Below, one piece after another: positions 1-32,000 of a DNA stretch of 32,000 bases. Source of the DNA: an archaeon (GTDB taxonomy: Archaea > Iainarchaeota > Iainarchaeia > Iainarchaeales > 1-14-0-10-31-34); contig JAJRVL010000002.1 of NCBI GenBank assembly GCA_024277355.1, positions 72,434 through 104,433 on the forward strand. The letters are read 5' to 3'. Made by a program: the position numbers and the translations under genes. A model generated the notes under the pieces. The model made no database searches. It saw nothing but the letters and a program-made list of their open reading frames with translations, and was not told the DNA's origin. How positions within the stretch are numbered: position 1 is the first letter of the stretch; each line of letters starts with the position of its first letter.

Positions 1-87
1 TTCTGAAACTATTTTTTTTTCGTTTTTTCCTTCTCTAACCATTTTTGAAATGGTTTCAATTATGCTTGCCTCTTTTTGTACAGGCAT
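1..87 (-). CDS. hypothetical protein, 5' part only (runs off the window); tandem paralog of 92..577
   Basis: Minus-strand ATG at 87..85 opens MPVQKEASIIETISKMVREGKNEKKIVSE... to the window edge. Its N-terminus parallels the adjacent product (..ETSIIEIIEKMVKEGRPQKEILKE..). Confidence 0.4.
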   Translation of the reverse strand, partial: MPVQKEASIIETISKMVREGKNEKKIVSE

Positions 88-91
88 GATA

Positions 92-577
92 TCACAATCT
101 AACTTCTCTTATTATTTTTTTCTTTCTGTGTTCTTTTTTTTCTTTTTCTGATTCAAAATCAAATCTTATTCCATGAGTTGTTTCTGGATGACTTAATAAT
201 TTCATTAATTCCTGCATTTTTGCTTTCTTTTTTTCTGTTTTTTCTTCTGTTTTTATTTTGTCTTCTAATAAATCTTTTAATTCATTTATTTTTTCATTGA
301 ATTGTTCAGCAATATGTCCTTCTTCTTCTTTTACTATTTCTACAATTAATTTTCTGAATAATATTTCTTCTTTTTTCATGTCTTCTTTGACAATTTTTTG
401 TATTTCTTTTTTTAGTAAAGCAAAAGTGTCTGCTTCTCCTAATAACAATAGTTTTCTTGCTTGTTCTTCTTTTATTCCTAAACTTTTCAGTTCTTTTAGT
501 ATTTCTTTTTGAGGACGGCCTTCTTTAACCATTTTTTCAATTATTTCAATTATGCTTGTTTCATTGCCTATTTTCAT
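92..577 (-). CDS. hypothetical Lys/Glu-rich helical protein
   Basis: 161-aa ORF with charged, coiled-coil-like composition. No family recognised. The N-terminal ~30 aa are shared with the truncated ORF at 1..87. Confidence 0.5.
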   Translation of the reverse strand: MKIGNETSIIEIIEKMVKEGRPQKEILKELKSLGIKEEQARKLLLLGEADTFALLKKEIQKIVKEDMKKEEILFRKLIVEIVKEEEGHIAEQFNEKINELKDLLEDKIKTEEKTEKKKAKMQELMKLLSHPETTHGIRFDFESEKEKKEHRKKKIIREVRL

Positions 578-664
578 TTTTTCACTGAATATAAAAAGAG
601 CTTTAGTATTAATAAATATTGTTGAATAATAAAGAAAAAAAGAAAAACCGGCAGATTATGCCAG

Positions 665-1369
665 TTAATTGTAATTTAAGTCATCTGAATTAAAATCAAA
701 GTTGTATTCCTGCATTAATTCTTCCATTGTTTTGATTTTATCTTGGGGTACAACAAAAACTGCATCTTCAACTGAATTTAATTTAATGTTTTTTAAGGAC
801 ATTTCTGCTTTGCCTACTTCAGTTGTCATTAAGAGTTTAACTGGAATGCCGTATTTAATTGAAATCCATGCTTTTGTTTTAACTGCTGTGTCTTCGTTTG
901 AAGCTTTATATTTGAATTCAATTACTTTTGTTTTCATGTCATTAACTGTTTCTTCTCCTAATTCTTTCATTTCAATATCATTTAATGCTTGTTCAGAGAA
1001 ATCTAAGAAATCTAATCCGCCGGCATTTCCTGAGTCAGGTACGTCCATTTCTAAATAAACATCTTTTGCTGGATCGTAGTTATACATGTGTGTTCCATTA
1101 AAAATTAACTCGGATTTTTGTCCTAAAATTGAAGTTTCCATTTTGTATTTTTCTTTTTTTTGGTAAACTGTTAAAGTTAAAGGAAAAGGAGTAGTCATTA
1201 TAACATCATATTGAATATTGTCAATGCTTTTTCCTTTTTCCAGTATTTCCTGAATTGTTTCTGCTGAAAGTTTTTTTGCTTTTGTATTATCTTGGCTTGT
1301 TCCTTGAGTGCATCCTAAAGAAACAGTTAATGCAATTAATAAAATTAAAATTAATATTTTTTTGTTCAT
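665..1369 (-). CDS. putative secreted lipoprotein (LolA-like sorting fold is tentative)
   Basis: 234-aa ORF. N-terminal signal peptide ends in the lipobox-like LTVSLGC. SD-like GAGGAGG lies 6 nt upstream of the ATG (cctcctc at 1376..1382 on the + strand). Confidence 0.55.
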   Translation of the reverse strand: MNKKILILILLIALTVSLGCTQGTSQDNTKAKKLSAETIQEILEKGKSIDNIQYDVIMTTPFPLTLTVYQKKEKYKMETSILGQKSELIFNGTHMYNYDPAKDVYLEMDVPDSGNAGGLDFLDFSEQALNDIEMKELGEETVNDMKTKVIEFKYKASNEDTAVKTKAWISIKYGIPVKLLMTTEVGKAEMSLKNIKLNSVEDAVFVVPQDKIKTMEELMQEYNFDFNSDDLNYN

Positions 1370-1423
1370 TTAATTCCTCCTCTGGTTAATTAAGTTAAAT
1401 TAAGTTAAATCAAATTTAAAAGC

Positions 1424-2164
1424 CTATATTTTTATTTTTCCTTTTTGGAATTCTAATAAAAGTTGTTTTGAAACTGCATTAATATTAGGGAGTCCTTTTT
1501 TCATTAATTTTTTTCTTTTTAATGCAATTTCTTCAAGAATATTTTCCGGTTCATTTGATTTTGCACCTAATTTTTCAAGTTCTTTTGGGTTTTTTTCTTG
1601 CAGTAATTTAATTAATTTTTCTGCTGCTTCTTCAGGGTATTTTAATTTAGATGGGTTTTTTGCGCCAATTAAAACTAATTCAATTTCGTCTCTTTCTCCA
1701 TATGGAATAATTCCAGGGGAATCAATTAACTTAAAGTTTCTTCCTTTAACTATTTGTTCTCCTCTGGTAAATCCTGCTGTAATTGAAGTTTTAATTTTCT
1801 TTTTGGTTAAAGAATTAATTATTGAACTTTTTCCTGTGTTTGGATAACCTATTACTCCAATTGTATTTCCTGCTTTTTTTATTTTAATTGCAATTAATTC
1901 TCTTAATCTTGTCATTCCTTGTTTTTCTGTTGAAGAAATAAAAATGCATGTTTCTTTGATTTCTTTTTTTGTTTTTTTTGCAGTATTTTTTGAAATTAAA
2001 TCTGCTTTATTTAATACAATAATTAATTCTTTTCCTTTTCTTTTAATGTATTCTTCTATTTTTTTGTTTCTTGTTTTGTCTGCAAATCTTGCATCAACTA
2101 CTTCAATTAATATATCTGAATTATGGATTACTGAATAAACTCTGTCAAAAAAGCCTTTTCTCAT
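1424..2164 (-). CDS. circularly permuted ribosome-biogenesis GTPase (YlqF/RbgA/YawG-type)
   Basis: G4 NKAD (aa 52-55) precedes G1 GYPNTGKSS and G3 DSPG. This permuted motif order is typical of the family. Confidence 0.8.
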   Translation of the reverse strand: MRKGFFDRVYSVIHNSDILIEVVDARFADKTRNKKIEEYIKRKGKELIIVLNKADLISKNTAKKTKKEIKETCIFISSTEKQGMTRLRELIAIKIKKAGNTIGVIGYPNTGKSSIINSLTKKKIKTSITAGFTRGEQIVKGRNFKLIDSPGIIPYGERDEIELVLIGAKNPSKLKYPEEAAEKLIKLLQEKNPKELEKLGAKSNEPENILEEIALKRKKLMKKGLPNINAVSKQLLLEFQKGKIKI

Positions 2165-2203
2165 TTAAATCAGAAAAAAATATGTTTAAGAGTAATTAAA
2201 TGC

Positions 2204-3112
2204 TTATTTGCGTTTTCTTACTTGAGAATAAATTCCTGCATAATAATATGCCCCAAACCCCATCCATATCGCAGAAAATAACATATAAATTAAACTTGAA
2301 ACAAAATAGTTTATTCCAATATAACCTATGCTTCTAGAAACCACGAAAAAAATTACTCCTATTATTAATAATGCAATAAAAATGTCAATTACTTTTCCTT
2401 GAGTTAAATTCCATCCATCTCTTAAAGACTGGAATATTCCTTTGTTTGTTTCCAAGAAAACATATGGTGTCATTGAAAGCCTGATTGAATTATAGATTAC
2501 TATAAACAGGTAAAAGAAAGATAAAAATAATGCAAGCAAAAGAAGTATAATGCCTATTCCGGAAATTAAAGTGATTATTCCGATTAAATATAATGCAATT
2601 ATTCCAATGAAAACAAAAAAGAATCTTTTGTCATAATAAGAAATTAAAGCCAGAATTCCTGATAAAATCTGGAGGATTATCAGTTTAACATATTTTGTTG
2701 CATTAAAAGGAGCTGTTTTAATTTTGTAGAAGTTCATTCCTTTTAGTAAAATTAAAACAGAAAAAAATCCCTGGATTAATAAAATCATAAAATAACCAAC
2801 AAAGGTAATTGAAATAATGGTAATTGATTCTGGAAATTGATTAAGTGTAGTAATTATTAATTGTGGTAAAACCTCTGCAATAAATTTAAGTATTTCAATT
2901 AAAGGCCGACTTCCCATAAGCAGAATTCCATAAGACATGCCATATATTTTCATTATTATTTGCACGTAAATTTTGTTTATAGTGTCTGATATTGTGAAAA
3001 AATAAACTAAAAATGAGATTAAATTTATAAGAAACCATATTTTTAAATATTTCATGGCTTCTTTATTTTTTTTCCATTTAAAACTATTATTTAAAATAAT
3101 GCTATAATCCAT
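2204..3112 (-). CDS. polytopic membrane protein, unknown function
   Basis: 302-aa ORF with multiple long hydrophobic segments. No family recognised. Confidence 0.6.
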   Translation of the reverse strand: MDYSIILNNSFKWKKNKEAMKYLKIWFLINLISFLVYFFTISDTINKIYVQIIMKIYGMSYGILLMGSRPLIEILKFIAEVLPQLIITTLNQFPESITIISITFVGYFMILLIQGFFSVLILLKGMNFYKIKTAPFNATKYVKLIILQILSGILALISYYDKRFFFVFIGIIALYLIGIITLISGIGIILLLLALFLSFFYLFIVIYNSIRLSMTPYVFLETNKGIFQSLRDGWNLTQGKVIDIFIALLIIGVIFFVVSRSIGYIGINYFVSSLIYMLFSAIWMGFGAYYYAGIYSQVRKRK

Positions 3113-3214
3113 ACTAACTTTATTTGTTTTTTTAATATAAATATCTATTGTTTCTAAAAATGAGTGAATTATTGTATTTTTGTCATAATATGGTAATTTA
3201 TGATCCTTAAATGC

Positions 3215-3277
3215 TTATTTACTTTTCCTTACTTGAGAATAAATTTCTGAATAACTGTAAACTGCAAATGCTTCCAT
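3215..3277 (-). pseudogene. relic of the 3' end of a paralog of the 2204..3112 membrane-protein gene
   Basis: The minus strand reads MEAFAVYSYSEIYSQVRKSK*. Segment 3207..3254 matches 2196..2243 at 43/48 nt, covering the stop codon and 8 nt beyond it. The intact gene ends ..YYAGIYSQVRKRK*. Confidence 0.55.
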
Positions 3278-3319
3278 TATTAAAAATATTAAGCAATAGA
3301 ATTATTTAAAGGTTTAGTT

Positions 3320-3670
3320 TTAAAGTAATTTTAAGTTTTTAGTGTATTTGTTAATTAAGTTTTCAGGGCCTGGGCCAATTCCAATACATGTTTTGCTTCC
3401 TGAAGCAATTTGTGTTCTTCCTGCATCTCTGATTAATGCAGTTGGAATTTCTTTTTTTATTGATTCAAATAATTCAAGTAATTCTTTTTCTGATGAAACT
3501 TTTAATACAACTTTTTGTGTTCCTGTTTGTTTCCATTCTTCAACCCATTCAGGAAACTTTATTTTTGTTTTTTCTAAGGCTTCAACTGAAGCGTGTGATG
3601 CCTGTGCGGCAGTTTTTCCTTTCTGCATCTTTAAGTCTGTTCTAATTACAATTACTTGCTTAAATTCCAT
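3320..3670 (-). CDS. pth2: peptidyl-tRNA hydrolase, archaeal/eukaryotic type (Pth2)
   Basis: 116 aa. Pattern MEFKQVIVIRTDLKMQKGKTAAQASHASV...GRTQIASGSKTCIGIGPGP is typical of the Pth2 family. Confidence 0.9.
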   Translation of the reverse strand: MEFKQVIVIRTDLKMQKGKTAAQASHASVEALEKTKIKFPEWVEEWKQTGTQKVVLKVSSEKELLELFESIKKEIPTALIRDAGRTQIASGSKTCIGIGPGPENLINKYTKNLKLL

Positions 3671-3684
3671 TTTAAATCAATTAT

Positions 3685-3825
3685 TTATTCATCACTGCAT
3701 TCATCATCGTCTTTGCATTCTTCTTCAAAACCGCATTCACTGCATACATATTTGTTTTCTTTTTTTTCCATTTCTTTTCCGCAGTGTTCTTTTTTTGTTT
3801 CTTCGTGTCCACAACAACAACCCAT
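3685..3825 (-). CDS. small Cys-rich acidic protein (46 aa), putative metal-binding; not in the ORF track
   Basis: Hand translation gives MGCCCGHEETKKEHCGKEMEKKENKYVCSECGFEEECKDDDECSDE*. It has 9 Cys and 2 His. SD-like AGGGGA lies ~8 nt upstream of the ATG. The ORF is wedged between the stop of 3830..4150 and the start of pth2 on the same strand. Confidence 0.5.
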   Translation of the reverse strand: MGCCCGHEETKKEHCGKEMEKKENKYVCSECGFEEECKDDDECSDE

Positions 3826-3829
3826 TTTT

Positions 3830-4150
3830 TCATCCCCTTAATTCTTTTAATGTTAAAGTTTTTGTTAATCCGTCATTTCCCCATAATTGAGAGAAACTTT
3901 CAGATGAATGTTTTTCAATCCATAACTGTCTGTTTGTTGGATGGGCGTGCCCTTTGTTTGTGTATCCAACGTCATATTCGACTAGGATTCTGTCTTTTCC
4001 TATTTTAACTAAACGAAAAACTTTTCCGCCGTTTCCGTTTGATTCAAATAATTCGCCTTCTGTTACTTCTACTTCTTTTGTTTCTCTTTCTTTCTGAAAA
4101 GGCGGATTCCAGTCTTGTTTTAGTTCTTTTATTTCAATTACTGCTTTCAT
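3830..4150 (-). CDS. hypothetical protein
   Basis: The ORF track begins at 4180 (MHFFFFEGTQ). ATG 4150 (MKAVIEIKEL..) is preceded by GAGGGA at 6 nt and is the likelier start. No family recognised. Confidence 0.45.
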   Translation of the reverse strand: MKAVIEIKELKQDWNPPFQKERETKEVEVTEGELFESNGNGGKVFRLVKIGKDRILVEYDVGYTNKGHAHPTNRQLWIEKHSSESFSQLWGNDGLTKTLTLKELRG

Positions 4151-4216
4151 TTGTGTTCCCTCAAAAAAAAAGAAGTGCATTTAATTTAATAACCTTTGCT
4201 GTTTTCAGAGGAAAAA

Positions 4217-5191
4217 TCAAAAATACTTGATTTTAAGTATTTCAGAATAAAGGATATAATTGTAGTCTTTGATTATATCAAAGAATTTTTCTTTCATTTC
4301 TTTTATTATTTTCTTGAATTCCTTATGCGAAGAAACAACTAATTCCATTTCAAAATCAGCAAAACCAATTGTTTTGTCAACATAAATTATTTTTTCATGC
4401 TGTAATGCAAAATTCACTAATTTATTGTATTGTTTTAAATCCTTTAAATTAAAATTAACTTTATAGTAATTTAACTCAAACAAGTCAAAGTTTAAGTTTA
4501 ATCTAAAACCTTGAATTAATCCTTCTTTTTTCATTTTTTCCAATGCATATTTGACTTGGATTGGGGTTATCTTCAGTTTTTTTGCAATTTCAACTGAACC
4601 AATTCTTGCATTATCTGAAACTATTTTTAAAATTTTTTTTTCTTTTTCTGAAACCTTAATTCTTTTGTCTGTTCCTGAAATAATTTTTTTTCTTTCTTCT
4701 TTTTCTGGCTTAAGAAAAGCAAGGTTAAACTGAATTAAACCTGAATAAAGTGAAACATCAATTTTTTGAAATAAATTCCTGTATTTTATCATTAATTTTT
4801 TCCAAAATTCATTGAATTCAAATGAATTTTTTGCCCAAATCACAAAACATAAGTCAAATTCGCCGTCAGTTTTTCCGACCCACCAAATCATATTATTTCC
4901 AATTAAATAGTTAGTTAATTCCTGTTCTTGTTCAGGATTAATGTACTGGTATTTCAGATAAACCCTGAACTGTTCAAACCCAAGCAAAGACATGTCAATA
5001 GCAGAATAATAACCTAAAATAACTTTTTTTTCCTCAAGTTTTTTTATTCTGTAATTGACGGTTCCTGAATTTAACTTAATTTTTTTTGCCAGCTTGTTAA
5101 CTGAAATTCTTGAATTCAAATCCAATTCAAATAAAATTTCCCTGTCTTTTGAATCCAGTTCAAGTTTATTAAAAATAGCATTTAAAGACAT
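4217..5191 (-). CDS. Lrp/AsnC-family transcription regulator, tandem (two HTH plus ligand-domain modules fused)
   Basis: 324 aa, about twice the usual Lrp size. Two HTH_AsnC-like segments: ILFELDLNSRISVNKLAKKIKLNSGTVNYRIKKLEEKKVI and ILKIVSDNARIGSVEIAKKLKITPIQVKYALEKMKKEGLI. Each is followed by a RAM-like region. Confidence 0.7.
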   Translation of the reverse strand: MSLNAIFNKLELDSKDREILFELDLNSRISVNKLAKKIKLNSGTVNYRIKKLEEKKVILGYYSAIDMSLLGFEQFRVYLKYQYINPEQEQELTNYLIGNNMIWWVGKTDGEFDLCFVIWAKNSFEFNEFWKKLMIKYRNLFQKIDVSLYSGLIQFNLAFLKPEKEERKKIISGTDKRIKVSEKEKKILKIVSDNARIGSVEIAKKLKITPIQVKYALEKMKKEGLIQGFRLNLNFDLFELNYYKVNFNLKDLKQYNKLVNFALQHEKIIYVDKTIGFADFEMELVVSSHKEFKKIIKEMKEKFFDIIKDYNYILYSEILKIKYF

Positions 5192-5280
5192 ATTTAATCA
5201 AATTAATAAAAATAGTTAAATTATTATCGTTTTGATTAAAAATCACTTAAAAACTTTTAATAGGCTGATAACACACAGTT

Positions 5281-6057
5281 ATGTATATGTCTAATCTTTA
5301 TTCTATTGATTTTATTTGGGATATTTGTTTAGAATCTCTTTATAACAAAAAACTTTATTCAAAGTCTCTTACAAAACTTTTTAATAAATATAACTCAAAA
5401 AAAATTCTTGACTGTTCTTGTGGAACAGGTTTTCCTTCAATTGAATTAAAGAAAAACGGCTTTGATTTAACTTGTTCTGATGCAAGCTTTAATGCAGTTA
5501 AAATCCTTAAATCAAAATTAAAGCAGGAAAATATTTCAATGCCTGTATTAAATCTTAGCTGGCAGAAATTAGATTCTTTTTTTAATGAAGAATTTGATGC
5601 AGTTTTATGCAGGGGCAATTCAATTAGTTATGCAGTTTCTTGGGAAAAGAATTCAGTTGATCTTGAAGAAGCAAGAAAAGAAATTATTGTTTCACTGAAA
5701 AACATATATTCTGTAATAAAAAAAGGAGGAATCCTTTACATTGACATTGCTTCACTTAAACCAAAGAATCCGCTTAATTCAGTTTTTATAAAAGAGTTTT
5801 CTTCTGGAAAACTTAAAGGAAAAAAATTAAGTATTAGTTCTGAAGTAAATAATTTAGTGACTGAAAATAAAAGAACCTGGAAACTTAATGTTTTAGTTGA
5901 ACCTGAAAATAAAAGTCATTCAATTTATTCTGAAGGATATCTTTTAACTAAAATAGAATTAGTTTCAGTTCTAAAACAAATTGGCTTTAAAGAAATTCTT
6001 CCGTGCAGTGAAATCAAAGGCGAAAAAGTTTATGACGCTTTTGTTGCATTAAAATAA
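5281..6057 (+). CDS. class I SAM-dependent methyltransferase
   Basis: Motif I ILDCSCGTGFPS, followed by an acidic post-I residue (CSDAS) and VLCRGNS. Confidence 0.7.
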   Translation: MYMSNLYSIDFIWDICLESLYNKKLYSKSLTKLFNKYNSKKILDCSCGTGFPSIELKKNGFDLTCSDASFNAVKILKSKLKQENISMPVLNLSWQKLDSFFNEEFDAVLCRGNSISYAVSWEKNSVDLEEARKEIIVSLKNIYSVIKKGGILYIDIASLKPKNPLNSVFIKEFSSGKLKGKKLSISSEVNNLVTENKRTWKLNVLVEPENKSHSIYSEGYLLTKIELVSVLKQIGFKEILPCSEIKGEKVYDAFVALK

Positions 6058-6068
6058 TATGTGGTTAA

Positions 6069-6404
6069 ATGAAGTGTTTTTTGAAATCAAAAATTCACAG
6101 GGCAAAAGTGACTGAAGCAAACTTAGATTATGTTGGAAGCATTTCAATTGATGAAAAATTAATGCAGAAAGCAGGGTTAGAAGAAAATGAAAAAGTTTTG
6201 GTTGCAAATATTTCTAATGGAGAAAGAATTGAAACATATGTAATCAAAGGAAAAAAAGGAGAAATCTGCTTAAATGGAGCAGCGGCAAAAAAATTCATGG
6301 AAAATGATTTAGTTATAATAATGGCTTTTGAATATTCAGACAAACCAGTTAAACCAAAAATTGTTTTGGTTGATGAAAATAATGGGTTTAAGGAGTTTTT
6401 GTAA
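6069..6404 (+). CDS. panD: aspartate 1-decarboxylase, pyruvoyl-dependent (PanD)
   Basis: 111 aa. KSKIHRAKVTEANLDYVGSISID contains the Gly-Ser self-cleavage site. ERIETYVI and LNGAAA match the bacterial PanD pattern recalled from E. coli. Confidence 0.85.
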   Translation: MKCFLKSKIHRAKVTEANLDYVGSISIDEKLMQKAGLEENEKVLVANISNGERIETYVIKGKKGEICLNGAAAKKFMENDLVIIMAFEYSDKPVKPKIVLVDENNGFKEFL

Positions 6405-7058
6405 TCACGGCAGGTAATATTTTAATACTGTTCCGTAACTTCTGTTCATAATTTTTGCTATTTCTGAAGGAGTTTTTCCTTGGTTTTTTAATTTTTGTAT
6501 TTGTTGTTTTTCTTTTTGGCTTAGAATTTTAATTTTTCCTCCTTTTTGTTTTCCTCCTTTTTTTTGCATTTCTCTTAATTCTTTTTTTGGTCTTATTTCA
6601 AGTAGTTTGTTAATGTAAAGTAGTGCGGTTGAACTTATTTTAATTCCTTTTTTTTTCATTTCTGTGGAAATTTGTCTGAGTGACTTATTTTTTTCACTGA
6701 AAATTTTGTTTGATGCAATAATTAATGTTATTGCATTAAGCGTGTTTCTTGAATTAATTTGCTGGTTTTTTATGTAGTGTTCCCATAATTTATTTCTTGT
6801 TTTTAATGGAATGTCTTTTCTTATCAAAACAAAGAATTTTTCTTTTTTCATTGGAGCTAATTTTTTTTGTAATAAATTGTGTTTTATTAAACTATTTCTG
6901 ACAGTTTGATTTGAAACAGTTATTTTAAATTTTGTTTCAATTTGGTTTTGTATTTCGGCAACTGAAAGAGGTTTATTTAAAATAAAGTTTTTGTTTACCT
7001 GCCTTTTAATAGAATTAATTATTTGCGGTGAAATTTTTGGAGTATTTTTTCTTTTCAT
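6405..7058 (-). CDS. Lys-rich multi-HTH DNA-binding protein, paralog family member 1
   Basis: 217 aa. C-terminal classic HTH LSQKEKQQIQKLKNQGKTPSEIAKIMNRSYGTVLKYY. N-terminal module PLSVAEIQNQIETKFKITVSNQTVRNSLIKHNLLQKK resembles the second HTH of Tc1/IS630 transposases. Shares the KFFxLIxKxIP...NKLW block with 7064..8011 and 9922..10572. Confidence 0.5.
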   Translation of the reverse strand: MKRKNTPKISPQIINSIKRQVNKNFILNKPLSVAEIQNQIETKFKITVSNQTVRNSLIKHNLLQKKLAPMKKEKFFVLIRKDIPLKTRNKLWEHYIKNQQINSRNTLNAITLIIASNKIFSEKNKSLRQISTEMKKKGIKISSTALLYINKLLEIRPKKELREMQKKGGKQKGGKIKILSQKEKQQIQKLKNQGKTPSEIAKIMNRSYGTVLKYYLP

Positions 7059-7063
7059 ATAAA

Positions 7064-8011
7064 TCAGAAATCTTTTGAAGTTGGAAACCTCATTTTATTC
7101 ATTTTATTGATTTTTTCAATTCTTAATTGTTTTTGTCTTTTGCTCCATAAATTATTTATTTTTTCCATTAAAATTTTTTCATTTTTAATTCCTGTTTTTT
7201 CTAATTGTGCTAACACGTCAGCAGGATAATAATCCATGTTAACTAATTCACTTATTTTTATGCTGATTTCTTTTGAAACGGTTTTTGGTTTAATTTTAAT
7301 TTTTGTTTTGTTTCCAAAATAAAATCTTTTTCGCATTGCTTTTTCTTCTTTAGAAAATATTTCTAATCTGGTTGAAATAACATTTATTCCTGATAAAGAA
7401 ATGCTTACTTTTTTTTCAGCTAATTTTTTTTGAATTTCAATAAAAGCAGTTGGTTTTTTTGTGTTTTTTTGTTTGAATAATTCTACTGCAATTTTAATGT
7501 AATTTTTTGCAGGTATTTTGTATTTTATTTTAACTGAATTTCTTGCATATAATTTCCAAAGCTTGTTTTGTTTGTCTGCTGAAAAATATTTTTTTATTTG
7601 GTTTGGAATTGATTTTGAAATTAAATCAAAAAACCTTTTTTTTGGCATTATTTTGTTTTTTTTTCTTGTTTGTCTGTAAACAGAAAGTTTTGTCTGTCTT
7701 TTTGGTTTTTTTGGAGTTGTTCCTTTGTTTTCCCAGTAATTTTTAATTGCTATTTTGATTTCTCCGTGATGTAATTTTATTCCTTCTTTTATAAGTTTGT
7801 TTTTAATTGCATTAGCACTTAATTGTTGTTCAGTCATTTCTCCAATTTTTTTCATAGTTGTTTCATTAATTCTTTTAACTTTTGGTTTTATTTTAACTTC
7901 AGCAACCATGATTTTTTTGGTTTGTTGTATGCTAAAACTTGAATTAACTCTTGTTCTTTTGCTTAAGTGATTTTGTTTTAGCATTTTTTTTATTGGAACA
8001 GGTTTTTTCAT
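7064..8011 (-). CDS. Lys-rich multi-HTH DNA-binding protein, paralog family member 2
   Basis: 315 aa with several HTH-like units (LSANAIKNKLIKEGIKLHHGEIKIAIKNY; FIEIQKKLAEKKVSISLSGINVISTRL; YPADVLAQLEKTGIKNEKILMEKI). RFFDLISKSIPNQ..NKLWKLY is shared with the paralogs. It lies 5 nt upstream of member 1, so the two are probably co-transcribed. Confidence 0.5.
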   Translation of the reverse strand: MKKPVPIKKMLKQNHLSKRTRVNSSFSIQQTKKIMVAEVKIKPKVKRINETTMKKIGEMTEQQLSANAIKNKLIKEGIKLHHGEIKIAIKNYWENKGTTPKKPKRQTKLSVYRQTRKKNKIMPKKRFFDLISKSIPNQIKKYFSADKQNKLWKLYARNSVKIKYKIPAKNYIKIAVELFKQKNTKKPTAFIEIQKKLAEKKVSISLSGINVISTRLEIFSKEEKAMRKRFYFGNKTKIKIKPKTVSKEISIKISELVNMDYYPADVLAQLEKTGIKNEKILMEKINNLWSKRQKQLRIEKINKMNKMRFPTSKDF

Positions 8012-8037
8012 TATTTAATTGTATTTTTCTTTCTTTT

Positions 8038-8055
8038 TAAATTTCACTGGCGTTT
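8038..8055. promoter_or_regulatory. conserved 18-mer TAAATTTCACTGGCGTTT in the divergent promoter (copy A, upstream of nurA)
   Basis: Exact match to 10598..10615. Lies 27 nt from the minus-gene ATG and 60 nt from the nurA ATG. After an 8-nt spacer come AAACCTTT (8064..8071) and a TATA-like TTTTTAAA ~25 nt upstream of the ATG. Confidence 0.6.
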
Positions 8056-8097
8056 ATCTTCATAAACCTTTTTAAATTAACAAAACTTTTATTTTAT

Positions 8098-9195
8098 ATG
8101 AATGTTAATTCTTTGATTAATGATGCAGTAACTAAAATTAAAGGCAATGAAGGAAAGAAAAAAAACATTGCAGGAAAATTAACTGCAGTAAAAAAAACAA
8201 ATTTAAGTGAATTTAATTCAAAAGAATTATTTGAAGAAAACTTTTTTTTTGAAATTTCTCCTGCTGAATTAAACAATAAAATTGCCGGAACTGATTCAGG
8301 GTTTGTTGGAAAAAGAATGCATTCAGTTGATATTGTTTTAATTAAAACAGTTTCAGCAGTTTTTTCTTATCAAAAAAACAAATTAACTAAAGCAGAATAT
8401 TTTCCTTCTCCTACTGCTTTTCCTAAACCTTTTATTTCTTCTAATACTCTGGAAAATGATGAATTTCAGTCTAATCAGTCTTTAATGAGGTTAAAAGAAG
8501 AAATTTCTAATTCAATAGAAGTAATAGAAAAATTTAAGCCTGATTATTGTTTTTTGGATGGAAGTATTATTCCGCAGTATGCTGAAACAAAAAAAGATTC
8601 ACAGTTGTATTCAAATTATTCTAATTTAATTAAATTATTTCAAGAATTATATGAAACTGCAGAGCAAAACAAATGTAATTTAATTGCTACTGTGGAAGAT
8701 TCAAGGGGTTCAAGATTCAGGAGTATTTTGCAGAAAGAAATCTTAGAAAAAAATAAGTTAATTGAGTCAGATGCATTAAATTCTTTTTTTGATTCAAGTT
8801 TACTTGATTATTTGCTTTCAAAAAATGAAAGAAGTTTTTGTTTTAATTACACGTCATCCATAAAAGAGCATCCGATTTTAAAGGATTTTAATGAAAAATG
8901 GGCTTCAAGAATAAAAACTTTTTATTTAAAGCCTTCAATGCTTGACAGGCCTTTAAGAATTGAATTTCTTCATAACGGAAAAAATTTAACTGAATACTGT
9001 AATGAAATTGCTTCTGTTGTTTTGTCTTTGTCTTCTTTGCATAAAGAATATGCTTATCCTTCTGTTTTAATTGAAGCAGATTTAAGGGCAAGATTAAAAC
9101 CAAATGAAGTGGAAATTTTGTTTAATAAAATTCAGGATAAATTAGGAAGAGAAAATGCTTTTTTGGCTTTAAGGAGAAATTCAAGGCCGTTTTGA
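8098..9195 (+). CDS. nurA: NurA 5'-3' nuclease
   Basis: 365 aa. NurA-like acidic motifs: IAGTDSGFVG, CFLDGSIIPQY, ATVEDSRGSRF and YPSVLIEADLRARL. Confidence 0.75.
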   Translation: MNVNSLINDAVTKIKGNEGKKKNIAGKLTAVKKTNLSEFNSKELFEENFFFEISPAELNNKIAGTDSGFVGKRMHSVDIVLIKTVSAVFSYQKNKLTKAEYFPSPTAFPKPFISSNTLENDEFQSNQSLMRLKEEISNSIEVIEKFKPDYCFLDGSIIPQYAETKKDSQLYSNYSNLIKLFQELYETAEQNKCNLIATVEDSRGSRFRSILQKEILEKNKLIESDALNSFFDSSLLDYLLSKNERSFCFNYTSSIKEHPILKDFNEKWASRIKTFYLKPSMLDRPLRIEFLHNGKNLTEYCNEIASVVLSLSSLHKEYAYPSVLIEADLRARLKPNEVEILFNKIQDKLGRENAFLALRRNSRPF

Positions 9196-9244
9196 TGAAA
9201 GGATTAATATTATTTTTCTTTCTTCTTTTTTTTAGTGAATTAAG

Positions 9245-9916
9245 ATGGAAAAATTAAAAGTTAAAGCAGTTTTTTTTGATTTATGGAATACTTTGGCTTT
9301 TACTGATTCAAAAAAAGATTTATTCAGAGAAATGCAGGTTCGTTTTGGTTTAAATGAAATAACTCATTCTCAGTTTTTGCAGGGATGTGAAAGAGCAATA
9401 ATGTTAGAGGAATTTGAAACTTTAGAGCATTTATATTCAAAGTTGCTGAATTATTTTTCTGTTCCTTCAGGAGAAATTATGTTAGGGGACTTGGATTTTT
9501 TATGGAATTATACTTTAAAGAAAAACAAGTTTTATCCTGAAACAAAAAAAGTTTTAACTAAAACAAAAAAACATTTTAAGACTGCTTTAATTTCTAATTG
9601 CGAGAATTTTGGAGTTAAAGGGTTGTCTAATGGATTTGATTTTAAGGATTATTTTGATGAAATAATTCTGTCTTGTGATGTAAATTTATTAAAACCTAAT
9701 TCAAAAATTTTTCAGGTTCCTTTAAAAAAACTTAAAGTTAAACCTGAACAGGCAGTAATGATTGGTGATTCAATTCGAACTGACATGAAAGGCGCAAAAA
9801 GATCAGGATTAAAAACAATTTTAATTGACAGAAAACAAAGATTTAAAGGAAAAAAATTAGAGGTTGATGCTGTTATTTCTTCTTTAAATGAATTAGAAAA
9901 AGTAATTGAATTTTAA
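9245..9916 (+). CDS. HAD-superfamily hydrolase
   Basis: Motif I VFFDLWNTL, motif II ALISNC, motif IV MIGDSIRTDMKGAKRSGLKTILI. Confidence 0.75.
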   Translation: MEKLKVKAVFFDLWNTLAFTDSKKDLFREMQVRFGLNEITHSQFLQGCERAIMLEEFETLEHLYSKLLNYFSVPSGEIMLGDLDFLWNYTLKKNKFYPETKKVLTKTKKHFKTALISNCENFGVKGLSNGFDFKDYFDEIILSCDVNLLKPNSKIFQVPLKKLKVKPEQAVMIGDSIRTDMKGAKRSGLKTILIDRKQRFKGKKLEVDAVISSLNELEKVIEF

Positions 9917-9921
9917 TGAAT

Positions 9922-10572
9922 TTAATAAGAAGAATCTCTGGTTTCTCTTATAATCCAATCAACTGCCTTAAATCCGGTTAATTGCTGTCTTTCTCTTTTG
10001 CTTCCTAATGAAAAAGTTTTTGCGTCATGTTTGAATTCTGCTGCAATTTTTTTCCATATGTCTCTTGTAGAAAGCTTGTTGTTTTTTGTTAATTCAATTA
10101 TTCTGTTTTCAATCAGGTTATTTCTTATTTTTGTTTTTCCTTTAGCTGAAGTTATTTTTGGAATAGTTGTTTTAGGAGTGCTTATTGTAATTGAATTAGT
10201 GTTATATTCTTTTGCTTTAACTAAACCTGTTTCGTTTGCAATTCTTCTTAATGAAGCATAACTCATTCCATCAATTTTTTTTGAAACAGCAACTAAATTA
10301 AGTTTTCCTTTTTTTGATTCAATCCATAAAACATTAACTGCATTAACAATGTTTTCCGGAGAAATAATTTTAGCGTTTTTAACTGAATTTTTTGAATTAC
10401 TTTTTATTAATTCAAATGTTTTTAATTTAATTCTCCTTGGAATTGTTTTATTAAATGATCTAAAAAATTTAGGCAGAACATTTCGCCCCAAAACAACTTT
10501 TCTCGGTTTAAGCATTTTTTGTGTTCTTGCATTTCTTCTTCTTACAGTTAAATGAGCTCGATTTTTATTCAT
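9922..10572 (-). CDS. Lys/Arg-rich multi-HTH DNA-binding protein, paralog family member 3
   Basis: 216 aa. PKFFRSFNKTIPRRIKLKTFELIKSN aligns with the KFFxLIxKxIP block of members 1 and 2. HTH-like units include LVAVSKKIDGMSYASLRRIANETGL and NRIIELTKNNKLSTRDIWKKIA. Confidence 0.45.
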   Translation of the reverse strand: MNKNRAHLTVRRRNARTQKMLKPRKVVLGRNVLPKFFRSFNKTIPRRIKLKTFELIKSNSKNSVKNAKIISPENIVNAVNVLWIESKKGKLNLVAVSKKIDGMSYASLRRIANETGLVKAKEYNTNSITISTPKTTIPKITSAKGKTKIRNNLIENRIIELTKNNKLSTRDIWKKIAAEFKHDAKTFSLGSKRERQQLTGFKAVDWIIRETRDSSY

Positions 10573-10597
10573 AATTTATTTTGTTTTTTAAAGTTTA

Positions 10598-10615
10598 TAA
10601 ATTTCACTGGCGTTT
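10598..10615. promoter_or_regulatory. conserved 18-mer TAAATTTCACTGGCGTTT in the divergent promoter (copy B, upstream of herA)
   Basis: Exact match to 8038..8055. Lies 26 nt from the minus-gene ATG and 61 nt from the herA ATG. After an 8-nt spacer come AAACCTTT (10624..10631) and a TATA-like TTTAAATA. Confidence 0.6.
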
Positions 10616-10658
10616 TACACTGAAAACCTTTAAATAACTTATAATCATTTTTTTGTTT

Positions 10659-12194
<1,536 letters not shown>

Positions 12195-12219
12195 TAATTA
12201 AAAAAAACACTAATTTTTT

Positions 12220-12801
12220 ATGCTAAGAAAACTTTGGAGAAAAACCCGAAAACCTTTTGTTAAAACTGTTCAGGGATTAAAAAAAGTTGAAGGTGGAAAA
12301 GAAAGAAGAAAAAAGTTAGCTGATTCTTTAAAACATGCAAGAAAAATAGATAAATGTATTAAAATTTCAAGATGGGGTCGTTTTGGAGAATCTTTTTTAG
12401 AACGTGATAAAAAAATTCTTCTTTCAAGAATTAATAATTTGCTTAATCGTGAAAAACAAGTTAAGGTAGTTAAAATTTTAGATTTAGGTTCTGGTTCAGG
12501 CGTTTATTGGGATAAACTTGTACAGGGAAACCCCAGACTTAAGAGGAAACTTAAAGTTGTTTGTATTAACCCTACAAGAACTCTTTTCAGAGAAACTGAA
12601 GTAAAAAGTCTTGTTTTAGGAAATCTTTTAACAATGAATAAAGCAAGATTTAAAAAATTTCTAAAAGAAAAAGGAAAATTTAATTTGGTTATTTCTTCTG
12701 CAGGCTCTTATCATTACAGTTTTGAAAAAGAATTATTTGATAGAAGAATAATGGATGTTTTAATTGAAAAAAAAGAATCTAATTTTTTGCTTTTAACTTA
12801 A
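12220..12801 (+). CDS. hypothetical protein with basic N-terminus and possible SAM-methyltransferase fold
   Basis: 193 aa. Only motif I-like KILDLGSGSGVYW is recognisable. Lies 25 nt downstream of herA on the same strand. Confidence 0.4.
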   Translation: MLRKLWRKTRKPFVKTVQGLKKVEGGKERRKKLADSLKHARKIDKCIKISRWGRFGESFLERDKKILLSRINNLLNREKQVKVVKILDLGSGSGVYWDKLVQGNPRLKRKLKVVCINPTRTLFRETEVKSLVLGNLLTMNKARFKKFLKEKGKFNLVISSAGSYHYSFEKELFDRRIMDVLIEKKESNFLLLT

Positions 12802-13053
12802 TCAAAAACCTAATTTTTTTAGTTTTGCACTTGGATCATCATTAATATATTCTTCTAATGCTTTTTCTAATTCATCTTCTTTTTCAAAACTTAATCCTTT
12901 TTTTGTTTTACCGCTTAATTCTTCAATTCTTAATCTTACTGCATCTCTTACTGCTTCAGTCCTTGAAGCATAAAAACCATTTTTAACTAATTTGTCAATT
13001 TTTTCAATGTCTTTTTTTGAAAAATTAATTAACACAGAAATTTTTGAATTCAT
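12802..13053 (-). CDS. ribbon-helix-helix (CopG/Arc/MetJ) DNA-binding protein
   Basis: Beta-strand plus two helices: KISVLINFSKKDIEKIDKLVKNGFYASRTEAVRDAVRLRIEEL. The track start at 13068 is TTG; ATG 13053 (MNSKISV) is preferred. Confidence 0.6.
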   Translation of the reverse strand: MNSKISVLINFSKKDIEKIDKLVKNGFYASRTEAVRDAVRLRIEELSGKTKKGLSFEKEDELEKALEEYINDDPSAKLKKLGF

Positions 13054-13132
13054 AATACTAAAACACAATTAAACTTAATAAATATATACTAAAATACATT
13101 ATTTATATATTATTTATATATTTGTTGCTTTC

Positions 13133-13142
13133 TTCACCGGCA
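13133..13142. promoter_or_regulatory. degenerate third copy of the nurA/herA upstream core (TTCACCGGCA vs TTCACTGGCG)
   Basis: 8/10 match. Lies 58 nt upstream of ATG 13191 (55-56 nt in copies A and B). TTTTTAAA follows 29 nt later (26 nt in A and B). It is a GC-rich island in AT-rich spacer. Confidence 0.3.
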
Positions 13143-13190
13143 GTCAGGAGTTGGGTTTTTGTTTTTAAAGAACTTAAATTTGTTTCTTGT

Positions 13191-14672
13191 ATGCCTTTAA
13201 CTTCCAATACCTTTTATTTATCCAATGCGGAATATGTTGAAAAAAAGAAAAGAGTTTCAGTTGAATTCTCTAACTTAAATGAAACAAGAAGAATTTCTTT
13301 TCCTTTTATTCCTTATATTATTCTTCATAAAAGTTTGCTGGACAAATCTTTTTTTGATTTCCTGAAAAAAAAGAAACTTAAAACCGAAAAAATAACTAAT
13401 GGCTTTAAAGTTTTTTCAAGTGATTTTTCTTTTTTAGAAAAAGTGAATTCTTTTTTTGAAAAAAAAGGGATTTTACTTCCTTCTGAAACACAGTTTTTGT
13501 TATTAAAGAACTGGAGTTTTTTTGATGGATTTGAATTAAATGAAAATAATGAATTTGAAAAAAAAGGTTTTATTGAATTCCCTGAATTAAAACCTGAGTT
13601 CAGCTATAATTCCTTAAAAGAAAATGTTTCTGAAATGCTTTCTTTTTCTGATACTTCCGGAAAAAACTTTTTAAATAAAATTATTCTTTCAAATGTTTTA
13701 TGTTTAAAGCTGAATTATCTTAATGTTTCTAAATCGTCAATGCTTGATTCTTTTATTGAATTAATTTTATTTAGAAATAATTTTGCTTTTAATAAATCAA
13801 AACCAAAATTTGATTCAGGTTTTATTAAAAAATATTCAGGGAAATTAAAGGAAATTGATTTTTCTTTTGTCTGGCCTGTTTTGTTTTCTTTTCCTTTTCA
13901 TAATTTAGGTTTTGATTCAGTTAATTGTTCCTGCTGTAAGCCGAAAGAATTTAATGAAAGAAATATTCTTCCTTCTTCTTTGATTGAAGTTAAATTCAAT
14001 GAAGATGCCATTTATTTTGAATCATCTAATACTGACTGGAGTTCTTTTTTCCATGAAAAGGCTTTAGGAAAAGAAAAAAGAATTAAAAGAATGAATGAAT
14101 GGCGTTTAAGAAACATTCCTTCAGGTCCTTTTTTCAGAAATGATGTTTTAAGAATTCCTTTAAATGATGCATTAAAACTAAAAGAAGAAGAAAAAATAGT
14201 TTTCTTAAATGATCATAATTTAGTTTGGAGCTGTACTAAAAAAGAATGTTTTATTTCAAAAGAATTAACTGAATTAAACAAAAAAACAGTTTTGTTTGAT
14301 AAAAAAATAAATGAATTGGAATCCGGTTCAATTAAAGATAATGGAATTGCTTTTTCTTTGTTTCTGGAAAAAAATCCTGAATTTCATTTTTTCTCTGAAT
14401 ATAAAAATGTATTAAAAACAATTTTTTCTTCTGTTCCTTTTCATTTATCTTCTCATTCTTCTGCATTTTTTGATTTTGTTCTTTCAAATTCAATTAAATC
14501 TGTTTTTTCTTCGGTTTTAACTAAATTCAGGGAATTTTCAGTGTCTAATTCAAGTCCTTCTTTTATTACAAAAAAAGGTGTGTTAGTTGATTCTGATAAT
14601 CCTCTTGATTTGCTTACTGAATTCTCTAAAAACCAGAATATTCCTGTTCCAGAGCTTTCTATAAAGAATTAA
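13191..14672 (+). CDS. hypothetical protein; candidate miniaturised, degenerate family-B DNA polymerase homolog
   Basis: Ordered resemblance to archaeal PolB as recalled for Pfu. N-terminus [27 protein letters not shown] vs ILDVDYITEEGKPVIRLF..FRPYIYAL. Motif A [29 protein letters not shown] vs [43 protein letters not shown] vs RWYCKECAESVT. Most of the exonuclease domain is absent, and motifs B and C are degenerate. Start moved to ATG 13191; the TTG-started extension covers promoter-like sequence. Confidence 0.4.
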   Translation: [493 protein letters not shown]

Positions 14673-14768
14673 CCCTAAAAGGTTTGCTTTTTATTTGTTT
14701 TCCTGTACTTTTAAGTATAATTTAACCGATTTTTTCTGGTTTTTATTTGTTAATTAAAGTGATTTATT

Positions 14769-14975
14769 ATGCATGAATTTTTGACAAGATTTGAAACAAC
14801 AAGATTAATTAGTGCCAGGTCATTCCAGCTGGCTTTAGGTGCTCCTCCTTTAGTTAAAACAACTAAAGGAGAATCAATGCTGGATGTAGCAAAAAAGGAA
14901 TTAGAAAACAAGAAAATTCCATTAGCAGTTATAAGAAAATTTCCTTCAGGGGAAATAACTAAAGTTAATCCTTAG
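14769..14975 (+). CDS. rpoK: DNA-directed RNA polymerase subunit Rpo6 (RpoK)
   Basis: 68 aa. LTRFETTRLISARSFQLALGAPPLV matches the Rpo6/omega family core. Confidence 0.85.
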   Translation: MHEFLTRFETTRLISARSFQLALGAPPLVKTTKGESMLDVAKKELENKKIPLAVIRKFPSGEITKVNP

Positions 14976-14983
14976 GTGATTTT

Positions 14984-15169
14984 ATGGGTAAATCTGTTCC
15001 AAAAGGCGTAAAAACTAAAGCTGAAATCTTAATGAAAGAAGATGATGGTTTTTCAAGAGATTTTGAAAAAAATAAGGAAATAATTAATTCTTTTGATCTT
15101 AGTTTTTCAAAGAAAATAAGAAACCTTATTGCAGGATATGTCAGCAGAAGAAAAGGCGTAAAAGAGTAA
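14984..15169 (+). CDS. rps17e: 30S ribosomal protein eS17
   Basis: 61 aa. MGK...DFEKNKEI...SKKIRNLIAGYVSR follows the eS17 pattern (DF..NK...SKKLRNKIAGY). SD AGGTGAT lies upstream. Confidence 0.8.
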   Translation: MGKSVPKGVKTKAEILMKEDDGFSRDFEKNKEIINSFDLSFSKKIRNLIAGYVSRRKGVKE

Positions 15170-16936
15170 TTAATTAATTGAATTTTCTTTTGGAATTGAA
15201 CTGCCTTCGTTTTCTTTGTCTCTTTCTATTTCATAATAACTTCCTGAAGCAGCTTTTTCCATTTCAGAATCATGAGTTATTATAAAAATCTGGTCAACTA
15301 AAGAAGGAAGATGTTCTTTCATCATTTTACTTAATTTTGCTGTTGCATTTTTATCTAAATTATGTGTTGGTTCATCTAAAATTAACCAGCTTAAATTCTG
15401 AGTTAATACAAGAGAAAAAGCAACTCTGATGCAGATTGCTGCAGCACTTCTTTCTCCTCCTGAAAGAATTCCTTCAACCCTGATCCATTTTCCATTTTTT
15501 TCTTTTACTTTTATTTCGTAATTTCCTTCTTCTATTTCCATTTTAGCTGAAGTAAAATCGCCGTAAGGATAAATTTTATTCCATACGTCATCCATTGCTT
15601 CATTTATTGTGTCAATCATTTCTTTTCTTAATTCTGCCTGAGTTGCATTTAAGGCATTGTTAAATAATGCTAATTCAGATAAAATTTTTTCATGTAATTC
15701 AGTTTCTTTTTTTAATTCATTAATTCTGTTTTCTTCTTTTTCTATTTTTTCAATGTTTAATTTAATGCTTTCAATTAATTCAGCAGTATTTTTGATTTCT
15801 TTTTCAGAGAATTCAACTGAAGATTTAACTGAATAAACAATTTCTTTTTTTTTGCTGAAAGCATTTTCTATATAGCCAAGTGTTTCTTTTTTTTCTGTTA
15901 ATTCTGATAACTCTTTTTTCCAGTTTTTGGATTTAAAAAATTCTTTTATTAATTCAATTTCCTGTTCAATTTTTTTTATTTCGTTTTCTTTTGTTTGTAT
16001 TTTTTCTTCGTTTACTTCTTTTTCCAGTTTTTCTTTTAATAAATTGCTTTCATTCAATTTTTCTTTTATTAATTCAATTTGTTTTTGTGTTTCTTTTATT
16101 TCATTTAATCTTTCTGTTAAACCTTTAATTTTGTTTTTTTCTTCTTCAAGTGAAAAAACTTTGTTTTCTAATATTGTTTTGGTTTTTTTTATTTCTTTGA
16201 TTTCCAGCATGGTTTTTCTTTCATCTTCTGTTAAACCTTTGTTTATTATTCCTATTTTTTCTTCTTCTTTTTCATAAGAGTTAATTAATTCAATTTTTTT
16301 TTCCTGACTTAATTTTGTTGAACAAACAGGACAGTCTGATTCTGATTTAGTTAATTTTTTTATGTTTTCTTCTAATTCAGCAACTCTTTTTTCGTTAACT
16401 AAAATTCCGTTTTTTGTTTCAAAAACTTCTTTTTCAAGTTCTTCAATTCTTTTTTCTTTTGCTTTTTTTTCTTCCTGTATTTCTTTTATTTTTTTTTCTG
16501 TTTCTTCTTGTTTTTCTTTTATTTTTTCTTCTGAGTTAATTCCTGAAAGAAGTTCGGTTTTTCGGTTTTTTTCTTTTTCAAGAAATTCTTTTTTTTCGTT
16601 TTCTGCTTTTATTCCTGCTTTAATTGCAGAAAGTTCTCTTAATTTTGTTTCTATTTCGTTTTTTTCTTTTTTTAATTCAATTAATTTATTTTCTTCGTTT
16701 TCTGGTTCTTTGTTTTCAATGTCTTTTCCTTTTATTTTTTTTTCTGTTTCTGATATTTTTGTTTCAAGTTTAATTTCTTTTTCTTTTATTTCTTTGAATT
16801 CTTTTTCTTTTTTTTCCAGTATTTCTAATTCAGTTGCGTGTTGTTTTAATTCGTTTTTTTCTTTCTCTATTTTTTCCTGTGTTTCTTTTAGTTGTTTTTC
16901 TTTTTCTTCTTTTTTTGGTTTAATTCTTTTAATGCT
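15170..16936 (-). CDS. rad50: Rad50 continuation in the -1 frame: coiled coil, CPVC zinc hook, ABC signature, Walker B, H-loop
   Basis: I checked triplet by triplet that this frame is open from 16936 to the track ORF 15170..16210. It has no Met upstream of 16210, so the track truncates it. Zinc hook SESDCPVCS has CPVC at 16322..16333. Also LSGGERSAAAICIRVAF, WLILDEPTHNLD and FIITHD. Confidence 0.85.
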   Translation of the reverse strand, partial: SIKRIKPKKEEKEKQLKETQEKIEKEKNELKQHATELEILEKKEKEFKEIKEKEIKLETKISETEKKIKGKDIENKEPENEENKLIELKKEKNEIETKLRELSAIKAGIKAENEKKEFLEKEKNRKTELLSGINSEEKIKEKQEETEKKIKEIQEEKKAKEKRIEELEKEVFETKNGILVNEKRVAELEENIKKLTKSESDCPVCSTKLSQEKKIELINSYEKEEEKIGIINKGLTEDERKTMLEIKEIKKTKTILENKVFSLEEEKNKIKGLTERLNEIKETQKQIELIKEKLNESNLLKEKLEKEVNEEKIQTKENEIKKIEQEIELIKEFFKSKNWKKELSELTEKKETLGYIENAFSKKKEIVYSVKSSVEFSEKEIKNTAELIESIKLNIEKIEKEENRINELKKETELHEKILSELALFNNALNATQAELRKEMIDTINEAMDDVWNKIYPYGDFTSAKMEIEEGNYEIKVKEKNGKWIRVEGILSGGERSAAAICIRVAFSLVLTQNLSWLILDEPTHNLDKNATAKLSKMMKEHLPSLVDQIFIITHDSEMEKAASGSYYEIERDKENEGSSIPKENSIN

Positions 16937-17547
16937 TTATCATCAAATGAATCAGAATGTTTTTTGATTAAGTCTTTTTTGTCTTCATTTATTTTTTTTA
17001 TTCTGTTTATTACTGAAATATTTGTTTTTCTTGCGTTTTCGTATTTGTCTAACTCTAAAATTTCATCAAACTTTTTTTTTCTTTGCATTGGACTTAATTT
17101 TAAAAAAAAGTCAATTTGGTTTTGTTCTGAATAAACAGCTCTTGAAAATAAATCGTAATTCATTTCAAGTATTTCTTCTATTTTTTCGTTTACGTCGTTT
17201 GGTTTTGGTCCTGCAATTAATTTTCCTTCTTCTAATATTTTTGCCTGATTAGAGTTTTTTCCTGCAAAAACTGTTCTTTTAATTAAATAATTTTTGTTGT
17301 TGTAGTCAAATTCTAATTCAACTTTTGATTCATCCATTTGATTAGGTTTATTCATTATTATTTCATTTAAGCTTACGGATTTAGAATTTAATGCAGGATA
17401 AGTGCCGAATAAAGCATAACACATGGCTTCAATTACTGTGCTTTTTCCTGCTCCAATTATTCCGGTTAATACATTAGTTCCTTTATTAAACTGAAATTCT
17501 GTTTCTTTATGGCTTTTCCAGTTAAACAATTTTACTTTTTTAATCAT
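16888..17547 (-). CDS. rad50: Rad50 N-terminal segment (Walker A lobe and start of coiled coil); the 0 frame stops 7 codons after an A7 run
   Basis: MIKKVKLFNWKSHKETEFQFNKGTNVLTGIIGAGKSTVIEAMCYALFG, plus the Q-loop region YSEQNQID. Ends ..LNQKKKKKKNN* at 16888. Confidence 0.85.
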   Translation of the reverse strand: MIKKVKLFNWKSHKETEFQFNKGTNVLTGIIGAGKSTVIEAMCYALFGTYPALNSKSVSLNEIIMNKPNQMDESKVELEFDYNNKNYLIKRTVFAGKNSNQAKILEEGKLIAGPKPNDVNEKIEEILEMNYDLFSRAVYSEQNQIDFFLKLSPMQRKKKFDEILELDKYENARKTNISVINRIKKINEDKKDLIKKHSDSFDDKALKELNQKKKKKKNN

Positions 17548-17611
17548 CTGTTTTATTTGTATTTAGAGCTTTTTAAAAAAATAACCAGCAGCAACAAATA
17601 ATTATGTAGAA

Positions 17612-17881
17612 TTAAAGTAGATTCATTCCAATATTTTCAAATGAACTTATTCCTGAAATTTCTTTTATTGCTTTTTCTATTTCTTCTGTTATTCCGTCAT
17701 TTCCTTTTGCTTCAACTAATAAAGCAAATTCTATTGCTTCTAATCCAAACGCAATTGGTTTTCTTTGAATGTCTTTTAATTCTCCAAATAAAGGCATTTT
17801 TTCTTTTAGTGTTTGTTCTACTTTATCTGTTTCTTCAATTCCTTCAGGTGAAACCCTGTAAATTAATACCATTTTGCCCAT
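17612..17881 (-). CDS. ef1b: translation elongation factor aEF-1 beta
   Basis: 89 aa. VLIYRVSPEG...PIAFGLEAIEFALLVEAKGNDGITEEIEKAI matches the aEF-1beta pattern. Confidence 0.85.
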   Translation of the reverse strand: MGKMVLIYRVSPEGIEETDKVEQTLKEKMPLFGELKDIQRKPIAFGLEAIEFALLVEAKGNDGITEEIEKAIKEISGISSFENIGMNLL

Positions 17882-17891
17882 TTTTTATCAC

Positions 17892-18047
17892 TTAAGGCCC
17901 TATAAATCCACATTCAGTGCATTTGTATTCTTTTGTTGTTGTTTTACAGTTGTCGCATCTAATTATTTTTGTTTTACTGCATTTTGGACATTTGAATTCA
18001 GTGAAATCAAAATTCACTTCTTTATTGCATGAATTACATATTTTCAT
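17892..18047 (-). CDS. Zn-ribbon protein (COG2888-like, the usual partner of aEF-1beta); not in the ORF track
   Basis: Hand translation gives MKICNSCNKEVNFDFTEFKCPKCSKTKIIRCDNCKTTTKEYKCTECGFIGP* (51 aa, four CxxC pairs). SD-like AGAGGGA lies upstream. The stop is 10 nt before the aEF-1beta ATG. Confidence 0.7.
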   Translation of the reverse strand: MKICNSCNKEVNFDFTEFKCPKCSKTKIIRCDNCKTTTKEYKCTECGFIGP

Positions 18048-18165
18048 TTACAATCCCTCTTTAATAATCTTTTTTGAAAAAAGTTTAATCAAAAAACGCT
18101 GACTTTATGTTTAAATATAATCAGTTACTCAATTATTTCTGTAGTATTAAATTTAAAAGCTTTTA

Positions 18166-18239
18166 GGGCTCGTGGCGCAACTGGATAGCGCAGTCCGCTT
18201 CGGACGGACAGGCTGGGGGTTCGACTCCCTCCGAGCTCA
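18166..18239 (+). tRNA. tRNA-Arg (anticodon TCG)
   Basis: 74-nt cloverleaf folded by hand. Acceptor GGGCTCG/CGAGCTC (one G-U). D arm GCGC-AACTGGATA-GCGC. Anticodon arm GTCCG-CTTCGGA-CGGAC. Variable loop AGGCT. T arm GGGGG-TTCGACT-CCCTC. Discriminator A, no encoded CCA, no intron. Confidence 0.9.
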
Positions 18240-18293
18240 TTTGTGGTTTTGTCTGCGAGACAATGTACTGCTTTCAGCTGAGTTGTGTTAATT

Positions 18294-19676
18294 TTAGTCA
18301 GCTTTTTTCTTTAAGTAACTTGAAAAGAATTCTTTTGTTTCTTTTTCTTTATAGATTTTCATTAAATTTTTTCCTGCCAAAACCGCGTGTTTTTCTTTGA
18401 ATCTTTTTGCAAGGAATTTTCCTGAATTAACTTTAATTTGTTTTTCAATGAATTCTTTTATTACGGTTTCTGCTTTAATGTGTTTTCTTTTTACTTTAGC
18501 ATGGAAATGGGCTTTAATTTTTACTGCTTTTTTTCCGTGTTTTTCTTTAAATCTTTCAGAATGTGCTTTCATTTTAACAGGAGGGCCTTTAACTAATTTT
18601 TCTTTTTCTAATTTTGTTTCTTTTACTTCAATTAATAAAAGCATTTTTGTTTTTTCATCGCTCCAGAATCTTTCTTTTAATACAGTGAAATCATTTTTTT
18701 CTATTTCTTTTTTTAATTTCCTTAAAAAACTCCTTAATTGCCCAAAAGTAACATCTTCATGAATTTTTTTGTATATAGTTGAAACAACAATAATGTTTTT
18801 TCCTGAAACTTTTTTTCTGAATTCTTTTTGACTTAAAATTTTAACAGGCTTTGGAAAGAAAAAATTCATTGAAGGTTTTTTAATGAATTCTTTTGCTTTT
18901 TTCTTAAATTTAATGTAGGTTTCTTTTGATACTGCTGCAGAAACATTTCTTCTGTCATCTGTTGGATCCAAAAAAATTAAGTTTCCATAAAATTTGTTTT
19001 CCAGTTCTTTTTCTTCTTTTTTATTTAATTTTTTTGTTATTGAAAGAACTTTTTTTTCTTTCCATTTAGAAACATTTCTTAATGCATTTTCAAAAGTTGA
19101 ATATTTTAATATTATTAATTCTGTTAAATAACCTGAAAACCCCTGAGTTTTAAGTTCTGCGCCGTAACAGTTTATTCCTTTAAGAAATTTTTTCATCAGA
19201 CGTATTTCGTTTCTTTGTTTTTCTTTTATTTTCTCTTCTATGAATTCTGCATGAAATGGAGTTCTGTCAACTGAAGATAATAATTCTTTTGTTGATTTAA
19301 TTTTGTATGCAGGAATTAATTCAATTTTGTGCCCTTTAATTTCTGTTTTAACATAAGGGTGTTCTCCGTAATCTATTTCCCAGTTTTTTGAGAATTTTTT
19401 TGCTATTCTTAATCCTTCTTTAATAAATTTTTCTTTTGGAATTTTTTTGTCAAATAAAATAAAAATATCTATGTCTTTGTCTCCTTTTAGATGTGTATTT
19501 CTTGAAAGTGAACCTGCTAATATTGCATCTAAGTGAATTCCTTTCATTGACTTGATTTTTTTGATTATTTCTCTGCTTAATTCTCTTTCTTCTTGTATTT
19601 CTTTTTTTGTTGGAGTAATTTTTTCAAGTACTTTTTCTTTTAATTTTTGGATTTTTTGTTTTAGCATAGAAACCAT
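18294..19676 (-). CDS. cca: CCA-adding tRNA nucleotidyltransferase, archaeal class I
   Basis: 460 aa. Nucleotidyltransferase motif LAGSLSRNTHLKGDKDIDIFILF, RTPFHAEF and an archaeal CCA-type tail. Confidence 0.85.
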   Translation of the reverse strand: MVSMLKQKIQKLKEKVLEKITPTKKEIQEERELSREIIKKIKSMKGIHLDAILAGSLSRNTHLKGDKDIDIFILFDKKIPKEKFIKEGLRIAKKFSKNWEIDYGEHPYVKTEIKGHKIELIPAYKIKSTKELLSSVDRTPFHAEFIEEKIKEKQRNEIRLMKKFLKGINCYGAELKTQGFSGYLTELIILKYSTFENALRNVSKWKEKKVLSITKKLNKKEEKELENKFYGNLIFLDPTDDRRNVSAAVSKETYIKFKKKAKEFIKKPSMNFFFPKPVKILSQKEFRKKVSGKNIIVVSTIYKKIHEDVTFGQLRSFLRKLKKEIEKNDFTVLKERFWSDEKTKMLLLIEVKETKLEKEKLVKGPPVKMKAHSERFKEKHGKKAVKIKAHFHAKVKRKHIKAETVIKEFIEKQIKVNSGKFLAKRFKEKHAVLAGKNLMKIYKEKETKEFFSSYLKKKAD

Positions 19677-19746
19677 TAAATATTATGTTTAGTTATTTAA
19701 TATATCTTGTGATTAAAAAAATATTATTTGTAATTAAAGGGATTTT

Positions 19747-21360
19747 ATGGCTCAATTAGAAGAAATAAAGTTTGGTGAAGTCAAAGAAAAAGAAAAAAAA
19801 GAAGAAAAAACGCATATTTCGATTAAAGGCTTAAAGCCGGTTGATGATTATGATTCAATTGAAATATTTGAAAAGTATCCTGATTATTTTTATTTTGTTA
19901 AAAAACCTGTTTTATCTGATAAAGAAAAATTATTTGGTTCAATTTTACAGAATATTATTTTAAGGAAAGCTTCTATTCCTGAATTGTCTTCTAAATTAGG
20001 TTTGTCTAAAGAATTCCTTAATGATTTAAACAACGAAGTAATTCATGAAATTGAATCATTAAATTTACTTCATGTTCTTCCTGATAAAAAAGCTCTTGAT
20101 TTAATTAAAAAATCTTTTTTGGTTTTAGTTAAAAAGCATTTAAGTTTTATTGTTCATCCAGAAGAATTAACTCATTTTGTTTTGGATAAAACTTTGGGTT
20201 TTGGTTTTTTGTCTCATTTAATGAATGATGCTTGGCTTGAAGAAATAATGGTTAATGGTTATAACAAAAATGTTTTTGTTTTTCATAGAAAATATGGTAT
20301 GTGTGAAACAAATATTCCTGTAAAAAAAGATGGTTTTATTGGAAGGCTTGTTTATCGTATTGCCGCTACAGTTAACAGAGAGTTAAGTGATTCTCAGCCT
20401 TTGCTTGATGCAAGGCTTCCGGATGGTTCAAGAGCTAATGCAACTTCTCCTTATGCAACTCCTTTTGGTCCAACTTTAACTATAAGAAAATTTTCTACTG
20501 TTCCGTTAAGTATAATTGATTTAATTAATAATGGAACAATGACTGCAGAAATTGCTGCTTTTTTGTGGATGATAGTTGAAGGTTTTGGTGTTGAACCAAT
20601 GAATTTAATTGTTACTGGAGGAAGTGGTACAGGAAAAACTTCTACTTTGAATTCTTTGTCTGTTTTTATAAGGAAAGAAGATAGAATTATTACTATTGAA
20701 GATACAACTGAACTGCATTTAGGAAGCAGAAAAAACTGGATTCAGATGGAAGCAAGACCTCCTATTTCAGGAATACCTGAGTTATCTATGGATGATTTGT
20801 TAAAGAATGCTTTGCGAATGCGTCCTGACCGATTAATTTTAGGTGAAGTGCGTGGACCTGAAGCACAGACTTTATTTACTGCAATGGATACTGGTCATAG
20901 CGGTTGTATGGGGACTGTTCATGCAAATAATGGAAGAGAATTAATTACACGGCTAAAAAGTGCGCCTATGAAAGTGCCTGATATAATGCTGCCTTTGCTT
21001 GATGTAATTGTAGTGCAGTATAGAATGCATGCTCCGGGAAAAGGAATTATCAGAAGAATAGCGCAAATAAATGAAGTAAGCAGAATGGATGAACAGACTT
21101 TGCTTGGTGAATTGTTTGTCTGGAAAAAAGAAGATGACATAATAGAAAAAACTAATACTCCTTCGCATATTCTTGAAAAAATTGCAGGATTAACTGCAAA
21201 AACAAAAAGAGAAGTAATGAAAGAAATTCAGATAAGGCAGAGAGTAATTGAATGGATGACTTTAAGTGGAATTAATGCTAATCCTGATGTAGAAAAAATA
21301 ATTCAGAAATATTATTATGCTCCTTCAGAAATTTTAGAAAAAGTTTCAAATGAATTATAA
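19747..21360 (+). CDS. type II/IV secretion-family ATPase (archaeal FlaI/ArlI / VirB11 / TadA-like)
   Basis: Walker A VTGGSGTGKTS, Asp box TIEDTTEL, Walker B RPDRLILGEVRGPEA, His box MDTGHSGCMGTVHAN. Confidence 0.8.
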   Translation: MAQLEEIKFGEVKEKEKKEEKTHISIKGLKPVDDYDSIEIFEKYPDYFYFVKKPVLSDKEKLFGSILQNIILRKASIPELSSKLGLSKEFLNDLNNEVIHEIESLNLLHVLPDKKALDLIKKSFLVLVKKHLSFIVHPEELTHFVLDKTLGFGFLSHLMNDAWLEEIMVNGYNKNVFVFHRKYGMCETNIPVKKDGFIGRLVYRIAATVNRELSDSQPLLDARLPDGSRANATSPYATPFGPTLTIRKFSTVPLSIIDLINNGTMTAEIAAFLWMIVEGFGVEPMNLIVTGGSGTGKTSTLNSLSVFIRKEDRIITIEDTTELHLGSRKNWIQMEARPPISGIPELSMDDLLKNALRMRPDRLILGEVRGPEAQTLFTAMDTGHSGCMGTVHANNGRELITRLKSAPMKVPDIMLPLLDVIVVQYRMHAPGKGIIRRIAQINEVSRMDEQTLLGELFVWKKEDDIIEKTNTPSHILEKIAGLTAKTKREVMKEIQIRQRVIEWMTLSGINANPDVEKIIQKYYYAPSEILEKVSNEL

Positions 21361-21398
21361 TAATTCAATTTTTTTTCTGAACTTTTTTTTTTAGTAAT

Positions 21399-21995
21399 TC
21401 ACTTTAATTCTTTTCTGCAGATTTTTTCAAATTTCTTTAATTGAAGATAATTTTTTTCAAGTTTTTTGTTTGCTTTTTCAAGAGCTTTTTTCAAGTATTC
21501 TTCGTTTAACAAAACTTTTTCCTTTATTTTAATTGGAAAAGAAATAACTTGTGTTCCAATTAATTCAACAATAAATTTTCCTTCTTCAACTGTCATTATT
21601 CCTGCTCTTCTTATTCCTGTTTTTCTTGTTGTTTTAAGTATTTTTTCTGCGTTTTCCAGGGTGTTTGTTCCTAAATGCAGAATAAATGGATCTAATTTAA
21701 ACCATAATTCTTCTTCTTGGTGTTTTTTGTTAATTCCTTCTGTTAATTCTTTTAATTTAACTTTTCTGTGCCATTTTGAATGAAATGCGGCTTCTCTTTT
21801 GTTTCCTTCTTTTCCAACATCAAGAAGAAGTATTCTTCCTGCGCAACTGCTTGAAGTAAAAAAGTTTTTTGTTGATGAAATATACCTGCATAATGGAATC
21901 ATTTGTTTATCTGCTTTTTTTTCTTTTACTGCTTTAAAAAAAGTTTTTTTATGTCTTTCTTTTATCATTTTAAATCTTGTTTCTGCTTTGTTCAT
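21399..21995 (-). CDS. taw3: tRNA wyosine-derivative methyltransferase Taw3 (TYW3 homolog)
   Basis: 198 aa. FFTSSSCAGRILLL, FHSKWHRKV and FILHLGTNTLENAEKIL fit the TYW3/DUF207 pattern. The start overlaps the upstream stop (ATGA). Confidence 0.75.
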   Translation of the reverse strand: MNKAETRFKMIKERHKKTFFKAVKEKKADKQMIPLCRYISSTKNFFTSSSCAGRILLLDVGKEGNKREAAFHSKWHRKVKLKELTEGINKKHQEEELWFKLDPFILHLGTNTLENAEKILKTTRKTGIRRAGIMTVEEGKFIVELIGTQVISFPIKIKEKVLLNEEYLKKALEKANKKLEKNYLQLKKFEKICRKELK

Positions 21996-22411
21996 AATTC
22001 AATCCTTTCTACTTTTTTTTCTTTTGTGTCAATTAAAACTATTTTTTCTTCTTTAACTGAAGAAACATTAATGCAAAAAGTTTTTTCAATGATTTCTTTT
22101 CCAAAAGCTTCATGGCAGTGTCCTGAAACACTGAATTCAGGGGAAAACTCTTCAATTATTTTTCTCACGGATTCTGAACCAATATGTTTTCCTGAAAAAC
22201 TTTTATCTAATGAACAATTTTTTGGAGGAGAATGAGTTACAAGAAAAACTTTTTTTTCTCCTTGGATTAAAAACTTTAGTTTTTCATATATTTCTTGTTC
22301 TGAAAAAATCATTTCTCCAATGCTTTCAACTGCTCCGCCAAAACCAATAAACATATAATCTTTAAATTTTTCTTTTCTTGAATGCAGTGAAATCCCTTTT
22401 TTTCCATAAAT
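21992..22411 (-). CDS. metallophosphoesterase, C-terminal part (-1 frame)
   Basis: The frame is open from 22411 and reads ..KKGISLHSRKEKFKDYMFIGFGGA...LVTHSPP...GHCHEAFG. These are calcineurin-like motifs IV-V, continuing the N-terminal part. Confidence 0.7.
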   Translation of the reverse strand: MYGKKGISLHSRKEKFKDYMFIGFGGAVESIGEMIFSEQEIYEKLKFLIQGEKKVFLVTHSPPKNCSLDKSFSGKHIGSESVRKIIEEFSPEFSVSGHCHEAFGKEIIEKTFCINVSSVKEEKIVLIDTKEKKVERIEL

Positions 22412-22632
22412 TCAAGGCCTTCTTTTGTATCAAGGTTTCCTGGAATTGCAAAAATTTTTTTATTTAATTTTTTTATTTCGTCTATTACTTCTTTTATTTG
22501 TGTTTCTCCGCCAAAATTAGTTAAATCTCCTGCAATTACCACTAAATCAATTTCACTGCTTTTTTTGTTTTCAAGAAGTTTTTTTAATGATTCAATTCTT
22601 GAATGCACATCACTTAAAACCAGTATTTTCAT
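22309..22632 (-). CDS. metallophosphoesterase, N-terminal part (0 frame)
   Basis: MKILVLSDVHS (motif I), VIAGDLTNFG (motif II), AIPGNLD (motif III). After ..FMEKK the 0 frame becomes non-homologous (GFHCIQEKKNLKIICLL..). Confidence 0.7.
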   Translation of the reverse strand: MKILVLSDVHSRIESLKKLLENKKSSEIDLVVIAGDLTNFGGETQIKEVIDEIKKLNKKIFAIPGNLDTKEGLEFMEKKGFHCIQEKKNLKIICLLVLAEQLKALEK

Positions 22633-22676
22633 AAATAAACCTTTTTATTTGCTTTGCGACTAAATAGTATTTAGGA

Positions 22677-23450
22677 ATGATTATGTTTAATAAGTTTTTT
22701 TTAGTTGTCTTTTCTTTAGTTTTATTTACTTCAGGTGTTTTTGCTTTAGAAATAGTTTTTCCTGTTTCAGCTGATGTTTCTGAAAATTCAACAATTGAAT
22801 TAGGGAAAATTTCTCCCGGACAGCAGTTTGAATTAATTATTTCTGATGAAAGGTTTAATGCAGTTGAAGTAACTGGTTCTTTTTCTTCTTGGAGTGAAGA
22901 TTCAGTTTTTTATGAAAAAAATACAGGAATAAAAATTAATGTTCCTTTTGATGCTTCTCTTGGAGCAAAAAATATTTCTTTTAAGGCATTTAATTCTTCT
23001 TCAGGGTTATCTGAATCATTTAATGCTTTAGTTAATGTCAGGAAAGATTTATGGTCAGTTAATATTTCTGGTTTAAGTCAGACAGCAGAAGTAAATTTTC
23101 CTGTTAATTATAAATTGACTTTTTCTAATGAATCAATTGGAAAACAAAAAATTTCTGTTTCTTCTAATCTTACTTCTTACTGGATGAAAGAAAAAACTTT
23201 TGTGGTTGAACCAAAATCTGTTTTAAAAGATTTAATTGAAGTTAATCCAAGGCATTATGGAACAAGAGCATTTAATTTTGTTTTAAAATCTTCTTCTTCT
23301 GCTGAAACAAAAGAATTCCAGTCAAAATTAAGGGTTGAATCTTCTTTGTTAAGCAAGTATTCTTCTCCTTTGTATGGTTTTCCTTTTTTTACTCCTACTT
23401 TGTTTCCTTATTATTTAGTTGAGTCTTTTGTCGGCTTTTTTCTTAAATAA
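22677..23450 (+). CDS. secreted / cell-surface protein with C-terminal hydrophobic anchor
   Basis: N-terminal signal peptide FFLVVFSLVLFTSGVFALE. Ser/Asn-rich body with several N-x-S/T sequons. C-terminus YGFPFFTPTLFPYYLVESFVGFFLK. Confidence 0.55.
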   Translation: MIMFNKFFLVVFSLVLFTSGVFALEIVFPVSADVSENSTIELGKISPGQQFELIISDERFNAVEVTGSFSSWSEDSVFYEKNTGIKINVPFDASLGAKNISFKAFNSSSGLSESFNALVNVRKDLWSVNISGLSQTAEVNFPVNYKLTFSNESIGKQKISVSSNLTSYWMKEKTFVVEPKSVLKDLIEVNPRHYGTRAFNFVLKSSSSAETKEFQSKLRVESSLLSKYSSPLYGFPFFTPTLFPYYLVESFVGFFLK

Positions 23451-23468
23451 TTTCAAAACTGATATTTT

Positions 23469-25031
23469 ATGAGCATTAAACAGTATTCAAAAGAAATTAT
23501 TGGCTTAATTTTGTCAGGAAAAATTTCTTCAAAAAAAGAATTAAGTTCATTTAAATTAAAGTTAGCAAAAAAATATTCTTTAAAGGATTTTCCGGCTAAT
23601 CCTGATATTCTTTCTTTTGCAGGAAAAAAAACTGAAAAAGTAAGACATTTGCTTGCAATTAAACCTTCTCGTTCTTTATCAGGAATTGTTTCTGTTGCAA
23701 TAATGCCTAAGCCTCTTCCTTGTCCTGGAAGATGTATTTATTGTCCTTCATCTTTAGTGGATGTTTTAACGCCAAAAAGTTATACTGGAAGAGAACCAAG
23801 CACTATGCGGGCAATTGCAAATAATTTTGATGCAGTAAAACAAATAACAAACAGAATTAATCAATTAAAGCGAACAGGCCATTCAACTGAAAAAATTGAA
23901 TTAATAATAATGGGAGGTACTTTTCTTTCTTATCCTTTAATTTATCAGAAACAATTTATGTTAGACTGCTTTAATGCAGTAAATAAAACTAAATCTAATT
24001 CATTAGAAAAAGCAAAAGAAAAAGCACAATATTCAGATAATAGATTTATTGGAATAACTTTTGAAACCCGTCCTGATTTTTGCAGAAAAAAAGAAATAAA
24101 TAATATGCTTTTATTTGGAGGAACAAGAGTTGAATTAGGTGTTCAGACTTTAGATGATGAAGTGTATAAAAAAATTAATCGGGACCATAAAGTTTCTGAT
24201 GTAATTAATGCAACTTCTTTGTTAAGGGATTCTTCATTTAAGTTTGCTTATCATTTAATGCCGGGATTGCCTGGAATGACTCCAAAAGAAGATTTTAAAG
24301 TTTTCAAGGAAGTTTTTTCTAATCCTGATTTCAAGCCTGATATGCTTAAAATTTATCCTTGTATTGTAATTAAAAATACTGAATTATTTAATTTATGGAA
24401 AAAAGGAGAATATAAACCTTATTCAACTAAAAAAGCAGCAAAATTAATTTCAAAAATGAAATCAATTGTTCCAAAATATACAAGAATAATGAGAATTCAA
24501 AGGGATATTCCTTCAACTGTTGTTTCTGCAGGAGTAAAGCACACTAATTTAAGACAAATGGTAAAAGAAGAAATGAAAAAACATAACTGGGAATGCAATT
24601 GCATTAGGTGCAGGGAAGTCGGCAGAACTAAAGCTGGGATTAATCCAAAATTATTAGTTGAAGAATATGCTGCTTCAAACGGAAAAGAATTTTTTATTTC
24701 AATTGAAGACAAAAATTCATTATATGGTTTTTGCAGATTGCGTTTTCCTGCTAATCCTTTTAGAAAAGAAATAAACAAAAAAACTGCTTTGATAAGAGAA
24801 CTGCATGTTTATTCTAAGGCTTTAGAGTTAAGCAGAACTCCTGAAAAAAATGAATTCCAGCATAAAGGTTTTGGAAAAAAATTAATGGAAAAAGCAGAAG
24901 AAATAACTGCTGAAAACGGGTATAAAGAATTAATTGTTATTTCAGGGATTGGTGCAAGAGAATATTACTGGAATTTAGGTTATAAAAATAAAGGCCCTTA
25001 TGTGGCAAAAGACGTAAGCAAAGGTATTTAA
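23469..25031 (+). CDS. elp3: Elp3-type radical-SAM/GNAT tRNA modification enzyme
   Basis: 520 aa. Radical SAM cluster CPGRCIYCP. C-terminal GNAT region RELHVYS...QHKGFGKKLMEKAE. Confidence 0.9.
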   Translation: MSIKQYSKEIIGLILSGKISSKKELSSFKLKLAKKYSLKDFPANPDILSFAGKKTEKVRHLLAIKPSRSLSGIVSVAIMPKPLPCPGRCIYCPSSLVDVLTPKSYTGREPSTMRAIANNFDAVKQITNRINQLKRTGHSTEKIELIIMGGTFLSYPLIYQKQFMLDCFNAVNKTKSNSLEKAKEKAQYSDNRFIGITFETRPDFCRKKEINNMLLFGGTRVELGVQTLDDEVYKKINRDHKVSDVINATSLLRDSSFKFAYHLMPGLPGMTPKEDFKVFKEVFSNPDFKPDMLKIYPCIVIKNTELFNLWKKGEYKPYSTKKAAKLISKMKSIVPKYTRIMRIQRDIPSTVVSAGVKHTNLRQMVKEEMKKHNWECNCIRCREVGRTKAGINPKLLVEEYAASNGKEFFISIEDKNSLYGFCRLRFPANPFRKEINKKTALIRELHVYSKALELSRTPEKNEFQHKGFGKKLMEKAEEITAENGYKELIVISGIGAREYYWNLGYKNKGPYVAKDVSKGI

Positions 25032-25091
25032 ATTAATCCAAACTATTTTTCATAAAAATTATGAACTTTTTTTATTATGGAGGGTTTTTGA

Positions 25092-26228
25092 ATGATTATT
25101 GCAACTTTAAAAGAAGTTAAAGACAATGAAAACAGAGTAGGGTTAATCCCTGAAAATGTTAAATCTTTAATTGATTTAGGTCATGAAGTCTGGGTACAGA
25201 AATCAGCAGGAATTAATTCTGGTTTTTCTGATGAAGATTATTCAGATCAAGGCGCAAAAATAGTTGATTCAGAAGAAGAAATTGCAAAAAATGCAGATGT
25301 ATTAGTTAAAGTAAAAGAGCCAGTAACAAAAGAATACAAATTACTTGAATTAATGAAAGGAAAAACCCTTTACACTTACCTTCATTTATCCGGAGTTGAT
25401 CCTCAGTTAACTGAAGTGTTAATTAAAAATAATATTACTGCTATTGCTTATGAAACAATTGAAGATGAAAATGGTTTTTTGCCTTGTCTTAAACCAATGA
25501 GTGAAGTTGCAGGAATTTTATCTATTCAATATGGTGCACAATATTTGCAGAGAAAATATCATGGCATAGGAGTTACTTTAGGGAAAGTTGATGGAGTTTC
25601 TTCTTCTAATGTTTTGGTTGTTGGAGGAGGAATTGCAGGAAGAACTGCTGCAAGGACTGCTGCAGGAATGGGGTCTAATGTTGTTGTAGTTGAAAAATCT
25701 CCTGAAAGAGCTGAAGCATTAAAAAAATTTTTTGACAGCGAATTAGGAAAAACTGATAACATAAAAATTATAAGTAATTCTGCTGGAGATTTTTCAGAAC
25801 AGGTAAGAAACTCTGATTTATTAGTTGGAGCTGTTTTAATTGCAGGTGCTAAAGCGCCGAGAGTTGTTTCAGAAGAACAAATTAAATCAATGAAAAATGG
25901 TTCTGTTATAGTTGATATTTCAATTGATCAAGGCGGATGCATTTGGGGTTCAAAGCCTACTTCTCATTCTGATCCAATTTATGAATTAGAAGGAAAAATT
26001 TTCTGCTGTATTACTAATATGCCTGGACAGGCGTCAAGACAGTCAACTTATGCCTTAAATAACAGTACTTTTCCTTTTTTGACTAAAATTGCAGAAAAAG
26101 GAGTAATTGAATACTTAAAAGAAAACAAGAATTTTGCTAAAGGCTTAAACACTTATAATGGAAAAATAACTTTTAAGCATGTAGCAGAAGACCTGAAAAG
26201 AGAAGCAGATTTTGAAGAATTCAATTAA
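25092..26228 (+). CDS. ald: alanine dehydrogenase (AlaDH/PNT family)
   Basis: 378 aa. MIIATLKEVKDNENRVGLIPE, Rossmann VLVVGGGIAGRTAARTAAGMG, VDISIDQGG. SD GGAGGG lies upstream. Confidence 0.8.
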   Translation: MIIATLKEVKDNENRVGLIPENVKSLIDLGHEVWVQKSAGINSGFSDEDYSDQGAKIVDSEEEIAKNADVLVKVKEPVTKEYKLLELMKGKTLYTYLHLSGVDPQLTEVLIKNNITAIAYETIEDENGFLPCLKPMSEVAGILSIQYGAQYLQRKYHGIGVTLGKVDGVSSSNVLVVGGGIAGRTAARTAAGMGSNVVVVEKSPERAEALKKFFDSELGKTDNIKIISNSAGDFSEQVRNSDLLVGAVLIAGAKAPRVVSEEQIKSMKNGSVIVDISIDQGGCIWGSKPTSHSDPIYELEGKIFCCITNMPGQASRQSTYALNNSTFPFLTKIAEKGVIEYLKENKNFAKGLNTYNGKITFKHVAEDLKREADFEEFN

Positions 26229-26273
26229 TGCTTTCTTTTTTTATTTTCTTTCTTTCTATTATTTTTGGTTTAA

Positions 26274-26636
26274 ATGATTGAATTAATTTTATTTTTTTTG
26301 CTTTTGATTTCTCTTATTTTATTGTATTTCTTTTTCTCTAAATATTCTAATTTAAAAGAAAAGTTTGATGAATTATCTTTTTTAAAAAAATCTCAAAGCG
26401 TTAAATATGGAAAGTTAACTGAACAATGGATTCCTTTTTCAGATGATTTTCCTTTTGATTCGTCTTCTTTCCGTTTTTTAGGAAGTCCTGTTGACGGAGT
26501 AGCTTTTAATGATGATTCAGTTGTTTTTTGTGAATTTAAGTCAAATACTTCTTCGTTATCTGAAAAACAAAAAAAAATAAAAAAATTAATTTTAGATAAA
26601 AAAGTTAAATGGCTTGAAATGCATTTAAAGAATTAA
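26274..26636 (+). CDS. membrane-anchored endonuclease related to archaeal Holliday-junction resolvase (COG4741/PF10107-like)
   Basis: N-terminal TM helix, short coiled coil, then GKLTEQWIPFSDDFPFDSSSFRFLGSPVDGVAFNDDSVVFCEFKSNTSSLSEKQKKIKKLILDKKVKW. This matches the remembered family pattern G..EQ..P...F..D.RFLG.P.D...F......F.E.K...S.LS..Q. Confidence 0.55.
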   Translation: MIELILFFLLLISLILLYFFFSKYSNLKEKFDELSFLKKSQSVKYGKLTEQWIPFSDDFPFDSSSFRFLGSPVDGVAFNDDSVVFCEFKSNTSSLSEKQKKIKKLILDKKVKWLEMHLKN

Positions 26637-27328
26637 ATCCATTTATGGAAAAACTTCATTAATTTTAAGCTTGGTGAAAAACCAAAATAACCAATTAATG
26701 CGCCTATTACTATCAGTCCTCTTATTAAAACTGTCTGCAATTCGGCACTTCCAAGTAAATCAAGATATCCTCCTAAGAAAAATAATCCCATTGATAATGC
26801 AACTGAGTTAAACTGAATAAAAGTACTTTGTTTTCTTGATTTAAATGCAGTTAATGCAAGCAATACAACCATTGTAAAAGCAGAATAACCTGAATATTGA
26901 ATTAATGTTAATGCTTCTGAACTAGTTAAATAGTATTTTACTGTCCAGCCAGTTAACGGCCCTATAAGCGGGACAGTTAAAATAAAATAAATGTAAATTA
27001 ATCCTGTTAATGTAAAAATTGAAGGAAGAATTAAAATGCTTTTTTTCTTTAATGAAGTTGCACTTAAAAACAATGCTAATGCAACAACAGGAACCGCTGC
27101 TAAAGAAATTGACAGCATAAAGAAAAGTTTTGATAAATAAACTGAATTAAATAATCCGCTTAAATCTACTAATCCTGCAAAAAAATATATTGCTGCTGCA
27201 CCCATCCAAAAAGTCCCAAAAGCAAGATTTAGTAAATTAGCTTTATTGGGTTTTATTTTTTTGACTAAAAGAACACTTAATATTACAATTAAAAAATCAA
27301 TTATTACTCCTGTAATTAATTCAATCAT
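26633..27328 (-). CDS. polytopic membrane protein, unknown function
   Basis: 231 aa with ~7 hydrophobic helices. Its start overlaps the upstream stop (ATGA). Its 3' end overlaps 26274..26636 by 4 nt, convergently. Confidence 0.55.
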   Translation of the reverse strand: MIELITGVIIDFLIVILSVLLVKKIKPNKANLLNLAFGTFWMGAAAIYFFAGLVDLSGLFNSVYLSKLFFMLSISLAAVPVVALALFLSATSLKKKSILILPSIFTLTGLIYIYFILTVPLIGPLTGWTVKYYLTSSEALTLIQYSGYSAFTMVVLLALTAFKSRKQSTFIQFNSVALSMGLFFLGGYLDLLGSAELQTVLIRGLIVIGALIGYFGFSPSLKLMKFFHKWI

Positions 27329-27705
27329 TGTTTCGCGTCCTCAAAAAATTCTTCGGTTTGATTTTGCATTTTTTGTTTAACTAAACTCATAAAGTCTGTT
27401 TCATTGTATAATTCATTTAAATACATTGAAGCTCTTGCAAAACAAAATGTAGACAAAATAAATAAAGTATACATTGAGTATTCAATTATTTCTCCTTTAA
27501 CAAATCCTGTTACTTCAAGCAAAAAATGAACTACAAGGTTTACTGCAATAATAAAAACTGAAAAAGAAAGCCATTTAACAAATTTATTCAGATTGCTTTC
27601 TGCTAAACTTCTTTTTGTCTGCCATATCCAGTAAGATGAAATAAGCATAGCAAGCATTGAAATAGTTAATAACAAAAGATGAAATTCACTTATTGGAAAA
27701 ATCAT
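27325..27705 (-). CDS. small membrane protein, unknown function
   Basis: 126 aa with 3 hydrophobic helices and an acidic tail. Translationally coupled to 26633..27328. Confidence 0.5.
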   Translation of the reverse strand: MIFPISEFHLLLLTISMLAMLISSYWIWQTKRSLAESNLNKFVKWLSFSVFIIAVNLVVHFLLEVTGFVKGEIIEYSMYTLFILSTFCFARASMYLNELYNETDFMSLVKQKMQNQTEEFFEDAKQ

Positions 27706-27753
27706 TTATAATCACTTAAGTATAATGTTTTTTTGCCTTTTATATTTTTTCTT

Positions 27754-28791
27754 TTAGTCTCTAAACCTTAAAACAGCAATTATTCCTCCAAAACCGTTTA
27801 AGTATTCTCCTGCTTCGTGTTCTGAAGAAAAAATCATTACTTTTCCTTTGAAGTTTTCTGTTTTTTCAATTAATTTCTGTATTTTTTCTCTGTCTTCAAA
27901 AAACTTTTTATCTGAAACAATTAATTCTTCTACACTTCCTTTTTCAATTGCTTTAAGTATTTCTTTTTCGCCGTATTCAATTAAAGAATTTTCTTTTCTT
28001 GCTTCTTTCATTATTTCTTCCATTTTTTTGTTTTCTTTTATTAATAAACTTTCCCGCAGTATTTTTTCCATTGTTCCTTTTTTTATTATTTCATGTAATC
28101 CTGTTTTGCCTGTTGAATTAAGGTTTTCAAATACAGAATTTATTTTTGCATTTTTTTCTTTAAGGAATTTCTCAAAATCATTTTTTGTAAACCCCGGTCC
28201 TGCAATAATTACTTTTTCTTTTTTTTCTTCTGTAATTTTTTTTAGTATTTCTTCAAAATACTTGTTTTCTTTTGTTTTTTCTTCTTTGAATCTTTTTCCT
28301 TGTTTTCCTGATTTAATTGTTGTTTTAATTTTTATTCCTTTTTCACTTGCTTCTCCTATTGTGGCTTCTTCATCATCTATTACAATCAATAAAATTGAAT
28401 TTCTTCCGGTGTTTTTAACTGCTTTTTCTATTATTTCTTTTTGAAACTGTTTTATTTGATTTTTTTTTATTTTAATGATGTTTTTTAATCCTATTTCAAT
28501 TGAATGAAATGCATTTGCTTCAAAAAATTCTTCTGGTTTCATTGACTGCATTGGCCCTGAAACTCTTAAAGTATAAGTGCTTTCATGGAATTCAATTTTT
28601 TCTGCTTTAATTTCAACAAAAACAATAATTTTTTCTGCTTTTCTTCCTTCTTCTCCTTTAATTTTTCTTTCAGATTTACCGCTAACTAAATCTCCTTGTT
28701 CTAATATTCTTTCTAAATACCATAAATCATCTGTTGTTTCAGGCATTAATTCCAGATAATTGTTTTTTAAGTCCATTTTAATTTTTTTCAT
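27754..28791 (-). CDS. pelA: Pelota (aPelota/Dom34), mRNA surveillance and ribosome rescue factor
   Basis: 345 aa. LELMPETTDDLWYLERILEQGDLV, IIAGPGFTKNDF and GGIIAVLRF fit the Pelota/eRF1-like domains. Confidence 0.9.
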   Translation of the reverse strand: MKKIKMDLKNNYLELMPETTDDLWYLERILEQGDLVSGKSERKIKGEEGRKAEKIIVFVEIKAEKIEFHESTYTLRVSGPMQSMKPEEFFEANAFHSIEIGLKNIIKIKKNQIKQFQKEIIEKAVKNTGRNSILLIVIDDEEATIGEASEKGIKIKTTIKSGKQGKRFKEEKTKENKYFEEILKKITEEKKEKVIIAGPGFTKNDFEKFLKEKNAKINSVFENLNSTGKTGLHEIIKKGTMEKILRESLLIKENKKMEEIMKEARKENSLIEYGEKEILKAIEKGSVEELIVSDKKFFEDREKIQKLIEKTENFKGKVMIFSSEHEAGEYLNGFGGIIAVLRFRD

Positions 28792-28810
28792 ATAAACTTC
28801 CTGCTTAAAA

Positions 28811-28830
28811 TTCTTTTTAATTCTTTTTAA
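28811..28830. repeat. tandem 10-mer TTCTTTTTAA x2 in the 52-bp Pelota/ABCE1 divergent spacer (TATA-like in both orientations)
   Basis: Exact tandem duplication read directly. The copy-1 T/A core is ~27 nt from ABCE1 ATG 28844 and ~25 nt from Pelota ATG 28791. Confidence 0.5.
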
Positions 28831-28843
28831 TCCTGTTATTATA

Positions 28844-30616
28844 ATGGCTTCAAAGAAAAGAATTGCAGTAATTGATTATGATAAATGCCAGCCAAATGAA
28901 TGCGGGAACTTTTTATGCATTAGAATGTGTCCTGTAAACAGAAATAATAAAGAATGCATAATTCAAAATAAAGAAAAAGAATTACCTGAAATTTCAGAAG
29001 AATTATGTATTGGCTGTAATATTTGTGTTGTTAAATGCCCTTTTAATGCAATTTCAATTGTAAATAAACCTTCTGAATTAGATTTTCCTATTCATCAGTT
29101 TGGAAAAAATGCTTTTAGAATTTACAATCTTCCTTTTCCTAAAGAATCATCTGTTATTGGTTTAATTGGAAGAAATGGAATTGGAAAATCCACTGTTTTA
29201 AAAATTTTATCAAAAGAAATTACTCCTAATTTAGGTAATTTAAAAGAAAAACCTTCAATTGAAAAAGTTATTGAAAAATTTAAAGGAAAAGAATTAATGA
29301 ATTTTTTTAATAAAGTAAAAGAAAACCCAAAACTTTCATTAAAACCGCAAAGAATTGAATTATTGCCTAAAAAAGTTAAAGGAAAAGTAATTGACTTATT
29401 AAAAAAAATTGATGAAAGAAAAAAATTAAATGAATTAACTGAATTACTTGATTTAAATGAAATTATGGATAAAAACATTGAAACTCTTTCAGGAGGAGAA
29501 CTTCAAAGAATTGCTATTGCAGCTGCTTCAATGAAACAGGCAGATTATTATTTTTTTGATGAACCTTCTTCTTTTTTAGACATAAAACAAAGACTTAAAA
29601 TGGCTAAAGCAGTTAATTCTCTTTCTGAGTCAGCTAAAAGTGTTATGTTAATTGAACATGATTTAGCTTTACTGGATTACTTAAGTGAATACATTCATAT
29701 TTTTTATGGTTCTCCCGGAGTTTATGGAGTTGTCAGTTCAGTTAAAAGCTCTAAAAATGGAATAAATGAATTTTTAAATGGTTTTTTGAAGGATGAAAAC
29801 ATTAAGTTTAGAGAAAAAGAATTAAGTTTTGAAGTAAAGCCTCCTTCTCAAAGTGTTAAAACAAAGACTGTTTTTGAATATCCTGAAATCAAAAAAAAGT
29901 TTTCAGGTTTTGAATTAACTATTAGTGCAGGAAATTTAAGACAAGGAGAAGTAATAGGGATAATTGGAGGAAATGCTTTAGGCAAAACAACTTTTGCCAG
30001 AATTCTTGCCGGAGAAGTAAAACCGGACAACACTAAATTAAATTTTAATTTGAAAGTTTCTTTTAAACCGCAGCAATTAACTTCAGAAAAAATGACTGTA
30101 AATGAATTATTTTCTTTACCTGAAGTAAATAAAGAAGTATTTAATTCTGAATTCAGAAAAAAACTTGCAATTGAATCATTAATGGAAATGCAGTTAGAAA
30201 ACTTAAGCGGCGGAGAATTACAAAAAGTTGCAGTGGCTTTTTGTTTAAGCAAAGAAGCAGATATTTATTTATTAGATGAACCTTCTGCTTTTGTTGACAT
30301 AGAAGACAGATTAAAAATAGCTGAAGTAATCAGAAGCATAATAGAAAAAAAAGGAAAAACTGCTTTAGTAATTGATCATGACGTATTGTTTATTGATTAT
30401 ATTTCTGACAGGTTAATTGTTTTTGAAGGAACTCCTTCTGTTTCAGGTAAAGGAAATATTCCTTCTGAAATGCATGAAGGAATGAATTTATTTCTTGAAA
30501 AAATGAATATTTCTATGCGAAGAGATCCTGAAACCGGACGACCAAGAGTAAACAAGCTTAATTCAATTAAAGACAAAGAACAAAAACAAAAAAATGAATA
30601 CTATTATTCAGTTTGA
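28844..30616 (+). CDS. abcE1: ABCE1 (RNase L inhibitor homolog), ribosome-recycling ATPase
   Basis: 590 aa. N-terminal 4Fe-4S motifs CQPNECGNFLCIRMCP and CIGCNICVVKCP. Two NBDs: GLIGRNGIGKST/LSGGELQR and GIIGGNALGKTT/LSGGELQK. Confidence 0.95.
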   Translation: MASKKRIAVIDYDKCQPNECGNFLCIRMCPVNRNNKECIIQNKEKELPEISEELCIGCNICVVKCPFNAISIVNKPSELDFPIHQFGKNAFRIYNLPFPKESSVIGLIGRNGIGKSTVLKILSKEITPNLGNLKEKPSIEKVIEKFKGKELMNFFNKVKENPKLSLKPQRIELLPKKVKGKVIDLLKKIDERKKLNELTELLDLNEIMDKNIETLSGGELQRIAIAAASMKQADYYFFDEPSSFLDIKQRLKMAKAVNSLSESAKSVMLIEHDLALLDYLSEYIHIFYGSPGVYGVVSSVKSSKNGINEFLNGFLKDENIKFREKELSFEVKPPSQSVKTKTVFEYPEIKKKFSGFELTISAGNLRQGEVIGIIGGNALGKTTFARILAGEVKPDNTKLNFNLKVSFKPQQLTSEKMTVNELFSLPEVNKEVFNSEFRKKLAIESLMEMQLENLSGGELQKVAVAFCLSKEADIYLLDEPSAFVDIEDRLKIAEVIRSIIEKKGKTALVIDHDVLFIDYISDRLIVFEGTPSVSGKGNIPSEMHEGMNLFLEKMNISMRRDPETGRPRVNKLNSIKDKEQKQKNEYYYSV

Positions 30617-30620
30617 TATT

Positions 30621-31220
30621 ATGAAAAAATTAAGTCAAAACATGCAGAAATACAAAAGCAAAAACCCTGTTGTAATTTGGTTTTTAAATAATTTTTACAG
30701 TGAATTAAACTTAATTTTAAATGATTTAGAAAAACCTAAATTAGTTCTTGATGCAGCCTGCGGAGAAGGATTTACAATTCAAAAACTAAAAAATCAATTT
30801 AAATCATCAGAAATATTTGGAGTAGATAAATCTGAAAATGCCTTAAAAACAGCAAAAAGTATTGCTCCTGAAATGACTATAAAAAAAGGATTAATTGAAG
30901 AGATTCCTTTTAAAGCAGATTCTTTTGATTTAGTTTTGGCTTTGGAAATCCTTGAACATTTATCTGAACCAAAAAAAGGACTAAAAGAATTAAACAGAGT
31001 AACTAAAAAATACTGTGTTATAAGTGTTCCAAATGAACCTTGGTTTAGTTGGTGTAATGTGTTGAGACTGAAGAATATTTCAAGAATCGGAAAAAATAAG
31101 GAGCATCTTAATTTCTGGAATAAAAACGAAAGTATTGCTTTAATCAGCAGGTTTTTTGAAATAAAAAAAGTTGCAACCCCTTTTCCTTGGGTAATGCTTT
31201 TATGTGAAAAAAAACAATAG
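30621..31220 (+). CDS. class I SAM-dependent methyltransferase
   Basis: Motif I VLDAACGEGF, then GVDKSE and DLVLALEILEHL. The track start at 30594 overlaps ABCE1; ATG 30621 (MKKLSQ), 4 nt after the ABCE1 stop, is preferred. Confidence 0.7.
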   Translation: MKKLSQNMQKYKSKNPVVIWFLNNFYSELNLILNDLEKPKLVLDAACGEGFTIQKLKNQFKSSEIFGVDKSENALKTAKSIAPEMTIKKGLIEEIPFKADSFDLVLALEILEHLSEPKKGLKELNRVTKKYCVISVPNEPWFSWCNVLRLKNISRIGKNKEHLNFWNKNESIALISRFFEIKKVATPFPWVMLLCEKKQ

Positions 31221-31294
31221 TTCTTTTTAATTTTTTTTTCTCTTTTTGCTTTATTTTAAATAGTTTTTGAAGCAATTGTTTCTTTTGGAGAACT

Positions 31295-31846
31295 ATGAAC
31301 GATGGCGTATTATCTGTTTTTCTTGAAAAACAAAGACTGAAGAAAGTTTTTCCTTATATTAATGGAACTGTTTTGGATTTAGGTTGCGGTAATGCTAATA
31401 GTTTATCTCATGTTTCAGAAAATTATGTTGGAGTAGATATAGACCAGAATAAAATAGATTTTTTATCAAAAAAATTTCCTAAATTTACTTTTATTGTTTT
31501 GGATTTGAATAATGAAGAAATATGTTTTGATGTAAAACCAAATACTGTTTTAATGCTGGCTGTTTTTGAGCATTTAAAGAATCCAAATAAAGTTTTAAGC
31601 AATTTAAAGAAAATAATGAATAAAAAATCAGTGTTAGTTATTACTTCTCCTTCAAAGTTTGGAGGATTAATTCATGATTTAGGATCTAAAATTGGTTTAT
31701 TTAATTCTGAGGCGGCAAAAGAACATGAAAAATTTTATTCAATTAATGAAGTTAAATTAATTTTAGAAAGAAATGGTTTTATAGTTAAAAAAGCTTTAAA
31801 ATTTCAGTTTGGTTTAAACCAGTTTTTTTTAGCTGAACTAAAATGA
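31295..31846 (+). CDS. class I SAM-dependent methyltransferase
   Basis: Motif I VLDLGCGNAN, then GVDIDQ and VLMLAVFEHL. Confidence 0.7.
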   Translation: MNDGVLSVFLEKQRLKKVFPYINGTVLDLGCGNANSLSHVSENYVGVDIDQNKIDFLSKKFPKFTFIVLDLNNEEICFDVKPNTVLMLAVFEHLKNPNKVLSNLKKIMNKKSVLVITSPSKFGGLIHDLGSKIGLFNSEAAKEHEKFYSINEVKLILERNGFIVKKALKFQFGLNQFFLAELK

Positions 31847-32000
31847 TTTTTTTTTCTCATCATTATTTTTAAGTTAAACTGATATAATTAATACAATACT
31901 TAAATAAAAAAAGTGGTATTTTGTTTGAATTTATAGCTTTTCTGATAACTTTAACAATTCCTGGTTATTTGTTGGTTGAAAAGCATTTTTTTGGTTTGGA

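Follow-up and report, generated by a model that had tools for sequence, protein, structure and literature searches.

The window that we analysed is a 32-kb (32,000-nucleotide) stretch of a genome from the Iainarchaeota (Diapherotrites, DPANN), whose close relatives carry HerA proteins 74-83% identical to its own. The plus-strand genes that a first-pass annotation had named nurA and herA both match the expected families (Table 1), and their surroundings are kept in close relatives in the order nurA-(TA)-HAD-herA-RHH-orf493-rpoK-S17e-rad50. A third plus-strand gene, orf493, encodes a protein with a predicted family B DNA polymerase fold in which the catalytic carboxylates are not conserved, and would be an inactivated PolB-like gene. 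Mre11 was considered as an identity for orf493 and rejected, as phosphoesterase motifs and matches are lacking and the fold is PolB-like. Together with nurA and herA, the PolB-type fold points to a theme of DNA transactions. Elsewhere in the window, rad50 and a phosphoesterase gene carry apparent frameshifts (16762-16915 and 22345-22402).

Table 1. Genes and promoter features of the nurA-herA-orf493 region (positions within the window)
Feature	Position	Strand	Remarks
Gene for 217-aa protein with HTH_38 domain	6405..7058	-	weak paralogue of HTH315
HTH315, lineage-specific basic protein, 315 aa	7064..8011	-	head-to-head with nurA; absent from most relatives
TATA box of 315-aa gene (TTTAAAAA on minus strand)	8034..8041	-	read from sequence
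18-mer, copy 1 (TAAATTTCACTGGCGTTT)	8038..8055	+	HTH315/nurA divergent spacer
Conserved core TTTCACTGGCG (consensus TTTCACYGGCR), nurA promoter	8042..8052	+	centre ~-51 from ATG
nurA BRE-like AAACC and TATA box (TTTTAAAT, 8070-8077)	8064..8079	+	TATA centre 24.5 nt before ATG
nurA, 365 aa	8098..9195	+	PF09376, E 2e-11
HTH216, lineage-specific basic protein, 216 aa	9922..10572	-	inserted between HAD and herA
TATA box of 216-aa gene (TTTATAAA)	10594..10601	-	read from sequence
18-mer, copy 2	10598..10615	+	HTH216/herA divergent spacer
Conserved core TTTCACTGGCG, herA promoter	10602..10612	+	centre ~-52 from ATG
herA BRE-like GAAAAC and TATA box (TTTAAATA, 10629-10636)	10622..10637	+	TATA centre 26.5 nt before ATG
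herA, 511 aa	10659..12194	+	PF01935, E 8e-31
RHH_8 (CdrS-like) regulator gene	12802..13068	-	divergent from orf493; same place in close relatives
Third element copy (TTCACCGGCA)	13133..13142	+	upstream of orf493; top PWM match in window
orf493 TATA box (TTTTTAAAG)	13162..13170	+	~24.5 nt before ATG at 13191
orf493, predicted family B DNA polymerase fold, catalytic carboxylates not conserved	13191..14672	+	third element-bearing gene

The minus-strand genes facing nurA and herA had been described as multi-HTH paralogs. This label could be verified in part: in the 217-aa protein an HTH_38 domain scores 35.9 bits against a Pfam cut-off of 27, and neither the 315- nor the 216-aa protein, which border the spacers, matches a family. 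All three proteins have the signature [KR]xF[FY]xxxx[KR]xIP in common; similarity to the 315-aa protein reaches E 7e-6 for the 217-aa protein and is faint (E 0.02) for the 216-aa protein. Searches of databases of 5.8 and 1.84 billion proteins showed both to be near-orphans: the 216-aa protein had no homologue besides itself, while the 315-aa protein drew two marginal matches among the 1.84 billion representatives, one of them a multi-HTH repeat protein. Modelled by AF2 as a single sequence, the 216-aa protein reached a pLDDT of 44, too low for use. Neither HTH315 nor HTH216 occurs in any of the seven relatives from the AT-rich clade (L016-L020, L031-L033), among which L033 alone has a gene of the HTH family beside nurA, placed head-to-head and encoding 286 aa with the same FFxxxxKxIP signature.

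The two divergent spacers are each 86 bp long (8012-8097 and 10573-10658) and contain the same 18-mer at the same offset, 27 and 26 nt from the minus-strand ATG and 60 and 61 nt from the plus-strand ATG, followed in both by an 8-nt spacer and then by AAACCTTT and a TATA-like box (8064-8079; 10624-10637). These observations of the first-pass annotation proved exact. The two plus-strand copies of TAAATTTCACTGGCGTTT are the only ones in the window, where 0.05 would be expected and where 0 of 100 shuffles gave at least two matches; neither a further copy nor an inverted one was found in the window with up to three mismatches allowed. Beyond the window, a search of 185,579 species genomes, the source genome excluded, returned 15 single exact matches, about the chance number, in unrelated bacteria and a Nitrosopumilus genome, and viral contigs gave two single, unrelated matches inside coding-like DNA, again at chance level. 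An Rfam scan of the spacers found no RNA family, its sole match being a tRNA at 18166-18239. The combination of AAACCTTT with TAAAT was considered as a special shared box and rejected, being of the ordinary BRE/TATA type for this DNA (18 found against 28 expected).

TATA centres lie 24.5-26.5 nt before each ATG, and no SD is present. Transcription starts placed from this geometry suggest that the genes are leaderless, so that the ATG is probably the transcription start as well; the nurA transcript, in particular, would be leaderless. The TATA boxes of the 315- and 216-aa genes, centred 26.5 and 25.5 nt before their respective ATGs, both overlap the 5' end of the 18-mer. The earlier description, which had set the element between two TATA boxes, needs correcting in this respect, the 5' TAAATTT being part of the TATA box of the minus-strand gene. 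The 18-mer is composite, with an ancient regulon element next to the TATA box that serves an inserted, lineage-specific gene on the minus strand. The element overlaps the inferred BRE of the inserted genes and abuts their TATA box, while it overlaps neither BRE nor TATA box of nurA, herA, and orf493 and lies 9-11 bp upstream of their BRE.

The copy upstream of orf493 had been missed in the first-pass annotation. When a PWM was built from relatives only, the three promoters of the window were the top three of ~64,000 positions (16.2-18.4 bits), with the next-best match in the window at 14.0 bits. Outside TTTCACYGGCR and BRE/TATA, no position has a high information content, and the 5' TAAAT and 3' TTT of the 18-mer are unconstrained in other genomes. 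TTTCACYGGCR is not self-complementary, although on reading the sequences we found its CCGG centre to be so in some copies.

Comparison across the clade shows the core to be old and conserved. All AT-rich-clade relatives have the motif before nurA and orf493; before herA it is likewise present except in L032, the most distant of the close relatives. The shorter consensus TTCACYGGCR, which had been derived from the window alone, occurs 10 times in 159 kb of seven genomes (0.30 expected), always in one orientation (plus strand) and always upstream of the ATG of nurA, herA, or orf493, at a distance of 55-64 nt in all cases but one: seven matches are in herA or orf493 promoters of four relatives, and three are those of the window. 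At nurA, the copies in relatives are degenerate (TCACCGGAA, TTCACCTGCA, TTCAGGGGAA, TTTATTGGCG), with one or two mismatches and in the corresponding position, and matches to the looser TCAC[CT][GT]GC[AG] are confined to the same three promoters, as assessed over ~20-30 kb per genome. In alignments of orthologous spacers, islands are kept at the element and at BRE/TATA while the flanks have diverged, which answers the check that the first-pass annotation had proposed and, with the core present at orthologous loci, removes the possibility it had raised that the motif would be missing from relatives. In GC-rich distant relatives, the related core CA[CG][CT]GG[CA]A is found in 9 of 10 nurA or orf493-like promoters, 45-63 nt before the ATG (background 2.2e-4 per position; binomial P ~1e-18, for a pattern picked post hoc). 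In these genomes nurA and herA are still neighbours or belong to one closely packed run of genes, and the motif occurs once, before nurA. In seven close and seven distant genomes, every copy shares its strand with the coding sequence that follows, at ~16-20 nt from the TATA box and 53-64 nt from the ATG, apart from one TTCACYGGCR match at 119 nt.

We hypothesize that the central 11 nt of the 18-mer (TTTCACTGGCG) constitute an ancient upstream promoter element of fixed orientation and position, 9-11 bp upstream of the BRE, ~25-29 bp upstream of the TATA centre, and ~-51 to -54 from the ATG, which in this clade of Iainarchaeota would precede nurA, herA, and orf493, each transcribed on its own. 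Most probably, the three promoters are co-regulated by a single transcription factor that recognizes the sequence of the element. The placement of the element just upstream of the BRE suggests that the putative factor helps to recruit TBP/TFB, acting as would be expected at an activator-type UAS. The proposal in the first-pass annotation of a shared operator is supported as regards a shared cis-regulatory site, although a position ~10 bp upstream of the BRE suits an activator site more than it does an operator of the classical kind. Probably nurA, herA, and the PolB-like gene share one putative regulator other than the neighbouring HTH proteins. We give this reading as a whole, in which the 18-mer is composite and an ancient upstream element co-regulates three promoters, a probability of roughly 0.7.

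The same comparisons suggest how the present arrangement may have arisen. In deeper relatives, one element would serve a nurA...herA operon, and in the AT-rich clade herA would have gained its own copy of the whole UAS-BRE-TATA module. The suggestion that nurA and herA remain co-regulated after the operon was split is supported by the enrichment of TTCACYGGCR (10 against 0.3 expected) and by the single motif before the operon in distant relatives. In the genome of the window only, fast-evolving basic (HTH-type) genes appear to have been inserted head-to-head against the nurA and herA promoters. The TATA boxes of these genes, at the TAAATTT end of the 18-mer, lie directly against the element, which the BRE of each gene overlaps. 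With TATA box and BRE of the inserted genes located at the element, the same bound factor would be expected to affect these genes as well.

Constraint across the clade does not account for identity over all 18 nt. The identity run shared by the nurA and herA sites within one genome is 18 in the window and 5-9 in relatives, and the nurA site of the window matches its own herA site at 19 of 22 positions, compared with 7-13 of 22 for any orthologous nurA site. This excess, and the fact that the nurA site is closest to the herA site of its own genome, indicate that a lineage-specific process has been superimposed on the ancient element. The extra identity could reflect patch copy, gene conversion, or constraint from the promoters or proteins of the inserted genes.

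Among the alternatives, the one that survives best, though we regard it as unlikely, is that a regulator of the Orc1/Cdc6 family reads the element as an ORB-like site, much as Orc1-2 does the DNA-damage-responsive (DDR) element of the Sulfolobales; nurA, herA, and orf493 would then form a regulon for DNA damage or replication stress. Orc1-2 has been proven to act as a regulator, binding a short promoter motif of DDR genes at -23 to -55 from the ATG (PMC6061795), and the mini-ORB of Pyrococcus, TTCCAGTGGAACT, is a 13-bp unit with TTCC and GAA core motifs (PMC1904270). Variants of the element in relatives (GGCAGTGGAAAC, GCACCGGAAAC, and GGCACCGGAAATCC) share CAGTGGAA or CACTGG with this mini-ORB, and the window copies, as read from the sequence, match its reverse complement at 9 of 13 positions. 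Element and mini-ORB have a core CA(G/C)(T/C)GG in common, many copies have T-rich and GAAA arms, and both are asymmetric and oriented. Against these likenesses, the "perfectly conserved" TTCC of ORB is absent, with TTTC, (G)GC, or TC in its stead; GAA occurs in some copies only (for example nurA of L016 and L033, and L021, L027, L034, and L035), and within the AT-rich clade GGCA or GGCG closes most copies. Nor is the ANTTTC of Sulfolobus conserved: the window copies have AATTTC, but A stands at the required position in 6 of 20 aligned sites. Whereas ORBs cluster around an AT-rich unwinding element by orc1/cdc6, the element occurs here as single promoter copies, the three in the window lying ~2.5 kb apart, and no orc1/cdc6 gene is found among the ORFs of the window or in the loci compared. 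Resemblance between short motifs is, moreover, weak evidence of relationship. Slightly less probable still is the fuller form of this idea, in which TTTCACYGGCR and GCA(C/G)(C/T)GGAAA(C/T) would be ORB-derived and read by an Orc1/Cdc6-type (or other) regulator, within a phylum-wide damage or replication-stress regulon of Iainarchaeota that couples HerA-NurA end resection to an inactivated PolB-like protein. If true, the ORB-derived reading would give DPANN archaea their first defined cis-regulatory regulon, and it would be the second independent reuse of origin-recognition machinery for the control of repair genes.

We consider it improbable that the 315- and 216-aa HTH paralogues, and perhaps the 217-aa protein, bind the 18-mer, autoregulate, and control nurA and herA. 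[quoted passage not shown] The core is nonetheless kept at nurA, herA, and orf493 in relatives without such HTH genes, and the copy at orf493 has no such neighbour. The near-complete lack of homologues of the 216- and 315-aa proteins also weighs against these proteins as binders of a conserved site, as does the confinement of a verified HTH domain to the 217-aa protein, and a relationship as slight as that between the 315- and 216-aa proteins makes an identical 18-bp specificity unlikely. The earlier suggestion of the flanking paralogs as candidate binders is therefore not supported, HTH315 and HTH216 being absent from relatives that keep the motif. As regards the other DNA-binding neighbour, the RHH_8 product is a candidate factor; a role as obligatory binder was rejected, the gene being missing at that place in distant relatives that have the motif.

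It is very improbable that the 18-mer lacks a function of its own and represents a mobile-element or MITE end, an insertion scar left by the HTH genes, or a short gene-conversion tract: while comparison with other genomes marks the HTH genes as insertions, the identity between the nurA and herA sites is anomalously high, and the 217-aa protein is weakly similar to transposase HTH domains, the 18-mer is not scattered in the window, where it occurs twice and never inverted, a repeat search around the inserted genes found only AT-rich, low-identity pairs and no terminal inverted repeats, and the core stands at orthologous sites of insertion-free genomes and so predates the insertions. A conversion tract may account for the extra identity but not for the conserved core, and orthologous conservation largely refutes this explanation.

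Under the preferred reading of an ancient element shared by three promoters, the joining of nurA, herA, and the PolB-fold gene predicts that the orf493 product works with the end-resection machinery. The locus would also illustrate two more general processes, namely the duplication of a promoter module upon the splitting of an operon, and the plugging of newly inserted orphan genes, by way of their own TATA box and BRE, into an existing site to give bidirectional promoters. Our literature search found no report of a cis-regulatory element in DPANN archaea; the motif sequences themselves matched unrelated primer sequences only. With its 11 nt, the element could serve as bait to isolate the putative regulator by DNA affinity.

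In the bacterial LexA regulon, a repressor binds the SOS box, a palindromic operator overlapping the core promoter. The arrangement described here resembles this system in that one cis motif would unite dispersed repair genes into a regulon. It differs in that the element is asymmetric, TTTCACYGGCR showing no dyad symmetry of the kind found in palindromic operators, and in that, with respect to its plus-strand genes, it is located upstream of the core promoter.

Archaeal upstream activator sites include the Ptr2 UAS of Methanocaldococcus jannaschii. Like the sites of Ptr2 and CdrS, the element is located just upstream of BRE/TATA (~-50), in fixed orientation and at several promoters, and in position and orientation, conservation, and sharing among several transcription units it fits an archaeal UAS-type regulon site, bound by a putative factor. 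CdrS sites in Haloferax lie at ~-50 from the TSS (PMC8406309), and an RHH_8 (CdrS-like) gene is the conserved neighbour of one element copy. In contrast to the asymmetric TTTCACYGGCR, the CdrS motif is symmetric, and distant relatives lack an RHH gene beside the element.

Outside the Sulfolobales, little is understood of how archaea regulate double-strand-break repair. The DDR element of the Sulfolobales (PMC6061795) provides a further comparison. The two differ in motif (AATAGTTTCRGWDTACTCWS/ANTTTC as opposed to TTTCACYGGCR), in lineage (Thermoproteota and DPANN, respectively), and in targets, which are ups, ced, and tfb3 for the DDR element and nurA, herA, and the PolB-like gene here. The DDR element is bound by Orc1-2. 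Nevertheless, both are short, asymmetric, promoter-proximal motifs that stand a few tens of bp before the ATG of several DNA-damage or DNA-transaction genes, each transcribed separately, and are read by one trans factor, which for the Iainarchaeota element we infer.

The nurA and herA promoters carry an identical 18-mer, TAAATTTCACTGGCGTTT, and sequence comparison supports its reading as a regulatory site shared by the two genes, a reading that extends to a third gene and to the whole phylum-level clade. The measurements of the first-pass annotation were reproduced: the 18-mer is exact in two spacers that are each 86 bp long, it lies 27/26 nt from the minus-strand ATG and 60/61 nt from the plus-strand ATG (nurA/herA spacer), and it is followed 3' in both by an 8-nt gap, AAACCTTT, and a TATA-like box. 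The plus-strand genes are those for NurA (PF09376) and HerA (PF01935). Even with three mismatches allowed, the window has no match besides these two (0.05 expected; two or more in 0 of 100 shuffles). We rejected AAACCTTT+TAAAT as a special shared box, since BRE/TATA sequences of this type are common in the genome. Neither spacer matched an RNA family; a tRNA gene at 18166-18239 (+) is the sole Rfam match in the window.

The window has a G+C content of 27% and encodes the archaeal markers PTH2, RpoK, S17e, aEF-1beta, CCA enzyme, an eRF1/Pelota-like protein, and RLI. Its best HerA relatives are annotated as Diapherotrites/Iainarchaeota (DPANN) MAGs. Close comparisons were made among herA loci with HerA 74-83% identical (L016-L020, L031-L033), in which the order panD, nurA, (toxin-antitoxin pair), HAD hydrolase, herA, RHH(-), orf493(+), rpoK, S17e, rad50(-) is conserved. 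In most of these loci panD adjoins nurA, and in all of them the HAD gene adjoins herA; the intervening spacers are short, and the GC-rich core still occupies the same position in them. Copies upstream of herA read TTTCACCGGCA (L016, L020), TCACCGGCA (L018), and TTTCACTGGCA (L031, L033), and none was found upstream of herA in L032 (HerA 74% identical). Those upstream of nurA are more degenerate (TCACCGGAA, TTCACCTGCA, TTCAGGGGAA, TTTATTGGCG, and TTCACAGGCA), and a third copy precedes orf493 in every close genome. The motif also stands out from its flanks in related MAGs: orthologous spacer alignments contain two conserved islands, the element and the BRE/TATA, within diverged surroundings. Only TTTCACYGGCR has a high information content; across the clade, the 5' TAAAT and 3' TTT of the 18-mer are unconstrained. 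Spacers of this syntenic block are otherwise hot spots of variable cargo (same loci versus window 9196-9244 and 12195-12801), including PemK- or PIN-type toxin-antitoxin pairs, which relatives have between nurA and the HAD gene but the window lacks, a 325-aa gene in L017 only, and small methyltransferase-like ORFs 3' of herA.

The pattern TTCACYGGCR, which the first-pass annotation derived from the window alone, had 10 matches across the 158,747 bp covered in seven genomes, versus 0.30 expected from base composition. All 10 are on the plus strand, 55-64 nt (one 119 nt) before the ATG of nurA, herA, or orf493. A weight matrix built from relatives only placed the window's three promoters at ranks 1-3 among ~64,000 positions on both strands (18.4, 16.2, and 16.2 bits), and the next match (14.0 bits) falls inside a gene. 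The element is predicted to be a new regulon motif, and would offer the first tangible entry point to the control of repair genes in DPANN archaea. Promoters of rad50 (window 17548-17610, L016-L020, L031, and L033 compared) lack the element and share another conserved block, TACATAACTAATT, i.e. (C)TACATAA(C/T)TA(A/T)TT, ~45 nt before the ATG. The window's rad50 (15170-17547, -) is itself in two frames, with residues 1-211 in frame -3 (17547-16915) and residues 263-794 in frame -2 (16762-15173), and a 213-aa metallophosphoesterase gene (21992-22632, -) is likewise split (22632-22345 / 22402-21995). Relatives have both genes intact, and the splits are either assembly frameshifts or pseudogenes.

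The third target, orf493, encodes 493 aa and belongs to a family restricted to Diapherotrites-type archaea that always adjoins herA. No match was found in Pfam, NCBIfam, or PDB sequences. AF2, run on an alignment of 16 sequences, gave a confident model (pLDDT 86, pTM 0.85), and Foldseek related it to archaeal family B DNA polymerases (E ~1e-7, probability 1.0, query-normalised TM ~0.49). Polymerase-like stretches are present (DFSFVWP, motif A; VDSD, motif C), but the family does not conserve the acidic residues in them (N or S; K-G-F), while CxCC...HxxxWxC is invariant. The best reading of orf493 is that of a PolB-like protein that has become inactive and has a metal-binding cluster, which would give the three co-marked genes a common theme of DNA transactions. 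The element connects HerA-NurA with this uncharacterised PolB-like protein.

More distant loci (HerA ~60% identical, 43-59% G+C: L021, L024-L027, L030, L034, L035) carry CA[CG][CT]GG[CA]A in 9 of 10 nurA or orf493-like promoters, in the same orientation and 45-63 nt before the ATG (e.g. GGCACCGGAAATCC, GCACCGGCA, and GGCAGTGGAAAC). Against a background of 2.2e-4 per position the binomial P is ~1e-18, for a looser pattern that was picked post hoc. Here nurA and herA either overlap (L021) or belong to one closely packed string of genes on the same strand (L034, L035), and a single element lies upstream of nurA. That arrangement, together with the missing copy at L032 herA, indicates that the complete module specific to herA (element, GAAAAC, TTTAAATA) is a trait derived within the window's AT-rich clade, as read from these loci. 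It fits the earlier proposal that the shared site couples nurA and herA after their operon was broken. Some distant relatives have tandem copies in one promoter (L034 12692-12740, L035 7257-7280, and L024 4934-4975; e.g. GCACCGGAAAC...GCATCGGAAAT 28 nt apart, and GGCAGTGGAAAC then ACAGCGGAAAAG), which hints at cooperative binding. Several relatives also have an intein-sized HerA insertion directly after the Walker A region (P0012/L033 10001-12547, L024 1038-4403, and L025 5559-8993; proteins of 848 to ~1140 aa) with PF14528 and Hint-type domains, and the window HerA is without it.

The minus-strand neighbours had been described as multi-HTH paralogs and proposed as binders. The description could be verified only in part: the 217-aa protein passes the HTH_38 threshold; the spacer-bordering 315- and 216-aa proteins have no family match and resemble one another only at E 0.02 (217 versus 315 aa, E 7e-6), though all three share the signature [KR]xF[FY]xxxx[KR]xIP. 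By tblastn, the 315- and 216-aa genes were not found in any locus of L016-L020 or L031-L033, and the 217-aa protein had one relative (31%), elsewhere in L033. In L033, a 286-aa family member lies head-to-head with nurA across a spacer visibly homologous to window 8012-8045, so the nurA-side insertion predates the window lineage. Because relatives lacking the 315- and 216-aa genes retain the element, the inserted HTH genes cannot be its ancestral binders, and the proposal was not borne out.

Clade-wide constraint covers 10-11 of the 18 identical positions. The window's nurA and herA sites share 19/22 positions with a run of 18, compared with 10-16/22 and runs of 5-9 in five relatives, and no orthologous nurA site matches the window's nurA site as closely (7-13/22) as the window's herA site does. 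Identity beyond the clade-wide constraint implies a superimposed lineage-specific process. Candidates are copying of a short patch from one promoter to the other, or gene conversion between them; duplication of the site along with the inserted genes; or added constraint from the minus-strand promoters or the inserted proteins themselves. On the minus strand, canonical TATA boxes include the 18-mer's 5' end and the BRE position falls on the element's TTTCAC, so that in the 18-mer an ancient regulon element is fused to the inserted gene's core promoter; a bound factor would lie upstream of the BRE for nurA and herA but on the BRE for the inserted genes. A mobile-element or MITE-end origin was rejected, as no inverted copy or terminal inverted repeats were found, matches in genome and viral collections were at chance level, and orthologous sites that lack the insertions carry the core.

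Features of the window bearing on the shared element
Feature	Position	Strand	Remark
18-mer, nurA spacer	8038-8055		TAAATTTCACTGGCGTTT
18-mer, herA spacer	10598-10615		TAAATTTCACTGGCGTTT
orf493 element copy	13133-13142	+	TTCACCGGCA; upstream of true ATG at 13191
nurA TATA box	8070-8077	+	TTTTAAAT
herA TATA box	10629-10636	+	TTTAAATA
orf493 TATA box	13163-13170	+	TTTTAAAG
315-aa gene TATA box	8041-8034	-	TTTAAAAA; centre 26.5 nt before ATG
216-aa gene TATA box	10601-10594	-	TTTATAAA; centre 25.5 nt before ATG
217-aa protein	6405-7058		passes HTH_38 threshold
315-aa protein	7064-8011	-	borders nurA spacer
216-aa protein	9922-10572	-	borders herA spacer
orf493	13191-14672	+	493 aa

As to other binders, an RHH_8 (CdrS-like) gene lies divergently beside orf493 throughout the close clade; distant relatives retaining the element do not have it there, and its own promoter has a different, AT-rich palindrome. 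The RHH/orf493 spacer contains a clade-conserved AT-rich near-palindrome, TATATATTATTTATATA (window ~13100-13121, just upstream of TTCACCGGCA; same place in L016-L020 and L031-L033), which may serve the RHH gene itself as promoter or operator. By analogy, an Orc1/Cdc6-type regulator is a lead: Orc1-2 is the DDR regulator in Sulfolobales (PMC6061795), and several variants (GGCAGTGGAAAC, GCACCGGAAAC) resemble the mini-ORB, TTCCAGTGGAACT (PMC1904270), although the element conserves neither the TTCC that defines the ORB nor the ANTTTC that defines the Sulfolobales DDR motif.

The plus-side TATA centres lie 24.5-26.5 nt before the ATG of nurA, herA, and orf493, and no Shine-Dalgarno occurs between TATA and ATG in these three, whereas other window genes have GGTGA or GGAGG, from which we infer leaderless transcripts. 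The element would then have its centre near -51 to -54, and lie ~9-11 bp before the BRE-like (G)AAAAC. Just upstream of the BRE (~-50) is the usual position of archaeal activator sites. By this analogy, the placement would not be that of a repressor occluding TBP/TFB or RNA polymerase; rather, its inferred position is similar to that of the motif of the archaeal activator CdrS, at -50 from the ftsZ1 start (PMC8406309).

Follow-up and report, generated by a model that had tools for sequence, protein, structure and literature searches.

A miniaturised, predicted-inactive family B DNA polymerase encoded beside herA in Iainarchaeota

Introduction

The canonical archaeal operon has the order herA-mre11-rad50-nurA, with mre11 usually lying between herA and rad50. 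In the Iainarchaeota archaeon considered here, nurA, herA and rad50 are also neighbours, and the stretch between herA and rad50 holds a gene, called X below, that standard family models miss. What kind of protein has come to stand at this place, and what might it do there? The window (the whole stretch of DNA analysed, 32,000 nt) covers positions 72,434-104,433 of the forward strand of contig JAJRVL010000002.1 (GCA_024277355.1). Gene X occupies 13191-14672 on the + strand, running from an ATG at 13191 to a TAA at 14670-14672. A sequence-only reading had taken its product for a miniaturised, degenerate family B DNA polymerase (PolB), either an inactivated derivative with a structural or regulatory role or a very unusual minimal polymerase. 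Translation, Pfam and an identical 493-aa protein in NCBI (P0001) bear out the 493-aa ORF and its position between herA and rad50.

The archaeal PolB2/Dpo2 proteins are described as 'inactivated' family B polymerases (Rogozin 2008; Makarova 2014; PMC4104785). Their genes are linked to inactivated RadA paralogues and arCOG07300, a part in repair or in regulating replication has been proposed for the proteins, and Dpo2 of S. solfataricus reportedly shows weak polymerase and exonuclease activities (PMC4104785). In Pol epsilon, the C-terminal PolB module (Pol2-C) is inactive and serves as a structural element contacting the hexameric ring CMG, and in primer-independent PolBs one motif C Asp is sufficient (PMC7544198). 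Poxvirus F12 is reported to be another dead polymerase retained as a structural part (PMC4304020).

Results

Homologues of X comprise 19 close relatives and ~178 representatives at 50% identity, the longest ≤546 aa. Both the homologue search and a genome scan found the family in Iainarchaeota (Diapherotrites) only; the scan was run with alignment A1, since the 93-sequence alignment A2 was too diverse. The ORF is uninterrupted in ~70 species-level genomes at 25-70% identity, and the residue counts given below refer to a 101-member alignment or profile. X and 16 family members had no match in Pfam, NCBIfam or PADLOC: in PF00136, PF03104, NCBIfam pol2 and PRK05761-2, X gave nothing at E ≤ 10 and the 16 members nothing at E ≤ 1, and phmmer and hmmsearch comparisons with PDB sequences (single sequence and family profile) returned noise only. 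TIGR00592, by contrast, matches the genuine Iainarchaeal PolB at 284 bits. The expectation that a small inactivated PolB between herA and rad50 would be new agrees with searches of Pfam, NCBIfam, PADLOC and the searchable literature, none of which yielded an account of the family.

The relationship to PolB emerges from structure and from profile-profile comparison. The AF2 model of X (pLDDT 86, pTM 0.85) had 136 Foldseek matches in the PDB at E ≤ 1e-3, the best 50 of which were all PolBs (E 9e-8 to 4e-6, probability 1.0, query TM-score 0.41-0.52); Pol epsilon structures occur among the matches. In BFVD there were 23 matches at E ≤ 1e-3, and every named one was a DNA polymerase, from the viral PolBs. 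HHalign aligned the 101-member X profile with a profile of DPANN and Thermococcales PolBs at 99.1% (E 1.2e-18, 237 columns), the main block pairing X 151-490 with Pfu 313-576, and aligned it with a single genuine Iainarchaeal PolB at 95% (E 3.8e-8). Against a Thermococcales-only profile (Neff 1.5) the value was 19.6% and the global alignment was partly wrong, so that HHalign became decisive only once DPANN PolBs had joined the PolB profile. The N-terminal domain aligned separately (X 9-114 with Pfu 1-132, P 7e-4). In hmmsearch with the X-family HMM, DPANN PolBs reached 67 bits in three collinear pieces, with HMM positions 1-130 matching PolB 1-147 at i-E down to 2e-6. Structure search and profile comparison thus concur in supporting X as a miniaturised, degenerate PolB, much as the sequence-only reading had it. 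X and DPANN PolBs have the motifs HNxGP[DE]TxNCxCC and WFCxKKxxF in common, and one MAG, ADurb.Bin336, carries both a full-length PolB (P0347) and X (at locus L050). Most likely, X arose as a paralogue of the replicative-type PolB found in its own lineage; this local, DPANN origin is argued from the lineage-specific motifs common to X and the DPANN replicative-type PolBs, and not from a phylogeny.

Mapped onto Pfu, X would consist of the two ends of a PolB N-terminal domain, palm and fingers, with one large piece removed, one inserted and the C-terminus cut short. Residues 1-114 (13191-13532, + strand, as for all parts of X) match the PolB N-terminal domain in HHalign and hmmsearch and conserve Y15, F26, F39, P41, PERQFL (98-103) and W108. 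The pairings made by eye in this region, of a 19-residue segment and FIPYIILH with ILDVDYITEEG... and FRPYIYAL, and of two 10-residue segments with each other, fall within the same alignment and were verified. Residues 115-150 (13533-13640), between the HHalign blocks, form a short acidic linker that is variable across the family (median net charge -3) and stands in place of the exonuclease core. Pfu ~133-312 has no counterpart in X and no Exo I or Exo II equivalent was found there, which matches the ~180 aa noted earlier as missing; GFIEFPEL, proposed as Exo I, remained unconfirmed in this unaligned and variable region. Residues 151-249 (13641-13937) align to Pfu 313-437 as the second part of the N-terminal domain and the first palm segment, and contain a degenerate motif A (D223-F-S..W228-P) followed by HNxG..NCxCC. 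Next come a family-specific inserted domain (250-343, 13938-14219) with no counterpart in the PolB profile, then W346-x-C348-xKKESF and two finger helices (344-425, 14220-14465, aligned to Pfu 438-505), and finally the second palm segment, in which motif C is lost (426-493, 14466-14669, aligned to Pfu 506-576). The C-terminus falls where the PolB thumb would start: X 493 aligns to Pfu ~576-579, Pfu ~589-775 has no counterpart, and all members are ≤546 aa, so the thumb, previously called much reduced, is absent. On the alignments and the model, N-terminal domain, palm and fingers are predicted to be retained as a folded scaffold.

Little of the polymerase active site can be traced. Motif A (DxxSLYPS in active enzymes) is recognisable, and HHalign verified the earlier pairing of a 25-residue X segment with a 27-residue Pfu one, yet its catalytic Asp is not invariant: D223 is D in 75 of the 101 members, N in 15 and S in 4, and at the place of the steric-gate Tyr 56 members have W, 15 have L and 8 have V. 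The counterpart of motif B (KxxxNSxYG) lies at X ~405-417, is variable and has no NSxYG; the position of its Lys, X409, is K in 17/101. KIVFLNDHN, which had been taken for motif B, sits instead in the family-specific insertion. Likewise, VLFDKK is not the motif C position: the DTD of motif C aligns to the variable K461-K462 (KK). The DSD at 467-469 just downstream, considered as a remnant of motif C, is out of register and occurs in only about one member in four (D467 in 21/101, D469 in 26/101). VWSCTKKE, compared with RWYC506KEC, has its true partner in Pfu H439-KFC442-KD and in the DPANN WFCxKKKGF. The residues invariant in the family are C246, C248, C249, C348, G312 and F102, and conservation is concentrated in the Cys cluster and the insertion, not in the active site. 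Judged from the family alignment and the model, the polymerase active site has been lost, with motifs B and C gone and the motif A Asp dispensable.

The Cys cluster and the insertion belong together. C246, C248, C249 and C348 are each present in 101/101 members and W346 in 99/101; the first three, as C246-x-C248-C249, are encoded at 13926-13937. The same place in the palm of genuine DPANN PolBs carries C-x-H-x2-C...WFC or CxCC...C, and the knuckle is probably a structural Zn site. In X the four Cys bracket the insertion of ~94 aa. This insertion, which had been overlooked, shows the strongest conservation in the family. Its predicted topology is beta-beta-alpha-alpha-beta-beta-alpha-beta (AF2 pLDDT 91.8), and P251, N258, S263, H288, R297, G312-P313 and D326 are near-invariant: R297 in 100/101, D326 in 99/101 (E in the other two) and H288 in 95/101. 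This Arg, Asp and His could form an unrecognised active site. An HMM of the insertion matched X proteins only in 1.18 Mb of loci and, in PolBs, the flanking Cys motif only. Foldseek gave weak matches, mostly GINS subunits or the GINS B-domain, at E ≥ 0.26 and none at E ≤ 1e-3; the best GINS-type match, 5ghr_B, had a probability of 0.98 and a target TM-score of 0.70, yet an E-value of 0.26. A recognisable nuclease or borrowed domain was considered and rejected, there being no homologue in neighbouring ORFs or PolBs and only these weak GINS-like structural matches.

The setting noted for X, between herA and rad50, is conserved phylum-wide. Upstream in the window, all on the + strand, lie the nurA nuclease (8098-9195, PF09376, E 2e-11), whose upstream position is conserved, a HAD-IA phosphatase (9245-9916, PF13419 and PF00702) found at the same place in at least 35 loci, and the HerA/DUF87 translocase gene herA (10653-12194, PF01935, E 8e-31), for which the best NCBIfam matches are DSB-repair HerA models. 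On the - strand, convergent with X, is rad50 (15170-17547, ~790 aa), with a CPVC Zn hook and matches of its halves to Pfam AAA_23, SMC_N and SbcC_Walker_B. The order nurA-(HAD)-herA-X-rpoK-rps17e, followed by convergent rad50, recurs in ~65 of 68 informative loci (~65 of 70 genomes), and X is the sole uncharacterised conserved member of the nurA-herA-X-rad50 cluster. herA lies upstream of X in ~60 loci; the gap is ≤300 nt in 28/64 and 44-132 nt in 22 loci, and other small genes intervene in more than half. rpoK and rps17e separate X from rad50, with which it is not co-transcribed. The region is collinear throughout the phylum, housekeeping genes (rpoK, rps17e, EF-1beta, CCA-adding enzyme) included; since these unrelated genes are equally collinear, the synteny of X could also reflect a low rate of rearrangement. 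Neither replication genes nor a RadA-like gene were seen in the neighbourhood of X, whose neighbours are NurA, HAD, HerA, RpoK, S17e and Rad50. In the window, three-frame translation shows that a single frameshift, within an A-rich stretch at ~16890-16936, splits rad50, whereas relatives have a single ORF. Two Lys-rich unannotated ORFs beside nurA and herA (7064-8011 and 9922-10572) are not conserved in other loci.

A search for Mre11 covered the window and 74 loci (1.18 Mb), of which the genome scan supplied 70, each taken with up to 10 kb per side, and hence neighbourhoods only. With Pfu Mre11 as the phmmer query, its sequence verified against 3DSC, no Mre11-like ORF was found at E ≤ 10, and mre11 was not adjacent to rad50 in any locus examined. 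None of the window ORFs tested, X included, matched Metallophos in Pfam. The ORFs at 7064-8011 and 9922-10572, tried as Mre11 candidates, were not Mre11-like.

Discussion

Two questions about X can be separated, namely what it is and what it does. As to the former, it is extremely improbable that the likeness to PolB is a chance or compositional artefact in a low-GC, Lys/Phe/Ser-rich protein of unrelated fold. Such an artefact would explain why neither the single sequence nor the family profile matches anything in Pfam, NCBIfam, PADLOC or PDB sequences and why the narrow Thermococcales-only profile yielded so little, but it would leave unexplained the HHalign E-value obtained with the diverse PolB profile, the PolBs returned by two independent Foldseek libraries (the best 50 in the PDB, all named matches in BFVD), the three collinear segments aligning in the correct order, and the lineage-specific motifs common to X and the genuine Iainarchaeal PolB. 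A related question is whether X, or at least the window clade with D223 and D467-S-D469, might still be active, as a minimal polymerase or a translesion enzyme filling gaps during recombination. The window protein does retain the motif A Asp and a nearby DSD, weak activities have been reported for the once-'inactive' Dpo2 (PMC4104785), and a single motif C Asp suffices in primer-independent PolBs (PMC7544198). However, already among the close relatives (≥60% identity) the motif A Asp gives way to N in P0008 and to S in P0009, the DSD is off the motif C position, the triphosphate-binding residues of motif B are absent, no thumb is left to grip the duplex, and conservation sits on the Cys cluster and the insertion rather than on the active site; an active enzyme is very unlikely on these grounds. 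Of the two alternatives raised by the sequence-only reading, the inactivated structural or regulatory derivative is therefore favoured over the minimal polymerase, because exonuclease and thumb are missing and the polymerase residues are unconserved in 101 orthologues.

As to function, a repair role is inferred because X lies directly downstream of herA in a phylum-wide nurA-herA-X...rad50 cluster. The proposal that X is a non-catalytic DNA-binding or scaffold subunit of HerA-NurA, and possibly Rad50, in DSB end processing is the likeliest one, with about an even chance of being right. According to this proposal, a paralogue of the lineage's PolB would have lost its exonuclease core, thumb and polymerase active site and gained the conserved domain of ~94 aa within the palm Cys knuckle; a DNA end or a single-strand/duplex junction would rest in the remaining PolB cradle, and the inserted domain would provide the docking surface for a partner protein. 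X might then work with HerA in the way that the dead PolB module of Pol epsilon does, as a tether to a hexameric helicase. The charges of the X domains are unremarkable, and charge and pI are uninformative on DNA binding. A dead-polymerase scaffold could also serve replication or its regulation, its GINS-B-like insertion binding the replisome and its adjacency to herA being inherited gene order. The repeated weak matches of the insertion to GINS subunits and the Gins51 B-domain point in this direction, as do the replisome scaffold role of the Pol epsilon module (PMC7544198), the roles proposed for archaeal PolB2 (PMC4104785) and the equal synteny of non-repair flanking genes. Yet the GINS similarity is not significant, replication genes are lacking around X, and X tightly adjoins herA on the same strand in many loci, which makes a replication role rather unlikely. 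A bolder version of the repair role would have X replace Mre11 functionally, as the Rad50 partner or end-processing factor of Iainarchaeota, either as a scaffold alone or by means of an active site newly arisen in the insertion. X follows herA immediately and is clustered with nurA and rad50, the slot that mre11 fills in the canonical operon, and it is the cluster's only uncharacterised conserved member. To this are added the lack of an Mre11-like ORF in 1.18 Mb of neighbourhoods, of an mre11 next to rad50 in all loci and of a Metallophos match in the window ORFs tested, and the conservation of R297, D326 and H288. Against it, Mre11 may be encoded elsewhere in the genome; Mre11 is a calcineurin-like phosphoesterase, a fold unrelated to PolB, and X has neither that fold nor its motifs; a typical metal-dependent nuclease needs more than the single conserved acidic residue present; and rad50 is convergent with X, with rpoK and rps17e between them and no co-transcription. 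A functional replacement is thus unlikely, and the same holds for the evolutionary scenario in which Iainarchaeota swapped Mre11 for an exapted dead PolB whose Cys-stapled insertion took on a new partner-binding or end-processing function.

Comparison with known systems places X among the dead polymerases. The nearest relatives are the PolB3-like enzymes of DPANN and Euryarchaeota (the Iainarchaeal PolB at 8639-11041 of locus L074; Pfu Pol, P0168), whose N-terminal domain, palm and fingers have homologues in X, arranged in the same order. X and archaeal PolB have in common PERQFL (IPFxxRYL-like), LSxL...E, a DFxxxxP motif A that is degenerate, HNxGP[DE]TxNC, WFCxKKxxF and a Cys/His knuckle at the same palm position. 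X differs in being ~300 aa shorter through deletion of exonuclease core and thumb, in the loss of motifs B and C, in the unconserved motif A Asp, and in the ~94-aa insertion inside the knuckle; PF00136 and PF03104 miss it. It adjoins herA, whereas archaeal PolB3 genes are mostly without a conserved neighbourhood (PMC4104785). PolB2/Dpo2 resembles X: both are PolB paralogues of archaea in which the catalytic residues of polymerase and exonuclease are disrupted, both genes sit in a cluster tied to DNA damage or repair, and both proteins are predicted to form part of a complex. However, the neighbours of X are herA, nurA and rad50, not RadA paralogues and arCOG07300, and thumb loss and an inserted domain are absent from the PolB2 description. 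Found only in Iainarchaeota and with lineage motifs in common with DPANN PolB, X is set apart from PolB2 by context and description. Pol2-C, likewise a dead family B polymerase that has been retained, offers a model for X with HerA by functional analogy, but it is eukaryotic and fused to an active polymerase, while X is a separate protein with other deletions; Pol2-C also has no known link to HerA, NurA or Rad50, unlike the X locus. What appears new here, from sequence comparison, is an extreme dead PolB in which both exonuclease and thumb are lost and a new domain is inserted.

Dead polymerases that persist as structural parts are rare and show how replication and repair machines evolve. X is an extreme case, missed by standard family models, and its comparison with the active parent PolB, both encoded in ADurb.Bin336 and still having lineage motifs in common, amounts to a clean natural experiment. 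Its identification annotates ~180 'hypothetical protein' clusters. The context is specific: X stands beside herA and nurA and convergent with rad50 in ~65 genomes, and mre11 is not in its usual place. X thereby raises the questions of how DNA ends are resected in genome-reduced DPANN archaea and whether Rad50 or HerA-NurA may work there with a partner other than Mre11.

PolB ancestry of a conserved family

An uninterrupted reading frame of 493 codons, closed by TAA, occupies 13191-14672 (+); its translation, here called X, is identical to the 493-aa NCBI protein P0001. X represents a conserved family that lacks annotation. Pfam, NCBIfam and PADLOC scans gave no match for X, nor did searches of PDB sequences with X alone or as a profile, and no mention of the family was found in the searchable literature. 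A word-indexed search returned 19 homologues of ~490-540 aa, all annotated 'hypothetical', and a profile search run exhaustively over 1.84 billion representatives returned 178 at E≤1e-3 (maximum 546 aa among the 150 listed). In a genome scan with one genome per GTDB species, 68 of the 70 loci returned encode X. These are from Iainarchaeota/Diapherotrites MAGs or archaeal MAGs labelled no further, closed genome CP010424.1 included, and the family was found in one phylum only, Iainarchaeota. The other two loci are short motif matches to genuine PolBs.

X is derived from family B DNA polymerase (PolB), as the sequence-only reading had proposed. AlphaFold2, given 16 sequences, predicts its structure with confidence (pLDDT 86.2, pTM 0.85). 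Foldseek gave 136 matches in the PDB at E≤1e-3, the best 50 of which are all family B polymerases (E from 9e-8 upward, probability 1.0, TM-score on query 0.41-0.52). The PolBs matched include those of P. abyssi, KOD, Tgo, P. calidifontis, E. coli (Pol II) and ASFV, as well as Pol epsilon, and BFVD matches were likewise PolBs, viral ones. HHalign against a Thermococcales-only PolB profile, which is too narrow, gave 19.6%. The genome scan also picked up a genuine Iainarchaeal PolB (801 aa, L074 8639-11041 (+)), whose sequence contains ...VLDFKSYHPSIVISHNIGPDTVNCSCCPGKDFCEQKKS..., and the family profile aligned to this single protein with 95% probability (E 3.8e-8). Against a profile of 104 DPANN and 5 Thermococcales PolBs, the alignment of 101 full-length X members reached 99.1% (E 1.2e-18, 237 columns), the main block placing X 151-490 on residues 313-576 of Pyrococcus furiosus PolB (Pfu; reference sequence 100% identical to P0168). 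The N-terminal 150 residues, aligned separately, set X 9-114 collinearly on Pfu 1-132 (P 7e-4), which bears out the N-terminal matches read earlier. The X HMM scored up to 67 bits against individual DPANN PolBs by hmmsearch, in three collinear pieces, one of them pairing hmm 1-130 with PolB 1-147 (i-E 2e-6). DPANN replicative-type PolBs are the closest relatives of X. The MAG ADurb.Bin336 has both a full-length PolB (P0347/P0348) and X (L050), which makes X an additional paralogue rather than the replicase.

With Pfu domain limits as in the Pfu/Tgo structures, residues 1-114 form the PolB N-terminal domain (conserved Y15, F26, F39, P41, PERQFL 98-103 and W108). A short, acidic, variable linker (115-150) stands in place of Pfu ~133-312; the exonuclease core, and with it Exo I and Exo II, is absent, in agreement with the ~180-aa deletion described before. 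Residues 151-249 cover the second segment of the N-terminal domain and the first of the palm; they contain a recognisable motif A (EIDFSFVWP), placed correctly in the sequence-only reading, and end in C-x-C-C (246-249), three of four invariant Cys. An inserted domain without PolB counterpart follows (250-343), then W346-x-C348-KKESF, holding the fourth Cys, and two finger helices (344-425). The second palm segment (426-493) stops at the start of the PolB thumb. Exonuclease core and thumb have thus been lost.

Catalytic residues and the cysteine knuckle

The polymerase catalytic residues are no longer conserved among the 101 members, which upholds the description of X as an inactivated derivative, and X is probably non-catalytic. 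D223, the motif A Asp, is kept as D in 75/101, with N instead in 15/101 and S in 4/101, and it varies even in the window's clade (at least 60% identity), where P0008 has N and P0009 has S. W, L or V occupies the steric-gate position. Motifs B and C had been misplaced in the sequence-only reading: Lys stands at the true motif B position in 17 of the 101 members, NSxYG is absent, and the DTD of motif C aligns to the variable residues 461-462 (KK in the window protein). The DSD at 467-469 is not motif C, being downstream of its register (D467 in 21/101, D469 in 26/101).

C246, C248, C249, C348, G312 and F102 are invariant in the 101 members; P41, R297 and P313 (each 100/101), D326 and W346 (each 99/101) and H288 (95/101) are nearly so. 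DPANN PolBs carry C-x-H-x2-C-(~10 residues)-WFC-xKKKGF, or CxCC...C, at the same palm position, and it is their WFC-xKKKGF, not the partner assigned earlier to WxC, that corresponds to W346-x-C348-KKESF. The Cys-bracketed insertion had been overlooked. The DPANN motif occurs in PolBs of Iainarchaeota, Micrarchaeota and Woesearchaeota (the L074 protein; P0288-P0407), and no discussion of it was found in the literature; it is probably a Zn knuckle. In Thermococcales PolBs a Cys pair, the C428-C442 disulfide, occupies this place. X has thus retained the Cys knuckle of its parent, with a ~94-aa domain added inside the loop. Four-Cys motif and insertion are conserved throughout the family, and the four Cys would bind Zn.

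Genomic neighbourhood

The window (G+C ~27%) contains the archaeal housekeeping genes PTH2, ELP3, aRF1, ABCE1, CCA-adding enzyme and TYW3. Around X, Pfam identifies nurA (8098-9195 (+)), a HAD phosphatase (9245-9916 (+)), herA (10653-12194 (+)) and rad50 (15170-17547 (-)), so the 'repair island' of the sequence-only reading is real. The best match of HerA is to DSB-repair HerA models. Directly 3' of X lie rpoK and rps17e (by eye in the window, by Pfam on syntenic genes of relatives). The linkage of X to herA, nurA and rad50 is fixed: the order nurA (+), herA (+), X (+), rpoK and rps17e, rad50 (-), EF-1beta (-), CCA (-) is found in ~65 of 68 informative loci. This phylum-wide collinearity extends to genes of unrelated function, so gene order taken by itself is less strong as evidence than it first seems. 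L064 is the only clear exception and appears rearranged: in this locus alone X lacks herA and rad50 as flanking genes, with nurA lying 8 kb upstream on the opposite strand and herA 8 kb downstream. Elsewhere X lies 3' of herA on the same strand, with a gap of 44-132 nt in 22/64 loci and ≤300 nt in 28/64; the remaining loci have small genes intercalated.

In the window, the herA-X interval holds a weak methyltransferase-like ORF (12220-12801 (+)), shared with L005 only, and an antisense, CdrS/ParD-like ribbon-helix-helix gene (12802-13068 (-)), found only in the close clade (L002, L005-L007, L009, L067). Because of them, X has an AT-rich upstream region of its own in the window. The HAD-IA phosphatase between nurA and herA recurs over a large part of the phylum, in at least 35 related loci; its best models (TIGR02253, YjjG, phosphoglycolate-phosphatase-like) are all below cut-offs, and it may be a conserved extra cluster member, e.g., for 3'-phosphate/phosphoglycolate end cleaning. 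The single rad50 gene encodes ~790 aa, including a CPVC zinc hook. In relatives it is one ORF (679-795 aa); in the window it is split into two ORFs by one frameshift in an A-rich run (~16890-16936), which could be a homopolymer assembly/sequencing error or real. Two Lys-rich ORFs, 7064-8011 (-) (315 aa) and 9922-10572 (-) (216 aa), have no family match and no counterpart in related loci, and could be either lineage-specific genes or spurious ORFs.

Possible role

Conceptually, X is nearest to inactivated PolB paralogues such as archaeal PolB2/Dpo2, with its RadA-like operon (PMC4104785), and the Pol epsilon C-terminal module (PMC7544198). X differs from both in having neither exonuclease nor thumb, in its inserted domain, and in distribution and partners. 

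That the PolB resemblance is an artefact is barely credible. Curated PolB family models do not recognise X, whereas tests of PolB fold and homology were positive. Residual polymerase activity is very unlikely; the family fails every sequence-level check for an active PolB (motifs A, B and C, exonuclease domain, thumb). A replication-side scaffold would draw on the insertion, which, modelled alone with confidence (pLDDT 91.8), has the order beta-beta-alpha-alpha-beta-beta-alpha-beta and no sequence relatives among PolBs or neighbouring ORFs. Foldseek found no structural match to it at 1e-3; its weak matches are mostly GINS subunits and the Gins51 B-domain (best E 0.26). This modelled resemblance can serve as a lead only, and a scaffold with a GINS-like insertion is doubtful. 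Replacement of Mre11 by X is somewhat more doubtful still. A phmmer search with Pfu Mre11 (query verified at 769 bits against 3DSC) returned no match at E≤10. It covered 3203 ORFs of the window and of 74 loci (1.18 Mb), 70 of the loci being from the genome scan, with flanks of up to 10 kb on either side of X. In the loci searched, the cluster and its surroundings thus contain no mre11, in particular none beside rad50, an arrangement unusual for archaea. On the preferred reading, X would act with HerA-NurA and/or Rad50, its remaining cradle of N-terminal domain, palm and fingers holding a DNA end or junction and its inserted domain offering an interaction surface.
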